Assembly (NCBI GenBank): GCA_977017575.1
Contig: CDRNVI010000138.1
Span: forward strand, 1 to 64,000
From: Paramoeba atlantica
Taxonomy: Eukaryota; Protista; Discosea
Direction of reading: 5' to 3'
DNA: 64,000 nt
Shown piece after piece: positions 1 through 64,000 of the stretch. Under the pieces are notes generated by a model that was not told where the DNA came from, searched no databases, and was given only the letters and a program-made list of their open reading frames with translations. The translations under genes were made by a program, and so were the position numbers. Each line of letters starts with the position of its first letter. Positions within the stretch are counted from its first letter, which is position 1.

Positions 1-815
1 CCTAAACCCTAAACCCTAACCCCTAAACCCTAAACCCTAAACCCTAAACCCTAAACCCTAAACCCTAAACCCTAAACCCTAAACCCTAAACCCTAAACCC
101 TAAACCCTAAACCCTAAACCCTAAACCCTAAACCCTAAACCCTAAACCCTAAACCCTAAACCCTAAACCCTAAACCCTAAACCCTAAACCCTAAACCCTA
201 AACCCTAAACCCTAAACCCTAAACCCTAAACCCTAAACCCTAAACCCTAAACCCTAAACCCTAAACCCTAAACCCTAAACCCTAAACCCTAAACCCTAAA
301 CCCTAAACCCTAAACCCTAAACCCTAAACCCTAAACCCTAAACCCTAAACCCTAAACCCTAAACCCTAAACCCTAAACCCTAAACCCTAAACCCTAAACC
401 CTAAACCCTAAACCCTAAACCCTAAACCCTAAACCCTAAACCCTAAACCCTAAACCCTAAACCCTAAACCCTAAACCCTAAACCCTAAACCCTAAACCCT
501 AAACCCTAAACCCTAAACCCTAAACCCTAAACCCTAAACCCTAAACCCTAAACCCTAAACCCTAAACCCTAAACCCTAAACCCTAAACCCTAAACCCTAA
601 ACCCTAAACCCTAAACCCTAAACCCTAAACCCTAAACCCTAAACCCTAAACCCTAAACCCTAAACCCTAAACCCTAAACCCTAAACCCTAAACCCTAAAC
701 CCTAAACCCTAAACCCTAAACCCTAAACCCTAAACCCTAAACCCTAAACCCTAAACCCTAAACCCTAAACCCTAAACCCTAAACCCTAAACCCTAAACCC
801 TAAACCCTAAACCCT
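1..815. repeat. Telomeric repeat (CCCTAAA)n, i.e. TTTAGGG on the other strand
   Basis: Continuous 7-mer array from base 1 to about 815 with one variant unit near 14-20. The C-rich strand is at the 5' end, so this is a left chromosome end. Confidence 0.99.
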
Positions 816-899
816 CAACACAAAAGAAAATGAATCCCTTTTGATTTTTTTTATTGTTCATTCTGAGAATAAAAAGAATTAGTTTTTCATTTTTCTAAA

Positions 900-1140
900 T
901 CTTTTCAAAAAAGAAAAAGAAAAAGAGAAAAAGAAAAAAGAGAAAAAGAAAAAAGAAAAAAAAGAAAAAAAAAAAGAAAAAAGGAAAAAGAAAAAAAAAA
1001 AAAAAATGTTTGAAAAAAAGTAAAAAAGAAAAAGAGATGAAGGAAAAAGAAGAAAAAAGAAACAAAAAAGAAAAAGAGAAAAAGAAAAAAAGAAACAAGA
1101 AAAAGAAGAGGAAAAAAGAAAAGAAAGAAAACCTCAAAGA
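900..1140. repeat. A/G-rich low-complexity tract (AAAAAG-like units)
   Basis: Nearly pure A with interspersed G. The overlapping ORFs are poly-K or poly-F artefacts. Confidence 0.85.
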
Positions 1141-2460
1141 ATTGGATCACCGGATAAACCTTGTGAATTCTCTTATCTTTCTCACTTTGAGAAAAATAGA
1201 TTGGTTTTTCATTTCTCTTTCTTAATATAAAAGTGATACATTGAAAAAACCAAAAATCTTTTGATTTCTAAAAGTCTATTTTTCTCATCTTTCAAAAAAC
1301 AAAAACCAAACACAAAAATCAAACAAAAACAAAAAACAAAAAAGAAAAACTTTTTTGTCGAAAAACTAATTTTTATTTTGGGTGCGATTTTTTTTCTTGA
1401 AATTTGGCAAAGAGGTGAAAAAGAATTCAAATGTTCTTGTTTTTTCTTAGTTGTTCAAGCTTCCATCAAGATAAGACCAATACAAATTCAATTCTTTTTC
1501 TTTTTTTCTTCTTCAATCTTATTTTTGGTTTGCATTTGGATCTTTTCAATCAATTTTGGTCATACAATCCTTTTTCTTTATTTTTTTTTGTTTTTTTCTC
1601 TTTTTTGTTGAATCTTTCTCTTTCTCTTTCTTTTTCTTTTTTTCTTTCTTTCTCACAAACAAAAAAGAAAAAAAAAAATTGTTCGAAACAAAAAACCAAA
1701 AAAAAAACCAAAAAAAGAAAAAGAAAATGGCTGATGTGGCAACATTTGATTGGGAATTGGATTTTTTTTTTCTTTTTTGGAAAAGAAAGTGGCGGGTGAG
1801 AAAAAAACAGAAAAACAGAAAGAGAAAAGAAAGAAATTGAAAGAAAAGAAGAGTTGAAAGGTTTGAAAAGATACATGATAGATTGTTTGATTTACCAATG
1901 AACTTTTTTATTCCATATTTCAAGTGAATGTTTTAGTTTGTTATTCTTTTTTTTTTTCTTTATTCACAAACTATTAAAAACAACACTACCGAATCAATCA
2001 TTTCACTTTTCCATACACAATCAAAAGAAAGAATTGAGAAAATCAAAGAAAAACAAAAGGTTTCTTTTTTAGCACACCTTATGCTTCAACATTTTTTGTC
2101 TCTTTCGGATAGAATCGTCACCTTAATCGATTCGATTCGTAAATCTTTCGAAAAAATTCGTTAGTTTTTTGCAATGTATAGGGACTTTGTTGAGTGTGGC
2201 CATCACTCTCTAATAGTTTGGCATTTCTTCATAGAAACAAAAGAAATCCATTACAAAGATGGGGCGGATTATTGTGTTGTTCTTCACAGGGTATTTTGAA
2301 GGAATGCATGAAGCTGATAAAATAACAACATCTTGTATTAGTTTGTTTGTGGGAAAATGTCAGAAAAAGAAAAAAAAAAAGAGACTTTGCACATAGACCT
2401 ATTCTTTGCAGCAGTAGAAACATTTCTGATTCTCTGAATCACCTTCATTCCTCTTTTCAC

Positions 2461-2533
2461 TCATCCAAAAATTGTATATTTTCCATCAAGTCAAGGAGTC
2501 AGAGCAAGTGTAATAAAAAATTGACTTCCTGTG
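2461..2533 (+). mobile_element. Orphan diverged right end of a second P-like element copy
   Basis: TTGACTTCCTGTG (2521-2533) matches the expected right terminus TTGGCTTCCTGTG at 12/13. TCATCCAAAAATTG about 70 bp inside resembles TCATCCCAAAAAAATG about 75 bp inside the right end at 9229. Confidence 0.5.
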
Positions 2534-2739
2534 TGAAATGTTAGAAAAAAACACAGGAAGCCAACTACAGTCAAAAACAGACTGAATTCTTTTTGTGAAA
2601 TGTCAGGAGACACTGCAAATATGAAATTTTTTTGATGATGTTGGCTTCTGAGATTCAGAAAAGATTGAAAAATAAACCCCATTGTTAATCTCTATTTTTA
2701 GAGAAAAAAGGTTGTTGTTCCTTTTTTCTTTTTCACTTT

Positions 2740-4476
2740 ACAAAAATTGTCTTGGTGGTTTGGAACAAACACACTTGGCATTGCCACACTCTTTTACCAC
2801 TGGTAGTTTAGGTTAATTTCTCCACAGTCCTTGGACTGAGGTGAAAAAGTGACCAAAAAAGATTTATACATTAGTACTTTGTTATAAACTTTTCCCTACT
2901 GGCTAGCCAGAGCTTATGCAAGTCTGTGAGAGTCAAGAGTGTTGCAAAGGGGAACCAACAAACAAACAAACAACCCAACAACAAAAAACAACTAAACTCC
3001 TTGTAGATCCACCTTTGAAGCTGTGAAGGTGGTGTGAAGAGGAAAGATGAACAACCACACAGTAGGTTTTTTATTAAGAATTTTTTGAACACTTTTCAGG
3101 AAAAATCTCAAATCTTAAATTAAAAAAAAACAGAAATATTGAGAAACTGAGGAAAACTGGGACAACAAGAAGGGAGGAGGAGAAGGGAAGGCCTCCTTTG
3201 CACCAGAAGCTTTGCATCAGTGTGTATTGTTGTTGAGATCAACATTCTACTAGCAGGTATGTACCCAGCAGTTTGAATGGAAGGATGGAAGAAATAAATT
3301 ACTAAAAATTATTGCAGAGCTCTTAGGAGGAGGGCAGGACTCACAACACTCTCACAACATTCAGAGAGGAGGAGAACACAACCACTACCACCATGGATGA
3401 TGCTGAACAGGTTGGGGATTGCTTTACTAAGTTATTTGGCAAGAAAAAAAAAAAAATGTACACTTTTCTTACAAACCCCCTTTTGCACAGAAAAATATAG
3501 AACTTTTTTGTAAAATACTTTGCCATAAATTTTACGAATTTACTTTGATAGAAGAACCTTTTACTCACCAAAAGATGCTTGATTTCTGTCTTGAAAGTGA
3601 ACCAGAACTGAGGCTTGTTGAAAACAAAAGAGCTGGGTCAATTGGGAGGCACATTGCCAAAGCAGTTGATCAGTTGTTCTCAAGTTCACAGAGAAAATCA
3701 AAAAATGGGAAATATCACTCTATTTGATTTTTGTAAAGGAAGAAACAAAACCTTATTTAAATTTTAAAGATTTCATTTTGAAAATAATTAAGAAGAAGTG
3801 TGAGAAAATGCAAATAGCTTACAATGGTGGTGGTGGTGGTTCTAAGGAGGAGGAGAGTGGAGTAACGATGGAGTGGATGGTTGATCAAGTTATGTAAGAT
3901 TATTTTGCTAAGTTACCAGTCTGTTTTGATGGAACCCCTAAGAAAAATCGCTTGAGAGGACAACTCAAAGAAATTATTGCCTTGAGATTAAGAGAGAAAG
4001 GGATAAAAAAAAACAAACAATGTGGTGGATATTGGTTATTGAGGTGGATTTCAGAGAGAGATATTCTCGAAAGAGTTGAGGAGAGGAGGGAGGAGCAAAC
4101 ACAAGAAGTAGGTTTGACCATGAGCTTCAACAAGGAATAGGTTTTTTGTTTTTTTTTGTTTTGAAGAAAGGAAGGAAGAGAGAGAGGGGAGGGAGGAGGT
4201 TGCAAGAAAAGAAAGGAAAGAAAAGGAAAGAAAACAAAAACTATAAAACAAGAATGAGAAAACTTGGTGGTGAGAGATGGTGGGGGGAGGTGATTAAGAG
4301 AAGGTGATAAAAAATTAAAAACCTTTAAACAAAACTAATGACTTTTTTTTGTGTACAGAGGAGTCCAAAAACTGTACTGTCCAGACAAAACTTGTTATGA
4401 ATTAAAAAAGAACAGGTGGTCCACATTTTTTGAATCCCCTAGAAAAGAAATGCAAGATGACTTCCAATTCCTCCAA
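2740..4476 (+). pseudogene. Decayed spliced coding remnants in the 5' part of the transposon (unknown protein, two weakly winged-helix-like segments)
   Basis: Plus-strand frames read as protein but are broken by TAG/TGA/TAA. Intron-like gaps at about 3062-3131, 4140-4359 and 4477-4595. Segments RAGSIGRHIAKAVDQLF..KNGKYHSI and RLREKGIKKNKQCGGYW. Confidence 0.4.
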
Positions 4477-4584
4477 GTAAGTGTAAAAACAAATTTTATT
4501 TTTGTAAAAAAAATTATAATAATTATAATAATAATAATAACAAGTTTTGATTTTGTAATTTAAGATTCTTTTTTTTAATATTTT

Positions 4585-7500
4585 ATGGTGTTTAGGATTT
4601 CTTTTCAAAACTTGGCTCACAATTGGCTTCAAATTGGAACAAAACAAATTCTCACACAGAAACATTATGAAGTTTTTCATCATGATGATGGTGAATCATC
4701 CACCTCTGTAACCACAGCAGCAGCAGCAGCAGCAGCAGGTTGCACTCCTCCACCTCCATCTTTCCCCTCTCTATTCCCTCCTTCACTTGAACAGAGGAAA
4801 AGCCACCACTCATCCTCATCACCATCATCATTGCCACCACTTCTCTCTAATGTTTTGCCAAAACCTCGAAAACTTTCAGATGGAACTCTTGGCTTGGATG
4901 ATAAAAAAAGAAAGAAATTGATTCTTTCCCTCTTACCTTTGTTTGGTGGACAATTTGTTGGGAAGATTGATGATATTGCATCAGAATGCGTTTCGAACAG
5001 CTCTTCCTTTGATACTGGTCCTGGGATCCTTCGAATTCACAACAGAACGAATGATATTGGAGGGTTTCTTTCACTTGAAAATGTGTCTTGTGTTTTGTCT
5101 TTTAATTCGAATGCAATTGCTCAAACATTGGTTGTTGATCCAAAGTTACATGTGGAATTATGTAATTTATATAAACACTCTTGAAATCTTGTTAAGATTG
5201 ACCATCTTCCTCACCTTTGTGTGGAGTTTTATATTCAAACAATAGATATGTCCACACATCTTGATGAGAAGGAAGTCAAAACAATTGTGGTGATTGATCT
5301 TGGTAATTGTGGTGGATTGGAATATTGGTGGGGTGTGAAAGTGAAAATGAAACCTGAAGATCAGCAGCAGTTTACCTCTGAGAAGATTGAAGAATCTTAT
5401 ATTTGGGAGAAAGCAAATGAGAGTCAGTTTGTGCATCAAGGATTTGTAGAATCATTGCTGAGGAAGGGAAGAGCAATTCTGATATTTCGAGAATACTTGA
5501 AAGGTTTGGTGGAGGAAGGTCGATGGGAGAGAAAGTTGCATCCTTTGGTTGTGAATTGTCTCTATGCAAATGTTCTCTTTTCACAAGCTGTTCAGAACAA
5601 TCTTGCAAAGCAGGATCTTTCACAACAAACATTGAAAGAAAAACCACTTTTGGGAATTTTAGAAGCTCTTTTTCATTTTGTCAACAACACTGTTGTCTTG
5701 AAAGCTGGAGGGTATTCAGATTTGTGGTCTTGTTTTGGGCATGCTCCTTCTAAAGACTTTGTGTTTGGGTTTCTCCCTGAGAAGTTCATTCCACTGAATT
5801 TCTCCAAGGAGGTGAAGCTTAATTTTCCTCTCCCCTCTCAGTTTATGATTCAATGTGGCCTTCCTGGTATTTTATGGTTTGGTGGTTTCCACATAACTAT
5901 AAGGCAGTCAATCTATGCAACCCAAGAGGATGGCCTCATTTCAGTGAAGATCACCTGTGTTGACTCAACTGTGTCTCTCAAATGTCCAATGTTCTCTCAA
6001 AAAAAAAGTTTCAAGGGTGATGTTCAACTTTCTTCTGTTTCTTCTTTTTCTTTTTCTTCTTGTTCTCCAAATGCTTTCTCAAATTTTGCTTCTGAGAATG
6101 GGTGTTGTTTTTTTATTCAGGTCAACAAAATACAACCTTCTTGTTTTGAGAAGAAAAAATCTGTGAATCATAGGCAGTTTTTGTACTTTTTAAATCAGTC
6201 TTCCTTTGCTTGTGATGTATTCAAAATTGTTTGTTTTTGTTTCTTGAAACCATTTTTGATCTTGCAAACCTCCAAATGTCACCTTTCAAGGACGGATGGT
6301 GAATCAGCTGGTTCATTTTGTAGTACAATTATGAATGACCAGGATTTGATCAAATCCCTCCAAAATTCAAGTATGTTTTCAAGAGGAGTTGTTTACAGAA
6401 AATACAATATGAGCAGCCAAGAGCAGACAATAGGTCATGTGTTGGATAATGGTTCAAAGTCATTGAGGTTTCAATTTTTCCATGATGCTGCAACAAGTGA
6501 TGGTTGTAGTAGGTTAATTACCAATCGAAAGAATAACCTTTATAGTGACTATGATTCTGCATTGAAATTCTTGAAAAGGGGTGTCCAACCACCCAAGTCA
6601 GGTTTATTTTTATTTTCTTTTTTTCTTTTTTTTCTTTTTTTTCTTTTTTTTTTTTTTCTTTTTTTTCTTTTTTTTCTTTTTTTTCTTTTTTTTCTTTTTT
6701 TTCTTTTTTTTCTTTTTTTCAAAAAGATTTTGAATTTTAAAAGTTTTTGTTTCTAGAAAAAAATGAAAGAAATATCTTTCTCACTGTTGGCTTGCCCTTT
6801 TCTCCTCATTATCAAGATTTGAAAAAGGTTGTTAAGCAACAAAAACGATTAATTCAAACCCTCGAAGATCAGGTCAAAATGTTGACTCAAAAGTACAATT
6901 ATTTGGCTAGGAATGAATCTTCTCTTCAATCTTCTGTTGTTCTTCAATCACAAAATGAGGATGAGTATCTCCTTGAGTTGGTGAAACAAGCAAATGAAAA
7001 ATACAGCAAGAGTTGGTATCAATCATTTCATTACACCTTCATTGTGCAACAAATGGAGGTATTGACAGCATCTGATGGTCGATCAATACAATAGAACTCT
7101 GATGTTCTCCACTTTTTCTCTTCCATCTTATTTGTTGGTGGGAAGAAGACAATCCAAACTCTGATAGGAGAAGGTTTCCAAGGGCAAGGAAATAAAGGCA
7201 GTTGTTTGTGAATTGATCCCTCGAAATTCAATCTCTTTGTTCCTTCTCTAACCAAGATGAAAGAGTTTCTTCCTCCAATTGATCCTTACTCTCAAGAGAA
7301 TCTTCCACTGAAATGTGAAGTGATTCGAAAAATGTTTGTGCAACGAAAAGAGAATGGGAATTGGAAATATGAAAAATTTCTTGGAGGTCTGGTTTCTGAT
7401 GAAATTGAAATTCAATCAGGGTTGGTGTATCTCTGTTTTTCAAATCGGTTGATTAGTTGTGCTTCTCAAATCTTGTGGATTTCTTCTCTCAGACAAAATG

Positions 7501-7960
7501 ATAGTACTAATTTGGTTGTGAATGATTTGGCAAAGAAAGTGAACCACTTCTTTTTTATCTTGAATTGTAGGACTATTTGTGTTGAACTGGCCTACTACCC
7601 AATGGTGGGCCTTTCTGGAGATGAGTTGTTTCAGCAAGTGGAAAAACTTGAAGGTGCTCTTAAGAAGCAAGCTATTATTGTTACATGAACATCAACAGAT
7701 GGTTTCAAGGGTTCGGGCAAGTATTTGTCCAAAATTAAAAAAAAATCCATTCTCCACATCTTTGATTACATGCATTTGGCAAAATTAGGGAGAAACCAAC
7801 TCTTGAACAAGTGCCTTGACTTTCCTTGTGGTTTATTTCGTGAATTGTCTGCTGAAGAAGAAAGTTCGAACACATCACTGCCCTCCTCACCTCCCTCAAA
7901 ACAAAGAAAGATGACAGTTGATGATGGTGGTGATGTTATTGGGGAAGAAGATGAGGTTAT
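4585..7960 (+). pseudogene. Long N-terminal region plus N-terminal half of a P-type DDE transposase (truncated, premature stops)
   Basis: ORFs 4585 and 5221 share a frame across TGA 5182. Intron 6602-6756 joins them in frame to ORF 6747. ORFs 6747, 7257 and 7725 share a frame across TAG 7092, TGA 7209 and TGA 7686. Motifs LVSDEIEIQSGLVY, LAKKVNHFFF, VELAYY, IVT*TSTDG and HIFDYMHLAKLGRN follow the P-transposase RNase H order. Confidence 0.8.
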
Positions 7961-9127
7961 CTCACCAACCACTTTGGGGGGGATGTTTTATCCCATCAAT
8001 AATGATCGTCAACAAAAGTTCATGGGATTTCTGGCTCTACAGTTCTTGAGAGGAAACCTTCATCATAGAAAATGGTTTATCCAAACTGGGAAAAGTTTCT
8101 CCGAAAGTTAATTCTGAATGGAGGGAAAGTCTTGTCCCTTGCCCACAATAGTCAGACTTGTGATGAAAATGCTTTGAGGTGTAACATGTCATGATTGACA
8201 CAAGAACATAATTTCCTCAACTCATCTGTTGTATTTGGGGATATCAAGTGGCTTGTCAAAGCAAAACATCCAAGTGATAAGCTCTGGTCTGTGTCACATC
8301 TCTGTGGTGTCTTTGGAATTGATTACACTGGAGACAAAATTCCTGTTTCCCAGCTATCAAATAGTGGTCACCAACTCTGAAATACACAGACCTTTTATCA
8401 CAACGCATTGACAGATTCAAAGATGCAACTCCAAATTTTGCAAAAACTTCTTTCAGAGCCACCGAAAGAATCACTTTCCACTTCATCATCATCTCAACCT
8501 TTGTCTTCATCCTCCTCACCTTCATCATCCTTGCCTTCATCCTTGTCTTTGCCATCTTCCTTGCTGCCTCATTCCTCGTCATCTTTGTCTTCATCCTCCT
8601 CACCTTCATCATCTTTGCCTTCATCATCATCATCTCTGTCTTCATCCTCCTTGCCTTCATCATCATCTTTGCCTTCATCATCCTCCTTGTCTTCATCCTC
8701 CTCACATTCATCCTCCTCACATTCATCCACACCTTTGTCCTTACTGTCCTTGCCTTTATCCTCCTCACCTTTGTCATTATCCTCACTGTTGCCTTCGGTG
8801 CCCTTGCCTTCAGCATCCTCCTTGTCTTCATCTCACATTTCCTCAGCTTTTTCCAAGTCCCTCTGCAAATTTTTTCAAAAGTATTTTGAGAATGCATTGC
8901 TTTCATCATGAAAAAAAGTCTCAAAAAAACAAGACAATCCAAGAGAATCAATGGTGGTGAAGAAAAACAGCCGGGGGAAAGGGGGAGGTGGGGGAGGACA
9001 AGGAAGAGGAAGAGGGCTAGGAAGAGGAAGAGGAAGAGGAAGAGGAAAAGGAAAAGGGGATTCAGGAGAGAATCCTGAAACAGCTGGAAGTAAAAGAAAA
9101 AGGTGAGGAGGCAAAATAAATTCTTGA
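7960..9127 (+). pseudogene. DEDDh-type 3'-5' exonuclease domain followed by Ser-rich and Gly/Arg-rich tail (premature stops)
   Basis: After a frameshift near 8000 the frame reads KVHGISGSTV..WEKFL..VLSLAHNSQTCD (ExoII-like, 8141-8164), SVSHLCGVFGI and HNALTD (ExoIII-like, 8399-8416). It stays in frame through TGA 8192, 8378, 8909 and 9104 to TGA 9125-9127. ExoI was not found. Confidence 0.7.
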
Positions 9128-9275
9128 TTTTTTGACTTCATTTTTTTTTTGTCATCCCAAAAAAATGACATTTCAAAAAAAGAGGGTGTCCTGTTTAGAG
9201 GTCTTTTTGCAGGTAGTTGGCTTCCTGCGGAAAAAAAAAAGCAAAAAAAAAACAAAAAAAAGGCAAAAAAAAATT

Positions 9276-9541
9276 CGTCGGAAGCAGGATTTGAACCTAC
9301 GCCCCGTTTCCAGGATGTGATTTCTAGTCACAAAAAAAAGAACGAAAACAACCAATTTGGGGTATCAATAATTTGGCTAAATTTAGCCAAATATCTAAAA
9401 GTTCGCCAATTACGGTGACGTCACTGAAATTGGCGAACTTTTAGATATCTGGCTAAATTTAGCGACGATTTTACATCGATTTTTTTCTTCAATTTCACTC
9501 ATCAAGAAAAAGTACGTCTTAGACCACTCGACCATTCCGAC
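9276..9541 (-). tRNA. tRNA-Ser(AGA): tRNA-Ser(AGA) interrupted by a 182-bp insertion between D-arm and anticodon stem
   Basis: 5' part 9541-9515 is GTCGGAA TG GTC GAGTGGTCTAA GAC G. 3' part 9332-9276 is TGTGA CT AGA AA TCACA TCCTG GAAA CGGGG C GTAGG TTCAAAT CCTGC TTCCGAC G. Joined they give an 84-nt cloverleaf with all stems paired, a long variable arm, G73 and a downstream T-run. Confidence 0.92.
9376..9463. repeat. 88-bp near-perfect palindrome (3 mismatched pairs) inside the tRNA insertion
   Basis: GCTAAATTTAGCCAAATATCTAAAAGTTCGCCAATT-ACG-GTGACGTCAC-TGA-AATTGGCGAACTTTTAGATATCTGGCTAAATTTAGC. A nested perfect 22-bp palindrome ATTTGGCTAAATTTAGCCAAAT lies at 9371-9392. Confidence 0.97.
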
Positions 9542-9587
9542 TTCTCTTGTGTTTGTTCGTTTTTCTTGGTTTCTTAAGAAAGAAAAT

Positions 9588-11220
9588 GAGGGTTTCTAAA
9601 ACTCCTGAAAAAACCAGTTTTTTTGTTTGATGTTTTTTTTTCACAAAACTCTGGGCCCAGAATTTTTGCTGAGGGTGAAAACCCAGAGTTTTTTCATTTT
9701 GAAAAAAAAATTCAAAATTTTGAAAATGAGATTGAAATGGAAAATTGAAAGTTTATTTCAAACAAAAAAAAGAGAAAAATGGAAATGAAGAGGTTGCTGA
9801 AATTGAATTGGAGGGAGGTTTATGGTGGAATAATCTTTTGTGTTATCAACTCCACAAATATCTTCCTTCTAAGAATGGTGCATGTTTTAAACAAAAACTT
9901 TTGAGTGGAATCTCAAAGGCAAACAATAGCAAAAAGCTAATAAAAAAATTCCACACTCAGTTGCATTTTGCTGCTCATTCATAAGATGGAAAGAAAACAT
10001 TCAAAGAAATGTAAAAACCTCTTGGCTGGGACATATTACCTCTTGATTGGACATATTACCTCTTGGCTGGGACATATTACCTCAACACAGGTTGCCTTCT
10101 CCAGTTTCTTCCATTTTGAGGACATCTTTTTGATTTTCTAAAAAGGTGTTTCAGTTTGAAAAGAAAGGAAAAGAGAGAAAGGGAGAGAGAGGGGAGAAAT
10201 TGAAAAAAAAGAAACCTCAAAAGCAGAAACTTCACAACCCCCAAGAGAGTCATAAAATAACAATTCATTCAACTAAAAACAAAAAAAAAACAAACCAACC
10301 AGGAAAAAAAAAAGAAGAAAACCAAGAAGGGAACGTGAACGTGAACAGAAAAAGCAAAAAAAAAACGAGGCTCTGTCACATAAAAATATTATGATTTTTT
10401 TCTTGCTGTCTTTCTTTCAAAAGAAAAAAATGAAAAGACTTGGTACCTTACTTTGGTGAGGAGCGCGTTCTTTTTCGTTTTTTCTGTTCGGTTCTGTTCT
10501 TTCGGTTTTTGTTTTGTTTTTGTTTGTTTGTTCTTTTGTTTGATTGTTTTTTTTTTGGTTTCTCTTTTGTTTTGTTTTTGTTTGTGTGTTTGCTTTTGTT
10601 TGTGTGTTTGCTTTTGTTTGTTTGTTCTTTTGTTTAATTTTTTTTTTTGCTTTCTCTTTTGTTTTGTTTTTGTTTGTGTGTTTTTCTTTTGTTTGTGTGT
10701 GTTTGCTTTTGTGTTTTTTTGTTTTATTTTTTGTTTTGTTTTTTGTTTTTGCTTTGTGTTTGAAAGGATGATTGCCAGACAGTGAATTTGAGGATTGATT
10801 GAGATGTTTTTGGGGTTGGTGCACACTTTTCAGGCAACCACTGTCTCTTTTTCTTCAAGTGCGGATGCAAACTATTGTTCTGTTAATTGTTTATTCTCTG
10901 ATGAACCATAGAATCCAACTTTCTCCTCTTTGTCCTCTTCTAAACAAGATTCTATCACCTTTTCCCATTTGTTCTGCAGAAGAAAATGATGGTTATGAAG
11001 ATCTCTCAAGTGACATTCATCAATTCAAAATTTTGAATTCTCTTCATCTTTATTTTTGTTTTTTTAGTCAAAATAAAAAATTTATTTTTTTTGAAATTAT
11101 TTGAATTTTTTTTTAAAATAAAAAAACTCTGGGTTTTCACCCTCAGCAAAAATTCTGGGCCCAGAGTTTTGTGAAAAAAAAAAAAAAAATCGCGTTGATT
11201 CCTCCCTTTTAGAAACCCTC
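9588..11220. mobile_element. Non-autonomous TIR DNA transposon, 1.63 kb, in an AAATTT target (ISL2EU/Spy-like signature)
   Basis: 14-bp perfect terminal IR GAGGGTTTCTAAAA (9588-9601 and 11207-11220), plus a 62-bp perfect subterminal IR (9633-9694 and 11121-11182). Flanks AAAT| and |ATTT reconstruct an empty site AAATTT. No intact transposase inside. Confidence 0.82.
10018..10083. repeat. Three tandem 20-21 bp direct repeats CCTCTTG(GCTG/ATT)GGACATATTA
   Basis: Units at 10018-10038, 10039-10058 and 10059-10079, plus a partial CCTC. Confidence 0.95.
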
Positions 11221-11376
11221 ATTTAGCGCCATAAAATTTTCCCCCAACCGTTTCTCTGTGTTTTCTCTTCGGACACATCTCTTCTCATCCTTTCTTCCTT
11301 TTCTCTCTCGAAAGTGTTCCAAAGAACTGAATTTTTGATTCAGTTTTTTGGTTGTCGCTCTGGGTTGTGTGGTTGG

Positions 11377-13301
11377 ATGTGGTTGGCATTGTTCGTTTGG
11401 TGTTGTTGTTTTCTTGTCTTTCCTTCTTCTTGCGATGAGGGAGGAGATTGTTTTCCTTACAGTCTTCAAAATGAATGTACAAGCGTGTTGTTTGGAAAGA
11501 ATGTCTCAATTGAAGAGGGAGAACAGAGTGACTTCTTTTACCAAAATGTCTCGTTGATTGTTTCTGATATTCGAATGGTCCAAGAAAGTTGTCGAAGACC
11601 CTATTTGTCTTATTATTGCCAACTCCTCTTTGGTTCTTTTTCGTGCGAGTCTTCATCTTTTGAAGAAGAAGAGTGTTTGCAAGAAGAGTATTGTATTCAA
11701 GTTGCTGATGCTTGTGCAAATGATTTTAAATTTGATTGTCCTCAGTCCTCAACTCCACCAACAAATAATGATTGCAAAGACCAAGTAAGCAAAGAAATCA
11801 ATGAAGTGAAAAAGAAACCAATTGCAGTCCAAACATGTTTCGACAGTTCAAAAGAACCAATTGAATGTTGTATTGATCCGTTTATCGATGATGATCATGA
11901 TGAATGTGTTGTTCAATGTTTTCAATATCTTTATGGAGAAACATGGGAGAATTCTGTTCGAATTTTTTGCTTTATTCTCTCTTGGCTCTCTTTGTTGCTG
12001 TGGGCAAGTTCTGTCATCCCTCTTTATATGGTGACTGATTTAAGGTTTTTATTTCTTTATTTCAGTCATTTTTTCTCAAATTGAAAATTCTGTCAATTTT
12101 CTTTTGTGTATTCATTTCTTCTTTATGAAGTTACCCAAACAACATCGTGTTCCTTTCGATTTTGAATTTTACTTTGTCATATTTGATGCTCAATTGGTCT
12201 ACTTTTGTTGGTTGGTTTTCTCTTTTTTAGTTTCCTCTTTTTTTTTGTGATTTTTGGATTGATTTTTTTGGGGCAGGTGGAGCCGATTCTTTTGTTTGTG
12301 ATGGGAAGAAGAATTTCTGGAAAGCAAGAAATGACTTTGTACTTTCAACACGATCTGTTTTTCAATATTCTCTTTGGGTCTGTACTATTCTGTCAGGGTT
12401 GTCTTTTTGGTGTGTTTTTTCTTTCAACTTGTTTTGTGCTTCGATGAGGTTTCCCTTATTTATTTATTAATTTATGAATCTTCTCCCCACAATATTTATT
12501 CTTTTTTTAAACAAAACTCAAATCTCTCTTCACTTTATAGACGACACACAACTTATTTTGAAAAGTTTATCAAACAACCAGCTCTCCCAGTGATACAATA
12601 TTCTTTTTTGGGAATATGTATTGGTTTGATGGTTGGATTGTTTTTTGGTTGTTTGATTTATGGTCTTGCCAAAAATGATTACCCACTTTCAAATTTAAAA
12701 ATTGTGCCGCTACCAATTTATTTTTTTCCTTCACAAGGAAAGAGTACTGTTTTAGCTGGTCTTTTTGTGTATCCAGCGTTGGTTTGTGGAGGTCTTGGTG
12801 GAATATTTAATTTTCTCTCCACTGTTCTGATTCTCCAGAGAGGAAGAGAAATTGTCTACTTTCAATGGTTTGTTTTTGTTTTTGTTTTTTCAAAAAAATA
12901 GTTCAATATTTGATAAAAGGAAATTAAATGAAAAATTATTCAGGAGATCAATTCTCTTTGGGATTTTTGGTGTGATTCTCTCCATCCTTCTTGACATTTA
13001 TATTTTTATTTTGTTGGCTGGGATATCAGATTCAAATATTATTCTGTTTATGGATTGTGTTGCTTCCCATCCTCAGGAAAACCCACCACCTTGTCAACGG
13101 GAGTACAGCAATGGATATGCTTTCATGATGTTTCACTTATTTACAAGTGCACTCCCTGGTTCTGCATGTTTAATATTTTATTGGACAAATTCATCAATTC
13201 TTATTTGGTGGAAAGAGTTTATTTTTTCGAAGAGAATATTGACTCAAAAATCAAATTATGAAGAAGTTGGTGAACGAATAGATTCACTCAATCAATTCTA
13301 G
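11377..13301 (+). CDS. Frizzled/Smoothened-like GPCR (signal peptide, Cys-rich domain, multi-TM), multi-exon
   Basis: Hydrophobic N-terminus, Cys-rich ectodomain (..CRRPYLSYYCQLLF..C..C..CADAC..FDC..), CCIDPF..CVVQC..YLY linker, several TM segments, a C..C final loop and a YWT...WWK C-terminus. Resembles Dictyostelium Fsl-type receptors. Confidence 0.75.
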
Positions 13302-13737
13302 AAATCAAAAAACAAATTGTAGAAATTTGAAAACAAAAAAAACAAGACTCTTGAAGAAAGAAAAAAAAAAATGTCAATGTAAAAAATAGAGCGCTATTAT
13401 TTTAGCCTTCCTTCTCTTTCTTTGTCTTCGTGAAGAAAAGTTTTTGTTTTTGTTTTTGTTTTTGTTTTTGTTTTTATTTTCAAGAGCCAAAGAGCCTCGA
13501 TCCCCCTCTCTATCTCTTCACAGAGGTAAATGACGAAGAGTGGAGGTACTGTTCCTGGAGTGGTCTTGGCTGTGAAACGACATAGGTTTTTTTTCAAAAG
13601 AAACTTCTTTTTCTTTTTCTTTTTTCTTAAAAAAAAAAATATTTGTTTTTTTTTTGAAATTTAGAGAAGAAACAATTGGTGAGGAGAAACAAAAAAAAGA
13701 AATCAAAAAAGAGATAAATCAAATTGAAGAATTAGTG

Positions 13738-14392
13738 ATGGCAGATACACCACCAAATGGAGTTGGTCCTCCAAATGAATCACCCATCCCGCCAGTCAGA
13801 CATTGCCAACCCAAAAAACAATCATCAGAAAATGTTTCTTTAACAACAACAACAACAACAACAACAAGTGGTACAAGAGGACTCAAATTGAAAGAACTTT
13901 TGTCCACTCCACAAATTGATCTTGATCAACTTCGTCGTCTTTCTTGGTCTGGTGTTCCTGCTCCTCTCCGGGCTGATGTTTGGCGTATTTTATTGGTTTC
14001 TTTTCTTCTTTTTTCTTTTTTCTTTTTTATCTTTTTTATCTTTTTTCTTTTTTTCTTTTTTTTCTTTTTTCTTTTTTTCTTTCTTTTTTTTTTGCAAAGA
14101 AACAGTTCTCTTTTGTTTACTTTTTTTTGTTCTCTTTTTTTGTAGGGATATTTACCTGCGAATGGAGATCGGAGAGAAATTACACTCACTCGAAAAAGAA
14201 AAGAATATGATGAAATGGCTCCCAGGTAATTCATCATCATCATTATTATCATTATCCAATTCTTCACAAAGAAATTAAAGAAAAACAATTTTGACAATTT
14301 TTTTTTCTCTGTCACAGGAATTTTGATGAGATGGAAAGTGAGGATGCTGATTCATTTGAACGAAATATTTACCGTCAAATTCAACTTGGTTT

Positions 14393-14426
<34 letters not shown>

Positions 14427-15684
14427 TATTCTCTATTAAAATAATATTACTCTTCTCATTTCTTTTGTGAATAATAATAATAATTAATTCGTCAACAGAT
14501 GTTCCTCGAACAAACCCAACTTCTAAACTCTTCAAGAGCCAAATTGTCCAAGACTCTCTTGAACGAATATTGTATGTTTGGGCCATTCGTCATCCTGCAA
14601 GTGGCTATGTCCAAGTTTCTATTTTATTTCTTTTTCCTTTTTCCCAATTTTTCCTTTTTTAAATTGAAAATGATTTTGAAGAAAATCATGTACTCATTTT
14701 CTTTCAAAAAAAAAAAAAGGGAATTAATGATCTATTAACACCATTTTTTGTGGTGTTTTTATGTGACCAATTGGGGATCCATGATGTTGATGCCCTTCAA
14801 GATGTACCAGTCGAATCTCTTCCTTCTCATGTTCTTTCACGTTTTTGTTCATTGTTTTTGTTCATAAATAAACTCTTTTTTTTCTTGGTTAGGTATTGTT
14901 GGAGGTGGAAGCGGATTGTTATTGGTGTATCACCAAACTGTTAGATGGAATTCAAGATCACTACACATTTGCACAACCTGGAATTCAAGTAATTTTTAAA
15001 TTCATTTTTTTCCTCGTCTTCTTCAAGATCTATTGCTCATGTTATTATTTGTAAAGAGAATGCTTTTTAAACTGAAGGAGCTCGTTGCCAAAATTGACTC
15101 AGATCTTGTCAAACATCTTGGTAAAAATTTCTCTCCTTTCTTAATATTGATGATGATGGAAAACTGAAAGATAGGAATAGACGACCAAAATGCGCAGTTT
15201 CTTCAGTTTGCATTTCGATGGATGAACTGTTTGCTCATGCGAGAGATTCCTCTCCACTTGATCCTTCGCATGTGGGACACTTATTTTGGTTCTTATCCCT
15301 TTTTATTCTTATCTTTTTCACCTCTTCTCTTCTCCTAAAAATTTTCTTTCTTTTTAGCGGAAGAAGAAGGGATTTCAAATTTTCATGTGTATGTTTGTGC
15401 AGCTTTTATCACAAATTGGGCCCCGCAGTTAAAAACTCGAGATTTTCAGGTGTGTAATCTTTTTCTGATTTTCCTTCTGTTGCTTCTGTTGTGTGAGAAT
15501 GAATGAGTTCACACACACAAACAACTGCAACACTCAATCAAAAGTAAAACAGGGCATAATGATGTTTTTTCAAAATCTGCCAACCGTTGATTGGTCAAAG
15601 GATGATGTTGAAATGCTTTTATCAAAGGGATACACATATCAGATGCTTTATCACAACGCACCCAATCACTTAAAGTCACAATAA
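13738..15684 (+). CDS. TBC1D22: TBC-domain Rab GAP, TBC1D22/Gyp1 family, about 10 exons
   Basis: LRRLSWSGVP..R..VWRILL|GYLP, QIQL|DVPRT, ERILYVWAIRHPASGYVQ|GINDL, EADCYWC, DGIQDHYTFAQPGIQ, QFAFRWMNCLLMRE, FQNLPT..W. Confidence 0.93.
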
Positions 15685-15855
15685 TAGATTTGTGTTTGTT
15701 CAAAAAGAAAGAAAAAAGGGAATTTTCTCAAAGAAAACAGACCACAAAAAAAAGGACTTTTTTAATCAAAAAATCAAAAACCAGACCAAAATAATTTTAT
15801 CCCCCTCACAATCATTTGTGATAAATAGATTTTTTTATTTCAAAAAATAAGTTGC

Positions 15856-18800
15856 TCAGTCACTCCCCTCTTCTTCTTTCTTGGGACCTTTAACAAGGCT
15901 CTGTTGTATTGATGCAAATGCTCGTTGGACAATATTTTTCTAAATAATTGTTCGAAAAAGTGTGAGTCGAAATAATGCCTTTCAAAAAAAAAAGAAAATC
16001 CAAAAAAGAGTAAAATACCTCTTCCTCGTCTTCCACCTTCTCGACATCCTCTGCTTCATCCTTTCTTTCCCAGAAATTTGGTTCATAATTTGAATGAGTA
16101 TCAGTTAGATTTTCGATACATTTTCGAAGATTTTTGATATAAACTCCTCCCAGGTGATGAGAACCACTTGAGGCCACTGTTCGATGAGACCAACTTTTTT
16201 CAATAACTGAAGGATCGACCATTAAGTTTCCATTTCGATCGAGCAAGACCATCGTTCCTAGAAAGGACAAATGTTATTATTTCCCCACACAAAGCAGAGG
16301 GGGGGAAAAAAAAAATCAAAAGAAAAGAAATTCTTGAGAAAAAGAATCGAACCGATATGCTTGAAACCCATTCTTCCAAGTGGGATCTGGGTAACGATAT
16401 CTGCATAAAAAAAAATTAAAAATTGATCAAATTGATAAAATTGAAGGAAATAAGGATTTTTTTATGGATAAGAAACCTTGAGCATTGACCACTCGCCAAT
16501 TTTCTACAGTAAAAGGTCAGTCACAAAAAAAAAGTTAAAAAAAGTTTTAAATGATTGAAGAATGACAAACCAGGAATTCTCATGTTGTAACTATTGTGGA
16601 ACACCCGATTACCAACACGAGGTGACCCAAATGTGTATGCTACAATCTTCTTTCCCCCCATCTCAGGAGCTAAGCAAGCAGGAGATTAAAAAACATAGAA
16701 AAGAAACTTCTAAAAAAACTCTTTTACCTTGTTGACGAAAAGAAAGGTCATATGAAAAAAGAGTGGCAAGAGCACCCCCCAAAGAATGACCAACAACTAT
16801 AACCGCTTCGAATGCTCCATCTGTAATATCTTTGAGCAAAAAAGAGTAGACCTTTTTTTTTTCAAAAAAAAAGAGAGAGAAAAGAAGAGAGAAACCTTGC
16901 TGAAGCTGGAGTTTGAATTTTTCAAAAATGGCAGCACGAGCTCCAAGATAAGCCTTCAAAAAGCCTTTATGAATTCGAACACCATTCACCACAGGCGTCT
17001 CAGCCACTCCCAGAGTGACGGCAGCATCTTGAGCAGCAATTGCCATGATTGTTTTCCGCTTTTCATTCCTTGCAAACTCAACAGGGATGGTAGCCCCACT
17101 ATTCTCCTGCACCATGCCCAGATCGTCATCATCCTCATCATCTCCAACAATCATCACTGTTTCCGCTTTTCCTTTTTGAGAATAAGTGACACAATTCAAG
17201 GTTGACTGCTCAGTAAAAAACTGGTCTGCATCAAGTGATGTTGATTTTAAGTCTGTTTTGATGTTCTGTTGTTTAAATATGATGAGTGGTAACCCAAATA
17301 TATATATTTTTATCAGTTTGTTTGTACAATTCAACAGAAAAATATTGAGAGATGATGGATCTGTTGTTACCTGCAAACTTTTTGTTCCACGGAAACAAAC
17401 ATAGACACGATTGTCTCCTCTCGCAATGATACAATGAGTATCCAAAGCAGCCAAATGAATATAACTGAAAAAAAATGATTATCAATTGTTTTTCAACAAG
17501 AAATTCACAAAAGAGGAAAAAAAAAACAAACTCAACAACAGGGCAATCTTTGTTATCATGATCAACAGATTCATTGAATTCTTCAGCAGAACCACAATTA
17601 TTATACACCAACTACATGAAGATTCAATTTAGAAAAAATAAAAAGAAAGTGCAAAAATTGTTTCTCAACAAAAAAAAAAGCAAACTTTCGCAAGATTCAA
17701 AGATTCAACACAAGTTTCAACACAAAAGAGATCAGAAATGGCCGATCCACGTGCCTCCAATCCCTTCTCTTCAGTTAATGCGTACACTCGAGTCAAGTGG
17801 ATAGCATCCTATTCCGGTTTGTTCAAATATGAATAAACAATTTTTCTCTCTTTGTATTAATAATAATAAAGTCTCAAATAAAAGGAAATGTATTATTACA
17901 GCAGGAAGGGGGTCTTGGCACTTCTCGGGGAGAAACCATCCTTTGATCCCTCGAGATGTGATTGGCAAGTTGACATACGCAATTTCAATGGCCCAAACAC
18001 TTTTTTTGTGTCAAAATTTAATGAGTATGTTTTTCTGTTTCTCTTAAAAAAAAAAGAGGAAAAAAAAAACCTGAGGAGAAGGATGACAGGGAAGAAAGCG
18101 TAACTTTGTCCAAAGATCATTGTCGAATCTCCAAAGCTGCTGGAAACACCGGCTACATTTTTTTTTATTTGAGAAAAAGGATAAAATATGACTGAAAAAA
18201 ATCAGAGAGATTACTTCCATCAGACTCGATATCTCTCTTCCATCGATCATAAGCATTAACATATCGATCTTTTTGGAAAAAAAAAAATTAATTTTCTGCA
18301 ACAAAGAATTCAAAACCACAAAAAAAAAGAGAAACAAACCGACAGGGGTTGAAGCGGTGACCAAAATATCATACATAATTAAAACACCCCAAAGGGTCAT
18401 TGTATGAAACAAAAAGAAACGGAATCCCAATTGTTTGTATCTGTCAGATTTTTTCTTTTTCAATACTATTTTCTTTTTTGACTTTTCAAAAAAAAAAAAA
18501 GAAAGAAAAAATTCACCGATATGGTGCATAAGGAACTTCAGCGAGCTTTCTCCATGTTATTCTCGCAGAGTGGATAATATAAATGAATAACAGAATCTAT
18601 TTCTTTCAAATTAGAGAATACAAAGATTCTTGCAAAAAAAAGGGGGGGAATCAATCTTCAACCTCAAGAACAATTGTGCAAATGACAGTTACATATAATT
18701 TAGTGTCCCAGATTCCCTGTAAAGAAAATCAATTTTAGTTTTTTTTTTTCAAATTAAGATTTAAAAAAAAAAGACTCAACCTCAAACGCAAGCATCAGCA

Positions 18801-20269
18801 AAGTAATAATTGCACCAAATGGTGTGAAGTAATATCGAAAATCGAGTGCCAATCCTGACACCAATTTCACCTTGACCCAAATATTTACATTTTGCCAAAA
18901 GAAAAAGGAAAAAAACGAAAAAAATCGAAAAAAGTTCAAACAGTGAGAGGAATAGCAACTGGGATCACGACTTTTGCATAAAATGTAACATATTCAAGGA
19001 ATCCTTTGGGGTTCCTGTATAATCCATACAACTAGCAAAGAGAAAGTCAATAATGCATAAAATTTTCCACTTTCATATCCATTATGATAAAATGTGAAAG
19101 AAAAGAAAAACCCGGATCATACACAACATATAAAAGAAAGTCGAAAACTCATAACAAATCGCAGCCACTAACACATACAACCCATTTCCAGATGCTAGGA
19201 TTCAAAAAAAAAAATATTTTCCAAAAAGATCAGTTCAAATGAAACAATAAATTCATCATGAAAAAAAAAAGAAAGGGTAACTTTGGATATCTTTGTTATT
19301 TTCCAGCAACTCAATGGCAGCTGCTGAATAAAACACAGGATTAAAAATGATGACTAATCCTGATAACATCACGCATGTCCAAATCATTTCCACGGTTTTT
19401 TTCTGTGTTCTCAAACTTTAAAAAAAGAGGAAAGGGGGAGGAAAAAAGAAAAGAAAAAGAACTTTGAATGGAAGGAACACAATCCGAAAGACGTAAGCCA
19501 ACACAAAAGCAAAGAAGATCAAAGAAACTGCTGCAGTTCCCTGTAACATTTTGAATGTCAAAGAAATTCACTGACAGAGAGATTCCGAGAGAAAGAGAGT
19601 GGGGGGCTAAAAAGATGAAAGACAGAGAAAGGAGAAAGAGAAAGGAGAAAGAAGAAAGAGAAAGGAGAAAGAGAAAGGAGAAAGAGAGAGGAGAAAGGAG
19701 AAAGAGAAACTAGCAGATCGATTTCCATGAGGATAAAACTCTCAAGATTCTCAGCTTCTTCACGAAATTTGATGGCAACAACAATAGCCCAAACCACCAG
19801 AATAATAAAAGTGAGAACAATGGCACCATAATACCAAATTAACATCCATTTAATTGCGGAACTGCTCAAAACTATTTTGATTTTGATTTTTAATATTTGG
19901 AATTAACCCGAGGCACAAAAAAAAAAATCAAAGAATTAAAACAGAAAAAGAAAAAGGAAAAGGAAAAGGAAAAAACCTTCCAGTTTGGATTTTGCTCGGT
20001 TGGGATCGAGTTGAAAAGCTTCATTTTCTTCAATATAATCAAAAGCGATGCGGTCAAGATCCGGAGAATCATAATCATCTAATCGCTCACTTTTACAAAG
20101 AGAAAAAAGAGTCAGACTCTTGCAAGAGAAAAAGAAAAGGAGAAAAAGAAAAAAAAAACTCTTGATCATCTCCCGCAACTTGCATCTCCCTCCGATTTTC
20201 TTGAGGTTCAGCAGCAACCTGATCCATTTCAATTTCAAGATCAACATCTTGACCAGGGTTCTGAGCCAT
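15856..20269 (-). CDS. Class-3 lipase with N-terminal multi-pass membrane domain (Wntless/TMEM181-like), many exons
   Basis: Lipase motifs VYVCFRGT, RIHKGF, VVGHSLGGALA, YTFGSPRVGN and D.V..IP. N-terminal exons encode several TM helices including TWRKLAEVPYAPYR|YKQLGFRFF and VWAIEIAYVNLP. ATG 20269; the spliced last exon ends at TGA 15856. Confidence 0.8.
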
Positions 20270-20535
20270 GATATTCAAAATGGAACACCTCTTCTAAAAA
20301 AACCGCTCTCTCTCTCTCTCTCTCTTCAAACTCTTCCACACGCAAGAAACCAAAACCCGGATTTGTTTGAAAGGTGCGGGTTTGTTTGAAACGGCGCTTT
20401 TTGGTGTCAATTTTTTTAGGTTTCTAGTTTAGCGTTTTTTGTGAAAACGCTCCTTTGGAATCTTTTTTTTTTTTTATTTTTGGGTGGTTTTTTATTTGTT
20501 TTTTTTACAAAGTGGTTGTTGAAAAAACTGATGGT

Positions 20536-23500
20536 TCATTTTTGGAGAAAATGTGTTACTTGTTGAAGCCAATCAAATTTGTGGTAATGGGCGACTGTCT
20601 CCAAAATATGAAGACTTTCTTGAATGCTCTCTCGAGTTTGTAATAATACAAATGTTCCAGAACAAGCTGGACATGTTTCTGCAACATCTTCAGCTTTCAC
20701 CATTCGGCATTTGTTACAGGCAAGATCCTGTTTTTTTTTTGTGTGAAAAAAAGAGAAAAAAAAGAAGAAAAGAGAAAAGAAAAAAAAAAGAAAAGAGAAA
20801 CAAAAGAATTTTTGCAAACCTGAAGTTGATAAGCCATCGAGAGTTGCTGGGCTGTGGTGACCAACCGAAGTTGAATTGCGGATGTGTCATACGGATGTCG
20901 ACAATGACGACACCTCCATTTCCCAGCAAGTAAAAGAGGATCTCGAAGAAGATCAAGATCACAATTGGATGAACAAAATGTGCACATAACATCTGATAAA
21001 ACATAAGATGGACATGGGTTTGTGAACATTGACTCAGCGGAATATTCAGGAACATTCAACATCCGAAGCAATTGTGAGTGCATCACATGAACTCGCTGTT
21101 CAGATTCCGGGTCAAGTGCCAACACATGACAGACAGATTTAACAAATTCGAGTCCCCAATGGAAATCTTTCTTGCCGAGATGATAGGCCATAATCTTGTG
21201 TTCTGGAGGCCATTCTTCTTTTGATGATGATGAGTCATCAGAATTGAGAGACAAGCTATTTGTACAACTTCGGTGAGATGGGAGTGCTTCGAGAACACCC
21301 ATCATTCGTTGGGAGACTGAATGAAACAATTGATCTAACTCACCGCTAATATCAGAAGAGGAGGACTTAGCGCCTTTTTTTCTGGTTGTCGCCAACTTTT
21401 GAAATCGAAAAACACTGAGACAGTATTGAGCAATTGTTGCCAAAAAGAACTCTTGCAAGCGGGATGGAAGATAATCTGCAATATTCCAATGAGCAACAAC
21501 ATCCACACCATCATCAAGATCGCCACCACCATCAGCCCTTTCATCAGGAAGTAGAAAAGAAGGTTGCTGCTTTTGTGATGACTTGTCTCCCAAACTCCCA
21601 ACCACACCACCATAGTTATGTTGATCCATAAACACAAATACTTCCCACATTCTGGCAATTTCAAAAGATACAAATTCAAGAGCATTATCTTCTCCGATAT
21701 TTCCAAGAACAAAATCCATGTAGGCTCGAGCATCGGAAAGAGTTTGCTTATTTGTTGCAATAATCAAATGATTAAAAGAAGCAGATACAACTTCTGCACC
21801 AAGTGTTCTCAATCGACGAACAAGCCTTGAATATACTTTTTTCATTTGGAGATTGAGCAAGTGGTGCAAGGCTGCATCATAGAACTTTGAATAAGGGTTC
21901 GACAACCATCTGAAACAGTGATCGATCAACATGTCAACTAATGAACGATACTGGCTATTCCCAGAACCGACATCACGAAGCCAATGGGAGACAAGCTTGT
22001 TCACCATCTCGAGAGCAGGGAGCAATGGAGAAGCACCATCTTCAGCAAGATCAGTTTCAGTTAGACTGTTCAGCTGCAAAATTGTATTGACTGCGACATT
22101 TCGGACTGTCAGTTCCACTGTAATATTGCGGTAGGCTTTCGGAACGCAAATGGTTGGGCGAACAAAGTCATCAAAGGCCAATTGTGCCACCACAGCATTG
22201 TCATCTTGTTCAATTTGACCAACATCAGCTCGAACTGAAGGAGAATACCACAGCAAGAAATTATTTGCTTTCAACAAACGAGCAAATTGAATATCAGCCA
22301 AAAACACTGGATGGTCTGTCTGGAGATTTGCAATTGGGACTTCAGCATAACGCGCACAGAGGAGTTGTCGAACAAGCCAATTACTTGATTCCCTCTGTCG
22401 ATTCACTAAATAGGCTGCCGCTTGGTTCTCCCACTGAATTGCTGGATACATATTATCAACTTGGTTTCCGGGAACTTCAACAACAACCATTCGCTCTAGC
22501 TCCGAGATATGTCGACAAACAGATGCTCGATCCATTGTGGACTGCCACATAAGCAACCTTGGTGCAATTTTATTTCGCAATGTTTCAAGTTCTTTCTGAA
22601 GAGCTGATAAAGCAGCATCAGCATCTGTGAAAGTGCGAATTTCTGCTTTTGCAGTCCAACCGAATCGTCGTAACGAGCGGACAATCGCTCGTTCAGACTC
22701 CTGCCGAGCTGATCTGACAGAAGCACCATTAATGACAAGAATAACAGCTTCCATTGAACCATCAGGTCCCGTGGGTGAAAACAATCCAATGAGCCCTCGT
22801 GTCATTCGAGCAGCAAACGAAAAGTAGACATACAAAGTATCTTTCAAAGAGAAGTCTGCTATGTAGTCATGAAGCTCTTCACTTTCATGACTCGCAGCAA
22901 CACCATATCTTTGCAATTCAGAGAGAGAGAACGAGAAAGAAGACGAATTTGGATCCGCCATGCGAGCCTTTCTTGCTGATGGCGTTAACCCACAAACACA
23001 TCCGAGTTGAAGAAGTGCACGAGTGACCAATGGGACGTTGGTCTCATAAACAGCATGGATGTCAGGTTGAGAAAAAAGCGCACCAAGTGTTTTTTGGTTT
23101 GCTTCATAGGACTCTTCATCCATTTCCACCTGTTTTTTTTTCAACAAATCAATAAAAAATAAATGATATTGAATATTAAACTAACTAACTCATTGATTTT
23201 TTTTTGAAAAAAAAAACACAAAATTAAACCTCAAGAACTTCAATTTCACGACGACCACCACGAGGAATGCGGCACTTGACTGGTTTCCCACATTGAAGAC
23301 GGTCTACAGTGGGACCATCATCAGCATGAACATAAAAGATACGAGGAACATGGACACGCAGATCATACACTTGACCATGAATAAGAGCCCAAACTCGAAG
23401 GTGTCCAGGGCGATTTGTGGGAATAATTTGCAAAATATGCCACGGAGCTTGCCAGACAAGCGATACCTGGCGATCCAGATAGGCACCAACTCCGAAACCT

Positions 23501-26500
23501 GCTCCTTTTCGAAGAAGCCCCAAAGAACGGGGCACTGGGCGTCCTTGATCAAGACAACGGATCAATTGCTCCTTCTTTTGTCGTTTCAACTGCCTCTGAA
23601 TCTGCCATTTCGTTTTCATCCATTTCAACCATCTATCATGCTCATGCTCAGGGGGCATCTTTCCAAGTAACACCAACTGTTGTTCAAGGCTCACCAATGT
23701 GCTGCTGCCTGTTGCTGTTGCAGGCTTTCTCTTACCACTCCCTTGCAAGGAATAACTTGTGGTGGGAAGAATTGCCACCTCTGTCCCAGAGGAGGGAGTT
23801 TCATCCTTTTTCGATGTCGACACCAATCCACCCATAAGCTTTCCAAAGGTGTCTGTGAGAGAGCGTTGTGTGTTTTGTGTGCGCTGTATTCGACGTTTTA
23901 ACCAATCAGGGTGAGGAACTCGAGGCGCAGGGTTTTTGACGTTCTGAAGGGCAGCAGGAATGGTGATAATCTTACGGACAGCCCCTCCAAGTCGATCAAT
24001 ATAATAATCCCAGTCCACAATATCTCGTAAGTTTGTTGAACAACGAGGATCTTTTGTCCATTTGCGGAGATAATGACTTGCACGATCAGTATCAGCTGAA
24101 AAGATTGCCACAGGAATGGCTCTCTCTGCCACAGGAGCACCATTGGGTTGCCGAGAAATAATAAACTTGCATGCTAGACCTTTTTTCTCAACCATTTGAG
24201 AGCCCAAAAATTCAGCAAGGCGCCTTGCTGTACACAAGGCTGTCGATTTCTGTTTGTTATATTCACCAAGCGCTCGGGACATGACTGATGAAGACGAAAT
24301 TAAATCTAATAACTCATCATCCCCCATTTGTTCTCCCTTTTGATACAAGATATCTAACCAATGATTTGCCACCTAGAAAAATAAAAACAAGAAAAGAAAG
24401 AAAAAGGTTTTGTGAGGTTTTTTTTTTGAAAAAAAAAAAGATTGCAAAATTACCTGGGCGACAGCTTGATAACACTCAGAAAGAGAAGTCCCTTTCAAAA
24501 ACTGCTCAAACACCTGAGCTTGGAAAATCTTAATTAATCTCAACTCTCCACGACGTTTTAATTCAAATCCTTTGAGCTCAGCCAAGCTCCCATCTGGAAA
24601 AAACACAGCATATCTTTTTTTGAGCTTTTTCCCCTCCTCCGTGCTTGCAGGGAGGATCATTGCTTTATAGGGTCCATCAACCTTCAAACAAAATATTATT
24701 AATGATATTTTTTTTTGGTTTTTTTGGGGGGGGGAAGAAAGGAAGGAAAGAAAAGAACAAAAAATTCTTTTTTTAAAAAAACCTCAAAGAAAATAGAATT
24801 CTCAGCCCGGGTCGAATATGTACCACTCGCAGGATCAAGAGTCTGATACTGATGATTGGTAAATCGCTGTTGAACCATCTGATTGAGCAATACACAAGGA
24901 TAAGAAAACACAACTTTCTTGGGAGTTGGTGTTGCATCTTCTTTTCCTTCAGGAGGTGGGATCAAGGCTCGAATCTCGAAGTTCTCAGGGAAAGAGTTTG
25001 GAAGCATACACCAAATACCATCAGTGTCCAACTCAAGTGGTCGACCCACTTTCTCAACAAACACTCGCGCCTCCTTAATGATTGCGGCTCCAGTGTGAGT
25101 CACAATACCAGCCATCTCCATACTGGACCACCGAGAACCTTTCCTCATCACATAACCATAGAAAGAATTCAAAATACATTTGTGAGCCAACTGTAGTGAG
25201 TCAAAAAGCACAACCATCTTTTTGGCATCTGTGATAGTATCCAAATTATTTTCTGCCAAACCCTCTTTTAGTTTTCCTTGCCAACGTTTCAAGCTCCCTT
25301 TATACTCGTACCGGCGATCTCGAAAAGCTCGAACTGTATCAACATAGAACGGGTTCTCTCTCATACAAACAGTTGCGGTGCGCTTCTCGGACTGAACGTT
25401 ATGTGTTTTCTTGTATGTTTTACGGGTAAATTCATTGAGTCTCTTCTTAAAAATAGATTGTTGTTGCTTGGCTGGAAGTTGCATAAAAGGGACAAGGTCT
25501 TCTGTTGACGCGTCAGAGCTATTTTTGGAAGAAGAAGACCATTTTGAAGAAGAGGACGAGGATGAGGACGAGGAAGAACCAGCTGTTTTTTTACCTTTGT
25601 TGTAGAAGCTTTTGCCAGTTGATGTAGAGGGTGCACTAACAGTAGGAGCAAAACGTTCATAGACCAAAGAAGACCGAATTGCGGCTGTTTCATTTCGATT
25701 GGCTGGAGAAAAATCACCACGCCATACCCAATCCATAACTCGCTGACAACTAGAATCCGGTCGATTATGATCACAAGCAGCACATGTTGCAGCATCGACA
25801 ACGGCAGAGGGTTGGAGACGATTGGTAAGAATGATATTCGGATACATCGCACCGACATCCAAGTGATAAATAAGAGGTGTCTCTTGGCGACGTGGTCGAT
25901 CTCTTAAATCTTCAAGTAACTTCTTAATCGCTCCATAAACGTCATCATAGTTGGTAACATGGCTCATTGAAAGACTGTTTTCAACCTCAATCGCAAATTG
26001 AAGTACCGCTGGGAGTTGATCAATCATTTCTTGACAAGTATCAGAACAAAGATTAAACTTATAAGGAAGATCAGAACGAAAGACTCCGGATTCAATGGCT
26101 TCCACATGCCCACCAATATATGTCTCAGACTCTAATAAATGCCCATTCCACGTTTTATCAAGAGGTTCAGTTCGTTTGTTTGGAAAAATAATATTGGCTT
26201 GAAAGGCTTCTACCATCAGCAAAGTCTCACAAAGGGTTCCACTTCCTTTTCGCAAAACATCATCTGGGTTCATTGGAATAATTGTACAGAGTGAATAGAT
26301 AAATGGGTGCACATACTTCTGGTATAAATAGTATGTCGCAACAGCATCGGAAACTGAGTAGGAAGCCATCATTTGTGGTCGTTCAGAGGCATAAGGGACC
26401 ATTAGCTCAGGATCAATCTCCAGAGGATCGAAACCAAGCTTCGCTTTCGCTACAGCTTTCAAACCCTGACTTCCTTGAGGCAAATAAGAATCACGTTTGA

Positions 26501-28029
26501 CCCAAGCGAAGGCGTCAAGATGAGATGCGAAACGGCAACGATATTCATCATTGGCATCTTTGTAAACTCCAATTAATTGTCGCATATCCATCCCATGAGC
26601 CTTGGCTCTGGCCTCAACGAAAGGCCAATCGAAAAAATCACCGTTGAACGTCACAAAAACATTTGGACGATATGTTTGAATGTCAGAAACGAATCGTCGA
26701 AGCAAAGCAGCTTCATCAGGTTCGTTGTACACAGTAAACATTCCTTCAAACTCAGGTTTTGGTGTAAATTCAAAATCTGTTTGGTTTCATATTTTAAAAA
26801 TAGAAAGGGAAGTAATAAATAGATATTGTACAGAAAAACAATATTTCTAGGAAATGAAAATGAATGATGAGAGAACCTTCGATATCCTCAGAAACGACCG
26901 AGCGATTAGTAATCAGAAAACCTTCACCGTCTATCATATAAGAAATCATCATGATTGAATCAACTTCAGCATCAGGAAATTTAAGTGGTAATTTTGTGGT
27001 CTCAATATCAAATGCAAAGACCTGAAAGAGAAGAAAGAGAAGAAAAAGAGAGAAAAGAGAGAAAAAAGAGAATTGTTAAAAAATTCTTTCCTTTAGCAAA
27101 AAAAAAAGAAGAATATTTCTCTGAAAGAATTATCCAAGAAGAATCAAAAAATATCTTTTCAAAACCTTTGGCTCGCCTCGAGTAATCAAATCTTCCCTTC
27201 TCTTTAGTTGAACATCGCCTGTGTTTTACAATAAATAAAAATAAAAAAATGTCTTTTTTTTTGATGAAAAATGAAAAAATTGAAAAAAAAATGAAAACAT
27301 ACCATGAACCAGAGAAACTTCATACCAAAGACCGACACGGTATTCCAAGTCAATCGCAGTTCGAATGTAATAAGGGACATCATATTCTCGAATATCCTCA
27401 ATCAACTGTTCAGCATTCACAACATTTTCCTCTTTCTTTTCAAAAACATCAACTTCACCAGACGCCTTTTTCTGGTTACGAGCAACAATGGGAGCAAGAA
27501 TCGCCCTGGCAGCAACAAGATCTTGAACAGTATGGAAAGAAACTCTCAAATATTTCTTTTGCAAACCAGACAAATGATTTTTAAGATCAAGATCTTCTTT
27601 GCTATTGTACGATAACGAACCGATCCGAGGCAATCGTCGACGTAAAATGGCCTCAACGTCACGGAGCGCTCCGTTCTTTACCCCGACGTAAAAATAGGGT
27701 TCGTGTGGTACTGTTGCTTTAAATGTTCTTCCATCTTCTTGAATGAAATACAAATCTAAACATGATTTTAGTGCTCCTGTCTCAGAGTCAGGTTGCAGAG
27801 TTGGATGCATATTCATTAACCACCCCAATTTCTTGTTGCTTTCATCAACTCCAAAACGGACAAATCCAAAACGAGCATCCAAGGCATCTTCTCGGATGAC
27901 CTTTTCTCTCATTTCATTTAATCTTTCTTCTGGGGTTTTCGATTCAAAACCCCCCTTACTCATCCCTTTCGATCCCTTCGATCCACCCCCATCTTTCCAA
28001 GAAGTCTTCTTTCTCTTTCGATAAGACAT
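20536..28029 (-). CDS. POLE: DNA polymerase epsilon catalytic subunit
   Basis: [104 protein letters not shown], and C-terminal CysA/CysB zinc motifs. GT-AG introns join the exons in frame. Confidence 0.98.
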
Positions 28030-28197
28030 TTTTTCAAAAAAGAAAAGAAAGGACAAAACTCAAAAAAAAGAAGTAACGGTCAAAAAAAAAGAACATCTCC
28101 CAAGAATCTTGTTCGCCAAGACTTTTTTTCAAAAAACTGGAAAACAACACAACATACAAACACCTTGTGTGAGGAGAATAAGAATAAGAATCATAAT

Positions 28198-29021
28198 ATG
28201 CAACATACAACCTCTCCTCCTGGAAATGTTCGTATGGTTGTCTTGGATGTGGGTGGTGTGATCGCTGGAAACTTACATTGGTATCGTGAAATTGAAAAAC
28301 TCCTTCCTTCTTCTCACCAAATGGAATTGATCGAAAAAGAAAGACAAATCCAGTGGAACAAGATCAAAGTTGATGAAAGTATCTCTGTCGAAACTTTTTG
28401 GGAAACCATTCTTTCAGCTGGAGGTCTTCAGGGGAAAATATCTTGGCAACAATTGGACAACTCTTTCCGGGAACAATTCATGATCTTTCCTTCAGTTGTT
28501 TTGTTGATCCAAACTCTCCATTCTCGAGGATACACCGTGGGAGTGATCTCCAACCACGCAAGAAGTTGGTTTGATGAAATTTTTGATAAATTTCGATTAT
28601 GGGACCTTTTCCCAAACAAAGACCTGATAATTGTTTCTTGTGCAACACGAAGCGCCAAACCAAGTCCAGAAATTTTTCAAACTGCAGAGAAGGAATTCAA
28701 AAAAGTTCATCCTAATCTGCAACCAAATGAAATTGTATTTGTTGGTAAGAATTCTCTCCTTTGTTTACCTACTCTTTTGTTTCTCTCTCTTCCTTATCAT
28801 TTCTCCTTTCTCTCGACCTTCTCTAAAGTTTTTTTTTTCTTTAAAATTTACTTTGATTTTATCAAGATGATCAATTCAAAAACACGGATGCATGTACGAA
28901 ACTGATGGGTTGGCATACAATTCTGTTCAATCACGAAAAAGAAAGCTTCGAAAATCTCAGTGAAAAACTAGAAAAACTCGGAATCCAAATGATTCCAAAG
29001 GAGGAATCAGAACAACCTTGA
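28198..29021 (+). CDS. HAD-superfamily hydrolase, 2 exons
   Basis: Motif I LDVGGV, motif II VISN, motif III AKPSPEIF. Motif IV FV|DD is formed across the intron starting at 28745. Confidence 0.88.
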
Positions 29022-29257
29022 AAAAACAAAGAAGGAGAATTGAAAAAATTTAGAAAAAAAAAAAGAAAAAGAAAAAAGAAAAATCTTTGGCATTATTTTT
29101 GATATTGAATTGGGAAGAATTTTATGGACGTTTTGATTGATTAAAATTGTGATTGGATCGAAAGGAGAGAAGAGAAGAGAGGGAATGGGAATCAATGAGA
29201 GAGTGGAGCTTTTTGTGAATCGAACACCATACAATCTCATATTTTCTTTGATCTCCT

Positions 29258-29788
29258 TCAAATATAAGTTGGAGAAGTCAAAAGAGCGATCCCAAAAGAA
29301 GCGGTGGCCATGGTCAAAACACAGTTGTAAAGAGGGGGAGCACGAGTAAACAAGAAGAAGGCACAGACAAAGACAGCTGCAAAAAAGTTGGCATTGATAA
29401 TAACAATTGACTTTGCAGCAGCTTCACGGGAAGTCGCAACTTCTTGTTCGGATTTCAGAGCACCTTTTCGACTTTTTTTCTTTGATCCTTCTTGAGCTTT
29501 CACGACAACATTGGTCACAAGGTGTTCTCTTTCTGAAAGAAGATGTCCCTTTCTTGTGTAGGCTGAGTTTCGGTAACCGTATTGCAAAATCAAACCAGTG
29601 AAGAGTGCCACAAATGAAAAAAAGAAGATGTTATCAATCAAATCCAAGTTGAACATAGTCACATAGAGAGAAATTGGGGCAATGGAAGTGACAAGAGCAT
29701 TAAAAAAGAAAGCAACTTTCTCTTTTGTTGTGATTTTGTAAGAGCTCACAAAACGATCGAGGAAAGCATGGTCTTTGTCGTCAGCCAT
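29258..29788 (-). CDS. SSR3: Translocon-associated protein gamma subunit (TRAP-gamma), intronless
   Basis: Four TM helices, FFFNALVTSIAP, the GYRN..Y..K..L segment and EAAAKSIVIINANF. The ATG sits in the AAAATGGC context. Confidence 0.82.
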   Translation of the reverse strand: MADDKDHAFLDRFVSSYKITTKEKVAFFFNALVTSIAPISLYVTMFNLDLIDNIFFFSFVALFTGLILQYGYRNSAYTRKGHLLSEREHLVTNVVVKAQEGSKKKSRKGALKSEQEVATSREAAAKSIVIINANFFAAVFVCAFFLFTRAPPLYNCVLTMATASFGIALLTSPTYI

Positions 29789-29870
29789 TTTTTGCGCGAA
29801 AGAGAGAGAGAAAGAAGGTTTTGAGAGGGAGAGGAGAGTTTTCTCTTGGCGTCTTTTTTCTGTCCTTCTT

Positions 29871-29891
29871 TTTTTGGCGTCGCGCCAAAAA
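29871..29891. promoter_or_regulatory. Imperfect palindrome TTTTTGGCG-TCG-CGCCAAAAA (E2F-like half sites) in the SSR3/NTMT1 divergent intergenic region
   Basis: 9-bp inverted repeat seen directly. CGCCAA also occurs in other intergenic regions (near 28114, 32446, 48279, 48394). Function is inferred only. Confidence 0.35.
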
Positions 29892-30296
29892 AAAGCGCCA
29901 CGTCGCAAAAAAGTGTCTAAAGTTTGGGTTCAATTTGAATTTTTTTTGAATTCCCAATTTGAAAAGGGCTCTATTTTTTGAAATTCCTTTTTTTTTTTTT
30001 CCGTTTCTTTTTTTTTTTTTGGCACAACAACCTCGCCTCGAACACATCCCAACACAACAAACTCTTTCTCCGGGTTTTGTATGGTCTTTCTCGATTCTTC
30101 TTCCTCTGATCATCAACAACTCCTCTCCTCAAAAAATCCTTTCTTAATTTTCGCACTTCTCTCTATCACTTTTACGTTATTCCCCAGTTTCTTTCATTTT
30201 CTTTTTCAAACGTTTCATTCAGTGAACAATAATTCCCCTCGCCACCAAAACAAAAAAAAGAGACATCGAAAAAGACAAAGAATAGTTCAAGGAGAG

Positions 30297-31423
30297 ATGA
30301 GCCAGTTTGTAGATTCTGCTTCAAAGAAATCATTGGATGATATTCTCAAAGATAATCCTGAGTGGTATGAAGAATCAGGTTTTTTTTTCCTCATTTTTTT
30401 TTGTGTGTCTTGTTTTTGTTGTTCGTTATGTTTGAATTCCCAAACTTTGACTTTTTTGTTTTTTTTTGTATCCCACAATCCAACAAGACACTTTTTTTTG
30501 TGTTTTGTTTTTGTTCATTGTTCGTTGTTCGTTGTTCGTTGTTCGTTGATCGTTATGTTTGAATCCCAAACTTTGACTTTCTTGTTATTTTTTGGTGTCC
30601 ACAAGTCAATGAATACACCTTTTTTTTGAATCCACTTTTTGTTTTTCAGAAAAATATTGGGCGACTCAAAAACCAGATGAAAATGATATGCTTGGGGGTT
30701 TGAAGGTTGATGGGATTGATATCGTGACGTCTAAAAAGTTTCTTTCAAAATTTTTCAGTCCTATTCAAAAGAGAAAAAGAGAAGATGGTCTCATGAATCT
30801 CAGAGCGGTTGATTGTGGAGCTGGGATTGGGAGGATATCTTTCAAACTTTTATTGAATTTCTTTCCCAATGTTGATCTTGTTGAACCAAACAAAGACTTT
30901 CTTCAAACTGCCAAGATGACGGCTGTTCAAAAGAATGTCAAAGAGAGATGTGATTTTATCTGCACTCCACTCCAAGGTGCTTCCTTTCCGGAAGATCATT
31001 ATCATGTTGTCTGGATTCAATGGGTATGAAAAACAATTTTTTTTTTATTGTTTTTGTTGTTGTTGTGGATTTTTTTTTCTTCAAAAGAAAAAAAAAGATA
31101 TGTAACAAAAATCTTGTCAAAAAATTTTGACTTATTTATTTTTTCTTTTTCAGGTGATTGGGTATTTAACAGATGAGGATCTCGTTAAATTTTTTCAGAT
31201 GGCCAAGCGAAGTCTCAAATCAGATGGTCTCATTATTTTGAAGGATAATGTTTCTTCCTCTCCTGGAGATTTTATTTATGACGATCAAGATAAGAGTCTT
31301 TCTCGATCCCTCGAGCATTTCCAAACACTCTTTAAAAAGTGTGATTTGACAATTGTTCAAATGGAAAGGATCCAAGGATTTCCAAAAGACTTACTACCAA
31401 TTTATTGTTTTGCCCTTCGATAA
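30297..31423 (+). CDS. NTMT1: Alpha N-terminal protein methyltransferase (NTM1/Tae1), 3 exons
   Basis: KYW...MLGG, AVDCGAGIGRI, VDLVEP, VWIQW|VIGYLTDEDLVKFF, IILKDN, D..D.S..RS, FP..LLPIYCFALR. Confidence 0.93.
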
Positions 31424-31533
31424 CTTAAAAAAAATCCCAAAAAAAATCCCAAAAAAAATGAAGAAAAAAAAAAACACTCTCTCTCATTCTTCTCTCATTA
31501 ATGGCTCAAAAAAACAAACAAAAATCTTCCTTT

Positions 31534-32231
31534 TCACGAGGAGGATTCTTCTTGTTTTTTCTTGAAGTCAGAAATTGCAGCTTTGATCGCATCTTCAGCA
31601 AGCATCGAGCAGTGCAATTTGACAGGGGGAAGCGAAAGATGTTTTGCAATCTCTGAGTTCTTAATCTCCAGACACTCATCTTTTGAAAGAAGAATGAAAA
31701 ATCAGAATATTTGTTGAAAAAAAAGGAAAAGAAAAGGGAAAAAAAATCTGGGTAATACCAATAGTCTTTCCTTTGATCATTTCTGTGACCAAAGAACTGC
31801 TAGCAATTGCTGAGCCACATCCAAAAGTTTTAAATTTTGTGTCAGTAATTGTCTGGGTGTCGATATCCACCTGAGAGAAAAAAGAAAGACAAAAAAAAAG
31901 ATCAGGAAAAAGAGGAGAGAAAAATTCTCTCATTTTGATTTGAAGAGGAACCTGAATTTGAAGTTTCATAACATCACCACAAGCAGGAGCTCCAACTAAT
32001 CCTGTACCAACCTCCAAAGATTTTTTATCCAGACTGTTTATCCAAACATGATGAACAAAGAGAAACAAACACACACAAAAAAAAGGCAAAAATTTTTTTT
32101 TTTGAAAAAAAAAAAAGAGGAGACCTTCCAACATTTCGGGGGTTTTCATAGTGATCAATCACATTCTTATGATAATACCTCGCAGCAGAAAGGGAAACTT
32201 GGTTTCGAGAAAGAAACAATCCACGAATCAT
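31534..32231 (-). CDS. ISCU: Mitochondrial Fe-S cluster scaffold IscU/Isu1 with presequence, 4 exons
   Basis: YHKNVIDHYENPRNVG, GTGLVGAPACGDVMKLQI, KFKTFGCGSAIASSS, LSLPPVKLHCSMLAEDAIKAAI. Confidence 0.97.
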
Positions 32232-32606
32232 TTTTTGTATTCTTGTTCTTTTTACGTTCGCCACAAAGAAAAAAAGGAAAAAAGAAAAAAAAAAATGACC
32301 CCCTTTTTTGATTTTCCAAAAAAGGCGAGATCAATTTTTTTAGGTTTCTAATTTTTATTTATATTCGAATCGATTTATTTTGTCGTTTTAGATAGTTGGA
32401 AATCTGATGGAAAACTCCTCAAAAAGAACCAAAAAAAGAGTTTGACGCCAAAAAAAAAAAGGTTGTTGTGCGAAACTTTTTCTTTTTTTTCGCAAAAAAC
32501 GAAACAAAAGAAAGAAGAAGAAGAAACTCTCTCTCAACTCTCTCTCTTTTCTCTCTCTTCTCTCTCTTTCTTGAAGGATCCAAGCTCGATTTTTTTTGGT
32601 TTTTTG

Positions 32607-33212
32607 ATGGCGGATGAGCGAGGGGCCAAGTATTTGATTGGAGCTGATGGGAGCCAAGCTTCTCTTTCTGCAGCAAGAGAGGTTTTTTTTCTTCTTTTAT
32701 TTCTTTTTATTCTTAAGATATTATACAATATATTCTTTTTGTTTTTTTCTTTCTCTTTCTTTTTCTCTTAATGAACAAGATCTTTTTTGTTGTTGTTTCT
32801 TTCCCAAAAAAAAAAGGTAGCACGAATCGCTCGACCAAACGACAAAGTCTTTCTTTTAACTTGCATCCCACCAACAGACCCATCCATTCTTGCAATTTGT
32901 TCAACAACATCACTCCCCCAACTCCCCAAAAAAGATTCTGTTTCTGATTTCCACAAACCCTATCTCGAAATATTTGAGAAAGATAGAAAGGAAGAAGAGA
33001 GAGTTGTTGTTGAGAGTTTGGTGAGAGAGGGGGATGCAAGAGAGGTGATTTGTACCATTTGTTTGCAGTTGTATATTGATGTTTTGGTTTTGGGGACGAG
33101 GGGGAGGAGTGGTTTGAGGAGGTCTCTTCTTGGTTCTGTTTCTGATTATTGTTCTAGGCATTCTCCTTGTGCTGTTCTTCTTGTGAGAGAGAAGATGGTT
33201 TTGAAGCATTAG
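32607..33212 (+). CDS. Universal stress protein (USP) domain protein, 2 exons
   Basis: YLIGADGSQASLSAA, EGDAREVIC, DVLVLGTRGRSGLRRSLLGSVSDYCSRHSPCAVLLVR. Confidence 0.92.
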
Positions 33213-33253
33213 TTTTGAAGAATTGGTTTTTGAAGTGTGAGTTGTTTTGTTTT

Positions 33254-33647
33254 TGTTTGCAGTTGTATATTGGTGTTTTGGTTTTGGGGACGAGGGGGAG
33301 GAGTGGTGTTTGAGGAGGTCTCTTCTTGGTTCTGTTTCTGATTATTGTTCTCGGCATTCTTTTTGTGCTGTTCTTCTTGTGTGAGAGAAGATGGTTTTGA
33401 AGCATTAGTTTTTGGAGAATTGGTTTTGAAGAATTGGTTTTGGAGAATTGGTTTTGGAGAATTGGTTTTTGAAGTGTGAGTTGTTTTGTTTTTGTTTGCA
33501 GTTGTATATTGGTGTTTTGGTTTTGGGGATGAGGGGGAGGACTGGTGTTTGAGGAGGTCTCTTCTTGGTTCTGTTTCTGATTGTTGTTCGAGGCATTCTT
33601 TTTGTGCTGTTCTTCTTGTGTGAGAGAAGATGGTTTTGAAGAATTAG
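33254..33647 (+). pseudogene. Two degenerate tandem copies of the USP 3' coding end
   Basis: 33254-33408 and 33493-33647 repeat 33060-33212 with substitutions and a shared +2 nt (GGTGTTTG vs GGTTTG). They are separated by GAATTGGTTTTGGA-type micro-repeats. Confidence 0.88.
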
Positions 33648-34190
33648 TTTTTTTTTGTGGGGGGAAGAAAGGGGAAAAGGAAGGGGAAGAAAGGGGAAAG
33701 AAAGGGGGAAGGAAAGGGGAAGGAAAGGAAAAGAAAGATTCACAAAAACAAAAACAAAAATAATTATATTATCCACAAAAAATTTTTCTCAAAGAAAAGT
33801 TGTTTCTCAAAATCACATTGTTTCTTTCTCTTTCTTTCTCCTCTCTCTCTCTCTCTCTCTGATAAAAAAAGAAAACTGGATCAGAAAAGGAAAAAAAATT
33901 TGGATCAAAAAAATTCTCTTTTTTTTGGGACATTTTTTTCTCTTTTTTCTCTCTTTTTTTCTCTCTTTTTTTCTCCTTTTTTTCTCTCCTTTTTCTCTCT
34001 TTTCTGGGTCTCTTTTTTTTTTTTTTTGAGTTTTGTTGTTAAAGGTTCTGTTGTCTTGTTTTTTTTTTTTAGGATTTATTGAATTCCTATTTTCCCCAAG
34101 GTTTTTCTTTTCTTCTTTTTCTTCTTTTTCTTCTTTTTCTTTTTTTCTTTAAAAAAAAAAAAATAAACAAATAAATAATAATAGACAAAG

Positions 34191-35813
34191 ATGGAAGATG
34201 AAGAAAACTATTTTGTAATTGACGAAGAAGAAGATGAAGAAGAAGAAGACGATTTTCACCATGTTGTTGTTGAAGATGACCACCTTTTCTTTGAAGATGA
34301 AATTCATCTTTCTTCTTCTTCTTCTCCTCCTCCTCCATCGCCTTCTTCTTCTTCTTCTTCTTCTTCTTCTTCTTCTTCTTCTTCTTCTTCTTCCTCTTCC
34401 TCCTCTTCTCCCTCTTCTTCTTCTTCTTCCTCTTCTCCTTCTACTGCTTCTCCATCCTCCTCTAAAGTAATTCCTTCTCCTTCTCCCTCTCCTTCTCCCT
34501 CTCCTTCTCCCTCTCTTTCTCCTTCTCCTTCTCCCTCTCTTTCTCCTTCTCCTTCTCCCTCTCCCTCTCCCTCTCCTCCTCTTCCTTCCTCTTCTCCTTC
34601 TCTCCCTCAATCGTCTTCCCAAGAAAATCCTTCTCCTTCTTCTTCTTCTTCTTCTTCCTCTCTTCCCTCTTCTCCATCTCTTTCACTCCCAACAGAAAAG
34701 AAACCAAATCAAGAAATAAGTTTAAAAGAAAAAGAAAAAGAAAAAGAAAAAGAAAGAAAGAAAGAAGTAACTTCAAAAGAAATAAGTTTAAAAGAAAAAG
34801 AAGAAGAAGAAGAAAGAAAGAAAGAAATTAGTATCAAAGAAATGGAAAAAAATCTAGAAATGTGTTTAAAAGAAACAGAAGAAACAGGACAAAAAGAAGG
34901 ATTGAGAAGAGAATGTTCCAAAAATCCTCTTCTTTTTCTCTCTTCTCCTTCTCTCTCTTCTTCTTCTCTTCCTTCTTCTTCTCTTCCTTCTTCTTCTTCT
35001 TCTTTTTCTTCTTCTTCTTCTTTTTCTCTTTCTTCTTCTTCTTATTTTTCTTCTTTTTCTTCTTTTCGTTTTCGTGTTTGGGCTGCTCTTTTAGGTTTTG
35101 TTTTTTGTTTTATTTTTTATTTTTTGTTTTATTTTTTTTATTTTTTAATTTTAATTTTTTTTGAATTCATTTAAAATTTAAAAATGATATTTTTAAATCA
35201 ATGATTTTATTAATTCTTATTTATCCAAAGAACATTCTTTTTCTTTTCTTTTTCTTTTTCTTTTCTTTTTCTTTTCTTTTTCTTTTCTTTTCTTTTTCTT
35301 TTTCTTTTCTTTTCTTTTTCTTTTTCTTTTCTTTTCTTTTTCTTTTTCTTTTCTTTTCTTTTCTTTTTCTTTTCTTTTCTATTAATTAAAAAACAAAAAA
35401 AAAAAAAACAGATGTGCATTTAGTGGATGGTTTTAACCAAGAAGAAATAATCGAAAAAAAATTAATTCATTCTCCAAATTATGAAAAGTTGGAAGAAGAA
35501 GTTGAAGAAGAATTGACAAATTGTTTTGTTTTTTCGAAATGTTCTTCTTTTCTTTCGAATGTTTGTTTTGTTTTGGATCGTTTTCTTTCTTTGTTTTCTC
35601 TTTCTTATGAGGTTTTCTTTTTTTGTTTTATTTTTTGTTTTATTTTTTGTTTTATTTATTTATTTATTTATTTATTTATTTTATTTTATTCTTGATTTCT
35701 TCTTGATAATGATTGTCAATTTATTAATAAATAAAAATAAAAACAGAAAGGGATGGCTACAATTGTAGCCCCATTTGTTTTACTTGTTATTGGTTTGTTT
35801 CTCTTTTATGTGA

Positions 35814-35844
<31 letters not shown>

Positions 35845-38800
35845 ACACATCCATACATAATAAAATAAAATAAAATAAAAATAAAATAAAAATAAAAAAA
35901 TAAAAAAATAAAAAAATAAAAAAATAAAAAAATAAAAAAAATAAAAAAAAATTTAAAAATTTAAAAATTAAAAAATTAAAAAATTAAAAAAAAAAATAGA
36001 AGAAGCAAAAGAAGACGGAAGAACAACAGGAAAAGATGTCATCCATCTTTCTTTTCTTTTCTTTTTGGCTTTTTTAAAGAAATTTGTGACTGGCGGTAAA
36101 TTTGATCTTCCTTCTTTTTCTTTTTCTTCTTCTAATTCCAGACAATCTCTTTTTAGGTTTTTTTTTTGTTTTTTTTGAATTCCTTTTTTTGAATTCTTTT
36201 TTTTTTGAATTCTTTTTTGATTTGTTGTTGTTTTTTTTCTTCTTCTTTATTTTTCGTAAAACACAATTTTTTTTTTCTTATCTTCTTTCCTCCCCTCCAA
36301 TTCTTTCTCTTATCCTCTTCTCCCTCCCTCTCTCTCTTTCCCTTCTCTCTCTCTCTCTCTCCTCCAAAAAAACAAAAAAAAAAAAAAAAGATTGTTACTT
36401 CAATACCACGACAACGAACTAGGAAAAAAAATCGAAGAAAAAACGCTCTCAGAATTCCAAAGAAAAAGAACCTTCCGAAACCACCTCCCTCTCATCTCTT
36501 TCTCTTCTCTCTCTCTTCTCTTTCTCTTCTACGACTGGGTCATCATCTCCGGGGATGTCTCTCTCTTCCCCTTTCTCTCTCTCTCTCATCTTCTCTCTTC
36601 TCGGGAGGTGTTTTTTGATGTTTCTTTCTCTTTGGAAAGAGTGGTTGATCATCTTTCTGATTGGGGTGTCACTTCTGAGAGGGAGCTTTCTTCTCTTTTT
36701 GATTCTGTCAATCGGATCCGTTCTCTCACTCCTCGCTCTTTTAATCGCTTTTTTGTCTCTTGTCTTCTTCAACAAGGTTTTGTTTTTTTGTTTTTTTGTT
36801 TTTTTTATTTTTATTTTTTTTAAAATGTTGTTGTTGAATTTTGTTTTTTGTTTTTTGTCATTAAATTATTAATTAAATTATCAATTAAAATAATAATTCT
36901 AAAAATAAAAAATAAAATTTTAAAAAAAACAGAGGATTACAAATGGGTGGAGAAGTGTTTAAGAGAAGCCCCTTGTTTACCCATCATTGCCTCTGAGATT
37001 GTACTAGGTTCTCTTTATTTTTTTTTTATAAAAAAAATCTTTTTGAATCCATATTGACTAATTTTCTCTCTCTCTCTCTCCCTCTCTCTCTTCTCTCTTC
37101 TCTCTCTTCTCTCTCTCTCTCCTCTCTCTCTTCTCTCTCTCCCTTTTCTAAAACACCAGAAACAGAGAAAAGAAAAAAAGGAGAAAAAGGAGAAAAAAAG
37201 CACAAAAAATTTCTCCTAATAGATCTGAGAGACAAAGAATCTTTCGAGAGAGGACACCTCCCAACAGCTCTCCATGTCCCATTTCAAAAAGACAATTTTT
37301 TATCTTTTGAGAAAGAAATGAAAGAAGTTCTTCTTTCTTTGGAGAATACTTCTATTATTGTTGCTTTGTGTGCTTATGGTCCTCCTTTTCCGCATTCGCA
37401 GGAGTCTTCTTTTTCTTCTTCTTCTTCTTCTTCTTCTTCTTCTTCTTCTCTTTCTTCTTCTCTTTCTTCTTCTTCTTCTCTTTCTCTCTGTGTTGTTGAT
37501 GAGCTTGTTATTCGTGCAGCGCCAATCTTGATGCAATTGGGAGTTGTTAATTTGGGTTTTGTTTTGGATGGTTATGCTGCTTTTCATCAAGTACTTTTTT
37601 TTTTTTTCTTCTTCTTCTTCTTTTCTCCTTTTTCTTTTTCTTTCTCTTTTCTTTTTACTTTCTGTCTCTTTTTATTTTCTTTCTTTTGTTTTGCTGATAA
37701 GACAATAAGACAAACCATTGATCAAAATGGATCACAATTTCCGAAACAAAAGAATATTTATTGACCTCTTTTTTTGAAAATAGCTTTGGGCTGATGAGCG
37801 AAATCGAAAAGGAATGATCGAAGAAGGAGAAGTTGTTGAATTAGTTTCACATGACCAAGAAAAATGTCCTTTATGTTTTTTGAATTCTTCTGGCAATCCC
37901 ACTCAATATTTCTCTGGTTTTGTTTTCTTTCTTTTTTTCTCTCTCTTGAAAATGAGGGGGGGTGGTTTGTTTTGTTTTTAACCTTTCACAAAACAGAAAC
38001 GTTTGATCAATTTCTTAAAGGAGCAGAAGAAGAAGTTGAAAGTATTCAACATTTTCTCCAAGATCTCTTGACTTTCGAGAGTCAAGAAGATGATGATGAA
38101 CAACAAACCGAAGAGGAGAAAGGAAGCACAACAGAAAGTGAAAGTGATGGATGGGCGGCAGTAGTAAAGTACTCTTCTGCTTTATCTGAGAAAGTCCTCT
38201 CAGATGATACACGCCAAGGCTTGGGTTATCTTTGGAATGGTGTTTGGGGAGATTCTCCTGATTCCTCTCAACCTTTACCACCTTCTTCCTCCTCCGCTTC
38301 CTCTTTATCTTCTTCATCATCTCCTTCGTCTTCCTCTCCTTCTTCATCTTCGTCTTCGTCTTCATCTCCCTCATCATCTCCCTCTTCATCCTCACCCTCT
38401 CCCTCTTCAGTGACTTCCTCTTCATCTCCTTCTTCATCATCATCGACTTTCTCTTCCTCTTCCTCTTCCTCTTCCTCTTCCTCTTCCTCTTCAAGCACAT
38501 CACCACCAACAACCACAACAAGTACCTCATCAAAACCACAGATCCCGAATGTAATCACAAAAGTTGAAGGAACACTCGAAAAATGGTTGGGATACAAAGG
38601 CGCAACAGACTTTCCATGTCAATTCCTTGAAACAGATTCAACAACAACAACAACAACAATGGGGATATTTTTGATCACATTGACACATCTTTATGTTGCT
38701 CCTGCACCTGACTTAATTACAGAGAGTGTCCAAGGAGAAAGAATGTCGCTGATGCATTTGTTGAGAGTTGGATCAGACCAAAAGTCACCCGCCACTCTTT

Positions 38801-38952
38801 CATTTTATTTCAGAGGAGGAGCTGGAGGAACTGAGTTGGTTCGGAAATACGATTTTTTTGACAATAGAAAGGAAGTCATCCAACTTGTGAGTGAACGTTT
38901 CTCAGCTTTGCGAGAACAAGTCATCAAACAAATGGAAAGATCAAAAAAATAA
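34191..38952 (+). CDS. TBC1D23: TBC + rhodanese + C-terminal PH-like protein (TBC1D23-like), many exons, long Ser/Glu-rich inserts
   Basis: FRVWAALL, LLQYHDNEL, YDW, rhodanese LLIDLRDKESFERGHLPTALHV and VLDGYAAFH, and a C-terminal beta-rich FPCQF..IFLITLTHLY..LSFYF..YDF segment. The domain order matches TBC1D23; the exon map is incomplete. Confidence 0.68.
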
Positions 38953-39123
38953 GAATGAACAAATCAAAAAACACTCCCCTCTTTATCCCCTTTCTTTTTT
39001 TTTTTTCCAAAACAAACCCCAAAACTTTTTCATTCCAAAAAAAAAAAAAAGATTCACAAAAAACAAAAACAAAAAAAAAAACAGTCAGTCCTTTTGTTTT
39101 ATTATTTCCGAGCCTGTTCAAGT

Positions 39124-40129
39124 TTACTCTTCACGGCCACCACGAGATCCACCTCGTCCGAAGCCACCTCGTCCGAAGCCACCACGGCCAAAGCCACCAC
39201 GGCCACGTCCCTCACCACGTCCTCCTTGACCTCCTTCAGTGCGACCCTCCCCTCGACGCTAAAGGATTTAAAAATCAATGAAAGAAAAAGAAAGGGAGAG
39301 AGAGAGAGAAAGGGAGAGGGAGAGGAGAAGAGGAATATAATATTGTTTCAAAAAAAAAATAAGGGATGGGGGGGGGTTGAAATCAATATTGTTCAAAAAT
39401 AGGATAGAGAGCGTGTGTGATATTTTGGAGAGGAAAAAAATAAAGAAAGAAAAATAAAGAAAAATCAAGAGGAGAAGAGAAGAGAGAGAAAAGAAAAAAA
39501 CGAACGAAAGAAGGCTCAAAAGCACCAGGAGCACGACCCAACTTTCTATCATCAGAGAAAGGACGAGAGCGATCACCACCTTGGCGAGAACGATCACCAC
39601 CTTGGCGAGCAGGAGCTTGACGGACAGGAGCCTTTTGTCGAGATTTTGGGAGGACATCAGGGTCAACTCCGAGGTAGTCTCTCAAATAGGCAATCCCCTC
39701 TTCAGTTAAATAGTAATAATACCACATCCAAGAGAAGTTTGTGCGAACGTAACCACGAGAGGTCAATGATTGCATTGCCTTGATCACGTAAAGGTTACGG
39801 ACTTCGAGGTTGTGATGTTTGGGGATGTTGAAGTCCTTTCGGGCAACCAAGGTTCCCTCTGTGGGGAGAGAAAAAAAAAAAAAGGAAACTCAATTTTTGG
39901 TGGAGATTTGAAAAAGAGGAGAAACACACTCAAATTCCTCTTTACCAGGACAACAATGTCACCTCAATGGGCAAAGTCACAACAACAACAAAAAAAACAC
40001 CAAAAAATCCCATTTTTTGGGAAAAAAAAAAATGTCCAGACAAAAAAAAAGAAGAGAAAGGGGATGAGAAAAAAGAACCTCGAAAGAGAGCTTCATAGAT
40101 GACAAGGCGGTCCTTCTTGGGGATAAGCA
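39124..40129 (-). CDS. RPS10: 40S ribosomal protein S10 with RGG tail, 3 exons
   Basis: MLIPKKDRLVIYEALFR|EGTLVARKD, VRNLYVIKAMQSLTSRGYV, FSWMWYYYYLTEEGIAYLRDYL, and a GRGGFGRG tail ending at TAA 39124. Confidence 0.97.
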
Positions 40130-40562
40130 TCCTGGGCAACGCCGAAAGAGAAAAAGGGAAAGAGGAAACTGTACTACTCTTCTTCTTTTTTGATATCTTT
40201 TTGTAAAGTAATACCACTTTGATTTTCACTATTTTTGAGATGAAAATACTCTTTGTCGACGCTTGAACGCACGAAGGGAACCAACTCTCATAGTAAATTA
40301 TTATGAAAAAGTCCATACCAAAAGTTAAAAGCTGATGTCATTTTCGTCGATGTCACCTTTTTTTATTTTACTGTAAAACTCACTAAAATAAAAATTGGGG
40401 TGTCCATTTTCATTGGGACTCCCGAAAAAGCGCTCCAAAAAATTGCTAAATATTTTTCGTCTGCCAACTGAGGCGAATTTTGTTCTCTTTCTCAATTTTC
40501 TTGTGTTTCTTTCTTTTTTTTTTATTTTTTTGACATCTTTCTTCTGTTCCAAAAAAGAAAAT

Positions 40563-42225
40563 ATGGCTTCTGAAGGTCACCCACTTGAACAAACACCTCC
40601 TTTGTATTTGACCGATCGTCGATTTCTTTTGACTTGTAGTGATGATGTTGTGAGTCCCCAAGAAAAAGAAACACACAAACGTTTTCTCTTGGAGGAGATC
40701 GAGAAGAAAGGTTTTTTGTTCTGTTTTTTTTTTTTTCAAAACAAAGTTGGAGATATCGTTCACTTTTCTTCTTCTCTATCTATGATAGAGAGAGAGTCTC
40801 TTTCCTGAAATTTTTCATTCATCTTAGGTATGGTTCATCTCTACCTTGCTCTTTGTGATCAATTCAAATGGGCCAAAGACGAGAAGAAAGTTGATGAGAT
40901 GAAAGAAAAAAACTCGAAAATTGTTGAAGGATTGAAGAACAAAATCGAAGATGCTGTGGAGAACTTTGGTGAAAGTGAAGTCAGAGAAGCAACCTTAGCA
41001 GAAGCTGAACATTATTGCCGAATTGTGGATAAAGAAAACGCAGTAAATGCGTATCGAGAAACTCTTTCAAAAACAATTGGAAAAGGTGAAAAACTTGACA
41101 TTGTCTTTTCATTAATTCGGTTGGGTTTCTTTTGGCGTGATTCCCCTCTTATTTTGAGAAACATTGAGCAAGCCAAAGATCTTCTTGTCACTGGTGGTGA
41201 TTGGGATCGAAAAAATCGTCTCCATGCTTATGAAGGTTTTTTTCTTTTAACTTTTCTTTTTTTTTCTTTTTTTTTTTTGGTGAGGGAGGGAGGGAGGAAG
41301 GGAGGGAGGTGGCGGGTTGTATTTTGTTTTTGGCATTTCTTGTGTTAAAAGGCCGATTTGGGTGGGTATTTTTTTTTTAATGAAAAAAAAACCCAAGAAG
41401 AACATAATTTTTCTTTCTTTTTTCGAGAACACACAACCAAAAATTCTCACCGTCACACAAACAACAACAGGTCTTTACTTCATGTCAATTCGTTCATGGG
41501 ATGAGGCAGCCACGTTGTTCCTTGAAACTCTTGCTACATACACTTGCACTGAATTGTTCGAGTACAAACGTTTCATCTTTTACACTGTGGTGCTGTCGTT
41601 GGTGACTCTTCCTCGTCCAGCTCTCAAGAAAAGGATTCTTGAATCTCCTGAAGTTCACGGTGTAATTGACGAGATTCCCAGTCTTGGAGATTTGATTAAT
41701 TCATTCTATAATGCCGAGTATCGTCTCTTCTTTCAATCACTTGGTGTCATTGTTGATCAGCTCAAAAAAGATCGGTATTTAAGTAATTTTGCTGGGTACT
41801 TTTGTCGAGAGATGAGAATCAAAGCGTACAATCAATTACTTGAATCCTATCGTTCTCTTCAAATCCGCAACGTCGCAGATCAATTTGGAGTCACTCCTGA
41901 GTTTATTGATACTGATCTTTCACGTTTCATTTACTCTGGACGTGTGTACTGTAAGATTGATGCTGTTCGTGGGATTATTGAGACCTCTCGTCATGACGTT
42001 AAAAATACTCATTATCAGGTTATTTTTCTTTAACCCATTTTCTTCTTTAACCCATTTTCTTCTCATTTTTTCTTTCCTGAACGTGGGAATTTTCATTTTT
42101 TTATTGTTGCTTTTTTTTTGCTTTTTTTTTTTGAACTAAATTTCTTTTTGTTTGACTAGATGACTTTGAAATCTGGAGACAATCTCATGCACCGAGTCCA
42201 GAAATTATCTCGTGTGATTATCTGA
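40563..42225 (+). CDS. PSMD6: 26S proteasome regulatory subunit Rpn7, 4 exons
   Basis: DAVENFGESEVREA, GGDWDRKNRLHAYE|GLY, YCREMRIKAYNQLLESY, CKIDAVRGIIET, GDNLMHRVQKLSRVI. Confidence 0.97.
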
Positions 42226-42304
42226 TTCAAAACAAATCCCCTTTTACAACAACAAACAAAAAAAGTATAAAAAAATTCTAAAAAAAAATATAAGTTTATG
42301 TTTT

Positions 42305-43099
42305 TTAATTTTCTCTAATACCCATCATACCCTGGACTCGAGTCATCAAAGAATCTTTTTCAATATCATAAGGATGAGTCTTTGATGGGATCTCAAGAAT
42401 TGTTGGGAGAGCGCTCGCCCGATTTTCTGTGAGTTCGAAATATTCATCAATTGCCCCTCGAATTTCGTTGGCAATCTAAAAAGGAAGAGGAAACAATTTC
42501 AGAAAAAAGAATCTCGAAAGTAAAAAATCAGACTCTATTTTTATACGAAAAAAACAAACGTATTGGTTAATCAAAAGAATAGCAATGTCATCTCGACGAG
42601 TAAAAGTACGGAATGCATTCTCAATTTGTCCTTGGGTGGTCTCTGTCGAAAGAAAAGACAAAAAAAAAGGTCAAAAAAGATATAAGAACTCGAAAAAAAA
42701 GTCATTTCTTTCTCTCTAGATCCGAAGAATCAAAATTATCAAAAAGATTTGAACTTGAACTGACGAGGAAGAAGTTGTTTTTAAAAGATTCTTTTCTTTG
42801 CATATCACTTTCACCAATTCCGGTCAATAAAAATCCGGTAATTGTGTCCTATGAGAGGCCAAAGAAGAAAGAGAGAGAGAGAGAGATAGAATAAAGAGAT
42901 AAAAAGAGTCAAAATCTCAGAAGTGGAGGGAGTCGAAGAATAAGTTCAACAGCGGGAAGAAAGAGGTGGAAAAAAGAGAAAAAAAAGGGAAGGAAGAAAA
43001 GAGAGGTCTCAAAGAGTGAAAAGGATAGAAAAGAAAAAAGACCTCATCACCAATAACAGAAACGAGGTTACCATCTTGATTTCCGATCAACTTTGCCAT
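42305..43099 (-). CDS. ATP6V1F: V-type ATPase subunit F, 4 exons
   Basis: VSVIGDE|DTITGFLLTGIG, IENAFRTFTRRDDIAILLINQY|IANEIR, PTILEIPSKTHPYDIEKDS. Confidence 0.96.
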
Positions 43100-43503
43100 T
43101 TTTTTGTTTTTTTGAACCCACAAGAAAAGAAAAAGAAAAAGAAAAAGAAAAAAACACGATTTGCCACGGCAAAAAGAAAAAAGAGCAGACAAATCATTAG
43201 AGCTCTAATTTTAGCTCTTGCCAAGAGTTTTCTCGAAAAGTTGCCAGTTTTTTTGATTTTTCTTTTTCTCATTTTTCCATATCTCCAACTTTTTAAAAAG
43301 ACTTGGAATAGGAAGGGTCGAAAAGGAGCAAATGGCTAATTGAACCGTTTCTTTTTTTTGATTTTACAACGCTTGGACAACTTTGAAAGGAAAAAAAAGA
43401 GGTCCCACTTCTCCTCTTCCTCCTTTTCTCTTTCTTCTTCCTCTCCTTTCTCTCTCTCTCTCTCTTTCTCTCTTTCTCTCCACTGGAGTCCAAAAAAACA
43501 CCG

Positions 43504-46500
43504 ATGTTTCACATTTCTCCAACCCTGAGACCTTGGCAAAAGAAAGATCCATTCAGCCTTTCTTCTTTCCCTCCAAAACCACCACAACCTTCATGGGGTT
43601 CTCCTGCGCTCAAAACACAACAGCATAAACCACAAGAAAATCGAACTGCTCCTTCTCTTGTTGATCTTTGTCTTGATACTCTCATTCTTTCTTTTTTCTT
43701 AAAAGGTTCAATATTTTTCTTTTTGTTGTTGTTTTTTTTCTTCTTCTTCCATGTCCTTCGGTCTCTCTCGTATTGATCGTTCAAAATTTTCCTTGTTTCT
43801 TCTTAGGAGTTTCTGAGAAAGATGAACAAAAACGTGTCGAAATTTTGAATCGAGTCTTTAAACGAAAGAATTTGAAAAGTTTTTGTTTTTCGTCTTTTCT
43901 TGAAAGAAAGGTCTTGAATCCCTTGGTGCTTCGTTCGTTCTCAACCTCGAAAGGGAGTTTTATTACATCCTTGGACATCTCTGGTTCACGAGTTTCGAAT
44001 TATGCCCTCTCGTTGGTTGGCGAGATTCGCAGTTTGACAACCCTCTCTCTGCGATCTTGTACCAACTTTGATGATGGAGGTCTAGCTGCTCTTGCTCGTG
44101 GATCTTGTTCCAAATACCTCAAAAATCTCGATCTTTCGAAATGTCGGAAAGTATCTGATGCAGCAATCACAGTTTTGACCTCTTTTGAGAATCTTCGGTT
44201 GTTGGACTTGTCAGATTTGTTATTGACCGACGCTGGGATCAGTGAACTTCGATTCGGTTTTCTCAAGTTAGAGTTTCTCTCTCTTTCGAGAACAAAAATT
44301 ACAGATGAAAGTCTTGAAATCTTATCCTCTTCTTTTGGGGAGAGTGATGATCCAGAAAAAAAAGACAAGAAAGAGGCTACTGGGCTTATCTCTTTAAAGA
44401 ACCTCAAAATATGTTCTGTTGCGGTCACCTCAAAGGGGCTCCTCTATCTGACCTTATTTCCTTCTCTTGCTTTAGTCGATTTGTTTGGGACTTGGCCCTC
44501 TTCCGAAGAAGAAGAAAAATTTTGGAAAGACTTTGAAGTATCCCTCACAAAGAATCGACCTGGTACTTCGTTGCATCGAAGTGCTGGAAAGCTAATTTTG
44601 ATGCCTCCTCAGATTAAAGAAGATCGTTCGGAATTTGAACAAAAGCGTGAGTGGATCTTCAAATGCCCTGTTCAAGATCTTTGGAATATTCGAAGACTTA
44701 TCCCACTTTTGGAAGCCTCTCGTAACCCGTCTTCCTGTGGCTCCTTTGTTCCCCGGAAAACAGTTTTAATCTCACAAGGAAAGCCACAATCACTGAACTC
44801 CCCAAATATAACTTCTTTTGCTGGTGGTGGTGGTCCCAGGAATAATCCTCGGCTCACTTTTTCAACTCCCCAAACAAACCGTTTTGCCGCCAAGTTTTTA
44901 CCGACGGCGACCACAACACACCCAGCTGAACATCATCACCCACCACATGGAGGTGGCGGCCAAGGACTACGTTTTACGACCCCTCAAATTTCAAGGCATC
45001 ATCAACAACAAACCAGTCCCCGCCAACCATCCCCAACATCCCCGCAGCCCGTTGAATCTTCAGAATCAGGCCACCACCAACAAAAACCAAATTTGTCTCC
45101 ATCAAAAAAGACTCAAGAAGGAGGAGGAGGGGCGAGCGAAAAAGAAAACTCTTCTGCTCAATCAACCCCGTTCACCTTCAATCGCCTCTGTTTAGTTCGA
45201 CAGAAATCTGATGAAAAAAATCTTTCCCCCAAAAAGAAAAAAACTGGTCCAACTACCCCAGCCAAGAGGATTTTGTCGTATGATGAAGAGACACCAGAAA
45301 ACAAGAAGACGCGGAATAGTGAAGATGAAGATTCTATTGATGATGATGATGAGGTTGTATTAGGCCCAGAAGATTTCCCAGAAGGAACTTATTGTCCTTC
45401 TTGTAAGCAAGGAAATATCAAACCTCAGTATTTCTGTTTGGAGGATCCTGACCTCTGCGTTCGCTGTGCTCAAAAGAAAGGCCTCTGTTATATCTGTATC
45501 CGGCCGACTTCTCGACCTTCTATTTGCCTAGATTGTTCTCGCAAACCTCTCGCAAAAAGAAAGTGTGAATCGTGTAAAATCCGAGGACGAGTTTCGAATG
45601 GGAATCAGATGGGTTTTTGTGATCTTTGTTTTCCTGAAATCACACAATCGAGGGAGCGAATAACAAGGAAGAAGAAGATCTCTCTTCCACCAATACTGAT
45701 GAAAGCCCCAAAGAAGGAAGAGATGCGCGATAACGACGAATTGTCTGGTACTGATGAAACAAGTCAAAATCTCCAGAAAAGTCCGATCATCGTCCCTGCA
45801 GAAACAGAGAAGAGCACAACACCTCCTCTTCGAGGAATCTCATCATTTAGTGGTTCTATTAGTAGTGGTTCTGTTTCCCAAAGCCAAAGTCCTCCACGAA
45901 AAAGGATTAAACGATTATCGAAATTCGAAAAGATCAGAGAGCAATCCCTCTTTTCTGAAGGAGGATCCTCTTCTTCGCAGCCAAGCGAGTCGTCAAATGG
46001 CTTTCCTCTTCGACAGCCAGAAAAGAAGAAGAGGAAGGTGTCTGCTGAAAGTCCTGTTGTTATTGTTCGTGAGTCCCCAAAATTACAAAGAAACAAAGCC
46101 CGTCTCCCAAGAGCGCCTTCAATTGAAATGATGGATTGTGGGAAAGAAAAACAAAGTTTGCCGTCAAGCCAAGAAGAGCCCAGAAAAGGAGGAAAAAGAT
46201 TGGAGGTGGTGATTGAAAAGGAAAACAAACACCAACACCAACACCACGATGATCAGTTATCTCTTTTTCAAGAACAACCGATGGCTTGCAAATCTGTTGA
46301 AACAAAAAATCAGAAAAATACGCCCAGAAGACAACAGCAGCGCCAACAAAAGCAACAACAACAAAAGCAACAACAACCTCGAGCACCTCCTTCACCGAGT
46401 GTCGTACCATCTCCTCCTCCAAATACGGGTTCTCGATTGAGAAGACCAACACCTCGAACACCAGGAGGAAGCCAAGATGCTTTGTTGCAGAGTGCATTGA

Positions 46501-46649
46501 TGCGTTCTCGTTTGGAAGTGGATCGTATGAAAAGGATTCAATCTTATCGTGAGACAAGACTTTATTGTGAGGATCATGCCTCGAAAAAAAGGAAACGCAC
46601 CCCCTCATCATCATCCCAGTCAACGTCGACTGAAGATGATGAATTGTGA
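43504..46649 (+). CDS. LRR protein with central six-CxxC Cys cluster and long disordered regions
   Basis: PSLVDLCL in exon 1; in-frame intron 43704-43806; cysteine-containing LRRs (LTTLSLRSC, LKNLDLSKC, LRLLDLSD, LEFLSLSR); CPSC, CVRC, CYIC, CLDC, CESC and CDLC. The start codon is uncertain. Confidence 0.75.
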
Positions 46650-46936
46650 AAAAAAAAAGATGATTTGTCAACACAAAAGAGAAAACTTCTTCCATTTTTC
46701 TCTCTTTTACTTCTTATTTATCGCGAGACCAAAAGTTTCTCACAAATAACAACAACAAAAAAAAGAGCTCCAACAAGAAAAACAAAAGCCAAGAAAAATA
46801 CAAGAAAAATAAATTTATCAAAAAATAAAAAAGAAATAGTTATTTAAATCACTCATCAAGATCAAATAAAAATATGATCAAGGTCGTAGAATTTTTTTGA
46901 GACGAATTGATGACGAATTTGATGATGAAGATGTGA

Positions 46937-47945
46937 TCACATGTCCATCATAAACTCTGTATCAGGATCATCTCCCCAACCATAACCCTCATCATCATCC
47001 TCCATGTTCATGTTGCTACTACTTGAAGAAGAAGACCCTCCTTGGAAATATTGTTGCGATTCGCTTATTGCTGTTTTCCTTGTTGCCCGGCAATGGAAAA
47101 AGACCATCCGTTTCATCTTCTTGTTATAAAAGAAATAGTTGAATCCCCAACTGTTTTTTTGTTTGTTTTTGAGTAAAAGAGGAGAGAAAGGAAGAAGTGG
47201 GGAGAGTTTCCACACTTCAAATCAAAAAAAAAAAAAGAGCTAAACGAACATTCGCCCATCTTGATAGAAAGGATCAGAATCAGGATCGGGAAAGAAAGAG
47301 TACACAAGACAATCCTGCAAGAAGGGAGAAAAGAGGTTAAAAACGAAAAACAAAACAAAAAGAAGAATAAAAGTTAAAAAAAAGAATGAAAAAAAAAAGA
47401 ATGAAAAAAAAAAGAATGAAAAAAAAGAGGGAAAAAACAAAAAAAAAAGAGGGAAAAAACAAAAAAAAAAAAAGAGGGAAAACAAAAAAAAATCTGGAAA
47501 AAACCTTCAACATAATCTCCCGATCAAGAGTGGACCAAAGTTCCTCCTGAAGTTGCCCCGGAAAATGAGGAAGAGTAGACTGAAGAGGAGAGTTGATAGA
47601 ATTACAAACTAAATACAAGTTTGTTTCATCACGAAACTCTTCCGGTTTTGCGTTACTAAAATCATAATCCGGGAAAATAGCGTTCAAGGTCGCCACAAGA
47701 AAAATGAATGTTTTTCGAGATGATGTATCAGAGAGAGGGCCAAAAGGAGAAGATGCAATGCTCTCACAATGACTTGGTGATGTTGCCAATTCAGCATACA
47801 TGTTGTCCATGCTTTTGTACAATTTTCTGTCCGATCCGGGCTTGCAGGAGTACGCCTCAAGAACAGATTCGATCCGAATCCCATTCAACTCTTTGTTCAA
47901 GGAACTCGTCAGTTGGTCAAACTCATAAACTTCCAGAAACTTCAT
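46937..47945 (-). CDS. MAF1: Repressor of RNA polymerase III transcription Maf1, 3 exons
   Basis: MKFLE, EAYSCK, FGPLSDTSSRKTFIFLVATLNAIFPDYDFS, C.VYSF.PDPDSDPF, IWGFNYFFYNKKMKR, acidic tail. Confidence 0.96.
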
Positions 47946-48615
47946 TTTGATTTCTTATTTTCTCTTATCGTTGTTAACAATGTCCTTTTTTCTCTTTAAT
48001 GCGGTTGCGGCAGTATTACGAAAAACCAACTACAAATCGAAAATATTAAACTCTCCGTCGAACTCAAATGCATCGAAGACAAACAACCACTCTTTTGACC
48101 CAGGTGCTACAGTCCAAAAAACCAGTAGCAAGAATCGAAAAAAAAAAAGTGACAGAAAAAAAAAGATCAAAAAAATAAGCACTGGTCACCCACCAAAACA
48201 AAAACACAATCCTCACTTCGCCTCAACAAACTCAAAAAAAAAAAACAAAACCAAAAAACGGAAAAACAGAAAATAACACGCCAAATTCGTTTACCATATT
48301 TAGGAGGATTTCGTTTTCTCAGAACGAATTCAAAGGTGCGAATATTTCAAGCTTTTTTTATAACGAGGGTCGGGATTTTCTATCTTCACTCGTTCGCCAA
48401 AAAATTTTTCACTGAAAATTGGAAACCACACAAGTTAATACCTTATTTAGAAAACACAGGTTTGGAACCAACTTATTCTATTTATGGAATAAACGGGTTT
48501 GTCGACTTCGAAACGACAAACCGTTCCTTTTTTCCCCTTTTCTCCTTTCTTCCTTTTGGGATTGAGAGAAAGAGAGGAAAACCAAGTCGAATCTTTTCAC
48601 TTTTCTTTTTGAAAA

Positions 48616-51600
48616 ATGAAATTTTTTGCTTGGGATGTTCGACCCTCGCTTAAGACATTAGTAGAATGTTTCCTGACTGATTCAAACGATATCCGACGTT
48701 CTTTCCTTTTCTCTCTTGTCGAAAAAACATCATGTACTTCGAAAGGGAGCGTAAATCAACAAGAAAAAGATCAAATGTTACAAGTTTTAGTTTCATGTCT
48801 TTTGGATCCATTGTATACTCTTTCTGTTGTTCGTCTCTTTCGACCTCTTCTTCCTGAACTGATGGCTCGGTTACTTCGAAGTCACCGTGCTTTTCAATGT
48901 CTTGCTGGTTCTTTTTGTTGTTCTTCCTCTTCCTCTTCTCCTTCTCCTTCTTCTTCTTCTTCTAGTCTTGGAAATAAAATGGGATGTACGACGAGAGTTC
49001 TTGTTTGTTTGAGTCGGATCTTGCCTCTTTTTCCACAAAGTTTTGAAATTATCTTTCAATTTTTCAGCCATTGCCCTTCTCCTTTGGATTCTCTTTCTTT
49101 CTCTCTAGAACCTCTTTCTGCTGATGCACCAGCAACAACAACATCTTCTACCAATTATTCTGAAGTTCTTGGATCCTTTCTTGCGCTCTTTACGACCAAT
49201 TCTTCTTGCTCCTCCTCTTCTTCGTCTCAACAAAAAGAAATTCGAGAAAATGTTGTACAACTTTCAAAAAGTACAAAAGAAGAGAGAATGAATGAGAAGA
49301 TGAAGAATAAGAATGGGGTTCATATTCTCTTATCTGCTTTACGTTTTCTTCGTTTTTCATCAACAACTTTTCGTAATTTGTGGAATTGGACTCCTGTTAT
49401 CTCTTTACTTTCTCATTCTGATCCTCTTATTCGTTCTTTGGCAAAAGGGTGTGCTCATTCTCTCTTTTCTGTCTCTCAAGAACTCTCTCTTTTGCCTAAA
49501 CCCGATTTTTCTGTCGCAAGGAAGGAGAAAGAAAGAGAAAAGATGGATATTGATTTTCAACATCATCAACAAGAAGAGGAAGAACAAGAACAAGAACAAG
49601 AACAAGAAGAAGAAGGAAAGGGATTAGAGCAATATTGCCAATTTGACGAAGACAAAGAATTGTTAGAAAAAGCTGTTTTGTGGATTGAGACAGAAATTCA
49701 AACAGAGCGCAGTTTGTTGTTTTGTGACACCCGACCAAAAGAGTCACAGGAAATTACAATCGATGTTGATTTGAGTGATGGTAGAGTTGAGGCAATTCGT
49801 CATATTGGTGATGTTACTTGTGATAGAGTTGAGAAAGAAAAGAAAAAGAAGAAGAAAGAAAGAGAAGGAAAAGGAGAACGAGGGAAGAGAAGAGAAAGAG
49901 AGAGAGAAAGAGAAGAAGAAGAGGAGGAGAGTGGGACAGTGATGATCACAGAATTGAATCTTTCTCGAGATGTTGTTGTTGATTTGTGTGGTGTTTTGCT
50001 TTTTCGTCGTCATCATCAAGAGAAAGAAAGAGAGACTGATTTTTTGGGGGGAGAGGAGAGAGAGGAGAGAGGAGAAGGAGAAGGAAAGAAGAGAAAGAGA
50101 GAGGGGGAAGGAGAGAGAAGGGATGGGGAGGTTGAGGGAAAGAGAGAGAGTTTGTCGACTTTGGAGTCGAGAAAGTTTGTTTATACTTCTACTTCGGAGG
50201 AGTTGATGGTTTCTTTGGCTCTTTCTGTTAGGCAGAGTTTTCCTGTTTTGTTGTCTGGCATTCCTGGTTCTGGAAAATGTTTGTTGTTTTTTTATTTTTT
50301 TTTATTTTTATTTATGTTGTTTTATTTGTTTATCTGTTTGCTTGTTTTGTTTTTTGTTTTTTGATTCAAGTTTTTTTTTCAATGATTATCATTTTTTTGT
50401 TAATTTTTTCAATCGTTCACTAAAAACAATTTTTGATCTTATACATTAATTCCAATCCAAAAAACCAAAAACACAAAAACAAAACAAAAACAAAAACAAA
50501 AACAAAAAAACAAAACAAAAACAGCGGTACTAGTAGAAGAAATAGCAAGAATGACAGGAAATGAAGAAGATCTTATTCGAATTCATTTGGGTGACGAGGC
50601 TGATTCTAAGTCTCTTCTTGGTATGTATGTTTGTACTGATACTCCTGGTCAATTTAAATGGCAGGTTTTTTTTTTTTTTTTCTTTTTCTTTTCTTTTTTT
50701 TTTTTTTTATTGTTTTTTTTTTATTGTTTTTTTTTTATTGTTTTTTTTATTGTTATTTTTATTTTTCTTTTTATATTTTATGTTTTCTTTTCTTTTCTTT
50801 ATTTTCTTTTTATTGCTCATGATCATTAAAATTATGATTTATTTTTATTTATTTTGTGGTTCGGAAAAGGATTTTGATCTGATTTAAACATTTCTCTCCC
50901 CTTTCTCTTTTTTCTTTCTCTCTTCTCTTTCTCTCTTCTCTTTCTCTCTTCTCTTTCCCTTCTCTTTCTCCCCCCCAATCCAGCCAGGAGCATTAACACA
51001 AGCAGTGGTAGAAGGAAAATGGATTTTAATTGAAGATATTGATCTCGCCTCTGTTGACGTCATCTCTATGCTTTTGCCTGTTTTGGAAAATCGGACTTTG
51101 TGTGTCACGTCGAGAGGGGAGGTTCTTTTTTCTTTTTCTTCTTTTCTTTTTCTTCTTTTCTTTTTCTTCTTTTTTTTTTCTTCTTTCTCTCTTCCTTTCC
51201 CCCTTTTTTCCTTTTTATTGCTTCTTTTCTTTCTTTCTTTCTTTTTTTCTCTGTTCTCCCTCCTTTTTTCTCTTCTCTTTTCTCTCTAAAAAAAAGAATG
51301 ACAGGAAATTGTTGCAAGTCCTGGGTTTCGCATTTTTGCAACTTGTACTCTCCAGCAAGATCGTTATGGCAATGTAATTTTTTAATTTAATTTTCTTTCT
51401 TTATTCTTTATTGTATTAATTTAATTTTCTCTCTTATTCTTGATTATATTATTTTATTATTCTTTCTTGATTTTCTTAAATTCAAATTTCAAACCTAAAA
51501 AAAAAAAAATTCCTTTCTGAACAGGCAATTGGAGGACCAACAACTAATCGAAATTTAAAACTATTTTCAAGTTTTTTAACTCAAATTGAAGTTCCGCCTC

Positions 51601-52558
51601 TCCCCTCTCAAGAACTTCTTTCTGTTATCAAATTTCGTTTCCCCTCTCTTTCTCCTCTCTCTTCTTATTTTGTTGATACTTTTTTTTCAATTCAAAATCG
51701 ATTTTCTTCTTCTTCTTCTTCTTCTTCTTCTTCTTCTCCTTCTTCTCCTTCTTCTCCCTCTTCTTCTGAGGAAAATGAAAAAAAAGGAGATGGAGATATG
51801 GAAACAGAGTTAAAAGCACTAGAAGGAAGAGGAGGAGGAAAGATGAGATGGTTATCAACAAGAGATTTAATGAAATGGTGTCACAGAGTTGAGTCACTCG
51901 GTTATGCGTCACACGAACTTCATAAATCCGATCTCCGTCAACAACAATCCCAAAAAAAGAAAAAGAGTAAAAAGAAACAAGAAGAGTCAGAAAAAGAGAA
52001 ACAAGAAAGAGAAGAAAGAGAAAGAAAAGAGAGAGAGAGAAAAGAAATGGGAACAATTGCATTAAAAGTGAGAGAAACAGTTTTTCAAGAGGCAGTGGAC
52101 TGTTTTTGTGCATCAATAATGAACAATTTTCATCGAAATTTCATTATCCGAAAAATTGGCCTTTTTTGGAATCTGTCCGAAGAGCGGATTGTTTATTGTT
52201 GTGACACCTATAAGAGTTCTTGTAATGTCACGGAGATGGATGTCACGCTTGGCAGGGTCAGTTTGCCTGTTGTTAAGAGGAAAAGTGCTTCTGAGGTTTT
52301 TATTTTATTTTCTTTTTTATTTTTTTTTTCTAATTTTTTTCTTTCTTTCTTTTAGTTGAATTTTAAATTAATTTTTTTATTATATTAATAAATAATAATA
52401 ATAATCATAATAAAATAGGAAGAAGAAAAGAAAAAGAAACTGTTCGCGGGAACAAGAACTGCTTTGAGATTGTTGGAGCGATTGGCCATTTGTGTTTTTA
52501 TGTCTGAACCTGTTCTTTTGTGTGGTGAAACAGGTTCTTATTTTTATTTTTATTTTTA

Positions 52559-52589
<31 letters not shown>

Positions 52590-53373
52590 TTTTCTTTTTT
52601 TCTTCTCTTTTTCTCTCTTCCCTCTCTCCCTCAATCTCCCCTCACTCCCAAAAACAGGAGCGGGAAAAACAAGAGTGGTACAACATCTCGCAGATATAAC
52701 AGGAAATGAACTTGTTGTTCAAAATATGAACCAACAATCCGAATCTTCTGACATGCTTGGTGGATTTAAACCTGTTAATTTTCTTACTTTGGGTTCTTTT
52801 TTTTTTTTTCTTTTTCTTTTCTGTAATTATTATTTATTTATTATTGATGTGATTATTTCAATTATTATTTTTAATTCTATTATTTTTTGTCATGATATTT
52901 TATTTTCATTCCTCTAATTTTTGTAAAATTCTGATTATTTTCATTTTCAAAAAAAAGCTCTCCCTCTCAAAAAAGTATTCATCAAACTTTTTGTCAAAAC
53001 ATTTTCCCGAAAGGAAAACAAATCTTTCCTCGAAAGATTAGAGCTCTTTTTTTCTCGTCAAGATTGGAAAAAGTTTTTTCAACTTATTTTTAATACCATT
53101 CAAAAAGTTGAGAATATTTTTGAAGGGAGTGGGTCGTTGGGTGGTGTCACAAATTCTGTTGGAAAGGAAGATTTGCCAAGGAAGGGAGAGGGAGAAGAGA
53201 GAGAGGAAGAGAGAGAGGAAAGAGAGAGTGAAGGAAATGCAGAGGGATTAAAGAGAAGGAGAGAAGATGGTGGAGAATTTGAAGAAAAAGAAACTCAAAA
53301 GAGAGGGAAAGGTGCGAGAAAGAGAAATCGAGCAAAGAGACAAAAGAGGGAAGAATCTTCTACTGTAGCTATC

Positions 53374-53404
<31 letters not shown>

Positions 53405-56400
53405 CCTCAACAACCCCAACCACCAAAGCAAAAGTTTCCCCTCCCAAAAAAGGAAAAGAAACAAATACAAAAACAACAACAACAACAACAACACCAAGAG
53501 TACTTTCAATCCAAATGAGACAACACTGGCGTAAACTCAAAGGGGCAGTGGACCGTCTCTCATCCAAAATGGAGGGTCTAAAAAACCATTTTACGTTCAC
53601 TTTCGAAGAAGGGGTCCTTGTCCGAGCAGTCAAAGAGGGTAAATGGGTCCTATTAGACGAAATCAATTTGGCGTCACCCGAAACTCTTGAAAGTATCTCA
53701 GGCCTTTTAGATGGTGGGTCGATCTGTCTCACTGAAAGGGGTGACGTTGTTAATGTTCCACGTCATCCAAATTTTCGACTCTTTGCGTGTATGAACCCTG
53801 CAACTGATGTCGGGAAGAAGGATCTTCCTCCTGGATTGAGAAATAGATTCAGCGAATTTTGGGTTGATGAGATTCATACCCGTGACGATCTCTCTCTCTT
53901 TGTCAGGACTTATTTGATGAATACAGTCCCCGTTCCACCTGTTGATCAGATTGTAAGATTTTTATTATTCTAATTCTTTTCTTTTTTTTTTCCTTTTCTT
54001 TTTCTTTTTCTTTTTTTTTTTTTTTTTTTAACACTGTTTTCCAAAAAAAAGGTTTCATTTTATTTGGACATCCAAAAAGCAGCCAAAGAGACCTTAACAG
54101 ATGGAACCAATCATCGCCCACATTATTCTCTTCGTACTCTTGTCCGGGCTCTCGACTTTACTCGGCGTCACACATTATTGTATGGATTTTCTCGAGCACT
54201 TTATGAAGGATTTTCGATGGGGTTTTTGTCACAACTTTCTGTGGCATCTGCTGAAACGGTTCAGGCGATGATAAGGCACCATTTTGTGTCTTCAAAGAAT
54301 CCTTTGAAACAGTTTTTACAACAGCCAAAAGCTCCTTCTTCTTCTTTTGTTTCGTGTATGGGTTTTTGGATAGAAAAAGGGGGGGAGAGGCTGGACCCGA
54401 TGAAACATTATATTATTACTCCGACGATTGAGCGTCACCTTCGTGATTTGACGAGGGTTGTGTTGTCACGTTCTCCTGCTCTTTTACAAGGTTTTTAATT
54501 TCATTTCTTTTTTTTTTTTTTTTTAATTTGATTTATTTATTTTATTAATTAATTTTATTTTATTTTTATTTTATTATCTTTTTTCAATTTCTTTTTGTTC
54601 TCTGTCTCTTTTTTTCTCCTTCTTTTTTCCTCTCACATGAAAAACAAAATAGGACCAACATCAAGTGGAAAAACAAGTATGGTTGAATACCTTTGTAAAT
54701 TAACTGGCCATCGGTACATTCGTATTAACAATCATGAACATACTGATCTTCAAGTTTCTTTTCCTTTTTTTTCTTTTCTCTTCAAAATTCCCTCTTTCCC
54801 TCTTTCCCTCTCTCTTTCCCTCTCTCCTTTCTCAACTCACATCTCACACACACAAAAACAAAAAAGGAATATTTGGGAACATATGTAAGTAACGCAGAAG
54901 GAAAACTAGAATATCAAGAAGGAGTCCTTGTCCAAGCAGCAAGAAGAGGAGATTGGGTCGTCCTGGATGAGCTAAATTTAGCTCCTTCTGATGTTTTAGA
55001 AGCTCTAAATCGTCTTTTGGATGATAATAGGTACCTCTTTTTTTTTGTTTTATTTTTTGTTTTTTATTTAATTGTTTGGTCTGGTTTTTTGAGTTTTTTT
55101 AATTTTTTTCTTTTTTTTATTTTTTCTCATGAAAAAATTATGGGATGTTCTCTATTTCGATGTTCTCTTCCTTCTCCTTTTGTAATTAATCTTAAAAAAA
55201 AAAACAGGGAACTCTTTGTACCAGAGACACAAGAAGTTGTAAAACCACATCCTCATTTTATGTTATTTGCGACTCAAAATCCTGCTGGTTTGTATGGGGG
55301 TCGTAAACAACTCTCTCGTGCTTTTCGAAATAGGTTTTTTATTTTTATTTTTATTTTTATTTTTATTTTTATTTTTATTTTTATTTTTATTTTTTATTTT
55401 TTATTTTAATTTTACTTCTTTTTTCTCTTTCTTTTCGCCCTCATTTCGCCTCCTTCTTGATGCACCAAAATTTTAAAAACCTAATTATTTAATTATTTTT
55501 TTAAATAATAGGTTTATTGAATTACATTTTGATAATATCCCAGATGATGAACTTGCTATTATTCTTGAGGTTTCCTCCATTTTCTCATTCTTTTTCTTCC
55601 CTTTTCTTCTCCATTTTCTCTCTCCTCCTTTTCTCCCTTTCTCTCCTCTCATGAAAAACAAAACAGAAAAGATGTGAAATTGCTCCATCATATTGTAAGA
55701 AATTAGTAGCGGTTATGAACGAGTTACAAGCGTCACGCCAACATTCTCAAGTCTTTGCGGGAAAACAGGCTTTCATTACTCTCCGGTTTGTTTATTCTTT
55801 TAAGAGATGATAAAAAAGAGAGAAAGAATGGAGAGAGAAATAAAAGAGAAAAAAGAAGAGAAAAAAGAAAAACAAAAAAAGAGAGTCAAAAAAAAGAAAA
55901 CAAATGACCCATAATTTTAAAAACAAAAATAGGGACCTATTTCGCTGGGCAAAAAGAAAAGCGGTCGGATATGAAGAATTGGGAGAGGCGGGGTATATGT
56001 TGTTGGCGGAACGTCTTCGCAATGATCAGGAGAAAAATGTTGTTCGTTCTGTTATTGAAAAACAATTGAAAATTTCTTTGAATATGCCTCTTCTTTATCT
56101 TCGTCATTTTCAGGTTTTTTTTTTTTTTGTTTGATTTCTTGTTTTGTTTTGTTTGTTTGTTTGATTCTTTGATTCTTTGTTTATTTGTTTATTTGTTCTT
56201 TTTTCAAAATCTCATCGAAATTTCGCAGAAACATAAAGAGGTGATTCAACAAATTGGGGACAAAATTGGAATAGGAACCATTGTTTGGACGAGTAGTATG
56301 ATTCGTCTCTTTTCTCTTTGTTCTCTTTCTATGGACCATCTTGAACCTGTTTTGTTGGTTGGGGAGACTGGCTGTGGTTCTCTCTCTTCTCTCTTTCTTT

Positions 56401-59400
56401 TCTCTCTCTTTTTTATTTCTTTCTTCTCTTTTAAATTCCTTTTTTTAACCCCTGACCCTCTCTCTCTTTCCCTCTCTCTCCTTTTTCTTTTTTCTCCACC
56501 ACAGGAAAGACGACAGTGTGTCAAATATTGGCGGAATTATACAAAATTAAACTTCACACTTTAAATTGTCACCAACACACTGATACATCTGATTTATTGG
56601 GTTTTTCTCTCTTTTCTTTTCTTTCTCTTCTCCTCTCTTCTCCTCTCTTCTCCTCTCTTCTCCTCTCTTCTCCTCTCTTCTCTCCCTCAAAGATTCTCGA
56701 TTTAATTCAAAATCAAAAGGTTCTCTGCGCCCAGTCCGTGGAAAAGACCAAATTCGGATCAAATTGTGTTCCCTATTGCGGGCAATTTTTGAAGAATCAT
56801 TTCAAAAAATGGATGAGAGTCACAATGGAGAGGAAGAAGGAAAGAAAAGGAGTCACGGTGGTGTCACAAGGGATGACTTGGAGGTTGGGATTAAGAGTTT
56901 GAAAAATGGGGAAATTGGGCGGGGTATAATTTCTACCTTTGAAAAAATTGTTAAAAGTGGAAAAGGAAAGAAGAATTTGAGTGATGCTCAGAAGATTATG
57001 GCTGAGGTTTTGATTTTTTTTTCTCTTTCTTTCTCTTTCTCTTCATTTCTCACGTAAATAATAGTATCGTTCTCTCTTTGCATGGCATGATGGGCCAGTA
57101 GTACAAGCAATGAAAGAGGGTGGTCTCTTTTTGATGGATGAAGTCAGTCTTGCTGAAGATTCTGTTTTAGAGAGAATGAATAGGTTTTCCACTCCCCCTC
57201 ATATCCCTTCTCTTTCTTCTCTCTTTCTCCTCTTCCATTTTTTTCTCTCTCCTCCCTCTCTCTCCTCCCCCTCTCTCCTCCCTCTCTTTCTTCCATTTCT
57301 AAAATCCCGAAATCAGTATCCTGGAAGCAGACAGAACACTAGTATTACCAGAGAAAGGAGGAGAAGTCATCTGCCAAATTGTGGGACACCCCTCTTTTCG
57401 TGTTGTTGCTACTATGAATCCTGGTGGTGATTTTGGAAAGAGAGAGCTTTCTCCTGCTTTGAGAAATCGGTTTGTATTTTTTTTTGTTCTTTTTTTTTTT
57501 TGGGGGGGGGGGGGATTTAAATTAGAATGAAAATACTTTTTTTGAAATGGATATTTTAAAAAAAAATCTTATAAATACCCAACAGATTCACCGAAACCTG
57601 GGTTCCAAATGTGGACAACCGTGATGACCTCTTACAAATTCTCTCAGAAAGAATGAAAATTCCCAAAACAGTCAATCCAAATTTTTCCTGTGAAATAATT
57701 GGAGGAAGAATTTTAGATTTTATTGATTGGTTAAAAAAAGAGAAAAATTTAACTCGTTTGGTTGTCAGTTTGAGAGATCTTTTGACTTGGATTCAATTTT
57801 TGAATGTTTGTTTTGATGATCTTTCTTCTTCTTCTTCTTCTTCTCGTGTTTTGAAGTGTTCTATTTCTTCGATTGATGAAGCGTGTGTTCATGGCGCTTT
57901 TTTGGTCATTTTAGATGGGTTTGATTTTTACTTTTTTTTTTCCTTTTTCATTTCAGATTTCTTTCTTCTTTTTGCTAATTTTTTTTCGTAGGCTTGGGAC
58001 AACTGGATCAGGCATTTTTTCGGTTGAAAATGTTCTCTCTCTTCAAAAAGAGTCTGTTCAATTTTTAGTTCATCATTTAGACCAATTGCAGCAAACCCGA
58101 ATTTTAAAATCTGTTGGTTTTGAAATTTCAAAGACAGAAGAGAGAGAAAAGGAGAGAAGAAAGGGAGATGATGAAGATCAGTGTATTCCTCAATTTCGTC
58201 AGTTTGGAAATGTGACAACTTTTGGAATTGAGCCGTTTTATATTGAGTGTGGCGGGATTCCTGATAAGGGAGTCAATTATTCGTTGTGTGCTCCAACAAC
58301 GTCACGGAATGTGTCACGATTGTTGAGGGGTATGCAATTGCCTAAACCTTTGTTGCTTGAAGGATCTCCTGGTGTTGGGAAAAGTATTTGACTTTTTTTT
58401 TTGTTGATGAAGAGAAAGAGGAGAGAGAAAAAGAGAGAAATTGAAATTTTCTAATTCATTTTCCTTTCTCAGCATCTCTCGTAATTGCGCTTGGTAAATC
58501 AGTTGGAAAAAATATTGTTCGAATCAACTTGTCAGAACAGACAGATATAATGGATTTACTTGGTTCTGATCTTCCTGTTGAGGGTGGGTCTGGTGGTGAG
58601 TTTGCATGGAGAGATGGAATCCTTCTTTCAGCAATTAAAGCAGGTCCATTTTTTTTTTTTTAATTGAAAAATTTCTTTTCAACTCCTAATTTCATTTTCA
58701 TTAAACAAAAAACAAAAAAAAACAGGAGATTGGGTCTTATTAGATGAATTGAATCTTGCATCACAATCAGTGCTAGAAGGACTTAATGCAATTCTTGACC
58801 ACAGAGCATCCATTTTCATTCCAGAACTTGATCGATCTTTCAATTGTCCACCAGGATTTCGTGTATTTGCTTGTCAAAATCCTATCTCACAAGGAGGTGG
58901 TCGAAAAGGACTCCCTAAATCATTCCTCAACCGATTTACTCAAATTTACATTGATCCTCTCTCTTTTGATGATTATGTTTTTATTTTGGGGCAGTCGTTT
59001 GAGTCTCTTCCAAGCGAGCTTCTTTCCAAAATGGTTACTTTTAATTCTCTTCTTTTGGAGGAGGTCCAAAAGGGAATAGTGGGGCGAGTGGGTGGACCTT
59101 GGGAGTTAAATTTACGAGATTTGGTTCGGTGGGGAGAATTGATGGTTGCGTCACAATCAGAGGAAATGGGGTGGAATCCTGGAGATTTTTTGGATATGAT
59201 TTATTTACAAAGAATGCGGACTATTACTGATCGTCAAGAAGTGGTTAAGATTTATAATCAAGTTTTTTCGAATGCAAAACTTTCTCTTTGTTCTGAGACA
59301 CTGACTATTCGCCCTGTTACTGACGATGATGAGGATTCTATGTCTTCAAAATTGAAGAATTACAATCGAATCCGAATTCTCCCTTCCTATACCCAGATTG

Positions 59401-62400
59401 GAGGAACATTTCTTCCACGTGACGCTAGCCGTCCTCCTGCAACCTCTGATTTATCGACAATTCATCTTGATCCACCCCCTCTACTCGCTCTTCCCCCTCA
59501 ATTGAGCATGGCGGAACACGTTATGAAGTGCGTTGAAATGAATTGGATGCCAATTTTAATTGGTCCCGCAGGAAGTGGAAAGACGTCACTCATTAGATAT
59601 TTGGCAAAGTTGTCTGGGAGGGTATTAGATGTTTTTGCAATGAATAGCAGTGTTGATACCATGGAACTTTTGGGTGGATATGAGCAGGTGGAAGAAGGGA
59701 GATATCGAAGGCGGGTGATTGAGATTTTGTCCGATGTTGTTGAATGTCTTTTAAGGTGTTTATTATTGAGGTTTTATCAAGGTGAAGTGGAGGGTTTGAA
59801 GCGTCATAGTAATGTTGATGCAACATTGAGTGCTGTAGGAGAGGGTCAGGTTTGTTTGGATAAGATGAATGAGATTTTGGATTTGTGGAGAGTTGTCAGG
59901 TTTCATCATCTTTCTTCTTCTTCTACTCCTTCTTCTTGGAAGGTGAAGAAAGAGATGGTGTTGCAGCTGTTTGGGTTGATTGAAAAAACTTCAGTTTCAT
60001 TTTTCATTCCAATTCCAACAACTCCCAACACTCAGAACAAACAAGAAGAATCGGAAACATCTTCTTCTCTCCCTTCCTCTCTCTTCTTTAACCACACAAT
60101 CCACAAAACATGTTCGTCATCCCCTTCACTCCAAGAAACAAAAGCAACCATTCAACAATGGGCCGACATCCTCGCCGAACAGAGCGTCTCGGGAAAATTC
60201 GAGTGGGTCGATGGGATGCTCCTTCGAGCGATGCGAGATGGCCACTGGCTATTAATAGACAATGTCAATTTTTGTGCTCCAACAGTATTGGATCGTCTCA
60301 ATCCGTTAGTAGAACCAGGCGGCTCCCTAATTGTAAATGAAAGAGGCACACTCTCAAATGGGGAATTACATGTGGCAAAACCTCATCCAAATTTCCGGTT
60401 ATTTTTGACTATGGATGCGGCGAGTGGGGAGGTGTCACGTGCAATGAGGAATCGGGGAGTCGAGATGGTGATTCTTCCCCCTTGTTCGTCAAGTGCTGCG
60501 GCTGGTTCTTTCTTTTTTCTTTTTTGTTTTCACTTCTCTCCTCTTGATTTAACATTTTTTATTCTTTTTTAGATACACTCATCAAAGCCGAAAAAGTCCC
60601 TCCAGTTTGGTCATCCAATCTTCTCCACATTCATAAAATCTCAATGGAATTTCTCTCAAATCTCTCCTCATCTACACACAATGATTCAATCCGTCAACTG
60701 CTTCAATGTGTTCGGTTAACAATTCAGCAACTTGAGTTAGGGAGTCACGTTTCTTCTTCGCTTTGTCACTCAATTTATCAGGTTTATGGTGGAGATGTAG
60801 TCACGTTTTTGAGAGAGGGAGAGAGAGAGAAGGAAAAAGAGGAAGGAGAGAATGTGGTGATGGAAGAGAGAGAATCTTCTCTTTCTTCTTCTCTTTCTTC
60901 TCTTTCTTCTTCATCTATCTCGACCCACTCTCTTCTCTGTGGTTGGAAAGAGTTCTCTCCTTCTCTATTTCAAGATTCTTCTCTCTCCTCTCTCTCTTCT
61001 TCTGTCTCTCTTCTCTTTGATGTTTCTTCTCTTCTCGCCAACCAATATCTCTCCTTTTTGTTTTGGAAAGAGAGAGAAGAGAAAGAAGAAGAAAAAGAGA
61101 AAGAAAGGAGAGTGATGGTGAAAGAATATATTGAAATAGATCCTTTGTGTCTTCGTTCTGTTGAACCCTCTCTTCTTTCTGAAATCTCTTGTCCTTCTTC
61201 TCTCTCTCCTTCTTCTCCTTCCTCTTCTTCTTCTTTCCCATTCTCTACTCTCTCTACTCTCTCTTGTCAAGTTCCAAAAGAACCTCTCTCACCTTTAAAA
61301 GGAGTCTCTCTTGAGAATTTAGGAACAATTTTGGTTTCTTTGATTGTCGAAATTATCCCTTCTTCTCTTTCTCCTCTCTCTTTTCTCTCTTCTTCTTCTT
61401 CTTCTCTTCCTCTCTCTTCTTCCCAAAAAGAAGAACTTTCGAAAATGATTCTTCTTTCTCTCACTCCAGTTAAAACAATTTTGAAAATTTCAAGAAAAGT
61501 GAGAGCGGAAAGAAAAATTGAGAAGGGAGAAAAGAAAATAAAGAGAGAAGGAGAAGAAGAAAAAGAGACTGAAAGAGAGAGAGAAGAGAGAGAGAAAGAA
61601 GAGAGGTGGGAGAGAAAACTTTCTCTTTTTGTGGAGCAAGTGGAGTGGGGTGTTTCTGCTCTTTGTTTTGTTTATCAAAACGACGCAGTTTTTTCTCTAC
61701 AAAATGTAGTAAAGGAGAAATTGTTTTCTTCTCTTTCTTCTTCTTCTTCTCTTTCTTCTTCTCTCTCTCCTTCTCTCTTTCTTCTTACAGATCAACCTCT
61801 TGACGTGTTTCAAAATGAGCCTCTCTTTCGTCAATTATTTGGTTTTTTTTCTTTATTATATTTTCTTCTTTTTTTTCTTTTCATTCTCTTTCTTTTTCTG
61901 ACACTACTCAAAAAAGGGAGAGAGAGAGAAGAGAGAGAAAAGAGAAAGAGAGGATTTGCGCCTTTGTTTCCTTCAACAGATACAGCTCTCTTATTGTGTG
62001 GAGAGAGAAGAGAGAGAGAAGAGAATAGTGAAGGAGAGAAAGAAGAAGAAATATCTTCTCTTTCATCTCTTTCTTCTCTCTTGAAGTTGGCATATTTTCT
62101 CTCTTTTCAAGAGAAAAAAGAGAAGTTTCTTTTTGAGAGGTTTCTTTTTTTATTTCTTTCTTGAATTTTTCTTCTTCTTTGTTGTTAATACAATTTCTTT
62201 TTTTTTTTTTATTTTTTAGTGCAACATCAAAAGAAGATGAAGACAAAACACTGCTTCAAATGTCACGTGAAACCTATTTCCAAAAATTGGACCCCTCCGA
62301 TCTCCCTCCTCTTCTCTCTCCCCTCATACAAAATCTCTACCCTTTTCTCCTCTCTCTTGACAATCTTCTCTCTTCTCTCGTCAAAAAATCAGCTTCTTTT

Positions 62401-64000
62401 CTCCCTTCTTCTCTCTCTTCTTCTTCTTCTTCTTCTTCTCTCTTCCAAGAAAAATTTATTCAAAATCTCATCTCCCTTTTTGAATTAAGGGTCTATTTAT
62501 CAGATAATCTGGACCAAAGAAAGTTAAATAAGCCCACCCTCTTAGATATATGGAACACTCTCTCTCTTCATGTCAAACAATTATTAGCCCCAATTCTGAG
62601 CAATGACCCTAAATCTAATTCGTCATCTCTCACAATTGCAAGAGTGAGAGATCTCCCTGTTTCAATTTCAGGACCCAATTTTTCGGCTCTTCTTCGTGAC
62701 ATCTTCCACACCACTGGTACAAACACAAACCTTGAGCACTTTTTGCATTTTTATAATGCATTTGAGGAACAAATCTTCCTGTTAATTCGACCAGAAACTT
62801 CCATTATTTCGACCCCTCGATCTGGTGGGAAGAGCGCTCTCTTGGGTACATTATCTTCGACGATTATGGCAAATTATCAAAAAAGGTGTGGTAATGTGGC
62901 GACATTTCGGTGCCAACTTTTATTTTTACTTTTTGAGAGATTGAAGAGAGTGTCTAGAGATTTATTTTCACATCGAAATGATCCCTTTAATATGGATGGA
63001 AGTTTTAGTGACCCGCTTCCATTAGCTGTGCGTCTTCAAAGTGACACCAAATTTTCTCAAAAAAGGGGAGACATTCACGAGTCGATTTTAGAGGGAATTG
63101 GGACCATTTGGAAACTGAATGGTGATCCTGGATTTGTGGCTGCCATTCGATCTGTTGAGGAAAGAGAAGAAATAAGAGAAGAACAAAGTGATGGAGAGGA
63201 TTCGTTTATTCAGAGAGTTTTGAAGAAAATTCAAGGGAGCGGTTTTGGTCAAGTTATCACAGATTTTTCATCGAAAGTTGATTTATTGCGTTCTGTCACA
63301 AAGGTGTGTGAATTTTTGGAAAAAGATGTGGCTGGTTTTTCTTCTGTGACTGCTCTTTCGAGCGTGACACCATCGTTGTTTAAGGGGGAAATTCTTCCAG
63401 AGTTAGGTCGATTCCAATTTAAACCTGAGCTGGTGGGACTTTTTGAAGATTTACATTCGTTGCGAACTCAATTTTCTGTGACTCCTCAACTCTTACATCG
63501 TGTTATGCGTCACTTTTCTCAATTTGAGAAATCAACGGTGTTGAGTGGAGACGGAGAGACCCTTTCTTCTTCTCTTTCTTCTTCTCTTTCCTCTCTTTCT
63601 GAAATGGTCGCACATATTCTCAATTTAGGGGGAGGTTTGATGAAAGGGACCATACCCCCCACTGACTTTGTCCCCTTTTTATTATTATTGTGGGAATTGA
63701 ATCAAAGTGAAGAAGAGAGAAGAGAGAAAGAAGAGAATACTCTATCAAAGGTTTGAATTCTTGGTTTTGTAAAAAAATAATTGAAGAAAAAAAAAACTAA
63801 TTTCTTGAAATAGAGAGAGAAAAAGAAAGCACTTCGATTGGGTGGTGTTTTTGAAGAAATTGACCATTCTTTTTCCTCTCGTTTGTGGGACTCACCATTC
63901 TCTTCTCTTTTGCCATTATTGGACCAGGTTTTCCTTTCTTTCTTTTTAATTAATCCCTTCTCAAAATTTCATAATTTAAAAATATTCTTTTTGCAAAACC
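48616..64000 (+). CDS. MDN1: Midasin/Rea1 AAA+ ATPase, 5' part (continues beyond the window), many exons
   Basis: Six MoxR-type AAA modules: GIPGSGK, CGETG|AGKT, GPTSSGKT, VGETGC|GKT, LEGSPGVGK and IGPAGSGKT, with WVLLDE(I/L)NLA, HPNFRLFACMNP and SRA(F/M)RNR motifs. Linker region follows; the MIDAS domain is not in the window. Confidence 0.97.

Follow-up and report, generated by a model that had tools for sequence, protein, structure and literature searches.

Remnant of a predicted DEDDh exonuclease in a decayed P-type transposon of Paramoeba atlantica, and apparently intact relatives that combine both domains

DnaQ-like nucleases are already known from two transposon superfamilies that are related to P, Kolobok and Dada. 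KolobokD elements, which have been reported from molluscs, arthropods and cnidarians, encode a DEDDh (DnaQ) exonuclease that resembles TREX and ERI1, and the authors proposed that this enzyme degrades DNA intermediates from the 3′ end; Kolobok elements have in addition been reported from Naegleria (Kojima and Bao 2022, PMC9587614). Dada elements of Laccaria and Ectocarpus contain a DEDDy exonuclease domain, for which a role in processing of the cleaved 3′ end was proposed (Kojima and Jurka 2013, PMC3706591). Cleavage by the Drosophila P transposase, which uses GTP as a cofactor, leaves 17-nt 3′ extensions (PMC7776569). A search of the literature returned no description of a DEDDh domain in a P-type transposase.

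We analyzed a 64,000-nt stretch of DNA from Paramoeba atlantica (positions 1 to 64,000 of contig CDRNVI010000138.1, assembly GCA_977017575.1), referred to below as the window. A first-pass annotation had proposed that a gene in this window combines a P-type transposase with a downstream DEDDh exonuclease, and that it defines a new P-family lineage. The claim of novelty stands in part: as far as the literature was searched, the pairing of a P-type transposase with a DEDDh domain is new, but DEDDh and DEDDy exonucleases as such had already been published for Kolobok and Dada. The standard genetic code applies in this genome (45.7 Mb in 248 contigs, about 35% G+C), and its introns are T/C-rich with lengths of about 80-200 nt.

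The gene lies within a transposon of 6.7 kb (2552-9229) that is bounded by 17-bp inverted repeats with one mismatch between the two arms. An A-rich 8-bp target-site duplication, GAAAAAAA, flanks both ends. On another contig, C164, the two flanks adjoin with one G and an A-run between them, while the counterpart of this site in the window reads G+A7, element, G+A10. C164 therefore contains the empty site, and region 2552-9229 is an insertion that generated an 8-bp target duplication. The exact 15-mer core of the inverted repeat, for which about 0.09 chance occurrences are expected genome-wide, is found only at the two element ends and in one copy on C163. This latter copy (C163:93921-93935, minus strand), near which no transposase DNA match was found, could be a solo end, or else a derivative that has undergone deletion.

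Several other features surround the insertion. A distance of 47 bp separates the right transposon end from the start of a serine tRNA gene (window 9276-9541). This gene is interrupted by a stretch with a perfect-type palindrome of 44 nt (9376-9463); at the empty site on C164, neither the transposon nor window region 9345-9491 is present. To the left, a repeat of ~485 bp (1700-2185) occurs in at least 30 copies with 90-98% identity on many contigs, and is adjoined by a second repeat of 114 bp (2179-2292).

The features of the element, together with the predicted parts of a paralogue described below, are listed in Table 1. The N-terminal open exon shares 72-73% DNA identity with the paralogous copy on contig C142. 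The putative intron that follows it starts at a CAG/GT junction (6601/6602) and ends with AG at 6755-6756, so that the frame is maintained into position 6757, and in its T/C-richness it is like the introns of the DNA polymerase epsilon gene that the window also contains. The region downstream matches positions 20-346 of the 754 positions (46%) of a transposase family profile, which was built from metagenomic relatives, with 264 bits (E = 7.5e-82). It contains the first catalytic D (7398-7400), the second D (7698-7700) and the DxxH motif (7764-7775), and its frame is interrupted by TAG at 7092-7094 and by TGA at 7209-7211 and 7686-7688. No Ulp1 domain, dioxygenase-like ORF, catalytic-E exon or ExoI motif was found in the window. 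The window copy is dead: it has six in-frame stops and encodes nothing functional today.

Table 1. Predicted features of the transposon in the window and of the paralogue on contigs C145 and C148
Feature	Position	Strand	Evidence
Left target-site duplication, GAAAAAAA	2544..2551	.	C164 empty site
Left terminal inverted repeat, 17 bp	2552..2568	+	
N-terminal open exon without family match, common to the C142 paralogue	5221..6601	+	
Putative T/C-rich intron	6602..6756	+	Read from sequence
Predicted P-type transposase, N-terminal half	6807..7817	+	Family profile match
Acidic and Ser/Pro-rich linker, subfamily-specific, colinear with C142	7838..8006	+	
Deletion junction and reading-frame change	8006..8010	+	C142 comparison, profiles
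Predicted DEDDh (DnaQ/TREX-like) exonuclease remnant	8009..8416	+	Lineage profile, paralogue alignment
ExoII	8138-8176	+	Within exonuclease remnant
ExoIII (HNALTD)	8399-8416	+	Within exonuclease remnant
Ser-rich low-complexity tail, TGA 8909-8911, then Gly/Arg/Lys-rich end, frame unchanged	8417..9106	+	
Right terminal inverted repeat	9213..9229	-	
Right 8-bp target-site duplication	9230..9237	.	C164 empty site
C145/C148 part 1, transposase N-terminal region			TNP-like_RNaseH_N, 20.8 bits (cut-off 24.6)
C145/C148 part 2, D2/DxxH and insertion-domain exon			
C145/C148 part 3, catalytic-E exon			
C145/C148 part 4, C-terminal transposase exon			
C145/C148 part 5, exon with full ExoI motif			
C145/C148 part 6, ExoII and ExoIII exon (exon 8)			RNase_T, 31.4 bits (cut-off 24)
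C145/C148 part 7, Ulp1 protease after Lys/Glu-rich tract			80.5 bits

The interruptions could be read differently if TGA and TAG were translated under a variant genetic code, in which case the gene would be intact. We suspected such use of TGA first: this triplet accounts for 5 of the 8 stops in the two frames of the gene, and the TGA at 7686 stands opposite a TGG Trp codon in paralogues. The conserved long exons of the DNA polymerase epsilon gene in the window are, however, free of in-frame stops under the standard code, and the TGA and TAG triplets of the transposon gene are therefore real stops. In addition, the catalytic half of the transposase is physically absent, and the paralogous copies on C142, C165 and C206 carry frameshifts too. 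A variant code is thus hardly credible, and we treat the gene as decayed. The TGA at 7686-7688, aligned with the Trp codon of both C142 and C145/C148, corresponds to a G-to-A change outside a CpG. The polymerase gene itself, encoding the catalytic subunit (20697-28056, minus strand), has T/C-rich introns and a Ser-rich insertion within the polymerase domain.

For the downstream part of the gene we took the exonuclease domains of seven metagenomic proteins, all from outside the P. atlantica genome, built a DEDDh lineage profile from them and searched it against a six-frame translation of the entire 64 kb in which stops were replaced by X. This resulted in a single match, on the plus strand at 8009-8416, with 51.1 bits (E = 5e-17). 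The match spans positions 64-171 of the 187 profile positions; ExoII and ExoIII are kept and ExoI is absent. With X at the stops, the same region is colinear over 152 residues with exon 8 of the paralogue on C145 and C148 (28% identity, E = 3e-11), and a whole-genome protein search with the exonuclease exon of that paralogue recovers it as well (E = 4.5e-5). All motifs that the first-pass annotation had reported in 7960-8450 are present where it placed them, in the frame with codons starting at 8006: VHGISG from 8018, AHNSQTCD at 8141-8164, LWSVSHLCGVFGID around 8282-8323, and the ExoIII motif HNALTD. Accordingly, the catalytic D of ExoII and the H and D of ExoIII are present, and the D and E of ExoI are deleted, which agrees with the earlier statement that ExoI is missing. 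The frame is interrupted by TAG at 8066-8068 and by TGA at 8192-8194 and 8378-8380. A Pfam search with ten stop-free pieces of the window gave nothing relevant, since the four exonuclease pieces are 20-61 aa long. Judged from these comparisons, the region is a decayed C-terminal DEDDh (DnaQ/TREX-like) domain of predicted 3′-5′ exonuclease type, as had been claimed, and the profile match lies far above chance.

The missing part of the gene could be delineated with the decayed paralogues on C142, C165 and C206, which are 77-78% identical to the window over 6953-7837. The C142 copy is colinear with the window up to position 8006 (window 7973-8006 corresponds to C142 17792-17759 with 85% identity) and again from 9082, where window region 9082-9143 matches. 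Between these two stretches C142 contains positions 374-538 of the family profile (105 bits), including the catalytic E, and at the corresponding place the window has the exonuclease remnant. As C142 is colinear to 8006 and retains the catalytic-E half, the window copy has undergone a single internal deletion of ~1 kb at about 8006/8007, in which the remainder of the insertion domain was lost along with the catalytic E and ExoI. The first-pass annotation had likewise proposed one deletion and the loss of the insertion domain and catalytic E; the latter is borne out by the profile match, which ends at position 346 in the window and resumes on C142. It had placed the deletion near 7850-7960, however, and this position has to be corrected, since 7838-8006 is still colinear with C142. 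The frameshift it had noted near 8000 is a genuine change of frame that coincides with the deletion junction itself and is not a separate event.

Neither blastp nor the lineage profile detected an exonuclease remnant on C142, and hence the window copy alone shows the link between transposase and exonuclease within this subfamily. An ExoI-like sequence (HHLETCG) and further exonuclease remnants had been read by eye in C142; neither of the two methods supports them.

An apparently intact paralogue is present on contigs C145 and C148, which have in common a 7.9-kb block with 99.6% identity (L026:484-8369 on C148 and L027 on C145). Its gene model was predicted from DNA, and the exons were searched singly and not as a spliced protein. 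The exons are consecutive, open and on one strand, and every junction has GT..AG sites and a compatible phase. Two of the junctions are confirmed by paralogues without the intron, LAKK/V... in the window and ...K/IR.P in C142. A canonical C2H2 finger (C-x4-C-x12-H-x4-H), absent from either exon by itself, arises where the last transposase exon meets the ExoI exon. The score of exon 3 for TNP-like_RNaseH_N is below the cut-off because an intron splits this domain. All five DEDDh catalytic residues are present, and the PDB matches of exon 8 are Pol III epsilon and TREX2; phmmer searches of single transposase exons against the PDB gave nothing. The Ulp1 protease probably belongs to the same polypeptide, after the exonuclease. 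No inverted repeats or target duplication were seen at the ends of the 7.9-kb block.

The block also contains a convergent ORF of 322 aa (7187-8155, minus strand) with an HxD...H pattern, a putative dioxygenase for which Pfam gave no match. A 376-bp stretch (L026:8370-8745) is present on C148 and missing from the otherwise identical copy on C145; it may be a small insertion.

The window copy belongs to a second subfamily of this genome that has diverged strongly: its transposase part is 44% identical to exon 4 of C145/C148 and its exonuclease part 28% to the corresponding exon. The same domain order in so diverged a subfamily indicates an old fusion rather than a local accident.

A HMMER search with exon 4 against 1.84 billion representative proteins gave 95 matches. 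Ten of the clusters were looked up, and all of these were metagenomic or run assemblies with uninformative names (two were called 'hypothetical protein'). Among 49 relatives analyzed with Pfam, TNP-like_RNaseH_N (PF21787) was matched in 29, with ~35 bits for P0002 and P0039, and RNase_T (PF00929) in 11, with up to 74.8 bits. Both domains are present on one polypeptide in P0002, P0005/P0098, P0039, P0041, P0030 and P0065; P0065 contains Ulp1 and Myb domains in addition, and P0039 a SAP domain. P0002 and P0005 are colinear with all C145/C148 exons, the finger junction included. With the lineage profile, an exonuclease C-terminal to the transposase was found in 13 of the 31 relatives of at least 600 aa, these 13 being sequence clusters (50%-identity representatives). 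All five DEDDh catalytic residues are present in P0005, P0039 and P0030. In a quick tree, unrooted and poorly resolved, of the 37 matches that span the D1-E region (the other 58 do not span it and were left out), the exonuclease is present in almost all subclades, and no more than four of the proteins that could accommodate the domain are without it. This suggests that the exonuclease is a family-wide trait of this transposase family. The AlphaFold structure predicted for P0005 has a mean pLDDT of 79.4 and a disordered linker at 639-735, and it matches both P transposase and DEDDh folds.

The domain order in the window, the catalytic E retained on C142, the exon order of C145/C148 and the single metagenomic polypeptides together support the proposed fusion protein, and its recurrence in relatives argues against a separately inserted element or the recent capture of a host gene. 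Two neighboring genes, or a fragment of a host exonuclease placed next to the transposase by a chance rearrangement, might nevertheless be considered, as the spliced C145/C148 model is predicted from DNA, and an exonuclease domain that is closely related occurs in a host gene on C20/C63 (1279-aa ORF). Such an origin is very improbable in view of the uninterrupted two-domain polypeptides in 13 sequence clusters and the C2H2 finger that spans an exon junction. Moreover, the two remnants in the window lie in the right order inside one pair of inverted repeats, and the exonuclease remnant and the fused relatives have lineage-specific features in common. We therefore retain the fusion in what follows.

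The host gene on C20 (L041:3187-7026, with a twin on C63) is an intron-less ORF of 1279 aa that lies among host genes (DAGAT, hydrolase). It contains RNase_T at residues 703-869 (73.8 bits) and no transposase part. Against the transposon-lineage profile its exonuclease scores 100.7 bits, which is above the score of the transposon's own copy. This ORF could be the nearest cellular relative of the transposon exonuclease or a domesticated derivative.

When the family profile was searched against the PDB, which contains no Kolobok transposase, the Drosophila P transposase (6p5a) was the first match (E = 1.8e-11). The alignment starts at the first D, takes in the second D, the DxxH motif and the insertion domain, and extends to the catalytic E; no hAT or other transposase was among the matches. 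The first fold match of the P0005 model was 6pe2/6p5a (E = 4.5e-12, TM 0.68). In addition, region 2552-9229 has the terminal inverted repeats and a target duplication within the 7-8 bp that are characteristic of the P superfamily. No THAP domain was found among the Pfam matches of the 49 relatives (E<=0.001), in the window or in the C148 exons, and the N-terminal exons match no family. On the strength of the 6p5a profile match, the P0005 fold match and the 8-bp duplication we assign the family to the P superfamily, and we consider it probable that this placement, the fused exonuclease and the death of the window copy jointly hold.

A placement in the Kolobok superfamily, as a KolobokD with its DEDDh exonuclease, has to be weighed against this assignment. 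Kolobok is close to P, hAT and MuDR, the KolobokD nuclease is TREX/ERI-like, and Kolobok occurs in Naegleria (PMC9587614). The target duplication is 8 bp here, however, and not TTAA; the best PDB matches by sequence and by fold are P transposase, with the proviso that the PDB has no Kolobok transposase; Pfam TNP-like is matched in relatives; and the C145/C148 exons have no zinc finger between D2 and the catalytic E. We regard membership of Kolobok as quite improbable and continue with the P-type assignment.

In the apparently intact relatives a single polypeptide starts with the RNase H-like transposase of P type, in many cases followed by a C2H2 finger, and continues through a long disordered linker into the exonuclease. 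The tethered enzyme of active copies would act on the 3′ single-stranded DNA ends that arise from P-type staggered cleavage, and its most likely targets would be the donor flanks, which would be made joinable. P-type transposases are unusual in generating 17-nt 3′ overhangs, and in Drosophila their processing is left to host repair. Trimming of 3′ overhangs by a tethered exonuclease is plausible, and a natural lineage whose transposase has a 3′-5′ exonuclease of its own would provide a direct handle on overhang processing. The broader proposal, that the family is a widespread and undescribed branch of the P superfamily which has had the exonuclease since its origin as a working part of transposition that removes 3′ tails, is put forward tentatively, as a possibility that we ourselves hold to be somewhat doubtful. 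If it were true, the element itself would mend the donor site or edit the transposon ends, with no need to await host enzymes.

The substrate could also be RNA. In the P0005 model the fold matches besides P transposase are Pol III epsilon, ERI3, TREX1/2 and DnaQ domains (TM 0.65-0.81); ERI3, ERI1/3′hExo and ERI2 are among the best. ERI-type RNases fit the modeled fold about as well as TREX and epsilon, so that a DNA and an RNA substrate appear both compatible with it. The exonuclease might then be a cargo directed against silencing or defence, degrading small RNAs (as ERI-1 does) or cytosolic nucleic acids in concert with Ulp1 and the putative dioxygenase. Besides the ERI matches, the Ulp1 domain carried by the C145/C148 paralogue would suit such a role. 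At the sequence level, on the other hand, the PDB matches are the DNA exonucleases Pol III epsilon, TREX2 and 9l8a; the exonuclease is fused to the transposase across the whole family instead of forming a separate gene; and the window subfamily has neither Ulp1 nor a dioxygenase. A cargo function therefore seems unlikely to us, less so than the other alternatives considered above, and the action on 3′ DNA ends remains the reading that we prefer.

Compared with known systems, the family resembles Drosophila P and vertebrate THAP9 in its RNase H-like core with D, D and E, the DxxH motif and the large insertion domain, as well as in the 8-bp target duplication and the inverted-repeat ends. It differs from them in the C-terminal DEDDh exonuclease and the C2H2 finger, to which some members add Ulp1, SAP or Myb domains; a THAP domain was not detected, and the inverted repeats are 17 bp here versus 31 bp. 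With KolobokD it shares the combination of a cut-and-paste element, there of a sister superfamily, with a DEDDh exonuclease. Kolobok, however, has a TTAA target duplication whereas that of the window element is 8 bp and A-rich, and the zinc finger that in most Kolobok lineages separates the second catalytic residue from the third is absent from the C145/C148 exons. In Dada, which targets small RNA genes, the exonuclease is of the DEDDy type and lies between the second D and DxxH; here it is of the DEDDh type and C-terminal, after a disordered linker. To TREX1/TREX2 and DNA polymerase III epsilon the likeness consists of ExoI, ExoII and ExoIII with H-x4-D and of the fold, but these are free-standing or polymerase-bound cellular enzymes, whereas the transposon exonuclease is part of a transposase and has lineage-specific W-D-x-E-T (ExoI) and AHN...DE..L (ExoII) motifs. 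To this comparison the window adds a diverged second subfamily of the same architecture, for which the inverted repeat, the target duplication and the empty site were verified. P would join Kolobok and Dada as a superfamily with recruited DnaQ-like nucleases, and this suggests that one problem has been solved repeatedly in the same way.

Follow-up and report, generated by a model that had tools for sequence, protein, structure and literature searches.

Probable disruption of one tRNA-Ser(AGA) gene copy by a unique palindromic insertion in Paramoeba atlantica

Within a 64,000-nt stretch of DNA from Paramoeba atlantica (assembly GCA_977017575.1, contig CDRNVI010000138.1, positions 1 to 64,000 of the forward strand; hereafter the window), a tRNA-Ser(AGA) gene is broken into two parts by 182 bp lying between the D arm and the anticodon stem. 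We think it very probable that this locus is an inactivated copy, that is an insertional pseudogene, of a multi-copy nuclear tRNA gene, and that the interruption arose as an insertion at the level of DNA. The feature is real, well defined and most likely ordinary in kind, a redundant gene copy disrupted by a unique palindromic insertion rather than a new type of intron or a split tRNA. The consequence for the organism would then be small, with one of about a dozen Ser(AGA) copies removed, and the case carries the caution that a perfect split cloverleaf is not by itself proof of a new intron type.

The broken gene and its intact relatives

When the minus-strand segments 9541-9514 and 9331-9276 are joined by script, they form a perfect 84-nt class II tRNA-Ser(AGA). 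In the ARAGORN model of this joined sequence all 7 bp of the acceptor stem are paired, the D stem has the 3 bp typical of class II, the variable arm is long and the T arm is regular, with no mismatch anywhere in the cloverleaf, so that the flawless structure reported in a preliminary description of this DNA is upheld. Everything that marks a nuclear class II tRNA-Ser is present in the joined parts (cloverleaf, long variable arm, anticodon AGA and discriminator G), and the Pol III signals of such a gene are likewise in place, with an A box, a B box and a downstream T-run terminator. It is in contiguity that the gene departs from its class: a tRNA-Ser gene is uninterrupted, or carries an intron at 37/38 alone, and this one holds 182 bp at linear position 27/28 or 28/29, corresponding to Sprinzl 26/27 or 27/28, with one T assignable to either side. 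The first base of the anticodon stem therefore sits at the break, and the earlier placement of the interruption between the D arm and the anticodon stem, away from 37/38, was correct. The native interrupted sequence gives no match from ARAGORN or from Rfam at gathering thresholds. With long introns allowed, ARAGORN did offer a tRNA-Lys(ttt) model with a 173-nt 'intron' on the native sequence, which is forced and false and was discarded. A sweep of ARAGORN over many junction registers accepted nearly all of them and is thus uninformative on the exact junction. The features of the locus are as follows.

upstream of the tRNA, minus strand: leader specific to the broken locus, …CACAAGAGAA (sequence)
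9514-9541, minus strand: 5' part of tRNA-Ser(AGA), nucleotides 1-28 (5' strand of the acceptor, D arm, G26 and T27, the last of them ambiguous), with no difference from the intact multi-copy genes
9524-9534, minus strand: A box, TGGTCGAGTGG (sequence)
9332-9513, minus strand: 182-bp insert, 32% G+C, 8 CpG, single-copy in reads, target duplication of at most 1 bp (sequence and contig comparison)
9507-9511, minus strand: T5 run, 2 nt past the 5' part (ACTTTTTC), a likely Pol III stop (sequence)
9376-9463, no strand assigned: palindrome of 88 bp, its 44-nt arms directly adjoining and mismatched at 3 pairs, centre GTGACGTCAC (sequence, folding)
9332-9339, minus strand: T8 run at the 3' end of the insert, of which one T is possibly tRNA nucleotide 27 (sequence)
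9276-9331, minus strand: 3' part of tRNA-Ser(AGA), nucleotides 29-84 (anticodon arm, long variable arm, T arm, acceptor 3' strand and discriminator G; ARAGORN)
9325-9323, minus strand: anticodon AGA (ARAGORN)
9287-9297, minus strand: B box, GGTTCAAATCC (sequence)
9265-9273, minus strand: T9 Pol III terminator, 2 nt past the gene (sequence)

The last of these belongs to four successive runs of T8-T10 on the tRNA sense strand (9232-9273), an unusually long stack of Pol III stops filling the space between the gene and the neighbouring transposon.

Five public runs of the organism contain this stretch of DNA, and contigs from four of them (X1, X3, X4 and X5, the last possibly RNA) were aligned to the unspliced reference; kept as contigs, these run data show the presence of sequence and not RNA ends. 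A joint from 9331 to 9514 that omits exactly 182 bases, with one base fitting either side, occurs in contigs of all four runs: two contigs in X1 (summed depth 1423, where the local single-copy depth is about 100), three in X3 (summed depth 2238), one in X4 (177) and one in X5 (5). On their short side these contigs match the locus over 28 letters, ending at the 5' end of the tRNA, and their loose ends beyond 9541 resemble neither the locus nor each other. Together, the short match and the differing flanks identify the joint contigs as intact tRNA-Ser(AGA) paralogues elsewhere in the genome. These paralogues omit precisely 9332-9513, which makes the earlier insert length exact to the base. No differing letters are listed within either tRNA part in the contig comparison, and the broken copy is therefore identical to the intact family. 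The preliminary description had raised the question of whether an uninterrupted Ser(AGA) gene exists; it does, identical over both halves and at about 11-13 times single-copy depth, or roughly a dozen copies' worth. We also observed in X1 a second Ser(AGA)-like family, with GTA in place of TGT at nucleotides 27-29 (a joint of 9329-9515 with TAC between), at about 2-3 copies' worth of depth, which probably has a compensated anticodon stem.

It had also been suggested that junction-spanning RNA would speak for splicing, and here the outcome was negative, as no junction evidence can be assigned to the broken locus. The single joint contig from the possibly-RNA run carries four mismatches and foreign flanks, which identify it as a paralogue and not as a spliced product of the interrupted gene. 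Where a eukaryote has many synonymous tRNA genes and one of them carries an insertion, the rule followed in the field is to regard that copy as a pseudogene (PMC4090602), and the present locus fits this rule.

The insert itself is no artefact of assembly, since independent contigs hold it and span its 5' junction. Three samples yielded contigs that cover insert sequence, identical or nearly so. One from X1 (9311-9536) contains the whole insert with no differences, and one from X4 (9426-9637), also without differences, crosses the 5' junction into the upstream flank. In X3 the insert differs at two sites (9354 A>G and 9425 T>C), from which it follows that the insertion predates about 1% of strain divergence. 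Bins across the insert (9351-9473) are covered by one contig per run at single-copy depth, and an organelle origin of the insert was rejected on the same reading of the depth. The X3 contig that bears the insert (9311-9507) has a depth of 49.6, compared with 110 and 207 for its neighbours in X3, while depths in X1 are even. The insertion may be heterozygous or polymorphic in the X3 sample; contigs end inside the multi-copy tRNA, and an empty allele at the insertion site would escape contig data of this kind.

The multi-copy region 9585-10100, just upstream of the tRNA gene, is covered at roughly 5-20 times the single-copy level. Its contigs part from one another at about 9585/9587, at 9679 and at 9709-9721, which suggests nested small repeats, and the X3 sequence past 9587 is unlike the window. 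Open reading frames at 10389-13301 gave no useful match to a Pfam family; one at 12852-13301 (plus strand) resembles the Frizzled/Smoothened membrane region weakly, below threshold (E = 0.005; 16.5 bits vs a cut-off of 22.3).

Transcription of the locus and RNA-level readings

Runs of T on the sense strand act as terminators for Pol III. Both of the runs to which the preliminary description drew attention are there: the T5 after the 5' part at the position given, and the run before the 3' part as a T8, which shrinks to the reported T7 if one T is counted as tRNA nucleotide 27. With a T5 two bases into the insert and a T8 at its end, general knowledge of Pol III leads us to expect that the polymerase should halt before the 3' part. 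The insert has widened the spacing of the A and B boxes by 182 bp; TFIIIC may still occupy both, and Pol III from its normal start would stop at the T5 or, at the latest, at the T8. Transcription would then yield no more than a 5' piece of some 30-35 nt or a hairpin-containing RNA of about 210 nt, and no mature tRNA would result. The broken locus is thus presumably neither expressed as a tRNA nor spliced.

The alternative first entertained was that the insert represents a new kind of tRNA intron, a genuine non-canonical one removed from the RNA by the splicing endonuclease or by another activity, as happens in Cyanidioschyzon merolae and in cryptophyte nucleomorphs. There are features of the locus which fit this: both tRNA halves are flawless, the minimum-energy structure keeps the cloverleaf, the D arm excepted, folded about the insert, and nucleomorph introns are spliced, often without a bulge-helix-bulge (BHB) motif (PMC3728597, PMC4090602). 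The eukaryotic tRNA endonuclease, however, finds 37/38 by a ruler mechanism (PMC4090602), and the confirmed eukaryotic exceptions to this site are nucleomorph inserts of 3-24 nt and BHB-type introns of C. merolae (PMC3728597, PMC4090602). At 182 nt the insert is longer than these nucleomorph inserts, and longer also than canonical eukaryotic introns, for which a range of 6-133 nt is given (PMC4090602). Nor could we find a BHB motif when all registers were scanned for two equivalent cut positions, in agreement with the earlier failure to identify one; the best register offers three of the four central pairs, a wobble among them, and its flanking helices measure 1 and 0 bp. The relaxed hBH and HBh' forms, as defined for C. 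merolae (PMC3728597), are likewise unmatched by the insert junctions. A scan of Rfam at E up to 10 gave no match to a ribozyme or tRNA family. A hammerhead look-alike at the start of the insert (CTTGATGAG..GAAA) was set aside, as the first base of its core is wrong, it has no stem II and it has no Rfam match. The T5 and T8 on the sense strand also stand against an intron, as does the occurrence of the insert in a single copy out of some dozen genes that are otherwise identical, and in the possibly-RNA run the insert is uncovered even though the neighbouring 9802-10100 is covered. Taking the intact paralogues, the missing BHB, the internal T5 and T8 and the want of a ribozyme match together, we regard an intron as very improbable and do not retain this part of the preliminary description.

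In a split tRNA of the Nanoarchaeum type the two halves are transcribed separately and carry complementary leader and trailer sequences. The locus might be functional in such a manner, with separately made halves, or it might serve as a Pol III unit, driven from the A and B boxes of the tRNA, whose product is either a fragment of the tRNA 5' part or a long RNA hairpin for small-RNA pathways. For the latter there is the near-perfect 44-bp hairpin, which resembles hairpin precursors: as RNA the palindrome is predicted to fold at -57.8 kcal/mol, and the whole 266-nt unit, in which the hairpin dominates, at -99.5 kcal/mol with a z-score of -9.4. The matches that Rfam did return at E up to 10 were exclusively sub-threshold ones to long-hairpin microRNA precursor families. 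These lie far below the gathering scores and are equal on both strands, the latter because the sequence is palindromic, as would occur with any palindrome. Moreover, the T5 run precedes the hairpin, and the feature is single-copy with no evidence of conservation. For a split tRNA, there is no apparent promoter for the 3' half, and the predicted fold contains no complementary pairing of leader and trailer. Considering also the intact paralogues, the earlier suggestion of a split tRNA is left unsupported, and a function of either sort seems to us hardly likely.

The insert and its possible origins

The 88-bp palindrome at the centre of the insert is a feature missed in the preliminary description. 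Its arms are 93% complementary, with 3 of 44 pairs mismatched, and the insert extends 44 and 50 nt beyond it on the two sides; these flanks are not inverted repeats of one another, and both ends of the insert are T-rich on the tRNA sense strand. The mismatches among the 44 pairs, set against no changes in the 84 tRNA bases, suggest that the palindrome predates the insertion, having formed and slightly decayed before it arrived at the tRNA gene.

A second property is the content of CpG. The tRNA and its insert had been described as retaining CpGs beside a transposon that has lost most of its own, and the observed/expected ratios bear this out, at 1.55 for the tRNA with the insert (9276-9541) compared with 0.14 for the neighbouring transposon (2552-9229); the insert alone (9332-9513) stands at 1.73 and the whole window at 0.57. 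At the rate of the window, the Poisson probability of at least 8 CpGs in the insert is 0.006, a value that owes something to mirror counting within the palindrome. One palindrome arm has already lost a CpG, as 9425 is T here and C in X3. In a CpG-depleted genome, random nuclear DNA would not account for a ratio of 1.73, and this is a point against an account in which the pseudogene arose by capture of such DNA. As to the transposon, its end occupies 9064-9226, where nearly all the differences of other X1 copies are C>T or G>A (24 of 30 listed changes across the aligned stretch), consistent with its own very low CpG ratio, and a purine microsatellite of GGAAGA/GAGGAA lies within the transposon end at 8980-9063.

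The structure of the insert ends bears on how it came to be there. The insert termini have no inverted repeats, and a single T is shared by the two junctions. Given the perfect joined gene, a target duplication of whatever length would be visible as bases common to both junctions, and the duplication is therefore at most 1 bp. This excludes the usual DDE superfamilies, and also a Dada element, for which duplications of 6-7 bp are the criterion (PMC3706591). The palindrome is internal to the insert, whose ends are not inverted, and there is neither a duplication nor a set of dispersed copies. MITEs and foldback elements, which have terminal inverted repeats flanked by a target duplication and form dispersed multi-copy families, were rejected on these grounds. 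Non-autonomous Helitrons insert between A and T and have 5'-TC and CTRR-3' ends; here the target (..GACG(T)GTGA..) contains no AT step, the ends are AC.. and ..TTTT, and this candidate was dropped as well.

The preliminary description had reasoned that an insert belonging to a common dispersed repeat would point to a simple insertional pseudogene. The insert is no such repeat, being single-copy at at least 88% identity in three runs. A second copy was not found in the 64-kb window, where low-complexity A/T matches were all that appeared. Viral, metagenome and prokaryote collections contained no match to a pattern of both inner palindrome arms; a single 21-nt arm gave one chance match in these scans, and it lacked the palindrome. 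The insert is thus without a detectable source or relative.

A very recent, tRNA-targeted insertion was also among the early proposals. The insertion stands; its recency has to be qualified in view of the strain divergence that it predates, and its targeting is at most a possibility. If it were targeted, the insert would derive from a site-specific mobile element directed to position 26-28 of tRNA-Ser, as a non-autonomous derivative or a repair scar, and the site would be specified by an enzyme and hit recurrently. The insert ends, AC followed by T5 at one side and T8 at the other, could indeed collapse to a 10-nt T-rich remnant consisting of AC and T8. The joints and loose ends listed, however, include no contig that carries a different insert here, whether of 10 nt or of another size, and the present insert is single-copy and without coding capacity, so we consider a targeted origin unlikely, if worth keeping in mind. 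Were the site found to be hit repeatedly in the genome, tRNA-Ser genes would seem to hold a fixed point that some nuclease or recombinase recognises. To our knowledge, targeting of a fixed spot in tRNA genes has so far been documented for few DNA elements, the Dada family being the example.

Within the pseudogene explanation, the origin we prefer, while giving it somewhat less than half of the weight, is a double-strand break repaired by end joining that would have captured a stray DNA fragment. Such a fragment would already have borne the slightly decayed palindrome. As an alternative to capture, one may consider an unclassified kind of mobile element whose insertion leaves the target unduplicated. 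For the genome as a whole, the unique CpG-rich palindrome may bear, in a small way, on how foreign or extrachromosomal DNA is captured.

Relation to known systems

The insertion sites of Dada elements are fixed points within tRNA and snRNA genes; the elements lack terminal inverted repeats, and internally deleted derivatives are found among them (PMC3706591). The present insert resembles them in lying in a tRNA gene and in the absence of terminal inverted repeats. Dada, however, is multi-copy and makes 6-7 bp duplications, whereas this insert is single-copy, with a duplication of at most 1 bp and no transposase relative in sight.

The ectopic BHB introns of C. merolae and the nucleomorph introns share with this locus a eukaryotic tRNA that is interrupted outside 37/38 and whose exons are perfect (PMC3728597, PMC4090602). 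For the nucleomorph introns, which measure 3-24 nt, excision has been confirmed by RT-PCR for at least some genes (PMC3728597, PMC4090602). The introns of C. merolae fold into BHB-type motifs, unlike the insert described here. The latter also differs from the nucleomorph introns in being 182 nt long, in holding Pol III stop signals and in occupying a redundant gene copy.

When breaks are repaired by end joining, captured or 'filler' DNA can be left behind, and fragments of organelle or extrachromosomal DNA are among its sources. The insert is like filler DNA in its 0-1 bp of junction microhomology, the lack of a target duplication and its unique sequence. It is unlike filler DNA in that no donor was found, and organelle DNA would have given a very high depth over the insert, which is not seen.

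Compared with other disrupted tRNA pseudogenes, the locus differs in that its halves are undecayed and in having a unique CpG-rich insert, with an 88-bp palindrome and no target duplication, that is no recognisable transposon. In other respects it is like the insertion-disrupted tRNA pseudogenes of eukaryotes, in which one of many synonymous copies is hit outside 37/38 while the rest stay intact and translation is unharmed.
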